DNA from: Candidatus Sigynarchaeum calidifontis
GTDB taxonomy: Archaea; Asgardarchaeota; Lokiarchaeia; Sigyniarchaeales; Sigyniarchaeaceae
Direction: 5' to 3'
Assembly: GCA_030587475.2 (NCBI GenBank)
Contig: JAUQYZ020000114.1
Location: 1-64,000, forward strand
DNA: 64,000 nucleotides
Part shown: positions 1 through 64,000 of the stretch, piece by piece
Numbering within the stretch: position 1 is the first letter of the stretch
Layout of the letters: every line of letters begins with the position of its first letter
Notes under the pieces: model-generated
Told to the model about the DNA's origin: nothing
The model's database searches: none
What the model saw: the letters and a program-made list of their open reading frames with translations, nothing else
Made by a program: the position numbers and the translations under genes

Positions 1-49
1 GGGTCGTAGTTTCATCAACAAATATTACTCCTAGTATATTAACAAGTAT

Positions 50-478
50 TTGGGTGTCCTTGAATATTTCGCGGATTTCAACAAGGAATTCGATCAGATC
101 ACCTCCGAGTTCTCAAACCTCTTAAAAATGAGCCAGAAGGACTTCGTTTCCGAATACTTCGTCAACGCCGCATCCAACGAGAACATTCGTGGCATGGTCA
201 TCTACGATCTGGTAAAGGACGAGTTCATCGCAAAAGATATCCCGAAGGACATCTCGTCGAAATCTTTTGAATCGTTCAGTGCGATGCTTTTTAGTTTCAT
301 CGAAAAGCTTGGAAAGGAGCTAAAAGCTGGGGAAATCAACGAGGCGTTGTTGCGAGCGGAGAATTATTGGATCGGGGCGTTTAAGAAGGGGAACTATGCC
401 GTCTTCATGCTCTTCTCGCGTGAATTCTTCGGGAAGATCCTCCCCGATTTTGTCACGAAGCCTCTGGAAAAGAAATAA
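50..478 (+). CDS. Roadblock/LC7- or longin-like small protein (Asgard type)
   Basis: 142 aa ORF (TTG start; alternative ATG at 128). Pattern IRGMVIYD...FSAMLFSFIEKLGKELKAGEINEALL...IGAF..G.YAVFMLF fits a roadblock/profilin-like alpha-beta fold. Confidence 0.55.
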   Translation: MGVLEYFADFNKEFDQITSEFSNLLKMSQKDFVSEYFVNAASNENIRGMVIYDLVKDEFIAKDIPKDISSKSFESFSAMLFSFIEKLGKELKAGEINEALLRAENYWIGAFKKGNYAVFMLFSREFFGKILPDFVTKPLEKK

Positions 479-619
479 TCCTCGAAGTAGGTACTTGCGG
501 GGATATGGGTTCACGGGGTGGCTGGGGGGCACCGGCGGAAGCTGGCATTCGCGGCAGCGACGGAAATCGGTAGTTATGGCGGCGATCGAGAGGCTCGCAA
601 GCCTTACATGGTTCTTGAA

Positions 620-1105
620 TCACTTGGAAAGCATTTCCTTGGCCCACGCCTTTGCTTTTTCTACTTGTTTCCCAGTATCTTGATGCACGGGTTCGATAAA
701 CGTTGCATCGCCGAGAATCTCGTTACCATCGAGCTGCTTGCGGAAATTTACCATCGCTTTCTTTGGATCACCTCCACATGACAAGAAAAGGGCCACCTTC
801 TTCCCCACGGGCTTGTGCAGCGTTAAAAATGTCCTGATAGCCGGGCAAAAATTCCACGCCCATACGGGGCCGCCGATGAAGAGGACCTCGTAATCCTTCG
901 GATCTTTGTCGAACGCCTTCAGCTCGGGCTTCTTCCGCATCAAGACATCCTTGCCGCCCCACAAGTACTTGGTCGATTTGCTCGGGTCGATGTCCTTGAT
1001 CGGCTCGAGACGCAATATATCAGCACCCGTGGCACCGGCGATCGCCTCCGCCACGAGCTTTGAGCTTCCTTCCAACGAATAGTAAACAACGAGTGTTTTT
1101 GGCAT
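620..1105 (-). CDS. Flavodoxin family protein
   Basis: KTLVVYYSLEGSSKLVAEAIA FMN-binding loop, GGPVWAW, and KKVALFLSCGG. Start taken at the ATG of MPKTL. Confidence 0.9.
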   Translation of the reverse strand: MPKTLVVYYSLEGSSKLVAEAIAGATGADILRLEPIKDIDPSKSTKYLWGGKDVLMRKKPELKAFDKDPKDYEVLFIGGPVWAWNFCPAIRTFLTLHKPVGKKVALFLSCGGDPKKAMVNFRKQLDGNEILGDATFIEPVHQDTGKQVEKAKAWAKEMLSK

Positions 1106-1329
1106 CTTTGCTAACACCGGATCAGTCGTTACTCTTACCAAGGCATCTCCCGTCCAATAGATATTTGTTTCCCCCTCGACAACACGACGTTTATTGCGAT
1201 ATCGATGGCCTTTATCGACTCGAGCCGCACCATATCCTCGCCTATAGCGCCGCCAATTTTACCATCCTCGTGATCTCCCTCTTTTAACCACCGATAGATA
1301 TTTGTCCCTCTCCTACCGAATAAGAGTCT

Positions 1330-2427
1330 GTGATGATGATGAGCCAGGAGTACAAGTCGAAACTACACGAGATGGTCATGAAGTTTCCCGGGACCACGGA
1401 TTTCTGGAACGACAGCTGCTCGATCAAGGAACTCAAGGAAGCAGTCGATCAAGGTGCCGTGGGTGCCACGTCGAATCCTGTCATCGTCGGTGAAGTCTTA
1501 AAAAAAGAAATGTCAGATTGGGTTGGCCGGATAGACCAGCTCATCAAGGAAAACCCGGAGGCATCGGAGATCGACATCACGTGGAAGGTCAACGAGGAGA
1601 TGGCTGTCAAGGCAGCGAAGCTGCTGGAGCCCGCGTTCGCGCAATACAAGGGAAAGAAAGGTCGCCTGTCGATCCAGACCAACCCCAAGAACTATCGCAA
1701 TCCCAAGGCGCTCGTCGAGCAGGCCGTGCACTTCAACACGCTCGCCCCGAACATGCAAGTCAAGATCCCCGTCACGAAGGCCGGGATCGCGGCTATCGAG
1801 GAGGCCACCTATCAAGGCGTGAGCATCAACGCCACGGTATGCTTCACCGTTCCCCAGGCGATCGCGGTTGCCGAAGCGGTGGAACGGGGTCTCAAGCGTC
1901 GCGAGGCAGAGAAGAAAAGCATCGCCGAGATGGCGCCGGTATGCACGATCATGGTCGGTCGCCTTGATGACTGGTTGAAGGTCGTCGCCAACAAGGAGAA
2001 CATCATCACGGATCCTGCTTACCTGGAATGGGCTGGAATTGCCGTGATGAAAAAAGCTTACAAGATCTACAAGGATCGCCGGTACCGGATTCGGCTCCTC
2101 GCGGCAGCACACCGGAACTACTTCCACTGGGCGGAGTTCATGGGCGGCGACATGGTCATCACGATCACGGCCCAGTGGCAGAAGCGATTCAATGCATCCG
2201 ATGTCGAGATCGCATCCCGCATCTACCACCCTGTCGACCAGCGCGCCATCGACGAGCTCTACAAGAAGTTCAAGGACTTCAAGCGCGCCTACGACGAGGA
2301 TGGCTTGAAGGTCGAGGAATTCGATTCGTTCGGGCCGACCGCGCGGACACTGCGGAGCTTCATCAAGGGTTACGAGGACTTGATGGGCATGATACGCGAC
2401 CGCATGATCCCCGACCCGGACAAGTGA
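1330..2427 (+). CDS. Transaldolase family protein (long type, non-canonical active-site residues)
   Basis: WNDS, GATSNP, VKIP (Schiff-base Lys), INAT and VGRLDD motifs. Confidence 0.88.
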   Translation: MMMMSQEYKSKLHEMVMKFPGTTDFWNDSCSIKELKEAVDQGAVGATSNPVIVGEVLKKEMSDWVGRIDQLIKENPEASEIDITWKVNEEMAVKAAKLLEPAFAQYKGKKGRLSIQTNPKNYRNPKALVEQAVHFNTLAPNMQVKIPVTKAGIAAIEEATYQGVSINATVCFTVPQAIAVAEAVERGLKRREAEKKSIAEMAPVCTIMVGRLDDWLKVVANKENIITDPAYLEWAGIAVMKKAYKIYKDRRYRIRLLAAAHRNYFHWAEFMGGDMVITITAQWQKRFNASDVEIASRIYHPVDQRAIDELYKKFKDFKRAYDEDGLKVEEFDSFGPTARTLRSFIKGYEDLMGMIRDRMIPDPDK

Positions 2428-2456
2428 TCCAAGGAGAAAAAATGAAATAGGAACGT

Positions 2457-3938
2457 TCAATCCCATTCTATTTTCGTGGACCCGTGGAACCGCTCGATGA
2501 TCACGTGGGCTTGCGTGAAAAACTCGACGGCCTCTCGACCTTGGGCTCGTAGCGTTCCGAAAAAAGAATCCTTTGCACCAGCAAAAGGGAACCACGCGAG
2601 CGGGGCAACGATGCCGATGTTGATGCCCACGTTCCCCGCCTGCACCTCGTGGCGGAAGTGCCTCGCGTTCTCGCCGCTCTCCGTGTAGATGGTCGTCGCG
2701 TTGCCGCGCGGGTCGGCGTTGAGCATGGCGATGGCCTCGTCGAGCGTGTCGACGCGGTGGAGGGAGGCGACGGGGCCAAATATCTCCTCTTGCATGAAGT
2801 AATTGCCGGGCTTCACGTTCTCGAAGATGCACGGGCCGAGGAAATATCCTTTTTCAAAGCCCGGTACCTTGATGCCGCGCCCGTCGAGGACCAGCGTGCC
2901 CCCGCCGTCGATCACCTTCTGGATCTGCTGGAGGAGCTTGTCGAGATTTTTTCTTGCCGAAACAGGTCCCATGAAAGAGCTCTTGTCCATGCCATATCCC
3001 ACCTTCAAGGACTTGGCAGCATCTATGAACTTTTTCTTGAACGTGTCATAGAACGCTGCATTGCCGACGATGACCACGTGCTTCCCTGCCAGGCAGCGCT
3101 GGCCCGAGTTGCCGTAGATCGAGTTCATCATGTTCGGCATGATCTTGTCGATGTTGGCCGTGTGGTCGACGACGAGGAAATTGTTCGCTCCGCCGTGGCA
3201 CTGGGCGCGTTTCCCGAGGCCCGTGGCCTTGGTATAGATGGCCTTGGCGACGGGCGTCGAGCCAACGCTCGAAACGCCTTTCACGTCCGGGTGCTCGATG
3301 AGCGCCGTGCCCACGTCGACCCCTCCATGGATTAAGTTGATGACTCCGGGGGGGAACCCGGCCTTGTCGATGCATGTCTCGAAGACGCGCTGCATGGGAA
3401 CGGGGGTTTGCTCGTTGGACTTGATGATGTAGGTGTTCCCCGCCGCGACGGCGAACGGCATGAACCAGAACGGGATCATGACCGGGAAGTTAAACGGCGG
3501 AATCATGACAAAAACGCCAAGCGGTTCCCGGGTCGTGTATTCGTCGATGCCGAGCGCGATGTCCTCCATGAACTCGCCCTTCTGCAGCTCGGGCACGGCG
3601 ATCGCCGCCTCGCACATCTGGTAAGCCCGAACGACCTCGCCCTCGGCAGCGTCCCACTCCTTGCCGTGGTTTTGCACCGTGATCTCCGTGAGCGCTTTGA
3701 TGTTTTCCTTGAGTAGCCCTTGCAGCTTCAAGATGGGCTGTATCCGCTGGATGCCCGGCGTGTTGCGCCACGCGGGAAAGGCAGCTTTCGCGGCCGAGAC
3801 GGCTGCTGCGACTTCCTCCTTCGTGGACATGGGCACCTTTGCGATGGGTTCGTCTTTCGCGGGGTTCATGGCATCGAGAAACGTCGTCGCCTTGGATTCC
3901 ACGAATTTCCCGCCGATGTAGTTTTTCAAGGTCTCCAT
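2457..3938 (-). CDS. mmsA: CoA-acylating methylmalonate/malonate-semialdehyde dehydrogenase (ALDH family)
   Basis: PFNFP, SVGSTPVA, GQRCLA (catalytic Cys), EEIFGPV and GINIGIVAPLAWFPFAG. The general-base Glu of hydrolytic ALDHs is absent, as in MmsA/IolA. Confidence 0.85.
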   Translation of the reverse strand: METLKNYIGGKFVESKATTFLDAMNPAKDEPIAKVPMSTKEEVAAAVSAAKAAFPAWRNTPGIQRIQPILKLQGLLKENIKALTEITVQNHGKEWDAAEGEVVRAYQMCEAAIAVPELQKGEFMEDIALGIDEYTTREPLGVFVMIPPFNFPVMIPFWFMPFAVAAGNTYIIKSNEQTPVPMQRVFETCIDKAGFPPGVINLIHGGVDVGTALIEHPDVKGVSSVGSTPVAKAIYTKATGLGKRAQCHGGANNFLVVDHTANIDKIMPNMMNSIYGNSGQRCLAGKHVVIVGNAAFYDTFKKKFIDAAKSLKVGYGMDKSSFMGPVSARKNLDKLLQQIQKVIDGGGTLVLDGRGIKVPGFEKGYFLGPCIFENVKPGNYFMQEEIFGPVASLHRVDTLDEAIAMLNADPRGNATTIYTESGENARHFRHEVQAGNVGINIGIVAPLAWFPFAGAKDSFFGTLRAQGREAVEFFTQAHVIIERFHGSTKIEWD

Positions 3939-4006
3939 TTCGTATCACGAAAAAAATGATCAGACAATCTAATACAGCCCATCGATCAATATCTATGTTG
4001 ATCGGG

Positions 4007-4504
4007 ATGAGACGACTCTATCTGGCAAATAGCCTCGGGTTTAGTTCGTTGACAAGCCCCGCAATCGCGGCGATCGCAGCGCGGCTGGAGCGCGAGGGCT
4101 TCGAGGTCTTCGAGCCGTTCACGGCGAACAAGGATCTCGGCGCGGAGATCGCCAGGTTGCAATCAACCGAGAAAGACTTCAACGTTCTGAAAAATAGACT
4201 CCGGGCAATCAGTGAAGAGATCGGGAGGCGAAATGCGGGCGCGATCGAGAGATCAACAGACGTGATCGCGATCCTGGATGGCGGACTTGACGTGGACTCT
4301 GGCGTCGCGGCGGAGATCGGCTACGCTGCAGGCAAGGGCAAGCGGGTCTTCGGGCTGCGGACCGACTTCCGAACCGGCGGGGACAACCCTGGCTCGACCA
4401 TCAACCTCCAGGTCGAGCATTTCATCGCCGCAACCGGCGGCTCGATCGCCCCGGACGTCGAAACGTTGATCGGATTGATGAGCAAGGCACGTGCCGCGAA
4501 ATGA
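4007..4504 (+). CDS. Nucleoside 2-deoxyribosyltransferase family protein
   Basis: LYLA..LGFS, FEVFEPF and DG..DVDSGVAAEIGYA..GK..FGLRTDFR signature. Start at the ATG of MRRLYLA. Confidence 0.85.
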   Translation: MRRLYLANSLGFSSLTSPAIAAIAARLEREGFEVFEPFTANKDLGAEIARLQSTEKDFNVLKNRLRAISEEIGRRNAGAIERSTDVIAILDGGLDVDSGVAAEIGYAAGKGKRVFGLRTDFRTGGDNPGSTINLQVEHFIAATGGSIAPDVETLIGLMSKARAAK

Positions 4505-4773
4505 AGTGCATGGTTATCTTTCTTGAGATCATAGCTCGAAATTTTTGCTCAAAAAGGGCGATTGCCCGAAATATTAACATCAGCGCGGCAAGAAGAGTAT
4601 ATGTTTAAAGCTTAAAAACAAGGGGTAGCACTATTCTTTCAACCAGAACCGGATCTTCGTATAACGTGATCCGGGTTCTTGTCAAGATTGATTTCGACAT
4701 GGATCAAGGAGCGGAGTAATATAATGCCCCGAATTTCATTGTCGATGATCCACATCAAGGAGAACGAATAGCA

Positions 4774-7443
4774 ATGCCAAGAGACGGAGAAGGGTTCATT
4801 CAAAAACTCACGGGGCACGGGACGCTGCAGCAGCGCATCATGAAAACGATCTTGATCTGCGTCTTGATCCCGATGGGTGTCCTTGCAGGGATAGCGATAA
4901 TTCAGATTTCTCCCCTCACCGCAAACATCGGCACGCAAGGTACCTCCTCCATCGAGGAAGAGGGCTTCAAGGCCTTGAAAATCAGCTCGATCGATGCGGG
5001 AAAATGGGTGAAGGCAGAAATCGACCAGGCGAGGAACGATCTCGTGCGCCTCGTGGAAAACGAGCTGTCCATCTTTAATGGCACATACGCCATCACGGAA
5101 ACGCGACCCTCCTACCACGCCAACGGGCCTTTGACAGCCCTTCCATCGGCGAGGTACGGCGGCAAGCTCGTGAATTTCGACTATTCCGATTGGGCAAATA
5201 CCACGACCGTGAGTCCTGCAATGCAAGACACGGTCAATAAATCTGCCTACCTGGATTATGCCATGAAAGGAATGTGCAATAACACGAGCTACATGACCAT
5301 CACGCAGGTCTTTCCGAACGGTATCTCGCGGGTCTACCCTTACATCAACAACAGCCGGTCTCTCGTCCAGGACCTCAGCGCGGAAAGCTGGTATCAGATC
5401 GCAGCCGGATTATCTTCGGGCTCGGTCTTTGTCGGCGCGAGCCACGTGAGGACGTTCGGAACCGTGACTTTTCCGGCCATATACATCGCCATGCCTATAC
5501 GTAGTGGCGTGAGCGCGGCAATCGGAGTCATCGCCATCGAGTACCGCTTGACGGCACTACGTAATTACTTGAACAGCATCGTCATCCAGGAAAGTGGCTT
5601 TGTTACACTGGTCGATTCCGCCAAGGATGTCTTGTCTTATCCAGGCATGGCTGAAAACGAGGCAAGAGACGAACTGGCTGACAAGTTTGGGGTCTCGTCT
5701 TCCGCTGCATGGACCGCGTTGACCACCATTGCAATATCCGGCTCGACCGGAACGGGGCTCTTCACGAATTCGAGCAAGCAATGGACGATGGGTTATGCAC
5801 CTGTCGGTGCCGGGCACATGTACGTGTTTTCCAACTTGTACATGCTGTCATTCGTGCCCTACTCTGAGATCATCACGCCGGGCTTGCAATTAAAAGCGAC
5901 CTTGTCAAACCTCAACATGATTGCCATTATAGTGTTCATCGGGATCGCGGCGGCGATCTTCGTTGTCATGTATCTTCTGGTGATTCGCGTTTCGAAGTCG
6001 ATCACTCGACCCATCGTCGCGCTGACGAGCGCTATCGAAAACATGACCAAGGGAGATCTCACGAACGAGATCCCGTTGGATGCAAAGTCCCGTGGCGACG
6101 AGCTCGGAACGCTAGCCATGTCATTCCAGAACTTGCTCACGACCATGCGCCTCGGCAACAAGAGCTATTACCGCGGCGACATGTCCCTCGCGTACACGAA
6201 TTACAAGGCCGCCCTGGAGCTCTTCGAGACCACGAACAACTTGCGCGGGCAAGCCATGTCCCACAACAACCTCGGCAACATCTACCGGCAATGGGGCGAT
6301 TACGACAAGGCCAAGGAGTCTTACGACAAGGCGATCCAGATAGGTGAATCGCAATCCGACCATGCGGGTCTCGCAGCGCGATACAACAACCGCGGCCTGC
6401 TTTTCCTCGCCGAGGAAAACTACGATGCCGCGAAAGCGGACTTCGACCGTGCCATGCAGATCGACAAGGAGCTCGGCGACGAGAAAGGCATCGCGACTCG
6501 CAACCGGAACCTCGGTATCTTGAACATACTACGGCAGCAGTGGAAGCTCGCCCAGAAATACCTGGAGGAAGCACTCAAGATCGATAGCGACCTCGGTAAC
6601 GAGGCCGGGATCGCAGATGACGAGTTCCAGTTGGGTCGCCTCGCTCATTCCACGAACGATCTAGAGGGCGCGGAGTCACATTACAAAAAAGCCCTCAAGT
6701 CCGCGCAAGGCCTACAAAATTACCCGCTCATGAAGAACGTGCTGGGGCAAATGGTCAAGCTATATGACTCGATGGATTCGACCACCGCCCTGCACAAGGC
6801 CGAAGCGGAGCTCGCCAAGGTCAACGCGATGCTCGTCAAGCCCAAGGAGGTCGTGTTCGTCATGGACCAGTCAGGCTCGATGCAAGCCGAGGGCAAGATG
6901 ACGGCATCGCGGAGCGGCGCCCTGGAGGTCTTCGAGGAGACGATCAACATCGGCGACGAGGTCGCAATCATCGGGTTCCATTCGATCATCAACCCGCTCC
7001 TCCCGCTCACGCGCAAGCAAGGCACGGACATCGCAAAGATCAAGGGAACGCTCCTCAACCTCGATAGCACGCCATACCAAACGGCTTTCTACGATGCGGT
7101 TGCCTACGCGATCGAGATGCTCAAGACGACGCCTCCCGAGAAGCAGCGCTGGATCGTGGCCTTGACCGACGGGCAAGACAACATGTCCAAGCAATACAAC
7201 CCGAACACCCTCGCCAAGCTCATCAAAGGCATCAGCCCGCCTCTTAACTTCGTGCTGATCGGGGTCGGCTCGGAACTGAAGATGGTGCACAACGAGATGA
7301 CGCAGATTTCAGAAGCAACTCCGCGTGGAAAATACATTAAAATCTATTCCGCGAAAAACGTGAAGAAAGCAATCGAGGATGCCTTCCAGAAAGTGAAAGA
7401 AATCATGGCTTCCTCGGAGATCGAGGGCTTCACGCCCGAGTGA
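4774..7443 (+). CDS. Membrane receptor: TM-dCache-TM-HAMP-TPR repeats-vWA
   Basis: Two TM helices flank an extracellular Cache-like region (SWY...IGVIAIEY...SGFVTLVD). HAMP: ITRPIVAL...GDL...DELGTLA.SF. About 5-6 TPRs (NNLGNIY, NNRG, NLG, QLG). vWA with intact MIDAS: DQSGS, QTAFYDA, LTDG. Confidence 0.85.
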   Translation: MPRDGEGFIQKLTGHGTLQQRIMKTILICVLIPMGVLAGIAIIQISPLTANIGTQGTSSIEEEGFKALKISSIDAGKWVKAEIDQARNDLVRLVENELSIFNGTYAITETRPSYHANGPLTALPSARYGGKLVNFDYSDWANTTTVSPAMQDTVNKSAYLDYAMKGMCNNTSYMTITQVFPNGISRVYPYINNSRSLVQDLSAESWYQIAAGLSSGSVFVGASHVRTFGTVTFPAIYIAMPIRSGVSAAIGVIAIEYRLTALRNYLNSIVIQESGFVTLVDSAKDVLSYPGMAENEARDELADKFGVSSSAAWTALTTIAISGSTGTGLFTNSSKQWTMGYAPVGAGHMYVFSNLYMLSFVPYSEIITPGLQLKATLSNLNMIAIIVFIGIAAAIFVVMYLLVIRVSKSITRPIVALTSAIENMTKGDLTNEIPLDAKSRGDELGTLAMSFQNLLTTMRLGNKSYYRGDMSLAYTNYKAALELFETTNNLRGQAMSHNNLGNIYRQWGDYDKAKESYDKAIQIGESQSDHAGLAARYNNRGLLFLAEENYDAAKADFDRAMQIDKELGDEKGIATRNRNLGILNILRQQWKLAQKYLEEALKIDSDLGNEAGIADDEFQLGRLAHSTNDLEGAESHYKKALKSAQGLQNYPLMKNVLGQMVKLYDSMDSTTALHKAEAELAKVNAMLVKPKEVVFVMDQSGSMQAEGKMTASRSGALEVFEETINIGDEVAIIGFHSIINPLLPLTRKQGTDIAKIKGTLLNLDSTPYQTAFYDAVAYAIEMLKTTPPEKQRWIVALTDGQDNMSKQYNPNTLAKLIKGISPPLNFVLIGVGSELKMVHNEMTQISEATPRGKYIKIYSAKNVKKAIEDAFQKVKEIMASSEIEGFTPE

Positions 7444-7453
7444 GAACGGAGGG

Positions 7454-9019
7454 ATGAGCATGAGCATACCCCAGAAACAGAAACAAAAAAAGAGCCTGCG
7501 AGCGCAGATCCTCACGACCTACGCGCTGTTCAGCATCATCGCCCTCGGCAGTATCGCGGCAGTAGCGGGCAGTTTCATCGGAGTGGTAGGTACGACCGCA
7601 TCGAGCCAGACGAGCGCGACGCTCACGCAGCAAGTACAAGGTAGCATGAGGGATCAAGCACGTGCAACGGCCCAAATCATCGAGAACCAGCTACAAGATG
7701 CTGTCTACGACCTAGAATCGCTCGCCGTGTACGTTGAGCGGCTTTGGGCAGTGCCGCGTGCCGAGCTCGGCACTCGCCCGTCCTATTATCACATGGCGCA
7801 TGTAGACACGACCATGGAAGCAGAGAACGGGACCATCATTCCCGTGATCGTGAACGGCTCCGCGCTCGGGGCCCCCTTGAATTTCCCTGCGAACCGCCCT
7901 CCGGATGCAGCCTATTCCAGCCGGTATGACATGAACGTGTCGTTCACCTACTCCCACTACCTCGTCTTCCCCGCGGCATTGGCGGCAATGGGTAACAGCC
8001 CCAGCGGGATGAGCCCGACGTTCAAGGACGCGGTGGAGCGATCGGCATTTCTCGACATCCCGATGAGTTCTCTCATGAAAACCAAGCCACAATACACGTG
8101 GATCTACATGGAATTCGCGATCGGGCTCGACCGCTGCATGCCATGGCACGACACGGAATATTTTATCTTCCCGTGGTACATCGAGAACTCGCCAGTTGGC
8201 CTGGATCTCCGCGAAGAGGCTTACTACACGGATGCAGTGGCAGCCAATGGTGCCGTGCAATGGACACCCCCTTACAACGATCCAAGCGGTCAAGGCTTCA
8301 TGATCACGATCTCCCGCGCCGTGTATAACGGCAGCAATCTCATCGGCGTGCTGTGCATGGACCTCACGATCAACACGGTCACCCAGCTGGTGAGCGCCTT
8401 CAAGCCCACGACCAACGGCTACGCGTTCTTGATCGACGAATTTGGTTTCGTCGTTTCCCACCCGGCTTACACGGCGAGCCCCACGGACGAATCTGGCCCG
8501 GCGATCGAGACGCTCGAGCCCGCGATACCCGCGGCCTCGGTCGTGGCCATGCGCAATGGACAGAACGGTTTTATCGAGATCACGAAAGGCGGCAAGGAAT
8601 GGTACCTCGCGTATAACCCTGTTCCCATATCCAGTTATTCCGTTGGCGTGCTCGTCCCTAAAGAGGATATCCTCGCGCCGGTGCGAGCACTGGAGCAGCA
8701 AGTAGCTATCAATCTCGGGATACAGCTCTTCGTGATGCTAGGCATCGTCGCGGTCATCTTGATCTTCTCGCTCTGGATCGGTATCAGCATTGCAAATTCC
8801 GTAGTGAAACCCATCCAAAAGCTCACGGACATGGCACTAAAGTTATCTACAGAGGACATCAAGCAGACGGCAGTGTCGCGCGACATCGGTACGACCTTGG
8901 ATCGCGAGCTGGAGGAAAAAGACGACGAGATTGGTAGCCTTACCAAGGCATTCAAGGGGTTGGTCAAGGCTGTCCAGGAGGAAGGCAAGAAAGAGGCCAA
9001 GGAAGGCAAGGGGGCATGA
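7454..9019 (+). CDS. Membrane dCache-HAMP receptor with no cytoplasmic output domain
   Basis: TM, dCache motifs (WTPPYND, ITISRAVY, IGVLCMDL, GYAFLID..G.VVSHP), TM, HAMP (VVKPIQKL...DEIGSLTKAF), then a short charged tail. SD-like GGAGG in the 10-nt gap upstream. Confidence 0.85.
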   Translation: MSMSIPQKQKQKKSLRAQILTTYALFSIIALGSIAAVAGSFIGVVGTTASSQTSATLTQQVQGSMRDQARATAQIIENQLQDAVYDLESLAVYVERLWAVPRAELGTRPSYYHMAHVDTTMEAENGTIIPVIVNGSALGAPLNFPANRPPDAAYSSRYDMNVSFTYSHYLVFPAALAAMGNSPSGMSPTFKDAVERSAFLDIPMSSLMKTKPQYTWIYMEFAIGLDRCMPWHDTEYFIFPWYIENSPVGLDLREEAYYTDAVAANGAVQWTPPYNDPSGQGFMITISRAVYNGSNLIGVLCMDLTINTVTQLVSAFKPTTNGYAFLIDEFGFVVSHPAYTASPTDESGPAIETLEPAIPAASVVAMRNGQNGFIEITKGGKEWYLAYNPVPISSYSVGVLVPKEDILAPVRALEQQVAINLGIQLFVMLGIVAVILIFSLWIGISIANSVVKPIQKLTDMALKLSTEDIKQTAVSRDIGTTLDRELEEKDDEIGSLTKAFKGLVKAVQEEGKKEAKEGKGA

Positions 9020-9020
9020 G

Positions 9021-9046
9021 CTTTTTATCCCCTTTTTTTCTTTTAT
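9021..9046 (+). terminator. Oligo-T tract, probable archaeal intrinsic terminator of the receptor pair
   Basis: CTTTTTATCCCCTTTTTTTCTTTTAT immediately after the stop at 9019. Confidence 0.45.
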
Positions 9047-9099
9047 GCTCACGAGTATAATGACATGTTTCGATGAATCGACGACCAAGAAGAGCGGCA

Positions 9100-10257
9100 A
9101 TGTCGGCAAAAACAATCCTCAAGTTCCAGCAAGCGTGGAGTCGTTCCTTCAAGAAGGCGATCTATAGCTGCGCCATCGCGAACCTCGTCGGCGACCAGAA
9201 ACCAGAGATCGTCGGTTGCTCGTTCTCGGCCGAGATGCGGGTGTTCGACTTGAAGGGGAACGAGCTCTTCGCCACGGAGTTCTCGCCCAGCATCACGACA
9301 TTCAAGCCTGCCTCGGTGACCAAGAAAGGTGCCGTCGAGCTCGTCTCCGGCGACATGGACGGTTTCGTGCGGGTGATGGACATGAACGGCAATCCCGTGT
9401 GGACGACCAACGTGAAGTCGCCCGTGATCTGCATGGAGCTGGGGGACTTGCACGGCGACGCTCGCAAGGAGATCGTGGTCGGACTCGAAAACAAGAAGAT
9501 CGTCGTCATTGACAATAGCGGCGCCATCGAGCTCGAGTTCGCGATGGAAGAGGCGATCGTGGATATCGCCATCGCTTGGCTGAAGAACGTGCCAGACGCG
9601 CGGATCGCCGTCTTGCTTCGGTCCGGGTCCGTGGTTATGCTCGACCTGGCCGGCCGGCTGGTTCCCGCCTTCAAGATCGAGGAACGGGGCACAAGCATCG
9701 CGTTCGTCCAGTACCGATCGCACTCGTTCATTGCCATCGGTGACAAGGCCGGTGCCTTGCGGATCTACACGCCAGAAGGCGAGATCGTTGGAAAAATCGA
9801 GCTCGGGGCGAAAGTCGGCTGCATCGATGGTTTTACTGGATTCGGCGCGGAAGGTGGCGACGTGCTCTTGGCAGCATCGGCCGGCAGCGAGCTGTACTTG
9901 TTCCGGATCGAGGCCGAGCGACTTGCGCCGGAACCGGTCGAAAACAGCGCTGCCTACGTTCGCCGCATGACCATCAAGGACAGCCAGGCCATCATCGAGA
10001 AGGAGGCCGTGAGCAAGATCAAGAAGATGATGCAAGTCTCCAAGCGGCTCCGGGTGGACATGATGCGCGATGCCCTGGGCATCGACACGAAAACATTCTC
10101 GAGCAAGATGATAGACTGGGCTGCACAGTTCGGTTTCCAGATCGATGGGGATTACGTGGATTTCAGTACCGGCGATACGAACGGCTTCATCAACGAGCTG
10201 GATTCTTATTTCACGGACTGGGCACAAAAAACAAAAACCAAGCAAGGAAAGATATGA
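9100..10257 (+). CDS. FG-GAP-like beta-propeller protein with C-terminal PCI-like winged-helix domain
   Basis: Repeated blades IANLVGDQKPEIV, ELVSGDMDG.VRV and LGDLHGDARKEIVVG. C-terminus KKMMQVSKRLRVDMMRDALG...DWAAQFGFQIDGDYV. Start taken at the ATG of MSAKT. Confidence 0.65.
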   Translation: MSAKTILKFQQAWSRSFKKAIYSCAIANLVGDQKPEIVGCSFSAEMRVFDLKGNELFATEFSPSITTFKPASVTKKGAVELVSGDMDGFVRVMDMNGNPVWTTNVKSPVICMELGDLHGDARKEIVVGLENKKIVVIDNSGAIELEFAMEEAIVDIAIAWLKNVPDARIAVLLRSGSVVMLDLAGRLVPAFKIEERGTSIAFVQYRSHSFIAIGDKAGALRIYTPEGEIVGKIELGAKVGCIDGFTGFGAEGGDVLLAASAGSELYLFRIEAERLAPEPVENSAAYVRRMTIKDSQAIIEKEAVSKIKKMMQVSKRLRVDMMRDALGIDTKTFSSKMIDWAAQFGFQIDGDYVDFSTGDTNGFINELDSYFTDWAQKTKTKQGKI

Positions 10258-10289
10258 AGAGTTAGAAAAAAATCGAGAATTGTTCGTTT

Positions 10290-11066
10290 TCACACGTCCT
10301 GTACCATGATCCTTTCCTTTTTTCGCAGTACGCCCCTCACGACCGCGATGCCAGCCATCGCTCCCAAGAGTACCAGCACGCTCGTGAAACCTTCCACGAC
10401 CGGCGGTTCATCGCCTCCCCCCGGCGTGTACGTGTATGTCCAGATGATGACCGGGCGCCATTCCAGGTGTTCGACTTGTTCCTTTGTCGGTAGCGTAACT
10501 TGAAAAAGCGGGGATGTGCTCGTTGCATTCAGGCGGATAGAGATTTCATCCCGTCCCGTTATGTAATCCGTGATGTTGATGTAGAAGTACGTTGGGTTTC
10601 CCACCACGGCCAGGTCGGTGATATGCGTCGTGCCAGGGGGCCTATTGGTCCAGTTAAGCGTGGATTCCTCCCAGGGCGCGTCGACGATGGTGATCCGGAG
10701 GGTGCCGTATTGGTAGGTCATAGCATATAACCGGATCACGGCGCTGGTGAGATTTGCTGGTTTTCCCGTGTAATTGAAATGGAAGAACGCCTCCATGAAG
10801 ATCAGCGGCGGATCCATATCGGCAATACCTGCATAGACCTGCGACACGGAGCCCATATTAGCCGCTGGTAAATCGCTTCTACACCCTGTATCCTTGTCTG
10901 CGAGGGTGGTCTTGGTTCCGGTTGCTACTGCTTGAATCGCTCTTGTTGTGATGGCACAACTCGCCCCGACGATCAAGAAGAAGGAAAGCCAGAAAAGAAT
11001 GTACTTAGTGCTCGCGTGTATGATCTCAGCCTCTAAATAACTCTTTGTCGTGAGATGCTTGATCAC
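10290..11066 (-). CDS. Secreted DNRLRE/CBM96-like surface protein with C-terminal sorting signal
   Basis: N-terminal hydrophobic segment; ADKDT, EAFFHF, SAVIRLY, WEESTLNWTNRP and TKE...RP motifs; C-terminal VEGF + TM + RKK. Start uncertain. Confidence 0.65.
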   Translation of the reverse strand: MIKHLTTKSYLEAEIIHASTKYILFWLSFFLIVGASCAITTRAIQAVATGTKTTLADKDTGCRSDLPAANMGSVSQVYAGIADMDPPLIFMEAFFHFNYTGKPANLTSAVIRLYAMTYQYGTLRITIVDAPWEESTLNWTNRPPGTTHITDLAVVGNPTYFYINITDYITGRDEISIRLNATSTSPLFQVTLPTKEQVEHLEWRPVIIWTYTYTPGGGDEPPVVEGFTSVLVLLGAMAGIAVVRGVLRKKERIMVQDV

Positions 11067-11168
11067 AATCCGAGAGGATAATTAAACTTGCAAACGTCTC
11101 GCCTCCTTCAAAACATCTCATCTACCATCTGAACTTTTTTAAATGCCGGAAAGGCGCTAGAAGTGTCC

Positions 11169-12998
11169 ATGAGACACGAAATTTACCTCGATGGGATCTG
11201 GGCATATCTCGCCGACACGAGAAACGAGTTCAAGGACGTTGACGGCAAGGCATTCGAGTCGCGGTTGGGCGATCTCGTAGCGGCGAGGCCTTGGAAAAAA
11301 TGTTTCGTGCCGTCAGTGACGAACTTGCACGACAAGGCGCTGTTCCGGTTCTTTGGCAAGGTGTTTTACAAGGTATCCTTCAAGACACCCGCGGGGGCGC
11401 GGGATCATCTCGTCAGCCTCAAGTTCGGCGGGGTCAACTACAAGGCGATCGCGTGGCTAAATGGCAGGTATCTCGGCCAGCACGAGAACGGGTACACCGA
11501 ATTCTCGTTTGATATCGGCGGTTTCTTGAACCACGATCCTTCCGGTGCGGAAGATAACCAGCTGGTCGTGCTCGTCGATAACTCGTGGGGACACAAGGAC
11601 TGGCTACCCTGGACGCACAAGGTCGACTGGTTCAACTACAACGGCATCCACCGGAGCGTGCGGCTCGTCGTGAAGCCGCTCGTGCGCGTCTCGGATTACG
11701 AGATCCGTGGTCCCATGGAATTCCCGCCCGGCGATTCGGTCAGGCCCGTGAAGATCTCGCTGCTCGCCCGCGTCGTGATGGAGAACCGGTCGACCTCGAA
11801 CTTCCCCGGCGCGGTGCAAATCGAGCTCGCGGATGGATCCACGGGTAAAAAACTCGTTTCGGCGATCGAGATGGTCACGATCATCGCGGGGGGCAAAACA
11901 GAACAGGATTTCGAGTTAGCGCTTGACCCCTCCACCATCACGCTTTGGTCCCCCGATTCCCCCGTGTTGTACCGCGTGACGTTCCGCATCCTCGATGCCA
12001 AGAACCTGAAGGTCGACGAGCGCTCGTGGAAGTGGGGGTTCAAGAAGTTCGAGACGCGCGGGGAGAAATTCTATTTGAACAACAAGCGGTTCGTCATGCT
12101 CGGCACCAACCGGCACGAGGATCACCCTGATTTTGGCCTTGCATTGCCGGATTCCTTGCGATACCAGGATCTCGTGAAGATGAAGGGCGCCGGCATCAAC
12201 TGTTTCCGCGGCTCGCATTACCCGGTCGGCAAGGCCTTGCTCGATTTTTGCGACGAGCTCGGGATACTCTTCGTCGAGGAGATCCCGGCCTATTCACTCG
12301 ATGCGACGACGATGGCCGACCCAAGCGTCCTCGAGACTGCCAAGCGCTGCTTCGACGAGATGCACGACCGGGACAAGAACCACGTGTGCCTCGTCGCATG
12401 GTCGGTGAGCAATGAATGCCACACGGAAACAAGCGAAGGTTTTATCTTCCACGAGGCGCTATATAAACACGTCCGGGCAGTCGACAAGGGCGAGCGCATG
12501 GTCATCCACGTGTCGAACAAGGGGGCCATGGATCGTTGCCACGTGCTGTCCGATTTCGTCACGATGAACATCTACAAGGGTTGGTACAGCGGTGAAATGT
12601 CGGATTTCATGCAAGAGGCGAACCTGGTTCACGAGATCTTGCTTGACGAGGATCACGAGCTCGGGCCGCCCCGGCCGATCGTGCTAACCGAGTTCGGTGC
12701 CGAGGGCCTGCGCGGGTACCGCAGCTGGCAAGCGTCCAAGTGGTCGGAGGACTACCAGGCAGAATTCTTGAAATATTACATCTCCGAGTGCATGAAGCAC
12801 GACGATTTCATCGGCGGCACGTGGACGTGGATGTACTCGGACACGCGGGTTGACCTGCCCGATCGACCAGACGGGCGCCCGCGTAGCTACAACAACAAGG
12901 GCATGGTCGACGAGTTCCGCAGCCCGAAGCTCGCGTATGGCGTCATCCGGGATTTGTACGCGAGATGGAAAGAAAAGGTAGGGAATTCACGAGGTTGA
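11169..12998 (+). CDS. GH2 glycoside hydrolase, probable beta-glucuronidase
   Basis: H.NGYTEF, DWFNYNGIHR, NRHED, RGSHYP, WSVSNE (acid/base), TEFGAE (nucleophile) and the NxKG glucuronidase motif (YNNKG). Confidence 0.85.
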   Translation: MRHEIYLDGIWAYLADTRNEFKDVDGKAFESRLGDLVAARPWKKCFVPSVTNLHDKALFRFFGKVFYKVSFKTPAGARDHLVSLKFGGVNYKAIAWLNGRYLGQHENGYTEFSFDIGGFLNHDPSGAEDNQLVVLVDNSWGHKDWLPWTHKVDWFNYNGIHRSVRLVVKPLVRVSDYEIRGPMEFPPGDSVRPVKISLLARVVMENRSTSNFPGAVQIELADGSTGKKLVSAIEMVTIIAGGKTEQDFELALDPSTITLWSPDSPVLYRVTFRILDAKNLKVDERSWKWGFKKFETRGEKFYLNNKRFVMLGTNRHEDHPDFGLALPDSLRYQDLVKMKGAGINCFRGSHYPVGKALLDFCDELGILFVEEIPAYSLDATTMADPSVLETAKRCFDEMHDRDKNHVCLVAWSVSNECHTETSEGFIFHEALYKHVRAVDKGERMVIHVSNKGAMDRCHVLSDFVTMNIYKGWYSGEMSDFMQEANLVHEILLDEDHELGPPRPIVLTEFGAEGLRGYRSWQASKWSEDYQAEFLKYYISECMKHDDFIGGTWTWMYSDTRVDLPDRPDGRPRSYNNKGMVDEFRSPKLAYGVIRDLYARWKEKVGNSRG

Positions 12999-13015
12999 TC
13001 TTTTTTTCTATACCG

Positions 13016-13918
13016 CTACCCTCGGGATTTCGCTGCAGCAACCACTTCCGCGATGCGTTGCTTCGCGCTGGCGCGTTCCTCCGCCTCGATGCGTTCGATG
13101 GCAGCGCGAAGGCCATGTTTCTTGACGAAAGGAATGCCATCGTAACTCATCCAGAGCAAGACGAGCGGTACGAAGAAAAACAAGCCGATGAAAACATCGA
13201 CGCCAAGATCTGCCTCCCCGCCAGTCAAGTGATATGCCATTGGTTCGGATCCAGACAAGAGCGGTCCCACGAAGGCAATGAGAAGCGGCGCGATACCTGC
13301 AAGGATGACGATGACCGACGCGATCTGGAAGTGCTTGCTGCTTCGCTGCATGACGAACATCATGAGCAAGAGCGTGATGGCAAGGACGGAAACCAGATAC
13401 GGGAGGTACTCGGGGTAACCGTAATAATTGCCGCACGGGAACCTGCCCGTTGCCAGTATCGAGTCCATGGAAAACCACCAGTCATTGCCGAACCAGATTG
13501 CACCCCACGGGATATCGTATGGGCCGCCTGGATAGCTGGCCGTGGGCGGATGGCCGATGATGTCGATAAACAGGTGCAAGAGACCGCCAGCCGCTACGAG
13601 ACAAAAGACTTCCGGGATCGTGATGATTGCTTCCTTGGCTGGATCTCGCTTCGTGACCTTGAATGGTACCCACTGGAGCGAGAACTTGGTGAAAATTGAC
13701 CACGCGAACGCGAGGGGAATGGCAGCAACGATCCATCCATACCCGTGAAAAAACCAATACGCTTGATTACCCCAATCGAGGAACCCGAACATGTCCGGGC
13801 CGACGAGCGAGTTGACGGTGAAGATGATGGCGTGTTTTATGGAAAATTTGCCACGGGTTGCCTTGTACAAGAACAAGGACAAGCCTAAATTAAAAACGAT
13901 GTGTGCTGTGCCAGGCAT
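13016..13918 (-). CDS. Polytopic membrane protein, probable membrane-bound metal-dependent hydrolase (YdjM-like)
   Basis: N-terminal H, GPD, HG and HLFID pattern with 6-7 TM segments. Confidence 0.5.
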   Translation of the reverse strand: MPGTAHIVFNLGLSLFLYKATRGKFSIKHAIIFTVNSLVGPDMFGFLDWGNQAYWFFHGYGWIVAAIPLAFAWSIFTKFSLQWVPFKVTKRDPAKEAIITIPEVFCLVAAGGLLHLFIDIIGHPPTASYPGGPYDIPWGAIWFGNDWWFSMDSILATGRFPCGNYYGYPEYLPYLVSVLAITLLLMMFVMQRSSKHFQIASVIVILAGIAPLLIAFVGPLLSGSEPMAYHLTGGEADLGVDVFIGLFFFVPLVLLWMSYDGIPFVKKHGLRAAIERIEAEERASAKQRIAEVVAAAKSRG

Positions 13919-14086
13919 AGTCGTCCATCAGCTCGGGAGGTAATAAGATTGCCCTCGCACGAGATATTAATGCTTCTGAGGGAAACCAACGAGTCTCGCA
14001 CTCGGATCCGGCCTCCTTGGAAGGACTCGGATGGCATGAAGCGTGAAAAATGGGGCGGTCCCGTTTACCACGAATGGCCAGCTACC

Positions 14087-15817
14087 TCAATCCAGCATGG
14101 CCAATCGTGGTGCGAGGGGGAGCATCAAGAACAGCGCGGCGATGCAGCTCGCGACGATGATGATGACCGAAACCACGGGATGCTTGAAGAGGAAACTCCG
14201 CTTCCCGGGATCCACCACTATCTTCCGTTCTTGAGCGGCAACATCGAATCTTGTCTTGATCCGGTGGATGACGAAGAGATACAGGCCAAAGATCCCGCAT
14301 GACCAGGCAATCCACGAAAGGATTTGTAGCGGGTCGAGAGTCAGCACGTAATTGAGGAAATCCTCTATCACGCCGAAATCACGGAGAGAACGGGGGAAAT
14401 GCACCTTGTCCGGGGTGAAACGAACCAGGATGGCCTCGTGCGTGTTGTTTTTCAAGGCGGCAAAGATCGAATCCACCGTTATATTTGCGGGGTCAGCCAA
14501 CTTGACCTTCATGAAGGAATTGAGCGGGCCATTGCTATGCTCGTCGCTCCCGGCGAGGCATGCCAGGGTATGGTTGTGATCCAAGCAGAATTGCCGGATC
14601 TGGGCGGCTTTCTCGTCGCCCCCGTTCACGATCTCGAACCCGTCGACGCCCCAATCCAATAATTGCTGGTAGGTATAGGGGCCCGAGCCTGGCGGCTCGT
14701 AATGGTTCACGGTCACGTAGCCACCATGGGCTTTCACGTAGGCTATCATGTCGCTCACGTTCATGCAGTTCGGGCTGAACGGCTGCCCTTGAAACTCGAT
14801 GGGTGACAGGCATTCCTCGAGGCCATACACGTTCAAGTGGATATCGGGAACGTACGACGTGAATTCTTGCGCGACGATCACGGTGAAGTCGAGGTTGAAA
14901 GCCTTCACGTATTCCCTTGCTCGTAACGCGCCCCTCGTGTTCTGGTGATCCGAAAAGGCCGCCACGTGTATGCCCTGGGAAATGTACCAGTCCACACGTT
15001 CTTCAGGTGACAACCAACCATCGCTCATGGTCGTGTGCACGTGAAGATCAATAAGGATTTCACCATCGGCGAGTTTAGGGCGAAGTAATTGCGTCGGGAC
15101 TTGGGTGCTGATCATGTTCATGCAGAACATCGCAAAAAAGAGGAAAATTGACAATCCGTACCTCGTCTCCCTTCCGATGACGTCCCACGTCTTGTGGTTC
15201 CAGTACCGGCCAGATTTTCTAGACAAGGTCGTCCACGGTTTTGGTTTCTTCACCCTCAACTGCGCCGTGGGTTTACACAGCGTTATCACGTTGCGAGCAA
15301 GCTTCAGCACGAGCAGCACGAGCCATGATACGATCGACATTTGAACGACGGCCATGAAATGATAGTGAAAGAAGAGCTCACCTTGAGCGCTATAACCGAC
15401 GAGCAAGACAAGGATACCGATCAAGAACGTCAAGATGCAGTATTTCCAGTAAAAATTCATGAAGTTCCTGGCATAGGCGGCGAGTATACCAATTTTCTTG
15501 TTTCCACGTCGCGTGACCTTTTCGATGCCGAGGAACACGACCCTGATGGCGAGATATACCAAGGTAAAGACCAGTAGCGCATCGGTCGAGTTTATCGCGA
15601 TCGCGAGCGTGAAGCCAACGAACGGCTCGAACACGTATCGAAGGGCTGGAACTTCAACTGCATATTCCGACGTGACGTCTTTTTGCCCGAGTGCATCGAA
15701 AAAAGTCGTTTGATGCGATGCGAAGCTGCCCGTGATAATGAGGAAAACGAGCCAGGCACAGAACATGATGGCCGGTACGAGATATATTTTGTTTTTCCAC
15801 GCTTTCTTCAAGATCAT
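14087..15817 (-). CDS. Membrane protein with PHP phosphoesterase domain
   Basis: DLHVHTTMSDG, FSDH, QEFT, H.NVYG, VNH, EIVN and GSDEH; several N- and C-terminal TM helices. Start taken at MILKK. Confidence 0.8.
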   Translation of the reverse strand: MILKKAWKNKIYLVPAIMFCAWLVFLIITGSFASHQTTFFDALGQKDVTSEYAVEVPALRYVFEPFVGFTLAIAINSTDALLVFTLVYLAIRVVFLGIEKVTRRGNKKIGILAAYARNFMNFYWKYCILTFLIGILVLLVGYSAQGELFFHYHFMAVVQMSIVSWLVLLVLKLARNVITLCKPTAQLRVKKPKPWTTLSRKSGRYWNHKTWDVIGRETRYGLSIFLFFAMFCMNMISTQVPTQLLRPKLADGEILIDLHVHTTMSDGWLSPEERVDWYISQGIHVAAFSDHQNTRGALRAREYVKAFNLDFTVIVAQEFTSYVPDIHLNVYGLEECLSPIEFQGQPFSPNCMNVSDMIAYVKAHGGYVTVNHYEPPGSGPYTYQQLLDWGVDGFEIVNGGDEKAAQIRQFCLDHNHTLACLAGSDEHSNGPLNSFMKVKLADPANITVDSIFAALKNNTHEAILVRFTPDKVHFPRSLRDFGVIEDFLNYVLTLDPLQILSWIAWSCGIFGLYLFVIHRIKTRFDVAAQERKIVVDPGKRSFLFKHPVVSVIIIVASCIAALFLMLPLAPRLAMLD

Positions 15818-15950
15818 TATGCGATATAGCTTCGTGGATGCAATATAAATGGGTATGTTCCGGCTTGCACTCTTGCGACCATTCCACGACTCCGCCAATA
15901 GCATGCAGTTGAAAGATTCCCTTTAATTCAAGCAAGCTATAGAGCATTCG

Positions 15951-17477
15951 ATGCACATGATGACGGGTTTCGTAGAAGAACCGGCCCGACGAGTCCCCGT
16001 TTTACGTGAAGTGGATATTCTGGTCGTCGGAGGGTCGCACTCTGGGGTAGCAGCAGCGGTTTGCGCGAAACGTGCCAACGCGGATGCCTCTGTATTGCTG
16101 GTCGAGCAGAATGGATTCCTAGGCGGCCAAGCGGTGAGCTGTATGGTCGTGCATTGGGAGTTCCGCGAGTTCACGAACAACGCGGGGCAAGTCATCGCCC
16201 GCGGCATCGGGAAGGAGATCATCCGGCGTATCGTGGAGAAAGGCCACAGCGATCCGCTGTTCAAGGATTGGCTCGACGGCAAAGGACCCCCCTTCAAGGA
16301 TGTCCCGGACGGGCGGGCAAGCAATGACGTCCCTTTGGAGGTCGAGGACATCAAGCTCGTTCTGGCCGAGATGTGCGAGGAGGCCGGCGTGGATGTGTTG
16401 CTACACGCGCGGGCCGTGAACGTGCTTCCGCCGGACATGTCGACGGGAAAACCGGCACCCCGTGGTGTTTTCGTCGAAACCATCAACGGGCGATACGCGA
16501 TCAAGGCAAAGATCGTCGTGGATTGTTCCGCGAACGCGGACGTGGCGTACTGGATGGGCGAGGCCCACGTCCCCAAGGTGCAAGCCATGGCCATGCAGGC
16601 ATACGCGTGGATCGGTGGCGTCGATTTGGAAACGTTCGTCGAGGAAGGCGTCTTCGGCAATTGCGGCGGTATGCCCTTCTATCCCAATAACAAGCAGCAG
16701 ATGCTTGACCACGTGCACCAGGGCAAAACTATCCTGTGCCGGGGATTCACGCCCGTGATGGACGAGGCCTTCGAAAAGGAGCCAGGACTCATCGATCAAT
16801 TCGAAAAGTCCGGCGCCATCCCGCAAGTGAACTTTTACGTGAAAACCGTCCGCACGCGAAAGGTCGACTGCGGCGGAAAGGTGAAATATCTCGGCACGTT
16901 CGCCATCGAGGGCCCGAGCTTCCGCTGGAGCCAGGTCGACCCGCTCCTCGTGTCCAAGGCCGAGATCGGGCAGTTGAAGGCAGTGGCGGCGCAAGCACGA
17001 ATGCATTCCTACTTGCCCGGCTGGAGCTCATCGTTCCTCGACCGGACGGTCTCGTCCATCGGTTTCCGCCAGACACGGATCCCGAACGGCGTGTATCGAC
17101 TCACGCGGGCGGATATCGTGGAACACCGGCGGTTCGACGACGTGATCGGCCGCCACACGGGGCACGATGTCGGGCGCCGGGCGCCGGGCGGGGAACTCGG
17201 CTATGATATTCCCTATCGATGCCTGGTTCCTGCGAACATCGACGGGTTGCTGTTCGGGGCACGATGCGTGAGCGTCGAGACGGAGGAAGCCGACGAACAT
17301 TTAACGGCGCTGAACTCGCACCGTGGTATATCCTCAACCATGATCGTTAGCCAGGCGTCGGGCGTCGCAGCGGCGCTGTGCGTGAAGTATAACGTTGAGC
17401 CACGGGCGCTTGACGTGAAATTACTTCAAGCAGAACTGCGGCGCCAGGACGTGATACTCGAAGCTCCTGAAATTTGA
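15951..17477 (+). CDS. FAD-dependent oxidoreductase (FAD_oxidored family)
   Basis: DILVVGGSHSGVAAA, LVEQ..FLGG, VVDCSANADVA, YDIPYRCLVP..IDGLL.GARC and QASGVAAAL...LQAEL. Confidence 0.85.
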   Translation: MHMMTGFVEEPARRVPVLREVDILVVGGSHSGVAAAVCAKRANADASVLLVEQNGFLGGQAVSCMVVHWEFREFTNNAGQVIARGIGKEIIRRIVEKGHSDPLFKDWLDGKGPPFKDVPDGRASNDVPLEVEDIKLVLAEMCEEAGVDVLLHARAVNVLPPDMSTGKPAPRGVFVETINGRYAIKAKIVVDCSANADVAYWMGEAHVPKVQAMAMQAYAWIGGVDLETFVEEGVFGNCGGMPFYPNNKQQMLDHVHQGKTILCRGFTPVMDEAFEKEPGLIDQFEKSGAIPQVNFYVKTVRTRKVDCGGKVKYLGTFAIEGPSFRWSQVDPLLVSKAEIGQLKAVAAQARMHSYLPGWSSSFLDRTVSSIGFRQTRIPNGVYRLTRADIVEHRRFDDVIGRHTGHDVGRRAPGGELGYDIPYRCLVPANIDGLLFGARCVSVETEEADEHLTALNSHRGISSTMIVSQASGVAAALCVKYNVEPRALDVKLLQAELRRQDVILEAPEI

Positions 17478-17505
17478 TAGCATTTTTTCTTCAAGAACCA
17501 TGCGG

Positions 17506-17857
17506 CTAAGCACTCACCTCCAGGAAACGACGGATAGCCCTTGTTATGTCGTGCCCCAGCGAGCCGTGCCGTGGTCGTGTTCACCTTGGACCCGGAGGCC
17601 GTGGCATAAGGAATCTCGATCGTGGTAGCGAGTAGCATCCCGGGCAGTTTCCACGCCCACGCGCAAAAGCTGAGCTCTTGTTCCGTATTGCGTGCCGTGT
17701 TCCATGCTTGGCCAAATGTGATATTATCATTGGCATGGAAGCGGAGCGTGCCCCTCTGGAAGCTTTCCAGGGCGGTTGAAAACGCTTCCACGGCCGCCCA
17801 TTGTCGCTCGTCGGGTAATCCGATCATCTGGATCCGCTCGTCATTGAGCGGGTTCGC
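17506..17857 (-). pseudogene. 5'-truncated, frameshifted C-terminal remnant of an M14-like zinc carboxypeptidase
   Basis: Reads ...ERIQMIG...WAWKLPGMLLATTIEIPYA...TTAR; removing one base near 17564 continues as SLGHDITRAIRRFLEVSA-stop, a typical M14 C-terminal helix. No N-terminal zinc-binding region. Confidence 0.6.
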
Positions 17858-19447
17858 TCAAGGCGTGAATGGCTTGTCGCAGTACACGCACGGGATCGAT
17901 ATCCCGATAACTTGCTTGAACTGGGCCTGGGGAAGGGCCATGTGCTGGGAACAATGCGGGCATTTGAAAACTCGGTTTACGGGCAATCCACACTCAGAAC
18001 AAGCATAAACGAGATCCGGGTCTGGATCGGGAATTTTATAGAATTTTCCGCAACCAGTGCAGACAAAGTTTGGTTCCTTCATGATCGAAGGTGCTTTTTC
18101 AAGTTTAGCTTCCGGTTCGACTTGGGGTTCAGCTTCCGGTTCTACTCGTGACTCCGGAGAAATTGATTCCTCGTTGGGGGCTGTTATATCAAAATTGGAT
18201 ATTTGTTCATCTATATACCCGGCATTATCTGCTTTGACCGCACCTTGTCCAGGATCAAGAGTTAGATCATCAGCATTAACTTGGACAGACCCTTGCCTTT
18301 CAAGTGAATCGAGTTCTGTTGCCGCAGGAATGTCTAAATTAAGGAGCGGGCGTTGATTTACTGGAGATTTAGCGATCGTGGATGGCCTGGTTCTCGTGTA
18401 TGCCTGGAGCTTTATTTCGGGATTGGGGTTCAAGGTCCCATCATCTGAAACCGTGACCGGCGCTTGCACCTTGGCAGCTTTTTCAAGTTCCTCGGAGGAA
18501 CTCTCTTCCTTCTCCTTCAATTTATCGACGATCTTGTCGAGCATATCTTCTGCAAACTTGACGTGTTCTTTTATTTCTTCCATCGCTGCATTTGAAAGAC
18601 CAGAAAAGGGGCGCGCAAGTTGCTTTTTATATTGCTGAACGGCTGAGCCAAGCATCTGTCGTGCTTCGGAATAATCCCCCGACTCGAAACACGCGGCACC
18701 ATAATAGAGCTGTGCGTCTGGATTGCTCGCCCCCTTTGAAAGTGCCTCCTGAAAGCACGTTTTTGCTTTTTCGATGTCGCCCCGCGCGAGCAGCTGGCGT
18801 CCTTGATCTATCCATTCTGCAGTACTGGAAGGTGTAGTAGGCCTATGCATTTGCGGAGTACCACGCGGCGATGCTGAAAAGGGTATAGAACCTGTCAACG
18901 GGTTGGAAATGCTCGCGGGCGATGATCGTGGCGTAGTGGGTGTTGCCGGCACGGTTGGCTTGGTGGGCGTCGCCGGCAATGCTGCTGGTTTTGGAGCCGG
19001 CGAAGGTTGCGCATCTACCGGCTTCGGGGAGGCGGGCGGGGTGGCAGACACTTGCTTGGAATGTTTCTCCTTCTCGGCGAGTTCGCGAAAGACATCACCG
19101 ATCTTCTTGTGGTGCTCAGCGATTGGATCGAGCGCGCTCGCGAGCTGGTTTTGCACGGATCTGTCGTTCACTTGTGCTATGAGCTCGGCATACTCGCGGG
19201 CGAGTACCGGGATCTTGTTGTAATAATCTATTCCTTGCACTCGAACGTCTGGATTGCTGGATTGAAAGCATTCTATCATCTTGAGATAGGTCTGCCGGAT
19301 CTCCTCGTACTTTGCCACGATCTTGTTCTTCAACTGGTTATTCTTGACAGCATTATATGCGGCAGCTCCCCCACGAAGCGCTTTAATGCCCAGCCCGATA
19401 AGATTGAAGACCACGGTTCCCACCTTTCTGCCAGAAACAAATATCAC
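17858..19447 (-). CDS. TPR protein with Pro/Ser/Thr-rich linker and C-terminal zinc ribbons (4 CxxC)
   Basis: TPRs (WIDQG.QLL.RGD.EKA..CFQEAL; AQLYYG..CFE.GDY.EA), low-complexity linkers, and CTGC/CSEC/CPHC/CVYC. Start uncertain. Confidence 0.7.
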   Translation of the reverse strand: MIFVSGRKVGTVVFNLIGLGIKALRGGAAAYNAVKNNQLKNKIVAKYEEIRQTYLKMIECFQSSNPDVRVQGIDYYNKIPVLAREYAELIAQVNDRSVQNQLASALDPIAEHHKKIGDVFRELAEKEKHSKQVSATPPASPKPVDAQPSPAPKPAALPATPTKPTVPATPTTPRSSPASISNPLTGSIPFSASPRGTPQMHRPTTPSSTAEWIDQGRQLLARGDIEKAKTCFQEALSKGASNPDAQLYYGAACFESGDYSEARQMLGSAVQQYKKQLARPFSGLSNAAMEEIKEHVKFAEDMLDKIVDKLKEKEESSSEELEKAAKVQAPVTVSDDGTLNPNPEIKLQAYTRTRPSTIAKSPVNQRPLLNLDIPAATELDSLERQGSVQVNADDLTLDPGQGAVKADNAGYIDEQISNFDITAPNEESISPESRVEPEAEPQVEPEAKLEKAPSIMKEPNFVCTGCGKFYKIPDPDPDLVYACSECGLPVNRVFKCPHCSQHMALPQAQFKQVIGISIPCVYCDKPFTP

Positions 19448-19646
19448 CTCTTATAATATAAAAATAGCGATCGCACGTGTGCCGAGAAATTTCGATGGTA
19501 TATTTCCTCGCGAAAGGAACACAGAACAAAAAAAAGTGGCTGAGCTTTTTTCCCAGCACGTTATTTTCAAGCAAGCGTTATTAACGCCAGCATCGAAGAT
19601 TTGACAAGGGAATAGTAAACGTCTATGGAACGAGGCGTGAAAAAAA

Positions 19647-20672
19647 ATGGGTGGTTACGGGTCAGACTATGATATCTCGACCGATGATGCTGTCGTGAAA
19701 AAGTCCGCATCATCTTACAACATCGATAAGGGCCGAAAATACGAGGAACCCAAGAAGGTTTTCCCGTCCCCCGTTAACAAGGTGCTCATCACTAAAGCAA
19801 AGTTTCCCCTGGTCATCGCCGTGGACGTTACCGGGAGCATGAGAGAATTCCCCAAGATCATTTTCGAGAAGCTGTGCATCTTGTATAACGAGGTCATGCT
19901 TTTCCTCCCCGAGGCCCTCAAGGAAAGTTTCGAGATCTCCTTCGCAGCCATCGGCGACGCGTATTCCGACCAGGCGCCCGTCCAAGTGACCGATTTCGCG
20001 TCTGGCAAGGAACTCGACCAGAACATCAAGTCGCTCTATCCCGAGGGCGGCGGTGGTGGCCAAGCCAGGGAGACCTACGAGCTCATCGCCTATTTTTATG
20101 CCCGGCATTGCAATCTCGTCAATCCTCTAGACAAGCCTCGCCCGCTCTTCATCTTCGTCGGTGACGAGGGCTTCTACGCGAAGGTCAACAGGGAGCACGT
20201 TCGCCAGCATATTTCGACCGAGGATAAACTCACGAGCGATTTAATCAGCGAGGATGTCTTCAACGTTCTCAAGCAAAAGTTCAACGTTTATATTCTTCGT
20301 GTGGTTTACGGGAATCCCGACGACGAGAAGGAAATCGATGCGAAGTGGCGCAAGGTGCTCGGTGACAAGCATGTGATCATCATGCAAGATCCAAGGCGGA
20401 TCGTCGACACGATCATCGGCATCGTCGCGACCGTGGTCGATGGCTTCGATGCATTCAAGCAACGTATCGAAGTACGGCAGACTCCCGAGCAAGTAGCGCA
20501 AGTCTACTCGAGCCTTGATGGTATCGAGGACGAATCGACGCAGAAAAAATACGTGATGACCATTCAGGCACTCGAATGCCCGAAATGCGGCGCGAAGCTC
20601 AAGGACGTGCCGGATTTCGCGAAGCCCGTGAAATGCGAGGCATGCGGTTATCTCCTCGTGCGAATCACTTGA
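19647..20672 (+). CDS. vWA-domain protein (DxTxS MIDAS, GGGG loop) with C-terminal zinc ribbon
   Basis: DVTGSM, AIGDA, EGGGGG..ETYEL, FVGDE, then CPKC...CEAC. Begins MGGYGS. Confidence 0.8.
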   Translation: MGGYGSDYDISTDDAVVKKSASSYNIDKGRKYEEPKKVFPSPVNKVLITKAKFPLVIAVDVTGSMREFPKIIFEKLCILYNEVMLFLPEALKESFEISFAAIGDAYSDQAPVQVTDFASGKELDQNIKSLYPEGGGGGQARETYELIAYFYARHCNLVNPLDKPRPLFIFVGDEGFYAKVNREHVRQHISTEDKLTSDLISEDVFNVLKQKFNVYILRVVYGNPDDEKEIDAKWRKVLGDKHVIIMQDPRRIVDTIIGIVATVVDGFDAFKQRIEVRQTPEQVAQVYSSLDGIEDESTQKKYVMTIQALECPKCGAKLKDVPDFAKPVKCEACGYLLVRIT

Positions 20673-21289
20673 AGGTGGCCGGGCTCGTGCGGGTCATCCG
20701 ATCTCGCTCGTTGTTGGATGCGTGGAAGGAAGCCGTCCGCGTGATACTTTCCGAGGGACATGGAGGCACGGATGAAGGCCAACCCATGAGGGAGTTTTTG
20801 GACTTGTACCTCGATATCACCGATCCCGCTCCTGAACCAACGATTGCCCGGGTGAACCCGAAGATGGCCGCGTGGATGCACGCCAATTTCACCGAAAAAG
20901 CGCCCGTGCCCGAGCTCGGCAACGCGAAAAGCTATGCTACCCGCCTTTACGACTACCATGGCTTGGATCAAATCGCCTCGGTTGTAAAAAAACTACGGGC
21001 AAAACCGGAAACAAAGTCGGCAACCATCACGACCCTCATGCCAAATGATGACACGAGTTACGTGCCGTGCGTGAGTATGCTCGACTTTAAAAACCGCGAT
21101 GGCACGCTAATCCTCACGGTCACATGCCGCAGCCTTGATTTTGGCAAGAAAGCCGTTCACAACCTTGCAGAACTCGCGGCCATCGGCCAGGAAGTCAAGG
21201 CCGCGATCAAGGCTGCCAGGCTCGCCTTGCACGTGCACGCCATCTCGGCACACGTGTACCAAAACGACATCGACTCTTTACCCACGTGA
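20669..21289 (+). CDS. Thymidylate synthase-like protein (short, divergent)
   Basis: Y..RL, DQI..VV..L, VPC (catalytic Cys), RSLD, HNL and SAHVY. The TTG start overlaps the vWA stop (TTGA); alternative GTG at 20675. Confidence 0.75.
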   Translation: MKVAGLVRVIRSRSLLDAWKEAVRVILSEGHGGTDEGQPMREFLDLYLDITDPAPEPTIARVNPKMAAWMHANFTEKAPVPELGNAKSYATRLYDYHGLDQIASVVKKLRAKPETKSATITTLMPNDDTSYVPCVSMLDFKNRDGTLILTVTCRSLDFGKKAVHNLAELAAIGQEVKAAIKAARLALHVHAISAHVYQNDIDSLPT

Positions 21290-21295
21290 CCTGTC

Positions 21296-22084
21296 ATGAG
21301 CCCCATGAGCGAGGAATACTGGTTCAAGCAGCTTAAAATCAACGGTGCTGGCTACATGGATCGCGTCGACGATCTCAAGCGGATCCTCATCAACGCCCGC
21401 GGTTACGTGTTCGAAAAGCCCATCGGGGAGCACGTGGTCGTCTTGTTCTCGGGTGGCTTGGACTCGACGGCGCTCGTCGACATGGTTCTCAAGCAGTGGA
21501 AGTGCAAGGTGATCTTGATCTACATCCGCCGCGACGCGAGGAACCAGGTCTATGAGGAGGAGGCCGTCGATTTTTTTTCGAACTTCTACGCGAAGCGATA
21601 CCCCGGTCAAGTCATCGAGATTATCAAGCTCACCATCCAGATCCCCTGCCGCGTCAACCGCGAGTACCTCGACAAGAACCGGCAGCATGTCATGGGCCTG
21701 CCCATGCGAAATGCAATCATGTGGGCAAATGCAGTTACCCAGGCGGTGTACTTGTGCGAAAAGTACAACACGACCATCCGCACCGTCCTCGTCGGGTCGG
21801 TACGCGACGATAGTGACAGCCCCGAATCCGGTTACTTGTCCGTCCTGTCAATGTGCCTCCACGCGTGCATCTGCCTTGGCACGTGGAATTTCCAGGTCAA
21901 TGCGCCGCTCATGGACAACTCGTTCGTGGTCGGTGGCTATTTCAAGAAGGATCTCGTTAAATATTGCGTTGGTGAACGGATCCCCATCGAGAAGACGCGT
22001 TCGTGCTTTCTCGAAACGCGGGATCCGTGCGGCGAGTGCATCGCGTGCAAGAAGCGCGCGGCCGCGTTCGCGGAGGCGAAATAA
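21296..22084 (+). CDS. QueC-like PP-loop ATPase with C-terminal zinc site
   Basis: FSGGLDS PP-loop, PMRN, and TRSC-x(6)-PCGECIAC. Confidence 0.8.
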   Translation: MSPMSEEYWFKQLKINGAGYMDRVDDLKRILINARGYVFEKPIGEHVVVLFSGGLDSTALVDMVLKQWKCKVILIYIRRDARNQVYEEEAVDFFSNFYAKRYPGQVIEIIKLTIQIPCRVNREYLDKNRQHVMGLPMRNAIMWANAVTQAVYLCEKYNTTIRTVLVGSVRDDSDSPESGYLSVLSMCLHACICLGTWNFQVNAPLMDNSFVVGGYFKKDLVKYCVGERIPIEKTRSCFLETRDPCGECIACKKRAAAFAEAK

Positions 22085-23032
22085 ATGACCGAGATCATCG
22101 TAACAACAGCACCGGATGCGCCCTTTATCCCTGCCATCGCCCGGATCGATGCCGTGACAGGGTTCAGGTTCAACACGGGCTATTCCTACTTCAAGGGAAG
22201 CAAGGTCGAAGCCCTCCGTGCTTTCAAGGCCGCGACGGGTAACAAAACGGCGTGGATAGACCTTAAAACCCGCGAGCTCAAGCTTCTCGAAGCCACGGAA
22301 ATCAACGCTGGCAATCAAGTGCTCGAGATCAACCACAAGGTCAAGATCGACAGGTTACCCGCCGCCTTGTATTTCAACGAAGGCAAGAGAGCGGTCGAGA
22401 TCGACCAGGTAATCGACGGAAACAAGCTTCACGTGAAGATCCCGCCCGGCCGCAAGAATTTCAACATTTCTTTCGGGAAGGGCACGTCTTTCAACATGCC
22501 GGATGCAAAAATAACGGACGATTTTCTCACGGCACGTGATATCGAATTCGTGAAGGCTGCTCGCGAGCTGGGCATGCACGACTACTGCCTTTCCTACGTC
22601 GAGGCAGCATCGGATTTCGACGAGCTGCTTCGGCTCGACCCGGCCGCGCGCATCATCGCCAAGATCGAGTCGCCCCGCGGCTTGCAGTTCGTCGCGACCG
22701 GGTATCGCGACGTGAAGGCCAAGGTACGCCTGCTAGCTGCCCGCGGGGACATGTACGTGGAACTGGATCGCCCGCACGACATGCTCCATGCCTTGAAGGT
22801 CATCATCGACGCGGATCCCCGCGCCATCGGGGCGTCCCGGTTGCTCTTGTCGTTCCTCGAACCGGGGAGCATGCCCTCGTGCTCGGACATTTGTGACATC
22901 GGTTTCTTGTTCAAGCTCGGTTATAAATCCTTCTTGCTCGGCGACGAGCTTTGTGCCGACGAGAACGTGCTGAAATCAGCGATCGGCGTCATCCTTGCCA
23001 TCCAGGAGAGTTACCTTGCCGGACGCTTCTAA
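22085..23032 (+). CDS. Pyruvate-kinase-like barrel protein lacking the C-terminal regulatory domain
   Basis: RFN, IDLK.RE, LSYV, IAKIES..G, ARGDMYVE, ASRLLLS, PSCSD and LGDE align with PK motifs. Only 315 aa; the ATG directly follows the QueC-like stop. Confidence 0.75.
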   Translation: MTEIIVTTAPDAPFIPAIARIDAVTGFRFNTGYSYFKGSKVEALRAFKAATGNKTAWIDLKTRELKLLEATEINAGNQVLEINHKVKIDRLPAALYFNEGKRAVEIDQVIDGNKLHVKIPPGRKNFNISFGKGTSFNMPDAKITDDFLTARDIEFVKAARELGMHDYCLSYVEAASDFDELLRLDPAARIIAKIESPRGLQFVATGYRDVKAKVRLLAARGDMYVELDRPHDMLHALKVIIDADPRAIGASRLLLSFLEPGSMPSCSDICDIGFLFKLGYKSFLLGDELCADENVLKSAIGVILAIQESYLAGRF

Positions 23033-23101
23033 AAGCCATGTCTCATGGCAGTGAGATGGCTCGTGATATCTTTTTTATTCAACGTGTACAGCATCAATAT
23101 T

Positions 23102-23758
23102 ATGTTGCTTCCGATCATCTTCCTCGTTGGGCTCGGCATCGCGTCGCTCTGCAACATCTTGGGCCATCTCAAGGAATCGAAGCCGATGGTGTTCGTCTCG
23201 AAACCGTTGCTCGTGCCCTTCATCATCTGCTTTTATGTTTCGTTGGTTACTGCTTTCGATCCGCTGATCGTGCTTGCGCTGGCGTTTGGTTGCGGTGGCG
23301 ACGTGTGCTTGCTGTTTCGGAAGACCAACCCGAAGGCCATGATTTTTGGCTTGCTTTCTTTCATGATCGGGCACGTGTTCTACATCGTTTCGTTTGGCAT
23401 TTCCACGCGATTTTTCTCGAACGCGCAGTGGTGGTTCATGCTACTTGTAACGCCATATGTAATTGTCGCGATCGGCATGTTCAAGATGCTAGAGAAGGAT
23501 CTCGGCAAGATGAAGGGTGCGGCGACCGCGTACATGGGCATCTTGCTTGCCATGAGCGTGTTTGCCCTTTCCCGGTTGTTCACCGCGCCCCCGACTTCGG
23601 CTTGCGTCACGTGGCTTGGCTCCTTGTCGTTCATCGTGTCGGATGCAGTTCTTGCAGTCGAATATTTCAAGTTGAAACGGGAGATTCTGCACCACACGGT
23701 CGTGATGGCCACTTACATCGTCGCCCAGCTGCTGATCGTTGTAGGGTTGCTCATCTAG
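23102..23758 (+). CDS. YhhN/TMEM86 family lysoplasmalogenase-like membrane protein
   Basis: KP, GDV.L, FGL.SF..GH..Y, SD..L and TY..AQ motifs; about 8 TM segments. Start taken at MLLPI. Confidence 0.85.
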   Translation: MLLPIIFLVGLGIASLCNILGHLKESKPMVFVSKPLLVPFIICFYVSLVTAFDPLIVLALAFGCGGDVCLLFRKTNPKAMIFGLLSFMIGHVFYIVSFGISTRFFSNAQWWFMLLVTPYVIVAIGMFKMLEKDLGKMKGAATAYMGILLAMSVFALSRLFTAPPTSACVTWLGSLSFIVSDAVLAVEYFKLKREILHHTVVMATYIVAQLLIVVGLLI

Positions 23759-23847
23759 GCAAAAAAGGGGAACCGGTGAAGCATGCCTGTTCATCGTGTC
23801 ATGATGAAGTAGGTTTTTTACTCGAAAAACATCGGGAGGTTTTGACC

Positions 23848-25668
23848 ATGATGGACAACAACTCGCAGCATAATAGGGAACAGAAAATACACACCATCGG
23901 ATCGGGCATCTGGCTGCTTGTATTCAGCGCGCTGTTCGTGGCCTTGATCATCTATGCGAATTCCGAGGATCTCTTGATCCAAGACGACGCTATCTTGCAA
24001 GCGGCTGTATATCTCATCTTGACCATGGCGATCTTGACGTGGATCGCTACCGTGATCTGGATGATCCAGCGTGGGAAACCGAACTTGATTACCCTCGCCC
24101 ATCCAGCGGTCAAGTACGTCGTCGCCGGCATCATCGCAGCTGGTTGCATCTCGTTCGTGATCCTTCTCCTCATCTTGTACCAGGCGTATGGTTCCTACCT
24201 GGAAGGGGAATATTCTTGGGGATCCTTCGTGGTTATCGGCATCGCTGCTTTCTTTCTCCTTGGTGGCGCTTGGCACCTGGCCCGGCTGGCGAAACCCGAT
24301 TTTATCAAGCGAAAAGAACGGCCGTACACGAGGAAAGGCCCGCGGGTATTTTTCGTTGCGTTGTGCATCGCCGTCCTGACTGGCGCTGGTTCATTGTTCG
24401 GCGCGATCGCCACTTCCGAAGATACCGGCATCGTCATACCATACCAATTTGCCCCCGAGTCGGGCACGACTAACACGAGCGTCATTCTTCTCATCGGCGA
24501 CGGGATGGGCCCTCAACAGATGGAGCTCGGGCGCTTGGTCGAATACGGGCCGAGTGCCAAAGCCGCCTTCAATCGGTTCAATTACACCACGACCGTGTCG
24601 ACGAACAACATCAACGGTGGCACGACCGACTCTGCAGCGGGAGCTACGGCCATCGGAACGGGAACGCGCACGAGCAACGGCCGCTTAGCAATGAGCGTGG
24701 ATGGCAAGAACCTCACCACTATCCTCGAAATAGCCAAGCAGAAAGGATACGCGACGGGCTTGATATCCATTTGCGAACTGCCGCATGCGACCCCCGCGGC
24801 ATTTGCCTCGCACCAGCCCAACCGGAACATGTACCCGGCGATCGCTGCCGACATTGCCCGGCACAAGGTGGATGTTTTGCTGGGTGGGGGCTGGGATGCG
24901 AACAAATTTGGATCGCAAGTGGCCGGTCTGCAATCGTGCGGGTACGCATACGCGACGAACAAGACCCAACTCGCCGCCATTGTCGCGGCGCCGGCTCTAG
25001 GTCTGTTCGCGGGCGGGAGTCTCCCGAAAACACAAAGTTACACGGACACGTCCCCGCAGCCAACCTTGCTTGAAATGGTGATCAAGGGAATCGAATTGCT
25101 CAACGCCACGGGGAAACCGTTTTTCTTGATGGTAGAGGAGTCGGCCATCGACTGGGCTGCCGGTGATGCGGTTTACGCTGCCCACGAGATGATCATGTTC
25201 GACAAGGTCATCAATTATACCATCAACCTCGCGTTAACAAACCCGAAACTCCAAGTCTTGCTCACGGCCGATCACGAGACCGGCGGGTTGCAGATCCTCG
25301 GTACCGATCGTCTCACAGGTCCACTTCCCGATGCATCCCTTTCGCTTGCAGAAAACACGGCGCGCCGGACGACGCGGGCAGGGCAAGTGAGCGTGGCGTG
25401 GACTGCCGGCGGCCACACGAAAACCAAGGTCATCCTTGCCGGGATCGGCCCGTACGCGTCCCAGATCCCCCACGCACGGTACAACATCGACACGTTCAGC
25501 TTGATGCGAATGGCCATCGAGGGAAAGAGCGGCCCCGTGGAACAAGCACCTTTCACATTCCAGGCCGTCTGGTTCGTTTACATCGCGTTCGGGGGCATGG
25601 CCGGCGTGGTGGTGGTGCTCGTCATCTTGTACGCGTGGAATTCCAAGAAGAAAAGGCCGAGTAAATAG
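23848..25668 (+). CDS. Membrane-anchored alkaline phosphatase (PhoA family)
   Basis: GDGMG, TDSAA (catalytic Ser), HATPAAF, TADHETGG and GGHT; about 5 N-terminal TMs and one C-terminal TM. GGAGG SD before the ATG at 23848. Confidence 0.85.
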   Translation: MMDNNSQHNREQKIHTIGSGIWLLVFSALFVALIIYANSEDLLIQDDAILQAAVYLILTMAILTWIATVIWMIQRGKPNLITLAHPAVKYVVAGIIAAGCISFVILLLILYQAYGSYLEGEYSWGSFVVIGIAAFFLLGGAWHLARLAKPDFIKRKERPYTRKGPRVFFVALCIAVLTGAGSLFGAIATSEDTGIVIPYQFAPESGTTNTSVILLIGDGMGPQQMELGRLVEYGPSAKAAFNRFNYTTTVSTNNINGGTTDSAAGATAIGTGTRTSNGRLAMSVDGKNLTTILEIAKQKGYATGLISICELPHATPAAFASHQPNRNMYPAIAADIARHKVDVLLGGGWDANKFGSQVAGLQSCGYAYATNKTQLAAIVAAPALGLFAGGSLPKTQSYTDTSPQPTLLEMVIKGIELLNATGKPFFLMVEESAIDWAAGDAVYAAHEMIMFDKVINYTINLALTNPKLQVLLTADHETGGLQILGTDRLTGPLPDASLSLAENTARRTTRAGQVSVAWTAGGHTKTKVILAGIGPYASQIPHARYNIDTFSLMRMAIEGKSGPVEQAPFTFQAVWFVYIAFGGMAGVVVVLVILYAWNSKKKRPSK

Positions 25669-25707
25669 GTTGTATCCGCGTCATTCCGTCTTTATTACCC
25701 TTTATTT

Positions 25708-26475
25708 CTACGCTTTTGGCGTTTTGTAGGCAAGGTTCGGGAAAAATCGCTTCTTGATCTCGATGCCTGTCCACACGATGGAGATGACGAATTCAGGCAG
25801 TGTTTTGTGCATGAGCAAGATGATGATGGCAGCGATGAACGAGCTCGCCGCGGAGATGGAATAATGGATGTCATCCCATTGTACCGTAGGGTTCAAGGCG
25901 TAGATGCCGAGCTGTATCCACATGCGGACGATGTTAACGACGTAAAAGATTGCCGACGACCAGAAGAGCGCGGTGATCTTGCGCATCCATATACCCTTGC
26001 TCGCCGCCGGATCTGCCGAGTGCGGAGTTAAGAGAATGATGGCGGCGAAAATGATGATGGCCTGAAAGCCCGTGCAGAACGTTACGAATTGTATTTGCCC
26101 GCGATTTGGAATGTTGAAAAATATCTCGATATCGTCCACCGGTGCGAAGAAGATGCGACCGAATCCGACATGGTTGTAGAGATCGGGGAAATTCGTGAAG
26201 ACCGGCAGTGAATCCACTCGATATTCGATGGAAAACTCGTTTCCTTTGAGGAATGGCGCAAGCACGAAGTTGATCGAGCTGATGGTTTGATCGCCGACGA
26301 TGACGCGAATCCACGTTGCATATTCCAATAGTTGGTAAAAGATGACGATGAAGACGGGCGCGGCGATGGCGAATATGGCCATCTGCGTCCACGAGAACCG
26401 GTATTTCTTGCCTTCATAGATTATGACCGTTGGTTTCTGCCCACGGTCGCCAGGCACGTCCTCTATTGCGGGCAT
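25708..26475 (-). CDS. Archaeosortase/exosortase family transpeptidase
   Basis: Membrane protein with catalytic-type Cys (FCTG), Arg (NIVR) and His (WDDIH). Confidence 0.8.
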   Translation of the reverse strand: MPAIEDVPGDRGQKPTVIIYEGKKYRFSWTQMAIFAIAAPVFIVIFYQLLEYATWIRVIVGDQTISSINFVLAPFLKGNEFSIEYRVDSLPVFTNFPDLYNHVGFGRIFFAPVDDIEIFFNIPNRGQIQFVTFCTGFQAIIIFAAIILLTPHSADPAASKGIWMRKITALFWSSAIFYVVNIVRMWIQLGIYALNPTVQWDDIHYSISAASSFIAAIIILLMHKTLPEFVISIVWTGIEIKKRFFPNLAYKTPKA

Positions 26476-26778
26476 GGCAAGAGAAAAAGCCAGTTAAAGC
26501 ATTTGTGCTTTCGCATTTTAATAAAAAATGGACTTCGCGTTAATAATAAAAGTGGTTTCCTATCTTTTTCGTGAGGCGCTTTGGAAGTCTTTTATATTCT
26601 CCTCTGGACTTGTTTTACCAAAGCGACGGCTGGGATTGCGTTCTGGAGCCGGGTTATTCGTCTGGTTGCCGGCCGTCGAGATCATGAGCGGCGCATCATT
26701 CCGGCATTTTTGCGCGATGAAAAATCGGAGCTGCCGGGCATCTGGCACATAAAGCATGAAGAAAAAATCCGTGATTTG

Positions 26779-27645
26779 ATGACCATGAAAAACGAAACAA
26801 ACTACAACTGGATCCTCAATAAAATCAAGCAGGAAGGCGCGTTACACGCGTCATTGATCGATCCGGACGAGCTGAAGCAACCAGCAGCGGTCGCAGGACG
26901 CATGGCCGAGCTCGCGGACCATGCAGGAACCGACATGTTTTTCGTCGGGGGATCCACGTGTTTTAGCCAGGCTTTCATCGAGAAGACCCAAAAAGCGATA
27001 AAGAAAAGCTCGAGCAAGCCCTTGATCATTTTTCCGGGCGGAATAAATGCAGTATGTTATCCCGCTGACGCGATCCTGTTCCTCTCAATCCTCAATTCAA
27101 CTAATCCATATTTCATAATCGGGGGTCAAACCTTGGGTGCCGTGGCTATCAAGATGAGCGGCATGGAAACGATCTCTTGCGGCTATCTCGTGGTCGCGCC
27201 AGGTGGCGCCGCCGGCTGGATGTCTGACTGCAAGCCCCTCCCGCGGTACAAGCCCGAGATCGCCGTCGGGTACGCCCTCGCGGCCCAGTACATGGGCTTC
27301 AAGCTGCTCTATCTCGAAGCAGGGTCGGGTGCCGACACGTCGGTACCCATCGACATGATCAAGAAGGTTAAGAAGTATTGCGATTTGCCGCTCATCGTTG
27401 GCGGTGGCGTGAACACGCCTGAAGATGCCCGCGAAAAGGTCCTCGCTGGTGCCGACATCATCGTCCAGGGCACGTTCATCGAGGAAAACATACAGCGAGA
27501 TGGTGGTGAATCGCTTGCCCGTATCATCCAGGCCATCAAGGAGGCTGGAAAGGAGAAGATCGCGAGCAAGTACGGGAAGGACGTTTCGGTGCCCGAATCA
27601 GACAGCAGCGTCGCTCGGGCAGAGAACGGCGTTCCAGGTAACTGA
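26779..27645 (+). CDS. Geranylgeranylglyceryl phosphate synthase (group II)
   Basis: LIDPD, VGGS, IFPG, FLSILNS.NP.FI.G, YLEAGSG and VGGG. GW..D.KP.PR carries the aromatic anchor typical of hexameric group II enzymes. Confidence 0.92.
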   Translation: MTMKNETNYNWILNKIKQEGALHASLIDPDELKQPAAVAGRMAELADHAGTDMFFVGGSTCFSQAFIEKTQKAIKKSSSKPLIIFPGGINAVCYPADAILFLSILNSTNPYFIIGGQTLGAVAIKMSGMETISCGYLVVAPGGAAGWMSDCKPLPRYKPEIAVGYALAAQYMGFKLLYLEAGSGADTSVPIDMIKKVKKYCDLPLIVGGGVNTPEDAREKVLAGADIIVQGTFIEENIQRDGGESLARIIQAIKEAGKEKIASKYGKDVSVPESDSSVARAENGVPGN

Positions 27646-27691
27646 ACAACCCCCTTTATTTCCGACAATTTCATCTCGAAGCGCACCAAAA

Positions 27692-28642
27692 ATGGCAACA
27701 CAACCCGCCGGCGAGGTCAAGAGGAGCAAGCAGTCGCGTGATGGCGCGTTCAAAGCATACATCGAGGTCTTGCGGCCGGTGAACTGCATTTTCGGTTCCT
27801 TGACGGTCTTGATCGGGATCTTGAACGGGATCGTTAGATCGAGGCTCGGTGAATTTCTTGCTTCGATACAGGGATTGCTCGTGGTCATTGGCGGACTCGT
27901 GGTCTATTTCTTTGTCGCGGGGGCGAGCAACTTGATCAACGACATCTTCGACGTGAGGATCGACGCGATAAACCGGCCGGGCCGGCCGCTACCTCGTGGC
28001 GCCATCTCTCTGGTTGCAGCGCGTCGTTTTTTCCTGATACTATGCATCATCGCCATAGCTATGTCCGTGGTGGTCGGTTTGTTCACCCCAAACCCTCTCT
28101 TGATCCCATTCTCCGTGGCGTTTTTTCTGTTTGTCGGCTACGTGTATGCCCGGTGGGGCAAGCCTTCAGGGTTCCCCGGCAATTTGATGGTCGGCGCGGC
28201 TTTCTCCTTCGGGATCCCCTTCGGTTCCTTCCACGTGGCGTGGATCACGGCGATTCCCGTGGTGATCTGGTTTTTTTTCGGGACATCCGCTTTTTTACTC
28301 ATTAGCAGGGAGTTGGTGAAGGGCATGGAGGATATAGAGGGTGACCGCAAGTTCAACATAAAGACGGTGGCAAGCACCAGGGGAACCAAGACCGCGACCA
28401 CTGGATCGATAATATTTTCGGTTCTTGCCCTTGTCACGTTCACGACACCTGCATTTTCGCTGATTTCGAGCATTGCATTCATCACTTTGATGGTCCTCGG
28501 GGACCTGGCTGTCCTGGTCTCGATCATGCTATTGCTCAAGGATCGCGATTCCAAGAAGAACCAGAAGTACTCGAGCTTGATGCTCAAGGCGGGTGCATTC
28601 CTCGGCCTCGTGGCCTACGTGCTCGCCCCGCTGGGAACATGA
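27692..28642 (+). CDS. Digeranylgeranylglyceryl phosphate synthase (UbiA family)
   Basis: RPVNC, NDIFD..IDAINRP.RPLP.G and RELVK..ED..GD motifs; directly downstream of GGGPS. Confidence 0.9.
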   Translation: MATQPAGEVKRSKQSRDGAFKAYIEVLRPVNCIFGSLTVLIGILNGIVRSRLGEFLASIQGLLVVIGGLVVYFFVAGASNLINDIFDVRIDAINRPGRPLPRGAISLVAARRFFLILCIIAIAMSVVVGLFTPNPLLIPFSVAFFLFVGYVYARWGKPSGFPGNLMVGAAFSFGIPFGSFHVAWITAIPVVIWFFFGTSAFLLISRELVKGMEDIEGDRKFNIKTVASTRGTKTATTGSIIFSVLALVTFTTPAFSLISSIAFITLMVLGDLAVLVSIMLLLKDRDSKKNQKYSSLMLKAGAFLGLVAYVLAPLGT

Positions 28643-28697
28643 TGTCTTCATCACGAACACAACAAAATTAAAAGACTACATTCAACGTGTAACGATT

Positions 28698-29471
28698 ATG
28701 ATATTCTTGCTATTCCCTGATAACATTGCTTTAAACGAAACGGTTCTCTTGATCGGGGCATTCGCCTTCATCATGCTCGTTATCGGCATCCCCATGATAC
28801 TCAAGAAAAAGGATGTCATCAGCGGTCACGTGGCCCGCAAGATTGTCCACCTTCTTGCTGGATTCTCTTGCTTCATCGTCCCGTTCTTGCTATATCCGGC
28901 CCTCGCGCTCATCCTTTCCGGCTTGTTTCTGGTCGTGACACGGCTTTCAACGCCGAAAACCCAGGTGTTCCAGATGATGGGAGAAAAAGACGAGAGTGAA
29001 ACTGGCTATCTCGCCGGACCTTTTTGCTATGCCTTATCGATCAACATTCTCGTGGCGATATTCTCCTTTATGCCTCAATATTTCTTTTTCCCCGCGGCAT
29101 CGATAATGATCATGATGATCTCCGACACCGCCGCGTCCTTCTTCGGGCGCCGGTATGGCAAGCACAAGTACACGTTAAAATACACGAAGACAACTCGAAG
29201 CCTCGAGGGATCGCTGGCAATGTTTGCATCAGCCTTCGTTCTTGCCTTGTTTGCATTCGCGTTCTTCGGTAACTGGTTTCCAAACAATCACCATACCATG
29301 ACAATCGAGTGGATCTTCATTCTCTCCGTGCTCGTCGCCTCCGTATCGACGGTCGTCGAGGTCATCTCGCCATCGAATCTCGATGACCTTCTCGTCCCGA
29401 TCGCGGGTTGTTTCATCAGTTTCCTTCTCACGATTGCCGTGTTCCCTGGTTCGATCGGTCTCGTATTGTGA
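28698..29471 (+). CDS. SEC59/VTE5/DGK1-family CTP-dependent lipid (dolichol/phytol/diacylglycerol-type) kinase
   Basis: RKIVH, D.AA..FGRRYG....RSLEGS and E......DD motifs; multiple TM segments. Confidence 0.8.
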   Translation: MIFLLFPDNIALNETVLLIGAFAFIMLVIGIPMILKKKDVISGHVARKIVHLLAGFSCFIVPFLLYPALALILSGLFLVVTRLSTPKTQVFQMMGEKDESETGYLAGPFCYALSINILVAIFSFMPQYFFFPAASIMIMMISDTAASFFGRRYGKHKYTLKYTKTTRSLEGSLAMFASAFVLALFAFAFFGNWFPNNHHTMTIEWIFILSVLVASVSTVVEVISPSNLDDLLVPIAGCFISFLLTIAVFPGSIGLVL

Positions 29472-29498
29472 ACTCGCGCGGTCCATTTTTCCTTGTTT

Positions 29499-30119
29499 TC
29501 AAGCATTTCTCTTTCGCAGGAGCGCGTGGATCGTGATGTTTGCCCCGGGCACTTCCTTTTCATCGATCAACACGAAGCCAAATCGCTGGTAAAATCTAAC
29601 GTTTTCTTTCTCGGACGTTTCGAGATAGCAATGGATATTTGCTTCGTCGAGCAGCCCGAGAAACCGCCGCATCAAGCCACTCGCGTGGCCGCTCCTCTGG
29701 CAAGCTGGGTCAGTCGCGAGCAAGAACAAGTAAGCATGTGGCTTGGGGACGATGGTCGATCGCGCCTTCACGATGACGTCGATGATCCGGTTCTGTCGTT
29801 GGAGAAAGCGCGCCCCGAGCTTGAATAGCATGGCGAGTGCCCCGCTCTTGATCATTGCCATGCCCTGGATCCTGGCGGGTGGCGGGAGGTACATGAGAAC
29901 GGCCTCCAGGCGCTCGGACGATGCCATGACCTTCCCGTAGCGCAAGCAATAGCGGGTCATAACGGTAAAAAGCGTCACGAGCTTGGCTTGCCGCTTGTTC
30001 TCATCGGGGAACAAGTACACGTATTCCGGGTAGTCGTGGAACGCTCTGGCAAGTAGCATGGCCGACTTGTTCACGAAGGCCGGGTTTTTCGCGACGCTCG
30101 CGTCGATGTCGATGACCAT
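29499..30119 (-). CDS. GNAT family N-acetyltransferase
   Basis: YLFLLATDP..QRSG.AS.L and YLET...NV.FY.RFGF. Confidence 0.85.
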   Translation of the reverse strand: MVIDIDASVAKNPAFVNKSAMLLARAFHDYPEYVYLFPDENKRQAKLVTLFTVMTRYCLRYGKVMASSERLEAVLMYLPPPARIQGMAMIKSGALAMLFKLGARFLQRQNRIIDVIVKARSTIVPKPHAYLFLLATDPACQRSGHASGLMRRFLGLLDEANIHCYLETSEKENVRFYQRFGFVLIDEKEVPGANITIHALLRKRNA

Positions 30120-30158
30120 GAAAAATCAAGGAAGTGGATGACCGGGGCGAGTTAAATT

Positions 30159-30524
30159 TCACGGCATCGCGGCGATGGCCTGGCCGAAGTGCGCAAAATG
30201 GGCAAGATTACCTCGCCATTCGGCCAGGGAAGCTGGCGGGTAGAGACTGAAGAATGCACTCTCGATGAAGGCGAGGCGGGAAATCACCTTCTTTTCCTTG
30301 AGACGATTGTCGTGCAGCATCACGAACAAGACGCCATGTGCCCGCCGGATGCTTAACTTGCTCTGCCCGATCACCATCGCGTTGATACCACTCTCGTCCA
30401 TTTGCGATGCCAGCGTGTTGATCGCGCTAAATAACCCCGCGAGCAAGTCACTCGAAATACCCAATTCATCGCCCTTGTGATACAAGACGATGCCGTCCGA
30501 TCGTATTATCCAAACATGTTCCAT
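30159..30524 (-). CDS. Longin/roadblock-like small protein (Asgard type)
   Basis: VWII..DGIVLY, LLAGLFSAI..LA.QM..GI..MVIG..KL, LFV and F...Y pattern of stand-alone longin domains. Confidence 0.65.
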   Translation of the reverse strand: MEHVWIIRSDGIVLYHKGDELGISSDLLAGLFSAINTLASQMDESGINAMVIGQSKLSIRRAHGVLFVMLHDNRLKEKKVISRLAFIESAFFSLYPPASLAEWRGNLAHFAHFGQAIAAMP

Positions 30525-30672
30525 GGGGATTGCCTCGTGGCGTGTTTGTTCCGCGTTGATAATTCTCGCGCATGACTATGAAGAAAATCGAGGCCGACTT
30601 TTAGCAAGAAAGATAGAACAAGAGCGCGCGTAAAACAATGGAGAAAAAAAGGCGCCGGATTTCCCCGGATTG

Positions 30673-31905
30673 TTATTGTTTCGACCCGCAATAGGGGCAA
30701 AACTGGATATTGCCCTCGTCTGTCGGAAGCGCGGCCTGGCAGTTCGTGCATCGTTTCCCTCCGGATATAGATCCCGTCCCTTCGGACGTGCTGCCATCCA
30801 CAGTCCACTTGGCATCGATCACGCTCGTGTCCCTGTAACTGGCCTGGCTTGGCGTTGCTTGCCTGACTGGCTCCACTGGCTGCATCGGTTGTAGCGATCG
30901 GGAGTAGCGGGGCGCGTTCCAGGCTCCGCCCTGGTAACCGCCACCCGTTGCCGGCGAGCTATAAGCATTCTGTGCGCCGTAGGGCGACGAGCCGTACAAG
31001 GCGACCTGCCGCCGGTAATACGATGACCCATCATGCGGCGACGGGCTCGACCGGCCCTCCTCCAGGTCTATGAGAGTATTACCCACGCGGAACAGCCCTT
31101 TGATGTGGTTCACCATCCCCACGAGCGTCAATATTCCGCTCGCGATGCCCACCGGGACGAGGATACCGGTCATGGGATAAACCGCCGAGCAATAGGAAGG
31201 GGGATACCCGCCACTCGTGCAAGGAACCACCGTCGATGCAATATAGATGAGATAAATCATCGCATAGTGCGAGATGATGCAGATGGCCAGGCCAACGCCT
31301 TGCGAGTTTCTCATGTACTGCATCCCCGTCCGGCCCTTGAAAGACGTGAACATTTGCCCCACCGGTTCCCATTTCTTGTTACCGTCGACCACCGAGTACA
31401 TGAGCGAGATCACCATGGCGAACCAGTTGCCAAGCAAGAGCAAGGGCGGCGCGGCGGTGGAGGGGATGGAATATGGCAAGAAATAACGCGCCACGAGAAA
31501 GATCCCCGTCACTGCATAGAGCGGGCCGGTCGCAACCATCAAGACCAGCTCGATGAACCAGTGCTTTGCCAGCGCCGACACATCCGGGTTCCCGCTCTGC
31601 TCCCCCGCGTTTTTCATTGCCTTGAAGGCCCGTATCTTGTAATTGAGATTGGCCAGGTAGAACAGCAGGTACAAGCCCCCCACGATGCAGAAGCCCGCGA
31701 TGAAGCATCCATTCACGAATGCCGTCCTGGCATCGTAGTCCCCACCGACATAATAGTATGCCCTGCTCGATATTAATAACGTGATGATGAACGTCCCGAC
31801 CGTGCTGAGGGGCAAGATGAGCGTCGAAAGGGCCATTGTAAAGGCGGCGTCCTTGAGTTTTTTGCCCATATCGCCGAAGCCGTTATACTGTGATAATGCG
31901 GCCAT
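30673..31905 (-). CDS. Polytopic membrane protein with low-complexity tail and C-terminal zinc ribbon
   Basis: About 6 TM segments, Tyr/Gly/Pro/Gln-rich tail and CTNC...CPYCG. GGAGG SD upstream. Confidence 0.65.
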   Translation of the reverse strand: MAALSQYNGFGDMGKKLKDAAFTMALSTLILPLSTVGTFIITLLISSRAYYYVGGDYDARTAFVNGCFIAGFCIVGGLYLLFYLANLNYKIRAFKAMKNAGEQSGNPDVSALAKHWFIELVLMVATGPLYAVTGIFLVARYFLPYSIPSTAAPPLLLLGNWFAMVISLMYSVVDGNKKWEPVGQMFTSFKGRTGMQYMRNSQGVGLAICIISHYAMIYLIYIASTVVPCTSGGYPPSYCSAVYPMTGILVPVGIASGILTLVGMVNHIKGLFRVGNTLIDLEEGRSSPSPHDGSSYYRRQVALYGSSPYGAQNAYSSPATGGGYQGGAWNAPRYSRSLQPMQPVEPVRQATPSQASYRDTSVIDAKWTVDGSTSEGTGSISGGKRCTNCQAALPTDEGNIQFCPYCGSKQ

Positions 31906-32252
31906 CGTTCAAGCTACCTCCGTTAATGTCCAGGTTTTTTCCATTTTCCCTCATCCGGAACCCGATGCGTGAGATAACCGGCGTGGAACGGGTGCAGCAA
32001 GAGTCATATCATCATCAAGCTCGCGTTTCCCCGCCCGTTATTGTAATCATCACAACACGTGCTATGCTGGTAAATTGATGAATCTTCGACCTAATAAATC
32101 GAGTACCACTAAAAACGGTTTTTACCAGCGTCTCCGTGATGGTCAAGAAGCAGAAAATCGTAAGGAAGTCTTGAAGGAATGGCGCGACATCGTTTTCTAA
32201 CGCGACATCGATGGCGGAGAAAAAAAATGAAGTGAAATGGTGAAAAAGCATA

Positions 32253-33560
32253 TCATTTTTTGCGTTCTGGGGCTTTCGTGAAGAACGATAACACGAGCGA
32301 GACCAACGACGTGCACCCGAAAATGACGAAATACACGGAGTATCCAGCCAGCTTGCTATTGAGGAGGGTTCCGAAGACATTGATCGCCGGATTCGCGAGT
32401 AAAGCACCCAAGATCCCCGCCACGCCGTAGGCAGTGAAAACAAGTGCATAGTTCAAGCCCATGTATTTCGCACCGAAATATGTTCTCGTCGTTGCCGGGA
32501 ATAATGACAAGTTACCCCCGAAACAGAAGTAGACGAGGTTTCCAAAGATCGCCCAGGTATAGATCGACGGGATTGCGAAAAGCATCATCGATGCGGCCTG
32601 CACAACGAACAAGATAGCCATTGTCTTGACCCGGCCGATCTTGTCGGAAAGCTTTCCCCAGACAATGCGCCCCCCTGCGTTGCATACCCCGGCAATGGCC
32701 GCGATGTAGACGGAGATGAGCATCATGAAGTCCGAGAGCGGTATGTCCGGCGGGGTGCTATACCTGGGAATGTCCGACCCGTAGGGGGCGAAATTACCGA
32801 TGACCATCAAACCGCAAATAGCACTGCACACGTACATGCCCCATAACATGTAAAAAGTTGGTGTTTTTACCATTTCTTTTGTTTCCCAGTTTTCGACAAC
32901 GACCGTGCCGGGCTTCGGAGCGGGGGGTTCCCATCCAGCTGGTTTATATCCAACAGGGGGGTTCCGCAACACAATTCCGCCTCCAAAGGCCATCCCACCC
33001 ATGATAATACTTGCAAGGATCAACGTGCCGGACAATCCAATTAGCGGTACCATGAACTTGTATATAAAATTGAACAAAATCGATCCCGCGCCGAACCCGG
33101 CAACAGCGAGCCCGTTGACGAGCCCGACTTTATCCGGAAACCATTTCGTCGCGCAAGCAATCGGACACACGTATACCAGGCCGATGCCACCACCCCCGAT
33201 TATGCCAAACGTCACCACCATTCCCCAGATAGAACCGCCCGAGGGCACGGATGCAACCAGCCCCGCCAGGAAAACTCCTATGAGAAGAACTATGCTGCCG
33301 ATGCTCGCCACGAGCCTGGGCCCCTTCTTGTCTTGCAAGCGGCCTGCGGGTATCATGAGGATCGCGAAAAAGAGCAACGCGAACGCGAACGGGAGCAAGG
33401 CAGTCGTGTCATCGGTTCCTGGGCCTACGAAATTTTTCATCGGGGTCTTGATGAATGAATATGAATAGAGCGCACCGAGCGCGAACTGGACCACCACCGC
33501 CGCGATGACGATGATCCATCGGTTAACGAGTTTTGGTTGTTCTGATGCAACTTGTGTCAT
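32253..33560 (-). CDS. MFS transporter, oxalate:formate antiporter (OFA) family
   Basis: NRW, GRLQDK.GPR, KWFPDK.G...G.AVAGFG.G, GRIVWG.LSDKIGR and FG.K..G.NY. Confidence 0.88.
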   Translation of the reverse strand: MTQVASEQPKLVNRWIIVIAAVVVQFALGALYSYSFIKTPMKNFVGPGTDDTTALLPFAFALLFFAILMIPAGRLQDKKGPRLVASIGSIVLLIGVFLAGLVASVPSGGSIWGMVVTFGIIGGGGIGLVYVCPIACATKWFPDKVGLVNGLAVAGFGAGSILFNFIYKFMVPLIGLSGTLILASIIMGGMAFGGGIVLRNPPVGYKPAGWEPPAPKPGTVVVENWETKEMVKTPTFYMLWGMYVCSAICGLMVIGNFAPYGSDIPRYSTPPDIPLSDFMMLISVYIAAIAGVCNAGGRIVWGKLSDKIGRVKTMAILFVVQAASMMLFAIPSIYTWAIFGNLVYFCFGGNLSLFPATTRTYFGAKYMGLNYALVFTAYGVAGILGALLANPAINVFGTLLNSKLAGYSVYFVIFGCTSLVSLVLSFFTKAPERKK

Positions 33561-33725
33561 GGATTATTCCCTTCATTTTCGTTCTTGATTGGTGATCGCC
33601 TTCGTGCTGCGGGGTACTCGCAGCGGAGTATTGGAAAACGAAAGGTGGATACCGAATCGAGTCATGTAGGTTTTCAGTTAATAAAAATTTTCCATCCGGC
33701 ACGTGCTACAAGGAAAAAAAGGGTC

Positions 33726-34163
33726 CTATAAACCGAACTTGACCATCTTCCGAAACTGCTTGATCTTGTACTCCAGGTATTTCTGGACGATCGGCGACAG
33801 GTCCTCCTTTTGCAGCGCGTGGGCGATGCCCATCGCGTCGTGGTAATTGCCTTTGCGCCGTAGCTCGTCCATTCGCACGAAGCGGGCCGCGACGTCGGTA
33901 TGCTCTTGGAAATACTTGGTGACCTCCTTTTCCATGTCCTTGCGCGTGATGCGCTTCCCGTACTTCTTTTTTAGATACCGCTCGTTCATGTAATATCGCA
34001 AGGACTGCCCGCCGATGAGGAATCCGAACGTTATGGCAATGCGGCTCCACGGATCGAGGGGCACGAACAGCAGGACGAGCAAGGCGCCTCCCAGGGAGAG
34101 CGCGGAGGTCCAGAGCGTGAGTTTTTTCCGTCTATCCACGAGAGGATCAAGTGTCGTGTGCAA
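33726..34163 (-). CDS. Hypothetical small membrane protein (2 TM plus helical tail)
   Basis: Two hydrophobic segments followed by a charged helical region. Start uncertain (TTG 34163 or GTG 34139). Confidence 0.55.
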   Translation of the reverse strand: MHTTLDPLVDRRKKLTLWTSALSLGGALLVLLFVPLDPWSRIAITFGFLIGGQSLRYYMNERYLKKKYGKRITRKDMEKEVTKYFQEHTDVAARFVRMDELRRKGNYHDAMGIAHALQKEDLSPIVQKYLEYKIKQFRKMVKFGL

Positions 34164-34210
34164 AAAAAGGCCGCGATCGCGCTGGATCGTGGCAAAGGAA
34201 AGGAATTCGA

Positions 34211-34657
34211 TTACTGGAGTTCCGCCCCGCAGCCCGGGCAAAATTTTTGCGTCGCGGTGACAACTGCATGGCATTCGGAGCACTCGAACTCCCCCTCGGC
34301 TTGCGAAGGAGATGCGACTTGCTTTTGCTCATCTGGGGTTAGCTCGAGCTTCTTGATCCCGAGGCGATTCATCGCTGCCTTGAGATCCTCTTCGGTTAGC
34401 TCCTCGATCGGCTTTCCCGTGCTGGATTCGACCTTCTGGACGTCCGCGCTCGACATCTTCACCGCCGATCCCGCCGCAGCACCAGCCGCGGCTGCGGCGA
34501 AAATGATCGCCGGGCCGACCACGACGCGGCGCCTGAACACGCGCCTCGCTGTGCGCCGGAGGATCCTGCGTGCGACCCGCCTTGCAGCCACCGGCCCGAC
34601 CGCAGCGCGGATCGCGGCGCGTCGAACTGCTCTTCTGACTGGTCCTGGCATGTTCAT
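34211..34657 (-). CDS. Small protein with Arg-rich N-terminus, Ala-rich helix, acidic helical domain and zinc ribbon
   Basis: RRAVRRAA...RRILRRTARRVFRRR, TGKPIEELTEEDL and CSEC...CPGCG. Confidence 0.7.
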   Translation of the reverse strand: MNMPGPVRRAVRRAAIRAAVGPVAARRVARRILRRTARRVFRRRVVVGPAIIFAAAAAGAAAGSAVKMSSADVQKVESSTGKPIEELTEEDLKAAMNRLGIKKLELTPDEQKQVASPSQAEGEFECSECHAVVTATQKFCPGCGAELQ

Positions 34658-34788
34658 TCACGATGCTTCTTTCATTGGTGTTTGTTTAGGTCTAAGGACG
34701 TGTCATCAAACAATTCGTCCAGAATAAAAATTTGCGCGGGAAAAAGAACCACCGAGAAAAACAAGGCCGGCAGTGCTCCGTTGGGCCG

Positions 34789-36822
34789 TCATTTCTCGGT
34801 TATCTCGACGTTCACCTTGCTGAGCTCGACGCTTGTATCCTTCTCGTACATGCCCTCGATCAAGTCCCGGTAGTGTTCTGCGATCTTGCGGCGCTTGAAC
34901 TTGAGCGATGGCGTGATGTCGCCCGTTTCTTCGGTGAGTTCATGTGGAATGACGACGAACTTCTTGATTTGCGCAAAGGGATCGACTTTTGCATTGATAT
35001 CATCAACGTCGGCTTGGAACAAGGCTTTAATTTCCGGGCGATCGAGAAACGACTTGATTTCCTTCTCCGTCGCGGTCTTGGTATCGGGAAAACTCGCCAC
35101 CAAGGCCGGTAGCTCACGTTTTACATGCGCCCGGAGAGCCTCGAAGTTGGGCGTGAGCAGCGCCGAGATGAACTTCCGGCCATCTCCTTGCAGCACGAGC
35201 TGCTGGATGAAGCGCGTCGTGGAAACGAGTTCCTCGATGCTAATCGGTGGAACCTTCTTCCCCGTGCTCAGCACGAAGATCTCTTTTTTCCGGCCGATAA
35301 TGGCAAGCCTTCCTTTCTCGTCGATCTTGCCGAGATCGCCCGTGTGGAACCAGCCATCCGGATCGATGGCCTCCTTGGTTTGCTCGGGCTTTTTCCAGTA
35401 TCCCTTGAAGACCTGCGGCCCGCGGACGAGGATCTCGCCATCTTCGGCGATCCGCACCTCGGTTCCCGGGATTGGTGGACCCACGAGCCCGTACTGCACG
35501 TCGCGAGGATCGTTCATGTTCGTGACAGGCGACGTTTCGGTGAGGCCATACCCCTCGAGAATGGTGAGACCGACCGCGCCGTAGAATTTAGCCAGTTCCT
35601 GGGGCAGGGACGCGCCGCCGCTGATGAAGCAGAGGAGCTGGCCCCCGGTTTTTTCGAGCACCTTCTTGAACACGAGCGCTCGCGCCAGCTTGAGCTTGAT
35701 CAAGAGGCCGATCGGGGGCTTTTTTGCGTCCTTGTAATGCTTCCTGAGCTGCTTTACCACGCTAGCGGGCCATAACAAACGTGATAATGAAACCTCCCCG
35801 GCACGGAATCGCGTGTCAAATTCCTTGCCTACATCGACCGCCCAGTAGAAGATCTTTTTCTTGGTGGGCGAATATTCGTTGATCGTGAGCATGGCGTAGG
35901 CATAGATCTTTTCGAACACGCGGGGGACGCCGGTCAGGTACTGGGGCTTTACTTCCTGCAAGTCACGCGCCAGGTTGTCAATGTCCGAGGCGAACGCGGT
36001 GCACATGCCCACCATGATGGGGTAAAAGTGCCCGGCCATGCGCTCGAAGATATGGCTCAAGGGGAGGAATGACAGGTTGGTCTTCCCCTCGAGCCTCAAA
36101 GCGGTGACCCAGTTTGCAGCGATGCAGTTAGAAGCGATGTTCCAGTGCGTGAGCATGGCTCCTTTGGGCATGCCTGTCGTGCCGCTCGTGTAGACGATCG
36201 TGGCGAGCGAGTCGGGATCGATTTTCCCCTCGAACGCGTGGATCACTTCCCTCAAGCCAGGCTTCGCCGCTAGCGCTTTCTTGCCACTCTCGACGAACTT
36301 GTCAAGCGTCGTGAACCATGGCGGGAGTTCGATGCCCGGGTCATCGATGGCGATGCCGAGGCGGAGTGTCGGGACCTTCTCCTTGAGGCTGATGAGCGTC
36401 TTGACGTGCTCCTTGTTCTCGACGAAGGCGATGATCGTGCCCGAATCATTGAGCTGGTATTCCACGACCGAGGGCGCGAGCGACGGGTAGGCACACACGA
36501 GCACCGCGTTGATGCCGATGACCGCTTCATCTATGATGGCCCATTCCTCCCGCGTGTGCGATTGCAGCGTGATCATGTCCCCCGGTTTTACTCCTTGCTC
36601 CAGCAATGCCGCCGCGATCTCGTCCACCTTGTCCGCAAATTCCTTGTAGGTTTTCGTGTGCCATTTACCCAACCCGGCGGCGTCTAGCTTTCGGGTCATG
36701 AGCGCGGGTTGGTCAGGTCGTCTTCGCACGGTCTCCCGGAACATCTTGACCAGGTTCACCTTCGTCGTCAGATCCAGCTTCTCCCCACGCTTCTCGCGGG
36801 CTTCGATCTCGCTTAATACCAT
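34789..36822 (-). CDS. Long-chain fatty acid-CoA ligase (AMP-dependent)
   Basis: YTSGTTGMPKG, FLPLSH, GVPRVFEK, EGYGLTE, GWFHTGD and GRKKE. Start taken at MVLSE. Confidence 0.9.
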   Translation of the reverse strand: MVLSEIEAREKRGEKLDLTTKVNLVKMFRETVRRRPDQPALMTRKLDAAGLGKWHTKTYKEFADKVDEIAAALLEQGVKPGDMITLQSHTREEWAIIDEAVIGINAVLVCAYPSLAPSVVEYQLNDSGTIIAFVENKEHVKTLISLKEKVPTLRLGIAIDDPGIELPPWFTTLDKFVESGKKALAAKPGLREVIHAFEGKIDPDSLATIVYTSGTTGMPKGAMLTHWNIASNCIAANWVTALRLEGKTNLSFLPLSHIFERMAGHFYPIMVGMCTAFASDIDNLARDLQEVKPQYLTGVPRVFEKIYAYAMLTINEYSPTKKKIFYWAVDVGKEFDTRFRAGEVSLSRLLWPASVVKQLRKHYKDAKKPPIGLLIKLKLARALVFKKVLEKTGGQLLCFISGGASLPQELAKFYGAVGLTILEGYGLTETSPVTNMNDPRDVQYGLVGPPIPGTEVRIAEDGEILVRGPQVFKGYWKKPEQTKEAIDPDGWFHTGDLGKIDEKGRLAIIGRKKEIFVLSTGKKVPPISIEELVSTTRFIQQLVLQGDGRKFISALLTPNFEALRAHVKRELPALVASFPDTKTATEKEIKSFLDRPEIKALFQADVDDINAKVDPFAQIKKFVVIPHELTEETGDITPSLKFKRRKIAEHYRDLIEGMYEKDTSVELSKVNVEITEK

Positions 36823-36957
36823 CGCCAATACTTCTTCATAGAAGATCATGGTCGTTTTCCACTTCAGTGCAGTTTTCAAACACGTGATCCGGCGCCCGTT
36901 CACCAAGCGACCGGTTAATGTTGGCTATTTTCTCTTTTCTTGATCGTGGTAATAAGC

Positions 36958-38940
36958 TTAGACCGTGCGCTTGAATTCCTTGTCGAGCCATGTAGTCGGT
37001 TTCACGATGAACGTCGGCCGGCCATGGCAGCAATGGTACGGGTCTTCGCACTTGTCGAGATCGGAAAGAAGCGTCCATATCTGCCGCCGGTCCATCGGTT
37101 CGCCTGCCCGTATAGCGGCGTGACATGCTAACAGCTTGAAGATGTCATCCTCCTCGTCCAGCTTGTCCATGGAAAGCAGTGACGTCAAAAAATCCTCGAT
37201 CACCTGGAAGCTCACGTTCACGTGGAACACGATCGGGAACTGTACGACCTTGTACGAGGGCACATCGCCCGCGTGATCTTTTACTATCTCGAAGCCGAGC
37301 CGTTTCAGCGCGGTTTGGTTTGCATCGATCAACGGCAAGAGGCTTGGCGGCAGGGACAAGACCTTCGGCACGAGCATTTGCTGGGATTTGATACCTGATG
37401 CCTTGTATTTTTTCACGATCCGCTCGTATTCGATGCGCTCGGATGCGGCATGCTGGTCAACGATGACCAGGCCACCGTCGGCCGAGGCGAAAAACAAGAA
37501 CGTGTTCCCGAGCTGCACTCCATTGGACAACAGCCGCAAGGGCGGGAGGACCTTGAACGTCCCGCTATCGACATGTTCCAGGCCACCTTCGGCTAGCTTG
37601 ACATCCAGCGGCTTCCACCCCGAGAGAATGGCGCCCTCCCCGCAACCCGAGAGATGTGGCGAAGGGGTTTCACCATTCACGCCATTTCCATCTCCTGTTT
37701 CTACATCGGCTTTGGCCTGGCCATCATCGAGTTGCTGCGAGAAGTCATCGTCAAGATCGAGAATCCGCTCGGGAATCCTCTCGCTCGCATCCTCCAGGAT
37801 GTCATCAAAGCTCTTCTTTCTCGAAGCCCTGTTTTCTCGTGCACCCGTTGAGGTGCCTTGCTTGCCACTCGTGAGCATGACTCCCCGGGGGCCTGGCACG
37901 TGATCGTCCAGCTTGCCCGCCGCGGGGATCGAAACAGCCTGGTTGACCTTCGCGTCCAGTGCCGCGCGAACCCATGTCTCGATCCGCTCGAGCAGCTCGT
38001 TCTCGTTGCTGAACTTGATTTCTTTCTTCGTCGGATGGATGTTCACGTCGATGAGCGAGGGCTTGATGTCGAGAAACAGCACGTAGAATGGATACCTGCC
38101 TTTCATCAAGCGGGTTTCGTAGGCATTCTCGATGGCCCTTGCGATGTCGGCGGAAGCCACGTAACGGCGGTTCACGAGCAGCGTTGAATAGGACCTGGCA
38201 CTCCGGGTTATGTCCGGTGCGGCGATGAAACCGTGCAGCGAGAAGTCGGGCGCCTTCTGGTCGATGGCGATCATGCGACTTGCCTGCTCGTGCCCGTAGA
38301 TCGACACGATCTTGTTCAAGAGCTCCCCCTTGCTAGGCGGCGCATCGAGCACGAGATGCCCATCATGGAAGAGCTTGATTGCCACGTCATGGTAAGCAAG
38401 AGCATATCGCGTGACGATGTCCGAGATGTGGGAGAATTCCACGGCCTCGTTTTTCAAGAACTTGCGCCGGACGGGCACGTTGAAAAAGAGTTTTTTCACC
38501 GTGATGGTGGTCCCGATGGGGCACGCGACCGAACTATCTTCCAAAAGCTGATCTCCCTCCAACACGACTTTTTTGCCCAGATCGTGTTTCTTAGTTCGTG
38601 TCACTATTTCTACACGCGCCACGGCCTTGATGCTCGCAAGGGCCTCGCCGCGGAAGCCGAGGGTTGACAGGTTATACACGTCGTTGAATTCATTGATCTT
38701 CGATGTCGTGTGGCGGTCGAAGGCCAAGATGACCTCCTCGGGCTCGATCCCGCATCCGTCATCGATAACCTTGATGGACTTCGTTCCCGCCTCCTCGATA
38801 TTGATTTCGATCCGCGTCGCCCCCGCGTCGATCGCGTTCTCGAGTAGCTCCTTGACCACGGCTGCCGGACGCTCGATGACCTCCCCCGCGGCGATTTTCT
38901 CGAAATCCTTGATCTTGTGGATGTTTCCCATGGCGATCAT
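36958..38940 (-). CDS. mutL: DNA mismatch repair endonuclease MutL
   Basis: IAAGEVIERP..VVKEL.ENAIDAGA, GFRGEAL, DVNIHP.K.E, the endonuclease motif DQHAASERIEYE, ACH and CCHGRP. Confidence 0.96.
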   Translation of the reverse strand: MIAMGNIHKIKDFEKIAAGEVIERPAAVVKELLENAIDAGATRIEINIEEAGTKSIKVIDDGCGIEPEEVILAFDRHTTSKINEFNDVYNLSTLGFRGEALASIKAVARVEIVTRTKKHDLGKKVVLEGDQLLEDSSVACPIGTTITVKKLFFNVPVRRKFLKNEAVEFSHISDIVTRYALAYHDVAIKLFHDGHLVLDAPPSKGELLNKIVSIYGHEQASRMIAIDQKAPDFSLHGFIAAPDITRSARSYSTLLVNRRYVASADIARAIENAYETRLMKGRYPFYVLFLDIKPSLIDVNIHPTKKEIKFSNENELLERIETWVRAALDAKVNQAVSIPAAGKLDDHVPGPRGVMLTSGKQGTSTGARENRASRKKSFDDILEDASERIPERILDLDDDFSQQLDDGQAKADVETGDGNGVNGETPSPHLSGCGEGAILSGWKPLDVKLAEGGLEHVDSGTFKVLPPLRLLSNGVQLGNTFLFFASADGGLVIVDQHAASERIEYERIVKKYKASGIKSQQMLVPKVLSLPPSLLPLIDANQTALKRLGFEIVKDHAGDVPSYKVVQFPIVFHVNVSFQVIEDFLTSLLSMDKLDEEDDIFKLLACHAAIRAGEPMDRRQIWTLLSDLDKCEDPYHCCHGRPTFIVKPTTWLDKEFKRTV

Positions 38941-38946
38941 GCTCGT

Positions 38947-40593
38947 TTACGAGATTGAAACGCGTTTCACGTTACCCGCGGGGATCAAGGGGCTTGTTAT
39001 TATGTTGAAATACGATTCGAGGCTTGCGGGGAGCAGCTCGTGCACGTGACTAATTTTCTTGCCGACGATAAAGGGGAGCACCTGGTCAACAAAAAAAATC
39101 TTGGCATCCTGGTCGATGTCGAGGGAATCCTCGATCTCGATGATGGCGTATCCTCGGTTTTCGAATGCTTTCTTGTCTTTTTCTATCCTGGCGCACGCGT
39201 GGAGCTTTTCTTGAGCCCGCTCGATGTCCTTCTTGAGGCGCTCGCGCCGCTTTTCCTCGACTTTTCGGGCGTTGATGGTCATTTCCTTGATTTTATCCTG
39301 GAGTTCCTTAAGATCGACGGCGATGTGGACGAGAATCTTCAAGACATCGTCGGGATTCCTGCTCATAATCTTGCCTTCGAGATCATCGAGAAAATCCTGG
39401 ATTGGCTTGTCCTTGATCCCCGCGGCGAGCTCTGGGCCATGTAAAATGACGAGTATTTTCTTGTCGTCCATCAACCGCGCTTTTACCTTCGTGATGTCGG
39501 TGAAGCACGGCACGATGCCGCCTGGCGTGTGGGACGTGGCCAGGGTGAACGTCTCGATCCCCTTCGTTGCGAGCGGTTCCAGGAAGCATCGGGTGATCAG
39601 CTTGGCAGTCATCTCGCGCGACTTGTCCCCAACCTTCGGAGGCGTGACGAGGTACAGCCTCTTCAGTCCTTGGATCTCGGTGTGGTACCGCGCGAGGTCG
39701 AGGAAAAACAAGGGCATGGCATCTTGCTCCCAGTATCGCTCGGTCCGGATTATCGCGTGCACTTTTTTTGCTTGTTCGAGATATTTCTCCGCAAGGCGTA
39801 CACGCGCGTCGCCTTCATCGTCCGCGAACGAGCAATGATAGTAATAAATCTCGGGGAACGTGTCCTGGAAATCGGGATCGATGGCGCGGTACAGGCGTTC
39901 CTTGAGGACTTGCGGGAACAGGTTTTCGATGCCGAGATGGTCGAACACTTGCTTCACCATTGCCTCGATCGATGGTTCACCGCCATCGCTCCAAAGCGCG
40001 GCCCCGTATATCATGATGGCGACCTTGCTCGAAGGCGCCCGCATCGCATCGGCCTTCTTTGCAGTCATTTCAGCCTTCAAGCCCGCGAGGTATTTCATCA
40101 AGTTCACGAATAAATCGAAGTTGTCGACTTTTTCCTCGTCGTGGCTTGTATTCGGGTCTGGTTCTGACGTGAACACGTTCCTGGAAAACGAGACGACGAT
40201 GCCATCGCCACGCGATATCTTCACCGCGAGTCCCTTGCACCTGGCTGCGAAATCGGCTTCGTCGATGCCATCGAGCAAGAACTTGTTGCTATCCCCGGCG
40301 GGTTTGCCGTCCACGATCATGTCCTCGAATCCCGACTCGTCATCGAGCGAATACAGGTAGACGATGATGCCGCCCCCTTTTAAATAAGCAACCAGCGCGC
40401 TGTTCGTCGCATTCTCGATGGGATCGTCCTCGAGCACGATGATGTCGTTCTTCGGGATGTTTTCGATGTTCTCGGGACGATCCTCCCAAATTTTAAAGGA
40501 TTTAAAACCGACTTGCAAGTTTGTTTGCTTGACAAGGGGAAACAAGGTGCTGATTTTCGACACGACGAACCCGATGCCGGTGAAGTCCCTCAT
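38947..40593 (-). CDS. Hypothetical protein between mutS and mutL (N-terminal GATase/DUF4350-like domain, C-terminal coiled coil)
   Basis: 548 aa ORF with normal codon usage; L..YL.GGG.IV.L and G.G.VV...VF...DN..LF.NL..YL pattern. Gaps of 28 nt to mutS and 6 nt to mutL. Confidence 0.6.
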   Translation of the reverse strand: MRDFTGIGFVVSKISTLFPLVKQTNLQVGFKSFKIWEDRPENIENIPKNDIIVLEDDPIENATNSALVAYLKGGGIIVYLYSLDDESGFEDMIVDGKPAGDSNKFLLDGIDEADFAARCKGLAVKISRGDGIVVSFSRNVFTSEPDPNTSHDEEKVDNFDLFVNLMKYLAGLKAEMTAKKADAMRAPSSKVAIMIYGAALWSDGGEPSIEAMVKQVFDHLGIENLFPQVLKERLYRAIDPDFQDTFPEIYYYHCSFADDEGDARVRLAEKYLEQAKKVHAIIRTERYWEQDAMPLFFLDLARYHTEIQGLKRLYLVTPPKVGDKSREMTAKLITRCFLEPLATKGIETFTLATSHTPGGIVPCFTDITKVKARLMDDKKILVILHGPELAAGIKDKPIQDFLDDLEGKIMSRNPDDVLKILVHIAVDLKELQDKIKEMTINARKVEEKRRERLKKDIERAQEKLHACARIEKDKKAFENRGYAIIEIEDSLDIDQDAKIFFVDQVLPFIVGKKISHVHELLPASLESYFNIITSPLIPAGNVKRVSIS

Positions 40594-40621
40594 GAGCGAT
40601 GTCCTCGACGATAATTGGGAG

Positions 40622-43336
40622 TCATTCCTTATTATCCCGCGCGATCATGTCTTTCAGCCTCTTGAGAATGGCGAGCGCATCGAGCGGGGTGGTCGAATCG
40701 AGATTTAACTTCTCCAATTCCTCCCGCACGGCGCGCAAACCCGGATCATTGTTCTGTTCCTTCAAGATCGGGAACAAGATTGTCTGGATGGTCTTCTGCT
40801 TCATGCGATGCCGCTCCTCCCGGGGTCCCGGGCTCGCGATACCCTTCTCGCCGATGAGCTTGATGCGGTCGGTCGTGAGCGGGTCCTCGTCCGACAATTT
40901 CTTCAAGATATCCTCGGCCCTGGCGATCACGGGCGCCGGGATGCCGGCGAGCTTGGCGACCTGGATACCGTAACTCTTGTCCGATGCCCCGGGGACGACC
41001 TTGTGCAGGAAGATGAGTTCCCTCGTCTTGTCGTCCTCCTTCACGAGCACGTTCAGATTTTTTGTTCTCGGGAGGAACGATTCGAGATCCGAGAGCTGGT
41101 GATAATGCGTGGCAAAGAGCGTCTTCACGTTCTTTGCTTGCAAGTATTCCGCGACTGCCCATGCAAGGCTCAAGCCATCGAACGTCGAGGTGCCGCGGCC
41201 TAGCTCGTCGAGGATGACCAGCGACTTGGTGGTCGCGTGGTTCAATATATACGCGGTCTCGTTCATCTCGACGAGAAAAGTCGATTTTGCCCGCGAGATG
41301 TCATCTTGCGCGCCAACACGGGAGAATATCTTGTCCGTGATGCAGATCGAGGCCTCCTTGGCGGGCACGAACGACCCTGCTTGCGCCAGCAGCACGATCA
41401 AGCATATCTGCCGCAAGAACGTGCTCTTGCCGCTCATGTTCGGCCCAGTAACGATCGTGAGCACGTTCTCGGCCGGGTCGATCTTCACGTCGTTCGAGAT
41501 GAATTTGTCGATCCCGATCATTTTTTCGATGACAGGGTGGCGCCCCTCCTGGATGCTGATGACACCGCCATCGTCGATGCGTGGCCGCGTGTAATTCCCC
41601 GACGCGGCGACTTGCGCCATGGTGAGCATGACGTCGATTTCTGCGATCGTTCTTGCCGCGGCCTGGATGTCACCCGTTGCTTTGATCGCGCGTGATTTCA
41701 TGTCAAGGAAGATTTCTTTCTCGATCTCGAAGATCCGCCCTTCCGCGGAAACGATCTTCTCCTCCATTGCCTTCAGCTCGGGCGTGGTGTATCGCTCCGC
41801 GTTCACGAGCGTTTGCTTTCTCGTCCACGAGCTGGGCACCTTGTCCACGTAACTCTTCGATATCTCGATGAAGTATCCGAAGACGCTGTTGTTCTTGACC
41901 CGAAGGGTCGTGAGCCCGTACTTGTGCCGCGCCTCTTCCTGATATTTTTCGAGCCATTCATCGCTACCTGAACGTATGTTCCTCAGCTCGTCGAGTTCCT
42001 GGTTGACGCCGGCGCGGACCATGCCCCCTTCACTTGTCGTTGCGGGGGGTGCATCGACGAATGTCTCGAGAAAAAGCTTGGCGAGCGGTGCGAAGTCCAC
42101 GAGACTCCTTTCATACCGCCGCGCGAAGTCTGAATTGATGCCGGCGATTATTTTCTTGATCTTGGGAACTTGTTCAAGGCTATGCCCGAGCTGGACCAGG
42201 TGGCGGGCGCTAACACCACTCGAATAGTTGATCCGGGCGATCAATCGCTCCAAGTCGCAAATACCGGTCATTTCCCGTTTGAGGTTCTCGCGCACCATGG
42301 CATCTTTCACGAGCAGCTCCACGAAGTCAAGACGGGCATTGATCGCTCCCTTGTCCATGAGTGGCGACAGCAGCGTCCTTTTCACGAGCCGCATTCCCAT
42401 GGCCGTGCACGTCTTGGAGAAAAGATCAAAGAGTGTCCCCCGCGTGCTGCCATCGATGTTGTTCTTGACGATCTCGAGGTTGCGTACGGAATTCTGGTCG
42501 ATCTGCATGTGGCTTGATGGAATCTTGTGCGTGCTCGAGGTGATGTTTGACAAGGCTTGCTTCTGGTTTTCTTGCAAGTACAGCAAGAGTGCCCCCGCGA
42601 CACCCACCACGTCATCGTTTCCCTCGATACCGAAGCTTTCCAGGTTCGAAACCTTGAAGTGCTTGGCAAGCAATTCCCGGCCATCGACGGGATTGTAATC
42701 CAGAGCGGAGCGGCGCCGGATGGAAGTGGCGGGTAGTACCTTGGCGATCCACGTCGTGATGTCCTCGTCGCTCGCGTTGTCGGGGATGATGATCTCCACG
42801 GGGTTATACCGTGCAAGATCACTGGAGAGCGTGGCGAGGCGCTGGCGCGAGTCCACGTAACTGGTCGTGAAAAAATCGCCCGTGGATATGTCGCAGAACG
42901 CCATGGCAATCTTGATCGAATCTTGCGCCTGCTTGACGGGGAACCATGCCATGGCGGCGAGATAGTTGTTTGAATCTTTCTCCAAAACATTATCATCGAG
43001 AATGGTGCCTGGGGTGATCACGCGGACGATATCCCGCTCGACGATGCGACCTTTTGCTTCGGAAGGGTCTTCCACCTGGTCGACAACGACGACTGGGCGC
43101 CCTGCTTTCACTATCCTTTCAAGTGACTCCTGGCCGGATGCGTATGGAAATCCAGCGAGCGGAATTCCTTGCCGATCGGTCAAGGCGAGATCGAGTATTC
43201 TTGAAACATCCTTTGCGTCGTCGTAGAAAAACTCGTAGAAATCGCCCAACCTGAACGCCATGATGTAGTGCTTGTCGTACCGGGCTCGGAATTGTTCCCA
43301 TTGAGCTTGCAGAGGCGTGCGTTTGGGGGCAGACAC
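40622..43336 (-). CDS. mutS: DNA mismatch repair protein MutS (MutS1)
   Basis: GDFYEFF mismatch-recognition motif, TPGT, GPNMSGKST, STFLVEM, DELGRGT, FATHYH and SYGI.VA.LAG.P. Confidence 0.96.
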   Translation of the reverse strand: MSAPKRTPLQAQWEQFRARYDKHYIMAFRLGDFYEFFYDDAKDVSRILDLALTDRQGIPLAGFPYASGQESLERIVKAGRPVVVVDQVEDPSEAKGRIVERDIVRVITPGTILDDNVLEKDSNNYLAAMAWFPVKQAQDSIKIAMAFCDISTGDFFTTSYVDSRQRLATLSSDLARYNPVEIIIPDNASDEDITTWIAKVLPATSIRRRSALDYNPVDGRELLAKHFKVSNLESFGIEGNDDVVGVAGALLLYLQENQKQALSNITSSTHKIPSSHMQIDQNSVRNLEIVKNNIDGSTRGTLFDLFSKTCTAMGMRLVKRTLLSPLMDKGAINARLDFVELLVKDAMVRENLKREMTGICDLERLIARINYSSGVSARHLVQLGHSLEQVPKIKKIIAGINSDFARRYERSLVDFAPLAKLFLETFVDAPPATTSEGGMVRAGVNQELDELRNIRSGSDEWLEKYQEEARHKYGLTTLRVKNNSVFGYFIEISKSYVDKVPSSWTRKQTLVNAERYTTPELKAMEEKIVSAEGRIFEIEKEIFLDMKSRAIKATGDIQAAARTIAEIDVMLTMAQVAASGNYTRPRIDDGGVISIQEGRHPVIEKMIGIDKFISNDVKIDPAENVLTIVTGPNMSGKSTFLRQICLIVLLAQAGSFVPAKEASICITDKIFSRVGAQDDISRAKSTFLVEMNETAYILNHATTKSLVILDELGRGTSTFDGLSLAWAVAEYLQAKNVKTLFATHYHQLSDLESFLPRTKNLNVLVKEDDKTRELIFLHKVVPGASDKSYGIQVAKLAGIPAPVIARAEDILKKLSDEDPLTTDRIKLIGEKGIASPGPREERHRMKQKTIQTILFPILKEQNNDPGLRAVREELEKLNLDSTTPLDALAILKRLKDMIARDNKE

Positions 43337-43448
43337 GGGCTCTCATCCTACCATTGCTACCTGGAAGGTCAGTCGTGTATTAACCCCGATTATTAATGAA
43401 TAAATACGCCTTAGACCGAGAGGGAATCGACGGCCTCCTATTAGCGAT

Positions 43449-44438
43449 TCATTCATCCACGTCTTGCACGCCCTTCTCGGTTAGTCTGAACGAGATTTCG
43501 GCTTCGGGAAGCCCAGGGGCATCGATAATGCGTGCGAACCGCGTGTCCCCCCTTCCCTTGCGCAGTTGCAGCCGGTAGGTGCTGCAATGCGCCATGATAT
43601 TCCCGCCGGCCGGTTGGATGGGATCGTCGAACAAGGTGTCTGGCCTTGCTTGCACCTGGTTGGTCACCAACGCCGCGATGCCGTACGTGTCGACCAGTTG
43701 CTGTATCTGGTGGAGGTGCATGTTGAGGAGTTGCTGGCGTGGCCCCAGGGCGCCGAGCCCGATGTATTCTGCCCTGAAATGGTTTATTATGGAGTCGACC
43801 ACGAGCAGCTTGATGCCACGCGTCTCGACGAGCTGCCTTGCTTGCTTGATGATGGTTATCTGATGCTCGCTATTGAATGCCCGCCCGTAGATGACGTTCC
43901 CGAGTGCCTCCTTCACGTCGATTTTCATGCCGATGGCCATCTGCACGAGACGTTCTGGCCGGAACGTGCTTTCCGTGTCGACATACAGCGCCCTTCCTCC
44001 AAGCCCCCCGCGATCGAGGGGCAGTTGGACGTTCAAGCATACCTGGTGCGCGATCTGGGTCTTACCCGTGCGGAACTCGCCGACAAGCTCGGTGATGGCC
44101 CCGCACTCGATGCCCCCGCCGAGCAACTCGTCCAATGCCGTGCTACTGGTCGTGATGCGACCGAGACGCTTTCGTCTCTCGAGCACGTCGTTTGCGGTCT
44201 GGAACTCGATCTTGCACAGCCCTCGCGCAGCCTGGATGATCTTTTGCGCGGTTCGTTCGCCGATGCCGCTTTGCTCTTGGAGCATCCTCGTTGAAAGCGT
44301 GGCGATCGCACGCAAGTTTGAGAATCCGTTATTTGACAGCTTTTCAACGATGCCCGGGCCGAATCCCAGAAGATGCTCGATTGTGATTGCAGCGCCGCTT
44401 TCAGCAGGTTCTTTTCCTCTTTCTCCGGCACTGGACAT
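43449..44438 (-). CDS. radA: RadA/Rad51-family recombinase or paralog
   Basis: N-terminal HhH, FQTA polymerisation motif, GEFRTGKT, DTESTFRPER, LVVDS, TNQV and GGNIMAH. Start taken at MSSAG. Confidence 0.85.
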   Translation of the reverse strand: MSSAGERGKEPAESGAAITIEHLLGFGPGIVEKLSNNGFSNLRAIATLSTRMLQEQSGIGERTAQKIIQAARGLCKIEFQTANDVLERRKRLGRITTSSTALDELLGGGIECGAITELVGEFRTGKTQIAHQVCLNVQLPLDRGGLGGRALYVDTESTFRPERLVQMAIGMKIDVKEALGNVIYGRAFNSEHQITIIKQARQLVETRGIKLLVVDSIINHFRAEYIGLGALGPRQQLLNMHLHQIQQLVDTYGIAALVTNQVQARPDTLFDDPIQPAGGNIMAHCSTYRLQLRKGRGDTRFARIIDAPGLPEAEISFRLTEKGVQDVDE

Positions 44439-44606
44439 GTCGTCATCGTGTCGTGATAGATTTTTTACCATTATCATCATGCGCGAGTATGCGGTCTGGA
44501 CGCGAGCGGCGCGCACGGCGTGGATTTGAACGAGCTTCCCGTGCGTTAACGACAATAGCTCCCGCGCGATGTTTTAAATCCTGGATCAGCAAGGAATTTC
44601 TGAACC

Positions 44607-45254
44607 ATGCCAGATCGAAACGTGCACGCGCGGAGCAAGCCATCCTTGAAAACGAGAGTGAGCATGCTTTCCGCCGCCACTCGCGTGTTACGGCATTCCT
44701 TGTCGGCTCGCGAGTTTCTCGTCGTGCTCTTCCGGTATGCGCGGGCGGGAAAGGCATCGACGTGGGATTCCTTCCCCCCACCGAGCGACGAAAAGGATGC
44801 CGGCTCGCGTGATCAATTGGGGGATGCAATCCGCGTGTATAAGGCACTGCAATCTACAATTGGCCGCGATCGGGCGATTGCCATCATCCATGACGTCGTG
44901 AAAGCCGCGGCGATTGCATTCTTGCACGGCACGATACCCGTGATGAAACGGAAAGACCTCCTCTTGATGAGTCCCGAGGACAGGCGCGCGTTGCTGGAAA
45001 GGATCCTGGACATGTTTCCGAACAGCGATGGCAAGATCGTGGCATTTTCTTCCGATGAATTCACTTTCCAGGTCATTCGATGCAGATTTCCAGAACTCCT
45101 GGCAAGGTTAGGTTACCCGGAACTCGCCGGGGCATTCTGCACGGGGGATATCGAGTATTTCCAGCGTTTCCAGCCGGATATCGAGGCGTCGCGGGACACG
45201 ACCATCGCGGCCGGAGGGGATCGCTGCGAGTTCAAGTTGCGGCTAAAGACTTAA
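44607..45254 (+). CDS. L-2-amino-thiazoline-4-carboxylate hydrolase-like (V4R fold) protein
   Basis: F.V.RC.F.....LG.PEL...FC.GD and R..TIA.G...C.F motif. Start uncertain. Confidence 0.75.
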   Translation: MPDRNVHARSKPSLKTRVSMLSAATRVLRHSLSAREFLVVLFRYARAGKASTWDSFPPPSDEKDAGSRDQLGDAIRVYKALQSTIGRDRAIAIIHDVVKAAAIAFLHGTIPVMKRKDLLLMSPEDRRALLERILDMFPNSDGKIVAFSSDEFTFQVIRCRFPELLARLGYPELAGAFCTGDIEYFQRFQPDIEASRDTTIAAGGDRCEFKLRLKT

Positions 45255-45279
45255 ACGGCGCGTGCACGGATAGCAATCC

Positions 45280-45576
45280 ATGAACAAAAACAAAATTTGG
45301 CGGATCGCTTGGCGGATCGTGCATTGGTTTATCATCGTGAATTTTATCGTCGAGATCGCGTATTGTGGCTTTCAAGTCTTTGGCGTGCTCGGCGGCGGGC
45401 CGCTTTTTGGTGCTGCACTCGACATGGACATCGATCTGTTCTTGAAACGGCGGTTATACGCGATCGAGACGTGGATCGCCATCGCGGGTTTGGCAATCTA
45501 CATTGCGATCACGGAGATCTTGCCCCGGCAGAAAAAGGAAATGGCGACTGCAAGCCGGGTCACCGAGAGTCCATGA
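45280..45576 (+). CDS. Small 2-TM membrane protein of unknown function
   Basis: 98 aa with two hydrophobic segments and RRLYAIETWIA; co-oriented 25 nt after the previous gene. Confidence 0.65.
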   Translation: MNKNKIWRIAWRIVHWFIIVNFIVEIAYCGFQVFGVLGGGPLFGAALDMDIDLFLKRRLYAIETWIAIAGLAIYIAITEILPRQKKEMATASRVTESP

Positions 45577-47008
45577 GGGCCGCGACCTCGTCTTGATACT
45601 TGGCCAGCAAGCTCGTGGCACGGTCCTTGCTCCTTGCTTCGACGAGGACGCGAATGATGGGTTCCGTGTTCGACGGGTGTATGAGCACCCACCAGCCATC
45701 GCCAGAGAACTTGATATCATTCATTATTCGCGTGAATGAAGATGGCTCGTGGATTTTTGCCATGCGTTCCATGACAGCGAGCGGGTCGTGGCCGGTGGTC
45801 GGTATCTTTACTTTTTCCAGGTGATATTCTGGCAGTTCTTTCGCCAGCGCGGAAAGTGGGAGCTCGCGCTTGGTCATGATCGCGACCGTGCAAGCTGCAG
45901 CGAGCGTCGCGTCGCGGGCCAGGTTCAGTTCCGGGACCATGATGCCACCGCAACTACCCTCGCCGCCGACGATCACGAGGCGCGCCTTTCCTTGCTGCTT
46001 CTTCGCGAGCTCGTACATCTGGACGGCGAGGTATCGCTCGCCGATCGGGGTCCGGATGACCTCGCCTCCACGCTCGCGGGCGATGTCTTCGAACATGAGC
46101 GATGACGCGATGTTCGTGACGATAACGAGCTTGCGATCCGAGTCGTATAGCCCGGCCATGTCGCGCATTAATATGGCCAGGCCCTCATCCTCGCGCAATA
46201 TCCGTCCTTTCTCGTCGCACAAGCTGATGCGATCCGCGTCGCAATCGAGGCCGAAACCGATGTCAACGCCAGACTCTGGAACCATTTTCGAAAGCAACCT
46301 CAAGTTCTCCTCGATCGGTTCGGAACTGCGCGGGAAAAATGGTGGCTTGCCTGCCATCTCATCGTTGATCGGCTTCACCTCGCAACCGAGCGATTTTAAT
46401 AGGGGGATGGTGGCATGCTTGCCTGCGCCCGCGCCCGTGTCGACGATGGCCTTGAGCCGTGGCTTCTTCTTGAGAAGTGGCTTGATGAAATCAACTATGG
46501 ATTTCAAGTACGGGGCCATTATCTCGACGTGGGTCACGGTGCTCGGTTCCTTCCACGAGTTGATGTGGAACTGTCCATCGTGCAAGATCCGCTTGATGGG
46601 ATCCAGCTCCTCGTTGCTCAAGAAGGTGCCCGGGGGTGCGGGTGACAAGAACTTGAGGCCGTTGTATTCTGCCGGGTTATGGCTCGCCGATATGATGATG
46701 GCACCCTCCATGGCGAGTCGCTGCTTGGCGTAGACGATCGCCGGGGTCGGGCATATCCCGGCAACATGCACGTTGCAACCCGTGGACAGAAGGGCGCTCA
46801 CGACCCCGGCTTCGATCATGGGGCCAGATGGCCGGGTATCCCGCCCGACGACCACGGCGGGTGGCCTATCTCTGCGCATGCGCTTGAGCCAGGTGCCGTA
46901 TGCCATGGTCAAGTTCAAGACGAATGACGGTGTCAGGCCATCAGGTTCCCCGATGATCCCGCGCGTTCCCGACGCGGTGAGGATCACGTTCTTGGGGATT
47001 TCGGGCAT
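45560..47008 (-). CDS. Phosphohexomutase (phosphoglucosamine mutase/PMM/PGM family)
   Basis: GTRG, GRDTR, ISASHNP (phospho-Ser), DCDADR, GEGS and PSNTEP. Confidence 0.92.
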   Translation of the reverse strand: MPEIPKNVILTASGTRGIIGEPDGLTPSFVLNLTMAYGTWLKRMRRDRPPAVVVGRDTRPSGPMIEAGVVSALLSTGCNVHVAGICPTPAIVYAKQRLAMEGAIIISASHNPAEYNGLKFLSPAPPGTFLSNEELDPIKRILHDGQFHINSWKEPSTVTHVEIMAPYLKSIVDFIKPLLKKKPRLKAIVDTGAGAGKHATIPLLKSLGCEVKPINDEMAGKPPFFPRSSEPIEENLRLLSKMVPESGVDIGFGLDCDADRISLCDEKGRILREDEGLAILMRDMAGLYDSDRKLVIVTNIASSLMFEDIARERGGEVIRTPIGERYLAVQMYELAKKQQGKARLVIVGGEGSCGGIMVPELNLARDATLAAACTVAIMTKRELPLSALAKELPEYHLEKVKIPTTGHDPLAVMERMAKIHEPSSFTRIMNDIKFSGDGWWVLIHPSNTEPIIRVLVEARSKDRATSLLAKYQDEVAALMDSR

Positions 47009-47132
47009 CTTGGATGCGCTTCGGTCGTTCAATTTATATTAGATTGTTTTCGGATGTCCAGTTCAAGAAGGACGGGAGAAGAAATAATATTGTTCATGGT
47101 TGAACATCGGGATCGGCAGGTGCTTGAAGCGA

Positions 47133-48293
47133 ATGGATCCTTTCAATTTTCACGTCCCCGTTAAGTTGCATTTCGGACGCGGCCAGCTAGGTGTCCTTGG
47201 TAGCGTTGCCAAGGAACTCGGTAAAAAAGCCCTCCTGGTGACCCACCCGTGGCACGATTCACGTGGCGATCTGTTACCACAAGCTAAATCTTGCGAAGAA
47301 GCCAGGAATTTGCTTGAAAAGGAAGGTGTTGACGTGATCGTTTATGATAGGGTCCAACCAAACCCCGACGTGGTAGATATCGATGCCGGCGCAGCGATCG
47401 CGCGAGGCCACGGCACGGACATTGTCGTGGGTATGGGCGGAGGATCCGCGATGGACAGCGCCAAGGCCATCTCGCTCGTGGCATCCCTCGGCGGATCTGC
47501 GTGGGATTACCTGTTTTTCAAGAAGCCTACCATCGCCAGAGGCTTGCTCCCGGTCATCACCGTGACGACGACATCGGGCACGGGCTCGCACATGACGAAC
47601 ATTGCCGTCGTCAGCAACAGGAAAACGAGCGAAAAATACCCGATCGTGAATAGCCGGTTATACCCGGTGCATGCGATTTGCGATCCCGAGCTTATGCTGA
47701 CGATCCCTGCCCAGCCGACGGTCGAGATGGGGTTTGACGTCTTCGCGCACGCGTTCGAGAGTTATACGGCCCGAAACGCATCGCCGATAATCGACGTGCT
47801 CGCGCTCGACGCGATGCGCATCGTGTCGTCAACATTAACGCGCTTGTCCGTTAATCTCCACGACATCACTTTGCGTGAAGCCATGGCACTCGCCGACACG
47901 CTTGCCGGCATCTGCATCGCGAACGTCGGCACGACCGCGCCGCACGCCATGGGCCAGCCGATCAGTGCCATCGCACCGAGGATATCCCACGGCCTATCCC
48001 TCATGATGGTGTATCCCCCGTTCTTGAGACGATCCGCCGCCGGTGCACCGGCCAAGTTCATCGAAGTCGGGCGATTGTTCGACAGCACGATACAAGAGGA
48101 ACGTGGCGCTGCGGAGACCATCGCCTCTTGGATCCGGCAGTTCAATTTGCCTGGGCGGCTCCAGGATGCGGGCGTGGAACACGTGGACATCGATGATTTA
48201 CAGCGGCAATGCATGGTTTTCAAGAAGGTCGACAAGGGCCCAGTGAACTTGACAGCCGATGATGTCCGGTCGATGTATTCCGAAATCCTATAG
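47133..48293 (+). CDS. Iron-containing alcohol dehydrogenase
   Basis: V.PNP, GGGSAMD.AK, TTSGTGS, D.FAHAFE, PHAM and SHG metal ligands. Confidence 0.9.
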   Translation: MDPFNFHVPVKLHFGRGQLGVLGSVAKELGKKALLVTHPWHDSRGDLLPQAKSCEEARNLLEKEGVDVIVYDRVQPNPDVVDIDAGAAIARGHGTDIVVGMGGGSAMDSAKAISLVASLGGSAWDYLFFKKPTIARGLLPVITVTTTSGTGSHMTNIAVVSNRKTSEKYPIVNSRLYPVHAICDPELMLTIPAQPTVEMGFDVFAHAFESYTARNASPIIDVLALDAMRIVSSTLTRLSVNLHDITLREAMALADTLAGICIANVGTTAPHAMGQPISAIAPRISHGLSLMMVYPPFLRRSAAGAPAKFIEVGRLFDSTIQEERGAAETIASWIRQFNLPGRLQDAGVEHVDIDDLQRQCMVFKKVDKGPVNLTADDVRSMYSEIL

Positions 48294-48421
48294 ACGCTCC
48301 TCGACTTTAATCAATGTTAAAGGACAGACGTCCATTACGTCCGGATGCTTAATTAGTGCTGAGTGCGATCTAACCAATATCGAAGTGCTCGACCGGCTCG
48401 CACTACATGACCGACTGGTGA

Positions 48422-49168
48422 TTGCTAACGGGAAAGAAAAAGACCACGACCGAAAAGACGCCCAAGGACGCGGGTCTCGAACCCGCGATGCCTAGATCAA
48501 CTGCTTCAAGGAAAAAAGCCAGCGGAAAGGCGGCCAAGACCAGGAAGGCCGATCTGGATGCGAAAAGCCTTGTTGAAATGGTCGAGCCGGAATCATCGGA
48601 CTACAGTTACTTCGAGAACATCCAGCTCACCATCGACAAGAAAAAATACTTCGAGCGGCCGATCGCCACGAAGGAAGAGCTCCAGGAAATCCGGGACAAG
48701 ATGGAGGCGGATGTAAAGGTCGTCAAGGAACTCATGGCTCGATTGGAGGGATATTTGCGGAGCCGGGTCGACGCTATTAGCATAAATGCCAGGCAATTCG
48801 AGATCATGATCCCGATCGATTACATGTCGCTCAAGTTCACGACCATCCTGAGCGTCCACCCGCAATGGGTGTTCATCAAGTGCAAGCTCATGGACCTCGA
48901 AGACATGCCGGATAAAGTGCGCCACGAGCTGTACGAACGCATTCTCGTGGCGAATTTCGAGCTCAACGCCGTGTTCTATTCCGTGGATCCAGACTTGTCG
49001 GCGGTCTGGGTCGAGAACGACATCGCCACCACGTGCTTGGATATGAAGGTCTTCGAGATCGAGTTCAACGCGATTATCTTCGGCATCCGGTACTTTGTCG
49101 ACTCGATCGCGCTGCCATTGAACCAAGAAATGAAGAGCACGTTCGATTCGACGAGCATGTACACGTGA
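48422..49168 (+). CDS. Protein with Lys-rich N-terminus and YbjN/CesT (T3SS-chaperone-like) C-terminal domain
   Basis: WV.I.C.L...LYERIL.ANF....FYS.D....VWV..D pattern. Start uncertain (TTG 48422 or ATG 48488). Confidence 0.5.
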   Translation: MLTGKKKTTTEKTPKDAGLEPAMPRSTASRKKASGKAAKTRKADLDAKSLVEMVEPESSDYSYFENIQLTIDKKKYFERPIATKEELQEIRDKMEADVKVVKELMARLEGYLRSRVDAISINARQFEIMIPIDYMSLKFTTILSVHPQWVFIKCKLMDLEDMPDKVRHELYERILVANFELNAVFYSVDPDLSAVWVENDIATTCLDMKVFEIEFNAIIFGIRYFVDSIALPLNQEMKSTFDSTSMYT

Positions 49169-49203
49169 TAATCTTACACTTGCTTTTATAGGTGATTGGA
49201 TCA

Positions 49204-50076
49204 ATGCTCAAGATAGACATCTCAAAATGCACGAAATGCGGTAGTTGTGCCCGCGCGTGCCCGGGTTACGTGATTGAAATCGAGGATGGCGGGGCAGTTG
49301 ATAAATATCCAGAGGATTGCATCGATTGCGGTCATTGCGTGGCGGTGTGCCCCGTGAATGCCATCATCAACGAGCGGATGGACCCGGCCGGATTCCCGGC
49401 CATCGAGGATCCCGGGATCACGATCGATGCCTTCAACCACCTCGCCCGGAACCGCCGCAGCACGCGCCGGTTCAAGAAGGAGCCCGTTTCACGAGCGGAC
49501 ATGGAAAAAATCCTCGAGTCCGTTCGCTATGCTCCTACCGGCCAGAACGCGCAAGAACTCGAGTACCTCGTCATCGACGACCCCGCCCGCATCGCCATGA
49601 TCCGGGAGGCCATGGCGCGGGTGTTCAAGATGCTGCAATCCTTGTTGAAATACCTCTACGGCATCGTCGTGCTCTGGCTGGGCAAAAAGGAGGCGCGGAG
49701 CTACAAGTCTTCCCTTGCACGAACCCTGGCAAAATGGGCGGAGGGAAAGGACGCGGGCGAGGATCCTTTCCTCAGGACCGCGCCGACCCTTCTCATCATC
49801 CATTCGGGGCAGAAAACCTTCATGGCCAAGACCGACGCCGGCATCGCGGGATACCATGCCATGCTCGCGGCGGAAACGCTCGGCATCGGCACCGTATGGT
49901 TGGGCTTTCACCAGGTCTTCTGCGGCATGATGGGATCCATGCGAAAGGTCTCGCTCGTTCCTAAAAAGCACGTGGTACTCGCGAGCATCGGTCTCGGGTA
50001 TCCAGCGATCAAGTACAAGCGGAACGTGTACCGTCGACCCGTGAAATCGAGGATCGTCGGTTCCGAGGAGCCGTGA
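49204..50076 (+). CDS. Nitroreductase with N-terminal 2x[4Fe-4S] ferredoxin domain
   Basis: CTKCGSCARACP and CIDCGHCVAVCP; RRSTRRF, APTG.N.Q, GIGT.W.G and LGYP. Confidence 0.92.
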   Translation: MLKIDISKCTKCGSCARACPGYVIEIEDGGAVDKYPEDCIDCGHCVAVCPVNAIINERMDPAGFPAIEDPGITIDAFNHLARNRRSTRRFKKEPVSRADMEKILESVRYAPTGQNAQELEYLVIDDPARIAMIREAMARVFKMLQSLLKYLYGIVVLWLGKKEARSYKSSLARTLAKWAEGKDAGEDPFLRTAPTLLIIHSGQKTFMAKTDAGIAGYHAMLAAETLGIGTVWLGFHQVFCGMMGSMRKVSLVPKKHVVLASIGLGYPAIKYKRNVYRRPVKSRIVGSEEP

Positions 50077-50129
50077 TACCTTTAAAGGATCTGCCCGCGA
50101 GTACCACTCGCTGCAAGCTGGTGAAACCG

Positions 50130-50375
50130 ATGTCGGATGACAACGATGATAAAGGCGGAAAACAGATGGCCGCCTTCATGATCAAGAAAGGCGATTATCT
50201 CTGCACGCTCGCCCAGACGCACTCGCAAGGCATGGAATACGACAAGGCCAAAGCGTTATACGTTCAAGCCGCGGGCTGGTACAAGAAAGCAGGCGCGATC
50301 GACAAGCTGAACGAGGCCATCACGAAGGCCAAGGAAGAGGAACAGAAGCTCAAACAAGCCCAACCGCAGGAATAA
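50130..50375 (+). CDS. Small helical TPR/SNAP-like protein
   Basis: 81 aa; YDKAKALY.QAA..YKKAG is a single TPR/alpha-SNAP-like helical hairpin. Confidence 0.5.
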   Translation: MSDDNDDKGGKQMAAFMIKKGDYLCTLAQTHSQGMEYDKAKALYVQAAGWYKKAGAIDKLNEAITKAKEEEQKLKQAQPQE

Positions 50376-50433
50376 TTACTTGTTTTCACCAAGAACAATG
50401 AGCTGAAACGACTTTCTCTAGTGGAATGCAGTT

Positions 50434-50506
50434 AACTCTATCGAGAGTCGATAGAGTCTCTATCGAGATAACTCTATCGAGTTACTCTTTCTCTTGCGAA
50501 TTCGCA
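50434..50506. repeat. Cluster of CTCTATCGA repeats with a perfect hairpin and a 12-bp palindrome
   Basis: ACTCTATCGA-GAG-TCGATAGAGT (50435-50457); further CTCTATCGAG copies at 50458 and 50472; TGCGAATTCGCA at 50495-50506. Confidence 0.8.
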
Positions 50507-50595
50507 CTAAATCCAACAATAATAAGCCCCGTAGAAACAAGCCTGGTAAAAAAGCCAAGGTAGGAACTCCAGAAGCGTAAGGTTTCTCACCTCTT

Positions 50596-51792
50596 CTATT
50601 TTTCTTTTTTTTCCGCTGCGAGCAAGTAGGCCGACACGGCTTGGATGAAAAAGATCGTGCCAAGATCACGGATGTGGTACGGGTTCCGGTCGGACCCGTC
50701 GGGCGGTAAGACTTTTTCCAGGATCGCCCCGAGCAAGTTCTCGTCCTCGGGGAACCGGAACTGGAGGCTCGTGCAATAATTCAAGCACGTTTCGATGGCC
50801 TTGTCATACCCTTCCATCCCCGTGGCCTCCTTCAACCGCAGCCAGAGGAGCACCGCGCACGCCGTGCCGCTCGTCGCGTGGCCGAACGACGGCGTGTTGA
50901 AGTCGACGAACGTGTCGCGCATCATTCCACCATCTTTCCTGATGGCCCGGGCATACCATTCGGCCGCACGTTTCGCTATGGCAAGGTACTTCGGGTCATT
51001 GAACGATTCGTACGCGTCGATGAACGGCATGCCCCACCAATACGCGTGCCGCGGGTGGATGTAGCCGCCGGTTATGCTGGCTGGCTTGAACGAGATCCAG
51101 TTCCCGGGGGGGTCTTCGGCATCGATCAAGCAGTCGCACGTCTCGATGAAGATGCGCTTGAAATCCTCCCGGCCTGTGAGTTTCCAGCCCTTGAGGAACA
51201 TCGCATCGTCGAGCAATGGCCTGCCGCCAGTGCCGTAGAAATTATCCGTGCTCTTCTTCTCGGGATCGTACGCGTCGACGAACAATCCCTGGCCGGGGAG
51301 GTAGAGCTTCCTGGCGACGAAATCGAGAGCCCCGATGACCCGGTCGCGAAAGCTTTGGTTTCCGGTAGCGTCGGCGAGGTGCAGCAAGCCATCGCAAGTT
51401 TCCAGGATCGCGGAGGTGTTCACGAGATGGCCGTAATCCTCGTATGCGAGGATCAGCCCGTGATTTTCGTCCTTTTCGTCCCAGACTTGATTCACGAGTA
51501 AAAAATTGGCGCCCTCGATGGCAGCGTCGAGTACTTTCTCGCGATCCTCGAGCCCGGGAACTCGAGAAGCCATGACCAGGGCCTTGATTGCTTGTCCCGT
51601 GTGCCAGCATGGAGCGAAAAAGTCCCACGTCTTGTTGGCGACGCTATACTCGCCCCGGATGGCCCCTTTCCAACAAGCGTGCTTGTGGTTGGCGGAATCG
51701 CGCTCGATGGTCAGCTTTTCGGTCTTGACTTGCGCCACGTCCGTGAGCCAATGCACGGCGAGCTTTAAAGCATATTTCAGCGTGTCGATCAT
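50596..51792 (-). CDS. (alpha/alpha)6-barrel protein (six-hairpin glycosidase / AGE epimerase-like)
   Basis: Repeated helical hairpins of the type L...TG...F/Y...A...A.FL/W; WHTGQ and HPRHAYWW. No signal peptide. Confidence 0.6.
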   Translation of the reverse strand: MIDTLKYALKLAVHWLTDVAQVKTEKLTIERDSANHKHACWKGAIRGEYSVANKTWDFFAPCWHTGQAIKALVMASRVPGLEDREKVLDAAIEGANFLLVNQVWDEKDENHGLILAYEDYGHLVNTSAILETCDGLLHLADATGNQSFRDRVIGALDFVARKLYLPGQGLFVDAYDPEKKSTDNFYGTGGRPLLDDAMFLKGWKLTGREDFKRIFIETCDCLIDAEDPPGNWISFKPASITGGYIHPRHAYWWGMPFIDAYESFNDPKYLAIAKRAAEWYARAIRKDGGMMRDTFVDFNTPSFGHATSGTACAVLLWLRLKEATGMEGYDKAIETCLNYCTSLQFRFPEDENLLGAILEKVLPPDGSDRNPYHIRDLGTIFFIQAVSAYLLAAEKKEK

Positions 51793-51954
51793 GAAATCAT
51801 CGCATGAATGAAATCGTTAATGAATGAAAAACTTCTCATTTCGCCTTGCTGCGCGCATGCTCGTGCCACGAATGTTCCAAAAATATACCATGTGCTTATT
51901 TTTTCTCGGAGAAATGGACAATGCATATTAACAGCCTTCCGCGTGAATCCCTTC

Positions 51955-53535
51955 ATGAGAATCAGATCGAGAAAGAAGATACACTTGCATCGAATCGGTG
52001 CCCTCGTGGCATTCCTCATCCCCGTTGCCACGCTTGGCACGATTGTTGGCCAAGTCGTCAACATTTTTAATGAAATACCGAGTTTCGGCACTGACGAGAG
52101 GTTACGGCCCGATCCATCAACGTTTATCGTCGCGAACTACAGCCGGCTCGCAGAAATGGCGGATTTTTACGATTATCGGTATGAACAATTTCACATCCCG
52201 CTGAACTTCACGGTCGGGACGACGTTCACGAGCCCCAGCTTGACAACCGTCTCCTCCTACAGGTTCTCGGACAACGGGGCGCTCTGGACCGGCTCGGCGC
52301 TGGTCGGATTCGTGGGAAAATATGTTGCAGCGAAAAACGAGAACAATGCGGCCATGAAAGCGAATGCGACCCGGGTCATACGGAAGCTGGTCGACGGGAT
52401 GGCCATGATGCTCGCGGTGCCGAATGGCGGCCTTGGCAGCAATTATGGTGCCATCGTCGCGCGTTCATGGTGCCCTCCGCAGAACAAGACGAACATTCCT
52501 GGCGTCCAATACCTCTTCGACATGAACCACCCGAAATACTTCAACGGAACAGGACCATACAGCCAATATCGATGGTCGGATTACTCTAGCAATGACGAGT
52601 ACGCTGGTTACTACACGGGCATCGCCATCGCGTTCAAATACCTCGACGAGGCCGACGCTCCCGACGTGTACGCCAAGCTGAAACTCATCATCGACCAACT
52701 CTGCGCGGGGATGCTCCGATCGAACTTTCTCGGCATCGGGGGTTTCGGCGGGCCCACCGGCGTGGATCAAAAGATGCGCATGTTCAACGGCGCGTCTTGG
52801 TCGCTCCTCGTCTTGAAGATGGGGGCGCTTGCATTCCCGGAGAAGTACGCGTCGATCTATTACAACTTTGCCTTGGAGAACATGAACGCGTATTTCGGCA
52901 GCAAGGAAGGCGGGATCCAGGAAATCGTGGCGAATTACTACGCGTATAACTTTGGCATCGACGTGTGTTTCGCATTGCTCATGCTCGAAGAAGACCCCGT
53001 GCTGCTTGCCCGGTACACCAAAAATCTCGAGGATTCGATCTGGTATTGCGTTCGCTACCACCGCAATCCATATTTCAATGCAATCTATCTCGCTGTACAA
53101 CGTGCTACCCACGGAGACGGCCGGTTCGAGTCCATCGAGCGTGATGTCGAGGACCAGCTCATGGAATTCGATATCAACCACTTCCCCGACGTTTACAAGG
53201 GCGTGATTGCGCCTCCAACTACAGGGCCAAATGCATACAAGATAGTCGACTTCTCCAAGTACAAGGCCTTCTTCACGAACAACACGATCGGGGTGCTCTT
53301 CGCGCCTCTGTTCGAGGAATTCGAATTGGAAGGCACTTTCTACGATCGTCCCCTCACGGTTAAAATGAAAGACTCTTCTATATATATGTGGGACAGAAAT
53401 CCTTTTGAACCAGCATGGAACGTCGTGCAATTGAATCGCGAGGAACCAGGCTCTAGTTTCGCCGTGCCGTACTGGATCATGCGCGGGTTCTGCCGGATGC
53501 CGAGCACGGGGGTGAGGTCTCCATGGACCGGCTAG
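51955..53535 (+). CDS. Membrane-anchored or secreted helical-barrel protein (putative glycosidase-like)
   Basis: Basic N-terminus plus TM; SDNGALWTG, SSNDEYAG and Y..YNF; C-terminal PYW..R. Confidence 0.55.
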   Translation: MRIRSRKKIHLHRIGALVAFLIPVATLGTIVGQVVNIFNEIPSFGTDERLRPDPSTFIVANYSRLAEMADFYDYRYEQFHIPLNFTVGTTFTSPSLTTVSSYRFSDNGALWTGSALVGFVGKYVAAKNENNAAMKANATRVIRKLVDGMAMMLAVPNGGLGSNYGAIVARSWCPPQNKTNIPGVQYLFDMNHPKYFNGTGPYSQYRWSDYSSNDEYAGYYTGIAIAFKYLDEADAPDVYAKLKLIIDQLCAGMLRSNFLGIGGFGGPTGVDQKMRMFNGASWSLLVLKMGALAFPEKYASIYYNFALENMNAYFGSKEGGIQEIVANYYAYNFGIDVCFALLMLEEDPVLLARYTKNLEDSIWYCVRYHRNPYFNAIYLAVQRATHGDGRFESIERDVEDQLMEFDINHFPDVYKGVIAPPTTGPNAYKIVDFSKYKAFFTNNTIGVLFAPLFEEFELEGTFYDRPLTVKMKDSSIYMWDRNPFEPAWNVVQLNREEPGSSFAVPYWIMRGFCRMPSTGVRSPWTG

Positions 53536-55202
53536 ACCTTGCAAAGCGCATCGCCGGGCTGGGCATCGGCGCGGTTCTCATCGGCATATCTGTGGAACTG
53601 CTACTTTCTGGCATTCGCATCCCCGGCGCGTATTTCGAGTACGAGATCTCGATGAGTGGCGACATCAAGACCTTCCAGCTCGATCTCACGATGTTCATCT
53701 ACTTCGTCGTCATGTTCGTCGGGCTAGGTGCCGTGATGGTCGCGCTGAAGCCATCCCGCATGCCACCCAGCGTGATCGTGAGCTATCCGGTCAGCCGCCT
53801 TATCGCCGGGCTCCTCCTTTTTTCGAGGGGCGTCTTTTTCCTCGTGGAATACGGGGTCGAGTTTGGCGGGTATACCGGCGTCGGAAACTGGTTGTTTCTT
53901 GGCGGATTTTCCATGTTTTTCCCGACCGGGGCCTTCCCGCTGATCGTGGGCACCATCCTCCTCATCATCAGCGCCTTCACCTTCATGAAGCTCAACATCA
54001 CCCGCACGCCCGATGCCCTGGTCATCGACGAGATGCGGTTCCCGCGATCCATGTCGGTGAAAATACCGCTCGAGGACATCCAGGCGATGCGCCTGACGAA
54101 CGGCCGGACGGGCATGCGGTTCCTCTGGGTCATTCTCTTCATCATCCCCGTGTACTTCTTGGCAGTTGATGGCTTCTCGTTCATCTACAACCCGGACTTG
54201 TACGGCATGGGTACTTGCGAGATATTCCCGTTCATGGACGGCGCGGGCGAGTGCGTTGGCCTGGCCTACTTGATCAGCGCGACCGTCCAGCTCGCGTGCA
54301 TGCTCTTGCTCGTCATCAACTCGCATTACACGATCGAGATCGTGACCAAGGACAAGTTCATCGAGATCCCGTACTACCCGATCAACTACAGGTCGCTCCA
54401 GCGGTCGAGCCTGGCCCACGTCCTCTTTGAAGACACCGGCCGGGCGCTGCCCGGCACGCCGGTTGCATCGATCAAGCAAGCGGGGGATGTAAAGCGGCTC
54501 GTGTGCGGGTTGCTGTTCGTGATCATCGGGATCGCCAGCCGGGCATTCTACTTGTGGGCAGGCGAGATGCTTCGCTTCGTGTTGCTCATCGCGGGTACCA
54601 TCATCTTCGTCGACGCGATGAAAAATGACTTGAAATTCGTGCATTCCCGCGTCCACGTGCAAGCGATCGACGAGGGGCGCGGTTACTTGCTCTCCAGCAC
54701 GGGCAAGTTCTTCAAAAACGACTTGTATTTCTGGCGTTCACGCCAGCTTTCCGAATGCATGCAGCAAGACATCGTTACGGCCAATACAACCGTGCAGCCG
54801 CGGAAGCTCAGCTCCGTGGATCACTTGCTCGTGACGGGCATCATGTTCTTCATCGGGCTCCAGGGGTTGCCGGTTGGCTTGCTGGTCCCACCAAGCATGA
54901 CGGGATTCTTGGCCGCGCGTGCCGGCCTCGTGATACTCACGTGTGCAGCCATCGCCCTGGCCATCATGCTCAATCCCGTGCAAGTGTTCAAGGTAAAGCT
55001 CGGCGATTGCAACTTCCAGGTGCCCGTGAAAATGGCGAGCATACCGGGAATGTCAGCCTTTACCAGCCTGTTCGTCAACTTCTGGCGCAAGTACAAGATG
55101 GCGTGGCAAACCCACCGCGTGCAAATGATCTGGCGCATGGCCGAGATGGCGATTGCCGCGTGCATCGGGATGGTCGTGAGCGCAATTATGCTTTTCGCTT
55201 GA
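53523..55202 (+). CDS. Polytopic membrane protein of unknown function
   Basis: About 11 TM segments with soluble beta-rich inserts (one bPH-like: LVIDE...KIPLEDIQAM); overlaps the upstream gene by 13 nt. Confidence 0.7.
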   Translation: MDRLDLAKRIAGLGIGAVLIGISVELLLSGIRIPGAYFEYEISMSGDIKTFQLDLTMFIYFVVMFVGLGAVMVALKPSRMPPSVIVSYPVSRLIAGLLLFSRGVFFLVEYGVEFGGYTGVGNWLFLGGFSMFFPTGAFPLIVGTILLIISAFTFMKLNITRTPDALVIDEMRFPRSMSVKIPLEDIQAMRLTNGRTGMRFLWVILFIIPVYFLAVDGFSFIYNPDLYGMGTCEIFPFMDGAGECVGLAYLISATVQLACMLLLVINSHYTIEIVTKDKFIEIPYYPINYRSLQRSSLAHVLFEDTGRALPGTPVASIKQAGDVKRLVCGLLFVIIGIASRAFYLWAGEMLRFVLLIAGTIIFVDAMKNDLKFVHSRVHVQAIDEGRGYLLSSTGKFFKNDLYFWRSRQLSECMQQDIVTANTTVQPRKLSSVDHLLVTGIMFFIGLQGLPVGLLVPPSMTGFLAARAGLVILTCAAIALAIMLNPVQVFKVKLGDCNFQVPVKMASIPGMSAFTSLFVNFWRKYKMAWQTHRVQMIWRMAEMAIAACIGMVVSAIMLFA

Positions 55203-55204
55203 TT

Positions 55205-56029
55205 TTACTCCCATTCTTTCTTCTCGTTTGCTCGTTGAGATTGCACCCTGGAGGGGTGCACGTATCCCATGTACGTGATGATGGACGCGGAAAACACGAG
55301 TACCGGGATCAGCGCGTCGAGTGCCGGGAGTTGCGTCAATGCTTTCAAGGCGATGCAGAGGACGACCGCTATGAGGAAAGCTCCCGACAAGCCGATCATC
55401 AAGAGCCCGATCCGCGCGTTCCTCTCCCCCGTTTTTCTCACGAGTTTGGATGCCGCCACAAGCAACCAGGTGCACAAGATGATCATCGTTACCCCGAGCA
55501 GCGCGAAGCCAAAGTAATTGAACACGCCGGGGATGATGTATAAGGAATCGAGGATCATGCTCGCGACCCCGATCCCGACGAGCAAGGCGATCACGGCATG
55601 GGAAATCTTGTGTTTTCTGCTCGAAAATGATCCCGTAAAGATCTCTTGAAGGAATAACAAGAAAAACAACATTGCCCATGCTATCATGACGAAAACAACG
55701 TTTTCAAGAGCTTGGTTGAAGTTTCGAGCGAATTCAAGGTAATTTCCGGCGGCTTCGAACAACGAACTCGTGCCGTAGAGGATGTTGTACGACGCGAGGA
55801 GCAACGCCGAATCCTTGTTGTTGGTAACGAATTTCCTGAGAAGGGCAAAACCGATGAGATACAACACGACCGCCGAGGCCAGGAGAAAAAGCGAGTTCGG
55901 CAAGGCATTCTCCGACAAGATCCACCTGGCATCCACGTCGAATCTTGTTTGTGATGCTAAAGCCACCAACCAGGATGGAATGATCGCGAGAAAGATCAAG
56001 TTGATGCAGATGTAGTACCGCCGTGTCAT
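55205..56029 (-). CDS. 7-8 TM membrane protein of unknown function
   Basis: Almost entirely hydrophobic helices with short loops; ends Y.G...P. Confidence 0.65.
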   Translation of the reverse strand: MTRRYYICINLIFLAIIPSWLVALASQTRFDVDARWILSENALPNSLFLLASAVVLYLIGFALLRKFVTNNKDSALLLASYNILYGTSSLFEAAGNYLEFARNFNQALENVVFVMIAWAMLFFLLFLQEIFTGSFSSRKHKISHAVIALLVGIGVASMILDSLYIIPGVFNYFGFALLGVTMIILCTWLLVAASKLVRKTGERNARIGLLMIGLSGAFLIAVVLCIALKALTQLPALDALIPVLVFSASIITYMGYVHPSRVQSQRANEKKEWE

Positions 56030-56104
56030 GCGTCTCGTTCTATGCTTCCCAGCATTGCATTTAAAGGTAATGATGGCACATAATTTTCCCGCGCAGCGCA
56101 GGGT

Positions 56105-57040
56105 TCATTTCTTGACTATCTTGAAGAAATTGTCCAGGTCTTGAAGGTAGTTCACTAGCTTGTCCTTATCTGCCTGGTCAAGGCCCAGCACGAAGCTTAT
56201 CTCTTCGGCAAGTTCGCGGAAGCGCTTCGCGGGTGCGGACGCAAGGTCGCCAAGGATGCCGCCCGGTATCGTCGAGGCGAGCAGCAATTGCCGGCGGCGC
56301 TCGCCAAACTTGGTGAGCTGGTTGTTCTCGATGCTGCCCCAGCCAAGGTTGAAGACGAGGGCATCTGCAGCCACTTTCTGCAAGAGGGGATCATCCGACT
56401 TGAGGTTTTCGATGAGCGGGTCGATTGCCTTGGCACACTTGATCTTGTTGAACGCGATGATGGCAGGAAAGCGAGCTTGAGTCTCTTTATCCTTGAGGGC
56501 ATCGACGAGAGTGTCGATGACTCGCGAGTCGTTTTCGAAGGCTTGCAGCGAGGGCAAGACCGAGAGCCGCACCTTCACGTCGGGTGACCTTGCTTTCTTG
56601 ATCAGCGCGTCGACCGATCGCGCGTCCCCTATCTTCGCGAGCGCGTTGGCCGCTTTCTCGCGCACGCTGAACGACTCGTCATCGAGCGCCGCGACCAGCT
56701 CGACGAACGTCTTCTTGTCCTTGATCTGGCCAAGTGCATATGCAGCGCTCTCCCTGATCATTGGATTGTCATCGTTCAAGTGCGCGGCGAGATGGTGGAT
56801 CGAGTGCTTGCTGCCGAACACGCCAAGCGTGATGATGGCCTCGTTTTTAACGTCCCACTCGTCGGGATCCACGGTTTGCTCGAGCACGGCTTCTAAGAGC
56901 CGGATGGCCTTGCGCTCGTTCAAGTTCAAGTCGCGGATCTCCTTGATGGCGGCTATCTTGACTTCTTTCTTCTTGTGCTGTAGCATCCGCTCGTATTTTT
57001 TCAAGCCTTTCGATTCGTCGCGGGATTCCTCTTCGGCCAT
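56105..57040 (-). CDS. HEAT/PBS-lyase repeat protein
   Basis: Repeats of L.D....VR..AA.ALG.IG. Start taken at MAEEES; the longer ORF extension overlaps the next gene. Confidence 0.85.
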   Translation of the reverse strand: MAEEESRDESKGLKKYERMLQHKKKEVKIAAIKEIRDLNLNERKAIRLLEAVLEQTVDPDEWDVKNEAIITLGVFGSKHSIHHLAAHLNDDNPMIRESAAYALGQIKDKKTFVELVAALDDESFSVREKAANALAKIGDARSVDALIKKARSPDVKVRLSVLPSLQAFENDSRVIDTLVDALKDKETQARFPAIIAFNKIKCAKAIDPLIENLKSDDPLLQKVAADALVFNLGWGSIENNQLTKFGERRRQLLLASTIPGGILGDLASAPAKRFRELAEEISFVLGLDQADKDKLVNYLQDLDNFFKIVKK

Positions 57041-57165
57041 GGCGAGTATCCTTGGTGAGGGATGATAAAGAGATGATAGGATAAGTACTAGTGGCGTTTC
57101 ACACTTATTTCGATTTCTACACACGGTGATAGCAAAGCTCGCGGGGTTCAAGCGATAAACAAGTT

Positions 57166-57981
57166 TTAACTGCACTTGGCTACTTCGGCAGCCGTGATCT
57201 TGAGCTTGATCGTCTGGCCCTTGATCTCGATACCCTTTGAAATAGATATCGGGAATTTCTGGTCGGTCGAAAAGCCGATGGTTTCCCCGTCGTTCAGGGC
57301 CACGTCGTCGAGAATAACGTATCCGGAAAGATCCATCATCACTTGAAGCATCTGGCTTGGAGGCACGTCGCTGTCGCGCACTTCGATCTCGGGCTTGTCG
57401 AAGAACTTCATGCCCTCGGTGTATAACTGCGTGCCAGCCTCGTTCTTGTAAATGAACAGGTATACCAGGTTCATCAAGGGATAGGATCCCTCCCCCAACG
57501 CAGCATCGAGGAACTCCTTGTACATGTCCGGGCGATAGACCGTTGGCCACTGGTAAAGGCCTATGGCATCCTGGGAACTTAGTACCGCGGAGCACACGAT
57601 GGCATAGTTGGCGAACGCGTCGAGGATCGAAGCATATGGAGCTTTTTCATCGTTCTGGATCGTGATGATGACGTGTGCCTGGTGCTTACCAACCGCTTCT
57701 GGGGCTTCTGGCCAGAAATAATTGTCTTGGGCATTGTCTTGTGCCTCGTTATTCGGAACCTGGGTCGGGATGTAGGCCAGGGCGAAGTTGGACGTGATAT
57801 CGCCCGATTTCAAGCCGAATGATGCAATGTCTCTCTCGACCATGTAACCGATCATGTCGAGCTTATATTCACTCTTGGCACACCGTTCGAACTCTTTCCA
57901 ATTGACCATCTTTTCCTTGAGAAGCGCGAAGCTGACGCGAAGGCGATGAGAACTTGCCGTTTTCTCTTCTGTTTGATTCAT
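57166..57981 (-). CDS. DUF4261-domain protein
   Basis: NYFWPEA..AV..H.AH, YT.GM..F...EIE and YV......L.DGETIGF. Confidence 0.75.
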   Translation of the reverse strand: MNQTEEKTASSHRLRVSFALLKEKMVNWKEFERCAKSEYKLDMIGYMVERDIASFGLKSGDITSNFALAYIPTQVPNNEAQDNAQDNYFWPEAPEAVGKHQAHVIITIQNDEKAPYASILDAFANYAIVCSAVLSSQDAIGLYQWPTVYRPDMYKEFLDAALGEGSYPLMNLVYLFIYKNEAGTQLYTEGMKFFDKPEIEVRDSDVPPSQMLQVMMDLSGYVILDDVALNDGETIGFSTDQKFPISISKGIEIKGQTIKLKITAAEVAKCS

Positions 57982-58035
57982 ATTGTCCCTATCAATCGGT
58001 GCGATAAAAATTTTAGCCTCCCGTGTGGGATCCTT

Positions 58036-59031
58036 CTAGATCATGGCATCGTCGTAGGATATCCGGCCCATTCCCTCGCTGCCACGGAAGTCCTCGTTGA
58101 TTAAATAGAAGTAATAAATGTCTTCTATGGATAAACCGCTGGAAGAGAACGAGATGACGTCCTTGTTGTCGAGCAGCATGTCGCTGATGCGCGCGACCTC
58201 GTCCTTGGTCTGGCAGATGAACTGGACATGGGAGCCGACCGCACGCCACGGCTGGTCGAAGCTGTCCCAGTACTTCTTGTCCTTGGCGCTCCGGGGGAGG
58301 ACATCGACGTTGTACCTGTAGGGAATGGATTTCAAGATCTCGTTCACGTCGCCGAGCTTCAGCACGGATCCGCCCCGCTTGAGCATGAGGATCTTGTTGG
58401 AGAGCCGGTCGACCGTCGAGACGTCGTGGTCGATGATGATGAACGTGATGCGATCCTTGCGCTCCGATAGATAGGCGAGGAGCTTCTCCTTCCGGATAAC
58501 ATCGAGGTTCGCGGTGACCTCGTCGATCAGCATGATGTCCGGCTGCTTGATGAGCGCGATCGCGAAGCGCGTGATCGCCTTTTGACCCTCGCTGAAAACC
58601 TCGAGCAGCTCGTCGAGCATGTTCGAGATGCCAAACTCCTCGATGAATTTAAAGGCAGGCTCGGGATCCTTGCCCTGTGCCTTGGCATAGAAGTTGATCT
58701 TTGCCCTGAGAGTGAGCTTTTTTAGGAAATTGAGGGCCGGGGACACGAAGCTCAAGTGATCGAGGACCTGGCCTAATTTCTTGGTCACGTCATAGCCGTG
58801 AATGGTCACGGTGCCCGCGTCGGGCAAGTAAATGCCAGACAGGATCTTCATGAGCGTGGTCTTGCCAGAGCCGTTGGCGCCGATGATGGCCACGTGGTCT
58901 CCCTTGCGAACGCCAAAGGTCATGCCATTGATGATGGCCTCGTATTTCGGCTTCCAGAACGAACCCCCGACCTGGAACCGCTTCACGAGATCCTTGACCT
59001 CGACCACGTATTCACTCTTCGTGTTGTCCAT
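58036..59031 (-). CDS. ABC transporter ATP-binding protein
   Basis: GANGSGKT, FSEGQ signature, MLIDE, ANLD and DH. Confidence 0.9.
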   Translation of the reverse strand: MDNTKSEYVVEVKDLVKRFQVGGSFWKPKYEAIINGMTFGVRKGDHVAIIGANGSGKTTLMKILSGIYLPDAGTVTIHGYDVTKKLGQVLDHLSFVSPALNFLKKLTLRAKINFYAKAQGKDPEPAFKFIEEFGISNMLDELLEVFSEGQKAITRFAIALIKQPDIMLIDEVTANLDVIRKEKLLAYLSERKDRITFIIIDHDVSTVDRLSNKILMLKRGGSVLKLGDVNEILKSIPYRYNVDVLPRSAKDKKYWDSFDQPWRAVGSHVQFICQTKDEVARISDMLLDNKDVISFSSSGLSIEDIYYFYLINEDFRGSEGMGRISYDDAMI

Positions 59032-59046
59032 GCCTCCTTTATGGTA

Positions 59047-59976
59047 TCAATAGGCCTCGATCATGCCGAGCAGCTTGGCCTTCTTCACGAATATCCTGAT
59101 GCAGACGAGCGAGATAACGACTAACGCGGCCACGCCGATCACTTGGGATTGGATGAGGAATCCTATCCAATGCGCTGCCGTTACTTGCCAGTTGAAACCC
59201 GTTGCCGACGAGCCGTGGGCAACGGGACTGCCGACGATGAAGAGATCGCGCAAGAAATCGATGCCGGACGCAACGGGTATCGATTCCAGGATGAGGGTCG
59301 AGCCTTTCAAGCCAAAGATGGGAAAAAACATCCCTGTAGCAACTTTGAGCCCATAAATGAACACATTCGACAGCACGCCCGTTTTCTTGAACAACAGACT
59401 GAACGACGCGACCCACAACGACACGCACATCATGAACAGTGTCATGGACGCCATGATGACGAGGATCCACGGCAGCGAGACCAGGATATTGACAGCCATC
59501 CCCATGATGAAGAAAAACGGGGTCACGACCGCGGTGGCGAGGAGAAACGATGTAACGAAGGACGCCCAGAACCTGCCCATGAGGACGGCGGGGATGTCGA
59601 TGTTCTGCGTGAGCAGAAGGCCAATGGTCCCTTTTTGGGTTTCTTCAGGCAAGCATTGAACGGTATCCTCGAACGGGTGCGTAAAAATCGCCCAAAAATA
59701 CGTACCCACGAAGAGAAACTTCAAGAAGCCGTCCGTGCCATATTCTACGGGCAAAGCGCCTTCCTTGGGTTGCACGACTTCCGCGATGACCGTGAACAGG
59801 GCGAGGTTGATGGCCGTGTACAAGCTGTTCAAGAGCAGCTTGAACTTGTATTTCCAGTCGTTTCGCAAGTTACGCAGGGTCACTTGCCAGATCTTCCGGA
59901 TGAAATTGGCTGGGGCTTTGATGCGACCGTGCGATCCTTGAACTTTAGCCATGATCCCACTCGCCGGGCTCGTCAC
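59047..59976 (-). CDS. ABC-2 type permease
   Basis: 6 TM segments; EE...GT..LL and G.FFP; adjacent to the ABC ATPase. Confidence 0.85.
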   Translation of the reverse strand: MTSPASGIMAKVQGSHGRIKAPANFIRKIWQVTLRNLRNDWKYKFKLLLNSLYTAINLALFTVIAEVVQPKEGALPVEYGTDGFLKFLFVGTYFWAIFTHPFEDTVQCLPEETQKGTIGLLLTQNIDIPAVLMGRFWASFVTSFLLATAVVTPFFFIMGMAVNILVSLPWILVIMASMTLFMMCVSLWVASFSLLFKKTGVLSNVFIYGLKVATGMFFPIFGLKGSTLILESIPVASGIDFLRDLFIVGSPVAHGSSATGFNWQVTAAHWIGFLIQSQVIGVAALVVISLVCIRIFVKKAKLLGMIEAY

Positions 59977-60038
59977 GAATATCCAAGATTGATTGATCTA
60001 GAATCCGCATCGCATAAATCGTTTCCCGTCAAGTAGTC

Positions 60039-60932
60039 ATGATATTCATGTGGAGAACGAGCAACTTGCGGGTGCTCAAGAACCCCCGCCCGCTCGTCAT
60101 GGCGCATCGCGGCAACAGTGCCGACGTCCCGGAAAACACGCGAGCCGCATTCGAAGATGCAGCTCGCCTGGATGGTGTTGACGTGATCGAAACCGATGTG
60201 CATCTCACGAAAGACGGCAATCTCGTGTTTTTCCACGATCCCGTGCTCGACCGGACGACGAACGGCCGCGGTAAAGTCAAGGACAAGACCCTGGCCGAGC
60301 TAAAGGCCCTCGACGCGGGGTACTGGCACGTCGATGCGAGCGGCAATTATCCTTTCCGCGGGAAAGGGCTCACGATCCAGACCATCGACGAGATCCTCTC
60401 GGCCTTCCCGGAGCATCGCTTCAACATCGACATCAAGTCGCGTGACCCTCGTGCGCCCGCGCTGCTCGCGCGGAAGCTCGAAGCCCTTGGCGTCGAGAAC
60501 GGTCCTGGCTCGCGGGTGCTCGTCGCATCGTTTTCGGAAGACATGATCACGCGCTTCCGAGCTGCATCGTCGATCCCGACGAGCGCGAGCACGATGGAGG
60601 TCATTCGCTTCTTGCGCAAGGTGAACGGCTGGGCAAGGAAGCACGGCAAGGAGAACATTCCAAGCAACATGCCTCAAGCAGAAATTTTCGGCAAAACACT
60701 CCCATTCGTTGCCTTGCAAATTCCCGAGAAGCTTTCGATCATCAAGGTTATTGGAGGAAAATGGTTTATTGATGTCGTGCACGCGCTGGGCATTGCTGTC
60801 GAGGTGTGGACGGTCAACGAGCCCGAACAAATGCGCAAGCTGCTCGGCTGGGGCGTCGACGGCATTTTTTCCGATCGCCCGGGCGTGCTCATCTCGGTCA
60901 TGGACGAGCTATTCCCGAGAAATGCAAAATGA
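60039..60932 (+). CDS. Glycerophosphodiester phosphodiesterase
   Basis: AHRG...PENT..AF, ETDV.LTKDG..V.FHD..LDRTT, WTVN and GVDGI.SD.P. Confidence 0.92.
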   Translation: MIFMWRTSNLRVLKNPRPLVMAHRGNSADVPENTRAAFEDAARLDGVDVIETDVHLTKDGNLVFFHDPVLDRTTNGRGKVKDKTLAELKALDAGYWHVDASGNYPFRGKGLTIQTIDEILSAFPEHRFNIDIKSRDPRAPALLARKLEALGVENGPGSRVLVASFSEDMITRFRAASSIPTSASTMEVIRFLRKVNGWARKHGKENIPSNMPQAEIFGKTLPFVALQIPEKLSIIKVIGGKWFIDVVHALGIAVEVWTVNEPEQMRKLLGWGVDGIFSDRPGVLISVMDELFPRNAK

Positions 60933-60957
60933 CATGGCCGCGTGTTATTTCCGCCGG

Positions 60958-61914
60958 TTACTTCTTCTCGTAGCAGTAGTCGGAACCCTCGTCCATGCAC
61001 TCGTCACCCTCGGGCAAGTGGTTCGCGAAAACTCGCCAGACATCTTCCGGGGCGCAGAACTTCTGCTCCTCCATCAGCCGGTAGATGCTCGTCTTCCTCT
61101 CGATCTCCGGCAGCGAGCGGAACATGATGAACAGGCTCGCGCCGATCGCGAAGAACATCGTCCATTCCCACGGCGGCGTGAACTCGTTCACCGGCTTTGC
61201 AGAGAACGTCGTGAAGTCGAACAGCTGGAACACCGCGATGCCGACCACGACGTTCGCGAGCGCCCCGACGATCGGGATGATCCTGCGCGTGCCCGTCTTG
61301 AGGATCGCGTCCTTGACGATGATGATCCAGTAGATCAACCCGCCGACCACGAGGCCCCCGAAGGAGGCGACCGCTGCGGGAACGTGGATCTCGAGGGTCG
61401 CGGTGTCATTCGAGAAGATGGCGAGGGCGATGAACCCGCCGAAGCTGACGAAGTTCGCGACGAGGGCGAGCTTGGCAAGCACCCTCCCGATGGGCACGAG
61501 CCGCTTGTACACGAACTGGAAGAAAGGGATTAGCGAGAACGCGAGGTAGAGGAACGCCGCGGAAAAGAACCAGAAGCCAATTGGATTCAGTTCGTGGTTG
61601 CCCAGGTCGCTGATCGTGTTGTCGAGCAAGGAATAGCTACCCGGGAAGAGCAGCCACGAGATGACGAGCAGGCCCGCATAGATGCCCGCGATGACGGGTG
61701 ACATGCGCTGGAACATAGTCTTCTTCGGGTAGGCTCCCTCGAAGTAACGGGCCACGGTTTTCTTCACGATCGCCTCGATGCTGCCCGGTAAATCCATCGC
61801 GACCGTGTCTAGCCAGGTCCACAGGTTCGATCCCTTCCGGGTCGAGCCGTTGAACCAGCGCCAGAGCTGCCCGAGGCTCCGTCTCGCGAGCTTGAGGTCG
61901 ATCGTCTTGATCAC
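60958..61914 (-). CDS. DUF998-like membrane protein
   Basis: YS...NTISDLG, H...A...F and W.W; about 6 TM segments. Start uncertain. Confidence 0.6.
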   Translation of the reverse strand: MIKTIDLKLARRSLGQLWRWFNGSTRKGSNLWTWLDTVAMDLPGSIEAIVKKTVARYFEGAYPKKTMFQRMSPVIAGIYAGLLVISWLLFPGSYSLLDNTISDLGNHELNPIGFWFFSAAFLYLAFSLIPFFQFVYKRLVPIGRVLAKLALVANFVSFGGFIALAIFSNDTATLEIHVPAAVASFGGLVVGGLIYWIIIVKDAILKTGTRRIIPIVGALANVVVGIAVFQLFDFTTFSAKPVNEFTPPWEWTMFFAIGASLFIMFRSLPEIERKTSIYRLMEEQKFCAPEDVWRVFANHLPEGDECMDEGSDYCYEKK

Positions 61915-62059
61915 CCGGTGACTCTAGTAAAATTCTGCACGTATATTATTAACGCAACGAAAACAAATGTTTTTTCACGGGCCGAGCTGATCTCGCGCCG
62001 AACAACAAGAAATGGGCTAGGGCGCCGCGATCTGGGGTCGCTTCACGAGCAGATGGCTA

Positions 62060-62548
62060 TCATCTGGCACCATTCCGTCCCGTTCGCTCACGGATCATGC
62101 GTGCCAGCTTCTCCTCCAGGGCATCCCGCACCGACGGGTCATGGAAGGCAGCAAGTTCCTTCCTGGCCGCGTCGAGATACGTCGTGGACACGAGCGACTC
62201 TTTCTGGAGCAAGAAGTCCTCGAGCAAGTCGAATCGCCGGGCCACCTCTTGCACGGCCGGAGGGGTTGCTTCCAGGATCTTCACGATGTCCACGAGCAGC
62301 GCGAGAAAGTCGTAGGCATACCCGATGAGTGCCTTGGCACGCGTTTTGGTCTGGGGCTCTGCAAAATAGTCGATCCCTGCATAGGCTTTCAAGGCTTCAT
62401 TTATGGCACGGCTATAACCCGCCGATGCGGCGGCAAACTCGCCAGCCAGCGCGTCGTCAATCGTCCCCGTGTCCGTGTCATGCACCCTGGTGGCGAACGT
62501 GGCAAAGGCCAGTTCCTTTCCGTGCAAGTCATCGATCGCCGGTAACAT
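62060..62548 (-). CDS. Hypothetical alpha-helical protein
   Basis: 162 aa ATG-initiated ORF filling the intergenic space with normal codon usage. Confidence 0.6.
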   Translation of the reverse strand: MLPAIDDLHGKELAFATFATRVHDTDTGTIDDALAGEFAAASAGYSRAINEALKAYAGIDYFAEPQTKTRAKALIGYAYDFLALLVDIVKILEATPPAVQEVARRFDLLEDFLLQKESLVSTTYLDAARKELAAFHDPSVRDALEEKLARMIRERTGRNGAR

Positions 62549-62743
62549 TGCAAGCTGTCATTGACCACCACGCGAATATACGATTGCCTCGAGACCGCTC
62601 CCGATCGCTTTATTAGGTTACCCATGATCCTTTTCTCAAGGACACGTGTCGGAAAAAGTTGGATTTCTACCAAACAACCCCCGACATGTAAACCGAATCA
62701 TGCAATCGGAGAAGGAAAGGTATCCGATCGAAAGGTGATGTAG

Positions 62744-64000
62744 ATGGTTAGCTGGGATCAAATACCAAAGGTCGATACGCCGTGGAAAAAGTTTTACCCG
62801 GACGTAACGCCGCAAAAAATCGATTACCAAGTCATGACCACGGACGAGATGCTCCGGAACAGCGCGAAACGGTTTCCGAACTCGTTCGCCACGTATTTCG
62901 AGGGCAGTAAAATCACCTACGCCCAGCTCGACGAGCTGGCGACTCGATTTGCCGCGGGGCTGCAAGGGATGGGCATCAAGCCCGGCGATGTCGTGCTCGT
63001 GGACATGCCGAACATCCCCCAGTTCGTGATCGCGTATTTCGGGATCGTGCGGGCAGGCGCCATTGCCAATCCCATCATCCCGCTGCAGAAATACGCGGAG
63101 ATCGTCCACCAGGCCAACGATTCAAAAGCCAAGATGCTCGTGATTCTCGATTCCTTGTACGAGGAATACTTGCACGGCAAGGACCTCTCGGCGATGAAAA
63201 CCTTGGAGACGGTCGTCTTGACCGGCCTTGCAGAGTACTTGTCCAAGATCAAGGGCATCCTCGGCACCGCGCTCGGCAAGATCCCGCGCATGAAGGTCTG
63301 GCCGGAGAAAGTCGGTAACATCGGGTTCCGCAAGTTCCAGGATGTCCTCGCTTCGGGCGCCGGAAAAGCGGTCACCGACCCGAAACTCGACCCGCGCACC
63401 GCGATCGCGTGCTTGATTTACACGGGCGGGACGACGGGAACGCCAAAAGGCGTGCAAATGACCCATTTTAACCTCGTGGCAAACTGCCAGCAAGGATACA
63501 ACCTCGCGGTCACGCAACTCGATGGCATCAGGGCCACGGAAGGAAATGGTGGCATGGTCGCCGTGCTTCCCCTCGCGCACTCGTTCGGGCTCACGGTCGC
63601 CATGCACATCGGCATCATGAACGGATACACGCTGATCTTGTTCCCCCGCCCACCAGCCAAGATTTCACTATTGCTCAAGGTCGCGGCGGAGCAGAACGCG
63701 GTTTTCTGCCCCGGGGTGCCGACCTTGTGGAACAAGCTCAACCAGGATCCAGACTCGCCCAAGTACGCTGCCAAGCTCAAGCAGTTCAAGGGTTGCTTGT
63801 CCGGCGCGGCGGCGCTCCCCTTCGACGTGAAGGAAAAATTCGAGAAGATGACGGGCTCCCTCATCACCGAGGGTTACGGCATGAGCGAGACGGGCCCCAT
63901 CCTCACGACGAATCCCTTCAAGCGCCCGCGACCGAACTCGGTCGGTGTCCCGCTGGCGGACACGTGGATCAAGATCGTGGATATCGAGAAGGGCGACACG
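62744..64000 (+). CDS. Long-chain acyl-CoA ligase (partial, runs off the window end)
   Basis: Not in the ORF track because it has no stop. ATG at 62744 after a GGTGA SD; MVSWDQ...PWKKFYP, YTGGTTGTPKG, LPL.H.FG, SGAA.L and EGYGMSE. Confidence 0.9.
   Translation, partial: MVSWDQIPKVDTPWKKFYPDVTPQKIDYQVMTTDEMLRNSAKRFPNSFATYFEGSKITYAQLDELATRFAAGLQGMGIKPGDVVLVDMPNIPQFVIAYFGIVRAGAIANPIIPLQKYAEIVHQANDSKAKMLVILDSLYEEYLHGKDLSAMKTLETVVLTGLAEYLSKIKGILGTALGKIPRMKVWPEKVGNIGFRKFQDVLASGAGKAVTDPKLDPRTAIACLIYTGGTTGTPKGVQMTHFNLVANCQQGYNLAVTQLDGIRATEGNGGMVAVLPLAHSFGLTVAMHIGIMNGYTLILFPRPPAKISLLLKVAAEQNAVFCPGVPTLWNKLNQDPDSPKYAAKLKQFKGCLSGAAALPFDVKEKFEKMTGSLITEGYGMSETGPILTTNPFKRPRPNSVGVPLADTWIKIVDIEKGDT

What the first reader, a model, noticed from the sequence alone, without database searches (positions are those of the whole stretch)
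4774..7443. Transmembrane receptor with a TPR-vWA output instead of a kinase, MCP or cyclase
Seen: TM-dCache-TM-HAMP runs directly into TPRs and a vWA domain with an intact MIDAS. Established: prokaryotic Cache-HAMP receptors normally signal through histidine kinase, MCP, cyclase or phosphatase domains; Cache plus vWA is known from eukaryotic alpha2delta/CACHD1, but there the vWA is extracellular. From unverified memory, Cache-TM-TPR-vWA proteins with a similar ALxLF...NNxGN junction occur in ciliates and other protists. Inference: a non-enzymatic, protein-interaction signalling receptor that may be shared between Asgard archaea and eukaryotes.
Basis: partly seen in the sequence, partly recalled or inferred. 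Interest (0 to 1): 0.85.

Follow-up and report, generated by a model that had tools for sequence, protein, structure and literature searches.

The report
Kinase-free Asgard Cache-HAMP-TPR-vWA receptor module
This Asgard archaeon gene encodes a membrane sensor with only protein-docking domains inside the cell; it always sits beside an output-less twin sensor and usually a propeller protein, and relatives occur in some protists and a giant-virus genome, so it looks like an undescribed way of signalling across a membrane.

Summary
ORF 4774-7443 (+) encodes an 889-aa protein: TM, double-Cache ectodomain, TM, HAMP, about 5.5 TPRs, then a vWA domain with an invariant MIDAS.

It is one part of a conserved module. 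An output-less paralog, gene B (7454-9019), follows gene A directly in 63 of 63 Asgard loci. A cytoplasmic beta-propeller, gene C (9073-10257), is adjacent in 50 of 64 loci.

The HAMP-TPR-vWA output is joined to different sensors: dCache, or a 7TM protein that is separate or fused.

Structure prediction with controls supports docking of C onto the TPR/vWA junction (score 0.77, best control 0.00).

Among about 185,000 prokaryote species, full-length copies were found only in Asgard archaea (112 of 400 genomes sampled). Bacteria matched the vWA domain only.

Eukaryotic homologs exist. In chrysophytes (Spumella) they are single B-A fusion proteins. One further unidentified eukaryote and a giant-virus MAG also carry the pair. 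No ciliate was found.

This window's clade has lost the amino-acid-binding Cache motif, so the ligand is unknown.

I found no description in the searchable literature. This scan has met the same system before on other Asgard DNA.

Best reading: a heteromeric, kinase-free receptor whose output is regulated protein docking.

The parts
4774..7443 (+). Gene A: TM-dCache-TM-HAMP-TPR-vWA receptor subunit (889 aa, P0001)
   Evidence: ORF and translation; Pfam; AF2 model with pLDDT 84.9; single copy in the own genome
4846..4902 (+). TM1 (residues 25-43)
   Evidence: Kyte-Doolittle window score 2.72
4903..5925 (+). Extracellular double-Cache sensor (residues 44-384). The amino-acid motif is degenerate: QDLSAESWY in place of YxxxxRxWY.
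   Evidence: Pfam dCache_1 44.8 bits; Foldseek matches to dCache ligand-binding domains; motif alignment
5926..5982 (+). TM2 (residues 385-403)
   Evidence: Hydropathy score 3.06
5989..6144 (+). HAMP domain (residues 406-457)
   Evidence: Pfam HAMP 37.6 bits against a cut-off of 25. This is the least confident part of the model, pLDDT 53-65.
6151..6834 (+). TPR solenoid: 11 helices after the HAMP AS2/junction helix (residues 460-687). The last helices (661-684) form part of the predicted docking site for protein C.
   Evidence: TPR_12 108 bits; helices in the model; LGN/KLC-type TPR matches; interface residues
6841..7383 (+). Cytoplasmic vWA domain (residues 690-870)
   Evidence: VWA_2 and VWA hits; Rossmann-like beta/alpha pattern in the model; residues 726-727 and 748-757 lie in the predicted interface with C
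6865..6879 (+). MIDAS DxSxS motif (D698-Q-S-G-S702), completed by T770 and D799
   Evidence: Motif found; all five ligands invariant in 51 sequences
7396..7440 (+). Conserved acidic C-terminal tail (consensus ..IMASSEIEGFxPE); role unknown
   Evidence: E884 and F886 nearly invariant; disordered in the model, pLDDT below 50 for residues 884-889
7454..9019 (+). Gene B: output-less paralog, TM-dCache-TM-HAMP (521 aa, P0002). It starts 10 nt after the stop of A.
   Evidence: Pfam dCache_1 87 bits and HAMP 22.7 bits; colinear with A residues 1-470 at 22% identity, E 1e-17; immediately downstream of A in 63 of 63 loci
9073..10257 (+). Gene C: cytoplasmic beta-propeller (residues 15-283) plus a winged-helix-like C-terminal domain (301-389); 394 aa, P0119; no signal peptide
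   Evidence: AF2 pLDDT 85.1; propeller matches; adjacent to A/B in 50 of 64 loci; predicted to bind A residues 455-889

Best explanation
Genes A, B and C encode a kinase-free transmembrane signalling module. A (sensor-HAMP-TPR-vWA) and its output-less paralog B (sensor-HAMP) most likely form a heterodimeric receptor through their Cache/TM/HAMP parts, giving one TPR-vWA arm per receptor. Ligand binding to the Cache ectodomains would pass through TM2 and the HAMP bundle into the TPR solenoid, which is joined to HAMP helix AS2 without a linker. That would change how the TPR/vWA arm holds partner proteins. The soluble propeller C docks on the last TPR helices and the adjacent side of the vWA domain. 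The MIDAS face stays free for a second, metal-dependent client carrying an acidic residue. The output is therefore regulated recruitment or release of proteins, not catalysis. Shown here: the domain anatomy, the topology, MIDAS conservation, gene linkage, swapping of sensor modules, the eukaryotic B-A fusion, and the phyletic distribution. Inferred: A-B heterodimerisation. Supported only by a model: A-C binding. Unknown: the ligand, the MIDAS client, and the cellular response.
For: (1) Anatomy and topology. (2) MIDAS ligands invariant across 51 sequences down to 23% identity. (3) B directly follows A in 63 of 63 Asgard loci, with gaps mostly of 2-14 nt. C is adjacent in 50 of 64 loci, in two gene orders (A-B-C in 19, C-A-B in 30) and once on the opposite strand. 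Linkage has therefore survived rearrangement. (4) The HAMP-TPR-vWA output (55-60% identical) is combined with different inputs: dCache, a minimal 2TM loop with a separate upstream 7TM gene, or that 7TM fused on. B changes in step in the first two classes, carrying dCache with dCache and a mini-loop with a mini-loop. This is how signalling output modules behave. (5) Fusion evidence: eukaryotic homologs are single chains TM-Cache-TM-HAMP-linker-TM-Cache-TM-HAMP-TPR-vWA. Their first unit groups with Asgard B sensors (15 rows, SH-aLRT 99) and their second unit with A sensors (22 rows, SH-aLRT 99). (6) Complex prediction of A 455-889 with C: scores 0.77, 0.77 and 0.80; best of 3 controls 0.00. The mark was reached by 58 of 80 solved complexes and by 2 of 110 mismatched pairs; these counts hold only roughly because my own alignments were used. 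The runs agree in at least 93% of contacts and the partner's pLDDT is at least 79. (7) A cytoplasmic archaeal vWA protein acting as a non-enzymatic signalling hub has a precedent in ArnB/ArnA (PMC12852372).
Against: A-B heterodimerisation was not modelled, so homodimers of A and of B remain possible. The predicted A-C interface is no better conserved than the rest of the proteins: mean top-residue frequency 0.41 against 0.55 in A, and 0.50 against 0.46 in C. About five loci with at least 4 kb on both sides lack C. No C-like gene lies next to the eukaryotic, giant-virus or L102 copies, so C may be dispensable or Asgard-specific. The HAMP region is the least confident part of the model (pLDDT 53-65). 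No downstream effector is identified.
Confidence: 0.55

Rival explanations
1. A is a self-sufficient homodimeric receptor. B is a separate modulator: a decoy or dominant-negative subunit that titrates ligand or caps A, not an obligate partner.
For: B has a complete sensor and HAMP of its own. HAMP receptors are normally homodimers (established knowledge). In two lineages (L041, L047) the A and B sensors are each other's closest relatives, as expected for recent duplicates.
Against: There is strict 63 of 63 adjacency with translational-coupling distances. The sensor type co-varies between A and B. The two are covalently fused as B-A in eukaryotes. All three fit an obligate pair better.
Confidence: 0.15
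2. The module controls transcription by sequestration. C is a propeller-tethered winged-helix (or, in other lineages, zinc-ribbon) factor held at the membrane by the TPR/vWA arm and released on signal. This is a specific version of the output step.
For: The C-terminal domain of C has a helix-strand-helix-helix-strand-strand order typical of winged-helix domains. Other lineages carry zinc ribbons and one or two further winged-helix-like domains. C is predicted to bind A.
Against: No Pfam DNA-binding family matches the C-terminal domain. The C-terminal parts of C vary widely between lineages. Winged-helix domains also serve protein-protein contacts, as in PCI and ESCRT-II proteins (established knowledge).
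Confidence: 0.15
3. It is not a signal transducer. It is a membrane anchor or assembly platform that ties surface contacts to an internal scaffold such as the cytoskeleton or a coat, like an integrin turned inside out.
For: A vWA domain beside an FG-GAP/BBS/ITFG2-like propeller recalls the integrin head and coat or BBSome scaffolds. The propeller's best Foldseek matches include ITFG2, BBS1 and BBSome subunits. Orthologs of C just pass the Pfam cut-offs for BBS7 (30.9 bits against 27) and PHTB1_N (29.2 against 28.6).
Against: A HAMP domain and swappable sensor modules (dCache or 7TM) are hallmarks of signal input. The propeller matches are generic: NHL and WD40 propellers score equally at Z about 25.
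Confidence: 0.12
4. It is a variant of known prokaryotic vWA systems: the BatA/BatB-MoxR aerotolerance operon, or a vWA-based conflict or defence system.
For: TPR and vWA proteins co-occur in Bat operons. There is a weak NCBIfam hit to BatC-type TPR (22 bits against a cut-off of 175).
Against: No MoxR AAA+, DUF58 or other Bat gene lies within about 5 kb. The neighbours are a transaldolase, an aldehyde dehydrogenase, a deoxyribosyltransferase, CBM96 and GH2. PADLOC gives only a generic TPR hit. The gene is single-copy, with stable gene order across Asgard phyla, unlike defence islands.
Confidence: 0.03

Closest known systems
Bacterial and archaeal dCache_1-HAMP transmembrane receptors (chemoreceptors such as PctA/B/C, CtaA and Mlp37; Cache sensor kinases)
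   Same: Same input half: TM, double Cache, TM, HAMP. The ectodomain fold matches solved ligand-binding domains. Distant Asgard relatives and the eukaryotic copies keep the YxxxxRxWY amino-acid motif.
   Different: The output is TPR plus vWA, not an MCP signalling domain, kinase, cyclase or phosphatase. The module has an obligate-looking output-less paralog and a propeller partner. This window's clade has lost the amino-acid motif.
Sensory rhodopsin II / HtrII and other sensor-plus-HAMP-transducer pairs
   Same: In the short class of the family, a separate 7TM protein sits upstream of 2TM-HAMP proteins that have almost no outer loop. This is the layout of a sensor with its transducer.
   Different: The transducer ends in TPR-vWA, not an MCP domain, and comes as an A/B pair. 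In this window the sensor is a built-in dCache.
Eukaryotic alpha2delta / CACHD1 (Cache plus vWA)
   Same: It combines dCache_1 and a MIDAS vWA in one membrane protein. Foldseek finds alpha2delta (8x90_B) among the matches.
   Different: In alpha2delta the vWA is inserted into the Cache domain and is extracellular. PMC8915833 states this for all the eukaryotic dCache_1 proteins those authors found. Here the vWA is cytoplasmic, separated from the Cache by TM-HAMP-TPR. The chrysophyte homologs found here are thus a second, undescribed eukaryotic Cache/vWA architecture.
ArnB/ArnA of Sulfolobus (cytoplasmic vWA signalling hub)
   Same: A cytoplasmic archaeal vWA domain with a MIDAS works as a non-enzymatic docking hub in a regulatory pathway. 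Its partner binds through a zinc ribbon (PMC12852372). Zinc ribbons end many C proteins and some B proteins of this family.
   Different: ArnB is soluble, has a beta-sandwich and a C-terminal helical bundle, and is controlled by phosphorylation and an FHA partner. None of these features is present here.
Integrin head / BBSome and KICSTOR propellers
   Same: A vWA domain is predicted to pack against a propeller of the FG-GAP/BBS/ITFG2 type.
   Different: The likeness is at fold level only. The predicted contact uses the TPR/vWA junction, not the MIDAS, and lies in the cytoplasm. Membership of those families is not established.

Membership tests
dCache_1 (PF02743) extracellular sensor | Sequence match above the Pfam gathering score | tested here: inconclusive
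   44.8 bits against a cut-off of 45 for P0001. Relatives of the same family score 53-82 bits.
dCache_1 (PF02743) extracellular sensor | Double PAS-like fold on a long N-terminal helix, placed between two TM helices | tested here: met
   AF2 ectodomain pLDDT is mostly above 90. Foldseek matches CtaA 6py3 (TM 0.79 on the target), PscC 6mni, Mlp37 5ave and MkcA 9heh. TM helices at 25-43 and 385-403.
dCache_1AA amino-acid sensors (Gumerov et al. 2022) | N-terminal half of the AA motif, Y-x4-R-x-W-Y | tested here: not met
   P0001 reads Q-DLSA-E-S-W-Y: the Tyr and the carboxylate-binding Arg are replaced. The whole close clade is variable at these positions, while distant Asgard and eukaryotic relatives keep YDPRxRxWY.
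HAMP (PF00672) | Sequence match and position directly after the second TM helix | tested here: met
   37.6 bits against a cut-off of 25, residues 406-457, three residues after TM2.
vWA domain with functional MIDAS | DxSxS, plus Thr and Asp ligands, on a Rossmann-like fold | tested here: met
   VWA_2 47.8 bits and VWA 36.2 bits. D698, S700, S702, T770 and D799 are invariant in 51 sequences. Metal binding itself was not tested.
Classical HAMP outputs (histidine kinase, MCP signalling domain, GGDEF/EAL, PP2C) | One of these domains lies C-terminal to the HAMP | tested here: not met
   Pfam and NCBIfam matches to kinases and MCPs cover only the TM2-HAMP stretch, residues 373-459.
alpha2delta / CACHD1 | vWA inserted within the dCache domain, both extracellular | tested here: not met
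   The domain order is Cache-TM-HAMP-TPR-vWA with the vWA in the cytoplasm. The family definition is from PMC8915833.
BatA/BatB-MoxR operon | Neighbouring MoxR AAA+ ATPase and DUF58 genes | tested here: not met
   No such genes lie within window positions 1-14000 or in the homologous loci.
ArnB-type vWA | Beta-sandwich split by the vWA domain, plus a C-terminal regulatory helical bundle | tested here: not met
   In the model the protein ends about 20 residues after the last vWA helix and has no beta-sandwich.
BBSome / ITFG2-type propeller (for gene C) | Pfam match above the gathering score | tested here: inconclusive
   P0119: BBS2_Mid 25.7 bits against 27. Orthologs: BBS7 propeller 30.9 against 27, PHTB1_N 29.2 against 28.6, Itfg2 27.0 against 27. 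Fold matches to ITFG2 and BBS1 are no better than those to WD40 and NHL propellers.

The most novel reading that the evidence does not exclude
The A/B receptor pair is an Asgard invention that the eukaryotic lineage inherited at or near its origin and that most eukaryotes later lost; it is not a late transfer. That would make it a new eukaryotic signature system: a kinase-free surface receptor wired to a TPR-vWA arm and, in Asgard, to a BBSome/ITFG2-like propeller. It would be a prokaryotic forerunner of receptor-adaptor signalling. The single well-supported split between all Asgard copies and all eukaryote or giant-virus copies (SH-aLRT 98), and the 25% identity between the two eukaryotic lineages, do not exclude this.
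Probability: 0.2. Interest if true: 0.9.

Novelty: new variant of a known kind. Interest (0 to 1): 0.78.

Why it matters
Prokaryotic transmembrane signalling is thought to end almost always in an enzyme or in the MCP-CheA array. Here a HAMP domain drives only docking domains. The module is kept in about a third of sampled Asgard genera, including cultured Lokiarchaeum ossiferum, so it can be studied experimentally. It would add a protein-recruitment type of receptor to the closest archaeal relatives of eukaryotes. It also reveals a second Cache/vWA receptor architecture in eukaryotes (chrysophytes) and in giant viruses, which published surveys of eukaryotic Cache proteins did not list. Finally, it gives a concrete case for asking whether receptor-adaptor signalling predates eukaryotes.

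Tried and rejected
Ciliates: two database searches seeded with the eukaryotic proteins returned only EukProt (Spumella vulgaris and unnamed entries), MMETSP and metagenome sequences. No ciliate and no named NCBI or UniRef eukaryote appeared.

Arginine decarboxylase link, a lead from earlier scan notes: a PvlArgDC gene follows C only in L012 and L013 among my 66 loci, and not in this window, where CBM96 and GH2 genes follow. I therefore do not use it for this clade.

Amino-acid sensing: rejected for this protein because the motif is degenerate.

C-terminal acidic tail plugging the MIDAS: the tail is disordered in the model (pLDDT below 50), so this is neither supported nor excluded.

Interface conservation: not above background.

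Defence system: PADLOC gives only a generic TPR hit.

vWA subtype: sequence search of solved structures gave only weak hits, ITIH4 at E 0.016 and CLCA1 at E 0.047.

C-terminal domain of C: no Pfam family matches.

Literature: five full-text searches found no description of the architecture or the operon.

Placement of eukaryotes inside a particular Asgard clade: the sensor-unit tree puts unit 1 with a Heimdall B (support 82) and unit 2 with Loki-type A (support 87), on long branches. I treat this as unresolved.
Full report
**What is there**

The ORF at 4774-7443 (+) is intact and encodes 889 residues.
- Pfam finds dCache_1 (146-352; 44.8 bits, just under the cut-off of 45), HAMP (406-457), four TPR_12 stretches and a vWA domain (693-857). 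Neither Pfam nor NCBIfam finds a kinase, MCP, cyclase or phosphatase domain.
- Two hydrophobic helices (25-43 and 385-403) put the Cache region outside the cell and HAMP-TPR-vWA inside.
- An AlphaFold2 model built on 51 relatives has mean pLDDT 84.9.
- Its ectodomain matches solved double-Cache ligand-binding domains: CtaA 6py3, PscC 6mni and Mlp37 5ave. Its TPR part matches LGN and kinesin-light-chain TPRs.
- The five MIDAS ligands (D698, S700, S702, T770, D799) are invariant in all 51 aligned sequences, down to 23% identity. An acidic C-terminal tail is also conserved.

**The gene is part of a module**

Ten bases after its stop begins a 521-aa paralog, gene B (7454-9019). It has the same TM-dCache-TM-HAMP layout but no output domain. 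It is colinear with A residues 1-470 at 22% identity.

Fifty-three bases further on lies gene C (9073-10257). It encodes a cytoplasmic beta-propeller with a winged-helix-like C-terminal domain.

In 64 Asgard loci fetched through protein look-ups and a scan of species-representative genomes:
- B follows A directly in 63 of the 63 loci that have downstream sequence, mostly with gaps of 2-14 nt.
- C is adjacent in 50 of 64 loci: as A-B-C (19), C-A-B (30) or on the opposite strand (1). Most of the exceptions are cut contigs.

Linkage that survives a change of gene order is strong evidence that the three proteins work together.

**The cytoplasmic part behaves as an output module**

The HAMP-TPR-vWA part stays 55-60% identical across relatives, while the sensor in front of it changes:
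- a dCache domain, as here;
- a minimal two-helix hairpin, preceded by a separate 7TM gene;
- that same 7TM protein fused on.

B keeps pace in the first two classes: dCache with dCache, and a 150-aa TM-loop-TM-HAMP protein with the hairpin form. Known HAMP outputs recombine with sensors in the same way.

**Do A and C bind?**

A controlled complex prediction of A 455-889 with C, each given with its own alignment, scored 0.77, 0.77 and 0.80. The best of three controls scored 0.00.
- In the tool's calibration, the mark was reached by 58 of 80 solved complexes and by 2 of 110 mismatched pairs. These counts hold only roughly here, because my own alignments were used.
- The runs agree in at least 93% of contacts, and the partner's pLDDT is at least 79.
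- The contact uses the last TPR helices (661-684) and the neighbouring side of the vWA domain (726-727, 748-757), against one face of the propeller.
- The MIDAS is not part of it, so a second, metal-dependent client remains possible.
- The interface is no more conserved than the rest of the proteins.

This supports binding; it does not show it.

**Do A and B pair?**

I could not model this pair. The evidence is indirect: invariable adjacency, matching sensor types, and a gene fusion (described below).

**Distribution**

The pattern-based scan of 185,579 prokaryote species genomes gave full-length matches only in Asgard archaea. They were Promethearchaeota (including cultured Lokiarchaeum ossiferum and Promethearchaeum), Thor-, Heimdall- and Hermodarchaeota, plus one bin labelled Methanobacteriota. 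Bacteria matched the vWA domain only.

In the phylum, 112 of 400 genomes carry it: 33 of 85 genera, and 22 of 90 high-quality genomes. There is usually one copy, as in this genome.

**Eukaryotes and giant viruses**

A 1619-aa EukProt protein aligns with A from the Cache domain to the C-terminus (26% identity, E 3e-49).

Its family of 1400-1750-aa proteins includes:
- Spumella vulgaris, a chrysophyte;
- MMETSP transcripts;
- an assembly contig whose neighbours are anoctamin and protein-kinase genes, so it is eukaryotic DNA.

These proteins have four TM helices and two Cache-HAMP units. In a tree of sensor units, the first unit groups with Asgard B sensors and the second with A sensors, each with SH-aLRT 99. 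They are therefore B-A fusions, which supports physical pairing of A and B.

A more distant relative (25% identity to the chrysophyte protein) lies on a metagenome contig beside fragments of the ciliary gene ARMC9, with a B-like ORF upstream.

A giant-virus MAG contig carries separate B-like and A-like genes in the same B-A order.

In the tree of the output module, all eukaryotic and virus-type sequences lie on one side of a branch with SH-aLRT 98, and all named Asgard sequences on the other. One transfer or one line of descent fits this. The direction and date are open. No ciliate was found.

Gumerov et al. 2022 state that every eukaryotic dCache_1 protein they found has the vWA inserted in the Cache domain (PMC8915833). 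This family is a different architecture.

**Ligand**

Distant Asgard relatives and the eukaryotic proteins keep YxxxxRxWY, the N-terminal half of the amino-acid-binding motif. This window's clade does not: P0001 reads QDLSAESWY, and the positions vary among its close relatives. The ligand of this protein is unknown. Amino-acid sensing should not be assumed here.

**Mechanism proposed**

A and B form a heteromeric receptor. The signal passes through HAMP into the directly attached TPR solenoid and changes the docking properties of the TPR/vWA arm. That arm holds the propeller protein C and, through the MIDAS, another client.

Rival readings, scored in the Rival explanations section:
- A acts as a homodimer and B is a modulator.
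- The output is sequestration and release of C as a winged-helix transcription factor.
- The module is a structural membrane-to-scaffold anchor, not a transducer.
- It is a Bat/MoxR-like or defence system. The neighbourhood and PADLOC speak against this.

**Novelty**

Five full-text searches found no description. The nearest documented analogue of a cytoplasmic archaeal vWA signalling hub is ArnB/ArnA (PMC12852372).

This scan has already met the same system on other Asgard DNA, with similar conclusions. From those notes I took the giant-virus lead and the arginine-decarboxylase lead, and tested both. The first held. The second does not apply to this clade. I did not test their mention of chytrid fungi.

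What this window adds is a Sigynarchaeum-like member (92% identical to a protein named from Candidatus Sigynarchaeum springense) with a degenerate ligand motif and a short propeller-plus-winged-helix form of C.

Noticed in passing
window 3839-4504 (+): A nucleoside 2-deoxyribosyltransferase gene lies directly upstream of gene A. The same neighbour is present in the 60%-identical locus L013 but not in more distant loci.
   Followed up: partly
L103:5904-10268 (IMG/VR GVMAG-M-3300023179-27_000001): A giant-virus MAG contig carries a B-like dCache gene followed by an A-like dCache-TPR-vWA gene (24% identity to P0001), next to a DNA photolyase gene. Metagenome proteins P0181 and P0225 group with it.
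   Followed up: partly
L101:129-5783: A divergent 1394-aa homolog (P0290) sits on a metagenome contig beside split ARMC9 (ciliary protein) ORFs, so it probably comes from a flagellated eukaryote of unknown identity. A weak B-like ORF lies upstream.
   Followed up: partly
L015:2277-3020, L016:6212-6967, L025-L028; fused in L018:7001-9421: In the short (about 575 aa) class of the family, a 247-aa multi-pass membrane protein with no Pfam family always precedes gene A. In the 806-808-aa class it is fused to A's N-terminus, so it is probably the sensor there.
   Followed up: partly
L012:14154-14798 and L013:8742-9371: A pyruvoyl-dependent arginine decarboxylase gene follows the propeller gene in two close relatives. 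In this window that position is taken by a CBM96 gene (10290-11066, minus strand) and a GH2 glycosidase gene (11163-12998).
   Followed up: partly
L041 and L047: In these two loci the A and B sensor domains are each other's closest relatives, which suggests gene conversion or a recent re-duplication. L047 is labelled Methanobacteriota, which may be a binning or labelling error, or a transfer.
   Followed up: no
L018:9435-10010 (P0118) and the C-termini of C proteins in L012, L015, L016, L033: The same type of zinc ribbon (CPxC ... YCExCG) ends many propeller proteins and, in the 7TM-fused class, the B protein instead. It is absent from this window's B and C.
   Followed up: no
window 9073-10257, residues 301-389 of P0119: The C-terminal domain of the propeller protein has a winged-helix-like order of secondary structure and no Pfam match. 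Whether it binds DNA or protein is open.
   Followed up: partly

Follow-up and report, generated by a model that had tools for sequence, protein, structure and literature searches.

Gene content of the cassette

The window analysed here is the whole of a 64,000-nucleotide stretch of DNA from Candidatus Sigynarchaeum calidifontis (GCA_030587475.2, JAUQYZ020000114.1:1-64000). Between positions 19647 and 23032, four abutting, co-directional genes on the plus strand encode a vWA-like adaptor, a ThyA-like enzyme, a QueC-like enzyme and a pyruvate-kinase-like (PK-like) enzyme, and together they are one accessory cassette. The vWA gene (19647..20672) encodes a 341-aa protein with an N-terminal tail that is predicted to be flexible, a MIDAS-type vWA domain and a C-terminal zinc ribbon. 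The protein had no match among Pfam or NCBIfam models, including Pfam VWA, VWA_2 and TerY_C, and 465 homologs of it were found. Its AF2 model (pLDDT 87) has a vWA fold, and Foldseek matched the model to the integrin beta-I, TFIIH Ssl1, ArnB and NorD vWA domains (E 2e-7 to 6e-6). The elements that define a MIDAS-type domain, namely the Rossmann-like vWA fold, the DxS/TxS residues, the Gly-rich loop and the DG/DE strand, were all present. The MIDAS motif DVTGS (plus strand, 19824..19838; D60, V61, T62, G63, S64) was invariant in 36 diverse homologs, as were M65, G103-D104-A105, E133-G134, G136-G137 and D173-E174; DVTGS, EGGGGG and GDEGFY are conserved throughout the family, most of their residues being invariant. 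The zinc ribbon CPKC-x15-CEAC (plus strand, 20577..20645; C311-x2-C314-x15-C330-x2-C333) is kept in the Asgard homologs, and a basic tail takes its place in most other lineages. TerY_C/vWA clusters were among the nearest named ESM Atlas clusters in a feature search (scores 0.78-0.79), which we treat as a lead only.

The second gene (20669..21289, plus strand) encodes a short ThyA-like enzyme related to methanogen-type thymidylate synthases (Pfam PF00303, E 1.3e-10). Its likely TTG start overlaps the vWA stop codon by 4 nt. Against TIGR03283 it scored 112.7 bits over the full model length, below the equivalog cut-off of 174.55. The catalytic Pro-Cys, R-S-x-D, an N (D in the CPR relative) and S-x-H-x-Y are conserved, and we take these motifs to be equivalent to the numbered residues of E. 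coli ThyA. The fourth gene (22085..23032, plus strand) starts on the base after the stop codon of the QueC-like gene and encodes a 315-aa protein with the A and B domains of pyruvate kinase and without the C domain (Pfam PK barrel, E 8.4e-8); its score of 36 bits against TIGR01064, for which the cut-off is 306, sets it apart from full A+B+C pyruvate kinases. In 18 PK-like homologs, the catalytic and metal/PEP positions R28, N30, D59, K61, R63, K193 and E195 were invariant, as were R220-G221-D222 and E226, and the catalytic set aligns with the PK motifs in 5wrp.

The third gene (21296..22084, plus strand) encodes a 262-aa divergent QueC-family PP-loop ATPase (Pfam QueC, 59.6 bits). According to the preliminary description, this protein keeps SGGLDS, PxRN and the zinc site, has other residues in place of the canonical substrate motifs and carries an N-terminal extension of about 40 aa, all of which agrees with the translation. 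The SGGLDS pyrophosphate-binding loop (residues 52-57; plus strand, 21449..21466), in which S52, G53, G54, D56 and S57 are invariant in the subfamily alignment, is accompanied by PMRN (136-139) and by an equally invariant Cys4 zinc site (C237-x7-C245-x2-C248-x2-C251; plus strand, 22004..22048) that aligns to Cap9. The substrate motifs of QueC, YxQxHxxE and YPDC, were defined in PMC13329287, and E. coli QueC cannot function without the Tyr residues of these motifs; here the motifs are replaced by IRRDARN (77-83, within IYIRRDARN) and SPES (175-178, within DSPES). The extension measures about 45 aa, as the Pfam QueC match starts at residue 47, and it forms two helices in the AF2 model (pLDDT 92). 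Only the Pfam family-level QueC cut-off was passed: the scores were 33.8 bits against TIGR00364 (cut-off 150) and 18.3 bits against QatC NF041925 (cut-off 280), with a PADLOC QatC E of 0.005. Cap9 (9nto_B, E 4.6e-9) was the best PDB fold match, followed by QueC (2pg3, 3bl5), and was also the sole PDB sequence match. The proposed comparison with QueC, QatC and Cap9, made here by HMM scores and structure search, thus places the protein in a separate QueC-family subfamily, below the curated QueC and QatC cut-offs. Fusions to PqqD/RRE peptide-binding domains occur in some members of the subfamily, within a YcaO RiPP cluster, so that the subfamily includes members linked to peptides; fusions to an S24 peptidase also occur, and a QueC-Ham1 fusion exists.

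A canonical QueC (234 bits) is encoded elsewhere in the genome, a canonical pyruvate kinase (320 bits) is encoded on contig C154 and another thymidylate synthase homolog on contig C52, indicating that the cassette enzymes are not housekeeping copies. The cassette itself contains no queD, queE or tgt and no Cap10-like (TGT) reader or transferase, the only TGT-family matches of the genome being on contigs C181 and C209, and none of QatA, QatB and QatD was found among its neighbours. These neighbours encode a GH2 glycosidase, a PHP-domain protein, an FAD oxidoreductase, a TPR/zinc-ribbon protein, an alkaline phosphatase and ether-lipid enzymes. A defence island or mobile element was considered and rejected: no defence or mobility genes were among the neighbours, and PADLOC gave QueC-family matches only. 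In 301 genomes sampled from the phylum, the QueC-like gene was present in four and the vWA gene in three (about 1%), and wherever both were found they were on the same contig. Our literature searches found neither a vWA/ThyA-like/QueC-like/PK-like cassette nor a vWA/PK-like pair described.

N-terminal tail classes of the vWA protein and the genes beside it

The vWA translation opens MGGYGSDYDIS, and the codons for MGGYGS (plus strand, 19647..19664) encode the proposed acceptor tip, in which removal of the initiator Met would expose Gly2. The ATG is preceded by an in-frame TGA at a distance of 6 nt and by a GAGG at about 12 nt; therefore, translation starts at the ATG at 19647 and a longer form is impossible. 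The next in-frame Met is M65, and a start there would leave out both the MIDAS motif DVTGS (60-64) and the first strand. The reading of the N-terminus as M-G-G-Y-G-S consequently stands, with this ATG as the sole possible start. Fifty-six of 67 Asgard-type vWA homologs start with MGG[YF][GS]; among the others, seven have an upstream start call and an internal [ML]GGYG, two carry GGYG behind a different start call and two look truncated. Conservation of the tail at the protein level argues that it is translated. Conservation of MG in linked homologs, which had been named as a check, was borne out, because MG is essentially invariant in the Asgard orthologs and is present in every other vWA lineage with a QueC-like gene (L015, MGGSAS; L094, MGWSAG; L099, MGGGSS; L106, MGGMSS). 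In the tail, residues 1-10 had an AF2 pLDDT of 56, and residues 11-40 one of about 70.

Across loci, the N-terminal motif class of the vWA protein tracks the adjacent accessory genes. The MG(G/W) short-tail class was accompanied by ThyA-like and QueC-like genes in 8/8 loci, comprising four Asgard loci (window included), L015 from Aenigmatarchaeota and three unclassified metagenome contigs (L094, L099 and L106); L106 was looked up only after the rule had been framed, and it fitted. The MYxW class (48 loci) had an NadD-like gene in 45 loci and an NadE-like gene in 40, and the neighbours of the sister vWA clade were the NAD-synthesis enzymes NadD, NadE, NUDIX and PncA. For the MSExxDY class, a Ser/Thr kinase gene was located directly upstream in 22/22 genome loci, and a kinase-vWA-PK-like triad was present on 22 of 25 IMG/VR contigs, nearly all with MSExxDY-class tails. 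All tail classes are rich in Ser, Thr and Tyr and share a G-Y-D-Y/F core. Of 80 genome loci, 77 had the PK-like gene next to the vWA gene, and this pairing is universal for the vWA family across archaea, bacteria and huge phages. P0159, a fusion of PK-like and QueC-like proteins encoded beside an MGGGSS vWA, ties the QueC-like enzyme to the constant PK-like partner.

In the vWA tree, all QueC-linked forms fell into one clade with an SH-aLRT of 92, for which the mark of the tree tool is 95, and L099 was on a long branch. Because these forms make up one clade, the correlation between MG and QueC represents about one evolutionary event, not eight. In addition, an Acidobacteriota lineage of MGGGGGW vWA proteins keeps MG with no QueC-like gene in the locus, and a search of two Acidobacteriota genomes gave no unlinked QueC-like copy; MGGSSYD forms were also found without a QueC-like gene. 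The N-terminal tail is equally conserved in the MY- and MS-starting classes, so its conservation alone does not indicate alpha-amine chemistry. Three candidate proteins were rejected. The Acidobacteriota 214-aa protein in the ThyA/QueC slot was a degenerate vWA paralog (hhalign probability 99.7) and not a diverged ThyA or QueC; the 280-aa slot protein was unrelated to the QueC-like alignment; and the 291-aa protein of L094 was not a vWA.

The QueC-like gene was always accompanied by the ThyA-like gene. Its closest relatives outside vWA systems were in Collierbacteria (CPR; 34-41% identity), beside the same ThyA-like gene and in the neighbourhood of Ham1, DCD, nucleotide-kinase, nucleoside deoxyribosyltransferase and NUDIX genes. 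These Collierbacteria loci contained no vWA, PK-like or MG-starting neighbour, which suggests that the ThyA-like/QueC-like pair can act on small molecules alone. Genes of nucleotide metabolism were also found in vWA-linked loci (NrdD, DCD and AAA_28 in L099; Ham1 and PfkB in L106). A scan of IMG/VR for the QueC-like subfamily gave no relatives, and no virus-borne QueC-linked cassette was found there.

Comparison with known systems

It was only in 2025, for type IV CBASS, that QueC-family enzymes were shown to conjugate a nucleobase to a protein; for Qat, such conjugation is still inferred. The literature premise of the preliminary description was correct: Cap9 conjugates 7-carboxy-7-deazaguanine (CDG) to Gly2 of CdnD, which has the N-terminus MGGS (bioRxiv 10.1101/2025.04.06.647259), and the N-terminal motif MGTS of QatB is essential for defence (PMC13279940). 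The vWA tip MGGYGS resembles both CdnD, MGGS(GGSFGSGFDPR), and QatB, in each of which the motif is on an unstructured tail. Like Cap9/CdnD, the cassette combines a QueC-fold PP-loop enzyme that has SGGxDS and a Cys4 zinc site with an adjacently encoded protein whose Gly/Ser-rich N-terminus opens MGG. As in the Cap9 system, this neighbour would expose Gly2 on an unstructured N-terminal tail, as predicted from the forced start, the conservation and the low pLDDT. However, Cap9 keeps the canonical substrate motifs (Y/FxQx5E and YxDC; PMC13329287), whereas the QueC-like protein has IRRDARN and SPES, and it is larger (about 262 aa with the 45-aa extension, versus about 185 aa for Cap9). The partner also differs, being a CD-NTase for Cap9 and a vWA/zinc-ribbon adaptor, in an archaeon, for the QueC-like protein; the cassette lacks Cap10 (TGT) and Cap11 and has ThyA-like and PK-like enzymes instead.

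QatC (PMC13279940, PMC13376578, PMC13639016) resembles the QueC-like protein in its remodelled active site and N-terminal extension, and QatB resembles the vWA protein in its MG-tipped flexible tail, essential in QatB (PMC13279940). Unlike QatABCD, the cassette has no QatA ATPase, QatB or QatD TatD nuclease, and the QueC-like protein has a zinc motif of the canonical pattern in place of the QatC variant. With canonical QueC, the preQ0 synthase (PF06508 cluster 1 of PMC13329287), the QueC-like protein shares the fold, the PP-loop, the VPxRN-like PMRN and the zinc site, but it has neither YxQxHxxE nor YPDC, and its partner is always a ThyA-like enzyme, not queD/queE.

Two further systems are similar in part. 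TerY-type vWA proteins, which occur in triads with a kinase and a phosphatase, likewise combine a vWA domain with a C-terminal metal-binding domain, and a Ser/Thr kinase is linked to one clade of the present family. In contrast to TerY, the constant partner here is PK-like and not a PP2C phosphatase, and the conserved N-terminal tail is specific to the present family. Phage and CPR clusters for pyrimidine-nucleotide modification contain a TS-family enzyme, nucleotide kinases and DCD/dUTPase-family proteins, and relatives of the cassette similarly carry a ThyA-family enzyme with the catalytic Cys beside nucleotide kinases, DCD and Ham1. The window, in contrast, has here as nucleotide enzymes only the ThyA-like, QueC-like and PK-like ones, locked to a vWA protein, with no DNA-modification transferase linked.

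Proposed nucleobase tagging of the vWA protein and alternative readings

Tagging of the glycine tip of the vWA protein is plausible, and tagging of Gly2 by the QueC-like enzyme is our leading, if tentative, reading, only narrowly ahead of a small-molecule nucleotide pathway. The vWA protein would serve as an adaptor whose short, flexible, Gly/Ser/Tyr-rich tail would be tipped by Gly2 after cleavage of the initiator Met. With ATP, the QueC-like PP-loop enzyme would adenylate a carboxyl or oxo group of a nucleobase-type compound, and the alpha-amine of Gly2 would attack in place of ammonia, as when Cap9 joins CDG to CdnD. Replacement of the substrate motifs YxQxHxxE and YPDC makes CDG itself an improbable substrate here. 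The nucleotide moiety might be made or further processed by the PK-like phosphotransferase and by the ThyA-like enzyme, which retains its catalytic Cys, and the tagged tail would switch the vWA/PK-like module. Given how rare the cassette is and that it has phage-borne relatives, its biological role may be that of a switch in conflict or stress. Thus, the proposal that the vWA protein is a new class of N-terminally modified partner gained from the conserved MG, the tracking of accessory genes by tail class, the PK-QueC fusion, the fusions of subfamily members to peptide-binding domains and the structural match to Cap9, and it lost from the CPR pair without vWA, the MG lineage without QueC-like, the single evolutionary link and the constancy of PK-like as the partner. 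Complex prediction with the QueC-like alignment, vWA residues 2-341, ATP and Zn gave scores of 0.00 and 0.20, where the mark is 0.32, and was counted neither for nor against binding. The ThyA-like and PK-like enzymes keep full catalytic sets, like ordinary metabolic enzymes, an observation that speaks against tagging. A third conjugation system would mean that this chemistry is older and more versatile than bacterial anti-phage signalling, here in an archaeon, with a MIDAS adaptor as a different acceptor and an active site remodelled for a different base.

Ranked after tagging, as a genuine possibility, is a pathway confined to small molecules, in which the ThyA-like, QueC-like and PK-like enzymes would in a few steps produce a modified pyrimidine or another non-canonical nucleotide: C5 chemistry would be followed by ATP-dependent amidation or amination and by a PEP-driven NDP-to-NTP step. 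The vWA protein would then be a non-covalent scaffold, sensor or regulator, its tail docking on a partner and accepting no tag. Such a pathway is consistent with the vWA-free CPR pair within nucleotide-metabolism clusters, the recurrence of Ham1, DCD, NrdD, nucleotide kinases and PfkB in vWA-linked loci, the QueC-Ham1 fusion and the intact catalytic residues of the ThyA-like and PK-like enzymes; the neighbours of the sister vWA clade (NadD, NadE, NUDIX and PncA) again point to nucleotide metabolism. However, it leaves unexplained why MGG is invariant in exactly the QueC-linked clade and why the class of the tail follows that of the accessory enzymes. It is not obvious what a metabolic route would need a zinc-ribbon MIDAS adaptor for, and the presence of the cassette in only about 1% of the sampled phylum genomes and the peptide link of the RRE-fused members also argue against such a pathway.

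Phosphorylation of the tail is a rather improbable alternative, whereby Ser or Tyr residues of a substrate or docking element for PK-like, or for a kinase encoded elsewhere, would act as the switch, and the part of the QueC-like/ThyA-like pair would be limited to providing or using up a nucleotide sensed by the module. The near-constant adjacency and invariant catalytic residues of PK-like, the kinase upstream throughout the MSExxDY clade and on most of the viral contigs, and the Ser/Thr/Tyr-rich tails with their common core all fit this idea, as does the structural match to ArnB, a vWA protein that is regulated by phosphorylation. However, PK-fold enzymes of this kind are not known to phosphorylate proteins, no Ser/Thr kinase is linked to the MG clade, and the invariant Gly2 is left unexplained. 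Far less probable is lipidation (myristoylation-like) or other processing of the N-terminal Gly by a host enzyme outside the cassette, with the proximity of the QueC-like gene being coincidental. MGGYGS fits the PROSITE myristoylation pattern G-{EDRKHPFYW}-x2-[STAGCN]-{P}, which is very permissive, and a 364-aa GNAT protein of the genome passes the Pfam NMT N-domain cut-off (33.5 bits; 0/14 control prokaryote genomes match) but scores higher for Acetyltransf_9 (38.8 bits); moreover, MG-tipped QueC-linked vWA proteins also occur outside Asgard, in Aenigmatarchaeota (L015) and on the unclassified contigs. Equally remote, in our judgement, is the reading of the QueC-like protein as a further preQ0 synthase, serving archaeosine or the modification of DNA with 7-deazaguanines. 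The protein passes the gathering score of Pfam QueC and keeps the PP-loop, PxRN and zinc site, and against this stand the low TIGR00364 score, the replacement of motifs whose Tyr residues are essential in E. coli QueC, the canonical QueC elsewhere and the lack of queD, queE and tgt in the cassette. Canonical preQ0 synthase identity was rejected on the motif loss, the sub-threshold equivalog score and the canonical paralog.

A broader form of the tagging reading, which we consider unlikely, is that vWA/PK-like is an undescribed modular switch whose tail is covalently marked by an adjacent nucleotide-activating enzyme that varies by clade, across Asgard archaea, DPANN, CPR, several bacterial phyla and huge phages. 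Gly2 in the MG clade would receive a nucleobase other than a deazaguanine, perhaps one derived from a pyrimidine, from a QueC-like ligase assisted by the ThyA-like enzyme; the analogous step in Acidobacteriota might be the coupling of an amine to a purine by a PurA-like enzyme; and a second NadD/NadE pair would act in the MYxW clade and the Ser/Thr kinase in phages. If so, nucleobase-protein conjugation would reach beyond two bacterial defence systems, into archaea and into new chemistry. Even if tagging is wrong, an uncharacterised family is defined, in which a vWA protein is locked to a PK-like enzyme that appears catalytically intact from its conserved residues. Its three alternative accessory modules (ThyA-like and QueC-like; NadD and NadE; and the Ser/Thr kinase in huge phages) are each matched by their own N-terminal tail motif, which offers a handle on the coupling of nucleotide metabolism to a protein switch.

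The vWA cassette and its distribution

In this Asgard archaeon, the cassette consists of four forward-strand genes arranged head to tail. The first encodes a 341-aa vWA protein (19647-20672) with no match in Pfam, whose best homolog (95% identity) is annotated as belonging to Candidatus Sigynarchaeum springense. Although the ThyA-like ORF is open from 20576, translation probably starts at a TTG at 20669, which gives a 4-nt overlap with the vWA stop codon (Pfam Thymidylat_synt, E = 1.3e-10). It is followed by the gene for the 262-aa QueC-like protein (21296-22084; Pfam QueC, 59.6 bits) and by that for a 315-aa pyruvate-kinase-like (PK-like) protein, which begins at 22085, directly behind the last base of the QueC-like stop codon (Pfam PK barrel, E = 8.4e-8). 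The flanking genes are ordinary ones, encoding a GH2 glycosidase, a PHP-domain protein, an FAD oxidoreductase, a TPR/zinc-ribbon protein, an alkaline phosphatase and ether-lipid enzymes. A divergently oriented gene (17858-19447, reverse strand) encodes a protein of 529 aa that has a hydrophobic N-terminal stretch, a linker rich in Pro, Thr and Ser, TPR repeats and, in its C-terminal part, several zinc-ribbon motifs of the CxxC type; it is probably unrelated to the cassette, because no counterpart lies beside the cassette at the Loki locus L001.

The source genome carries, besides the cassette copies, a canonical QueC (234 bits), a second QueC copy (140 bits), a canonical pyruvate kinase (320 bits) and another thymidylate synthase homolog. 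All of the cassette enzymes score under the curated equivalog cut-offs: the QueC-like protein reached 33.8 against TIGR00364 (cut-off, 150) and 18 against the QatC model (280), the PK-like protein 36 against the pyruvate kinase equivalog (306), and the ThyA-like protein 113 against the methanogen-type ThyA equivalog (175). Of 301 genomes sampled from the phylum, four yielded the QueC-like gene and three the vWA gene, on the same contig wherever both occurred. Protein searches placed the vWA gene in Loki-, Hel-, Hod-, Thor-, Frey-, Jord- and Sigyn-type bins. Since so few of the sampled genomes carry its genes, yet the vWA gene occurs in all these types of bin, the cassette is a sporadic accessory element. 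Literature searches found no paper on the cassette or on the vWA/PK-like pair.

N-terminal tails of the vWA proteins and their companion genes

The preliminary description had the vWA protein begin with MGGYGS, and this start was confirmed: the ATG is preceded by an in-frame TGA at a distance of 6 nt and by a GAGG at about 12 nt, so that MGGYGS is the sole N-terminus that leaves the vWA domain intact. Modeling with AlphaFold2 from 36 homologs (pLDDT 87) gave a vWA fold, as in integrin beta-I, TFIIH Ssl1, ArnB and NorD, followed by a zinc ribbon. The tail has a pLDDT of 56 over residues 1-10 and about 70 over residues 11-40, and from these low values it is predicted to be flexible.

When the vWA proteins were classed by their first residues, the classes corresponded to different companion genes. 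MYxW tails (48 loci) occur with a NadD-like gene in 45 and a NadE-like gene in 40, and MSExxDY tails (22 genome loci and most of 25 viral contigs) occur with a Ser/Thr kinase in every case. Short Gly/Ser-rich MG tails are accompanied by both ThyA-like and QueC-like genes in every listed member, namely the Asgard MGGYGS form, L015 (MGGSASPSGYDYS), L094 (MGWSAGSGGYDYS) and L099 (MGGGSSRSYDYS). P0094, an MGG form (MGGMSSGYSGSYDW) looked up after this rule had been framed, lies on a contig that encodes vWA, PK-like, Ham1, ThyA-like and QueC-like proteins consecutively. The N-terminal MG is conserved in the linked vWA homologs, a check that the preliminary description had called for. A G-Y-D-Y/F core is common to all tail classes, which differ in the segment preceding it. 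A maximum-likelihood tree (quick search) resolved three clades matching the three tail/accessory classes. The QueC-linked forms make up one clade (SH-aLRT 92, below the 95 mark of the tree tool), with L099 on a long branch, and the association of MG tails with QueC-like genes therefore amounts to about one evolutionary event.

An exception is an Acidobacteriota lineage (MGGGGGWDYDYS), in which a degenerate vWA paralog occupies the ThyA slot and neither of the two genomes searched has a QueC-like gene; the gene is also absent with MGGSSYD forms. Directly upstream of MGGGGGW-type vWA genes in Acidobacteriota (L002:6704-7987, L104:47-784 and L105) lies a PurA-like adenylosuccinate synthetase gene. 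The vWA-linked copies of two genomes share 53-68% identity with each other but only 40% with the other PurA that one of the genomes contains. Because PurA joins an amine to a purine, the PurA-like enzyme could substitute for the missing QueC-like enzyme; the arrangement could also be plain conserved synteny.

The QueC-like protein and its possible roles

The QueC-like protein retains SGGLDS, PMRN and the Cys4 site, has IRRDARN and SPES in the positions of the canonical YxQxHxxE and YPDC, and carries a 45-aa N-terminal extension of two helices, in agreement with the motif retention and loss described previously. The literature background invoked there was likewise accurate: Cap9 joins 7-carboxy-7-deazaguanine to Gly2 of CdnD, the N-terminus of which is MGGS (bioRxiv 10.1101/2025.04.06.647259), and QatB requires an MGTS tip (PMC13279940). 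Cap9 was the only PDB match by sequence (E = 8e-6) and the best by fold (E = 4.6e-9; TM 0.75 on target), with canonical QueC structures just behind. The comparison with QueC, QatC and Cap9 was made by HMM scores and structure search rather than by phylogeny.

Searching 1.8 billion representatives with a profile yielded 153 cluster representatives of the QueC-like subfamily at E < 1e-30. One member, P0159, is a fusion of PK-like and QueC-like proteins, encoded next to a ThyA-like gene and the gene for an MGGGSS vWA, with NrdD, AAA_28 and DCD genes alongside. In other members the fusion partner is Ham1, an S24 peptidase or a PqqD/RRE peptide-binding domain, the last in all three members of about 410-465 aa that were scanned, out of a set with about 25 further representatives of 400-450 aa. 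Given these fusions, the subfamily includes both peptide-tied and nucleotide-tied members. Fused members with PqqD/RRE, S24 peptidase or Ham1 domains include P0213, P0215, P0220, P0244 and P0193. At L101:2400-6575 an RRE-fused member lies in a RiPP cluster with YcaO, nitroreductase and methyltransferase genes and 46-66-aa precursor-like ORFs; it may represent a RiPP tailoring enzyme not described before.

The preliminary description proposed that the vWA protein may be an N-terminally modified partner, to Gly2 of which the QueC-like enzyme would attach a nucleobase-type compound after Met removal. This proposal survives the checks on the start codon, on MG conservation, on gene linkage and, by HMM scores and structure search, against QueC, QatC and Cap9, and the covariation of tails with accessory genes and the PK-QueC fusion lend it support; the tagging itself we infer tentatively, as a possibility not far below an even chance. 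The cassette might instead serve small molecules only, as a short metabolic route to an unusual nucleotide, a reading we consider only slightly less probable. The closest QueC-like relatives outside vWA systems, in Collierbacteria, again follow a ThyA-like gene, and their neighbors encode a second QueC-like paralog, an aminotransferase, Ham1, a DCD-family enzyme, an AAA_17 kinase, a nucleoside deoxyribosyltransferase, NUDIX and DHH proteins. Neither a vWA nor a PK-like gene occurs at this locus, and none of 18 translated neighboring proteins starts with MG. As the ThyA-like protein moreover retains the nucleophilic Cys and the pyrimidine-binding residues, a purely metabolic role is fully viable. 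Tagging and metabolic roles are not mutually exclusive; Cap9 too takes a metabolite from a biosynthetic pathway. The remaining probability falls to phosphorylation-type or unrelated explanations.

The Collierbacteria cluster at L005:3972-10275 is compact (Ham1, QueC-like paralog, aminotransferase, ThyA-like, QueC-like, AAA_17 kinase, DCD, Ham1 and nucleoside deoxyribosyltransferase); about 3 kb downstream of it is a TGT gene. As a candidate pathway, the cluster could yield a modified nucleotide or nucleobase. Elsewhere in the source genome (G000:C205:71832-72926; L133:5833-6927), a GNAT protein of 364 aa scores above the Pfam threshold for the N-myristoyltransferase (NMT) N-domain (33.5 bits) and reaches 38.8 bits with Acetyltransf_9; no NMT matches were found in 14 control prokaryote genomes. 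This Asgard protein could be either an acetyltransferase of the Eis type or an NMT-like enzyme.

The vWA/PK-like pair in bacteria, archaea and viruses

A pattern scan limited to one genome per species yielded 80 vWA loci, which were scanned with HMMs built for this analysis. The PK-like gene adjoins the vWA gene in 77 of them, whereas a Ser/Thr kinase gene lies directly upstream in 42, NadD-like and NadE-like genes occur in 45 and 40, respectively, and ThyA-like and QueC-like genes in only three. The PK-like enzyme is therefore the constant partner of the vWA family; the catalytic positions of pyruvate kinase are invariant in 18 diverse PK-like members.

In IMG/VR, 22 of the 25 viral contigs with a vWA gene, most of them 50-485 kb in length, carry a kinase/vWA/PK-like triad. 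At L108-L132 (IMG/VR), L003/L004 and L107 the kinase of this triad is often fused to DnaJ and the tails are mostly of the MSE(S/T)ADY type. The triad appears to be a form of the module carried by huge phages. On bacterial chromosomes of the MYxW clade (L044:7294-11279 and L086:7260-11361), NadD-like and glutamine-dependent NadE genes flank the vWA/PK-like pair. The linked NadE is a second genome copy in both complete bacterial chromosomes checked, which suggests a dedicated NAD-type module rather than the housekeeping pathway. In a Nanoarchaeota locus of the DPANN group (L024:1460-9794), the pair follows NrtR, PRTase, PncA, NadE, NUDIX and NadD/M-like genes. At L002:9848-16942 an operon extends beyond the pair and encodes another vWA paralog, which is partly degenerate, along with a large protein that matches VWA weakly; this operon and that at L094:3501-9147 each also encode an AAA+ ATPase (590-609 aa) of the dynein/MoxR type, a layout that resembles MoxR-vWA systems.
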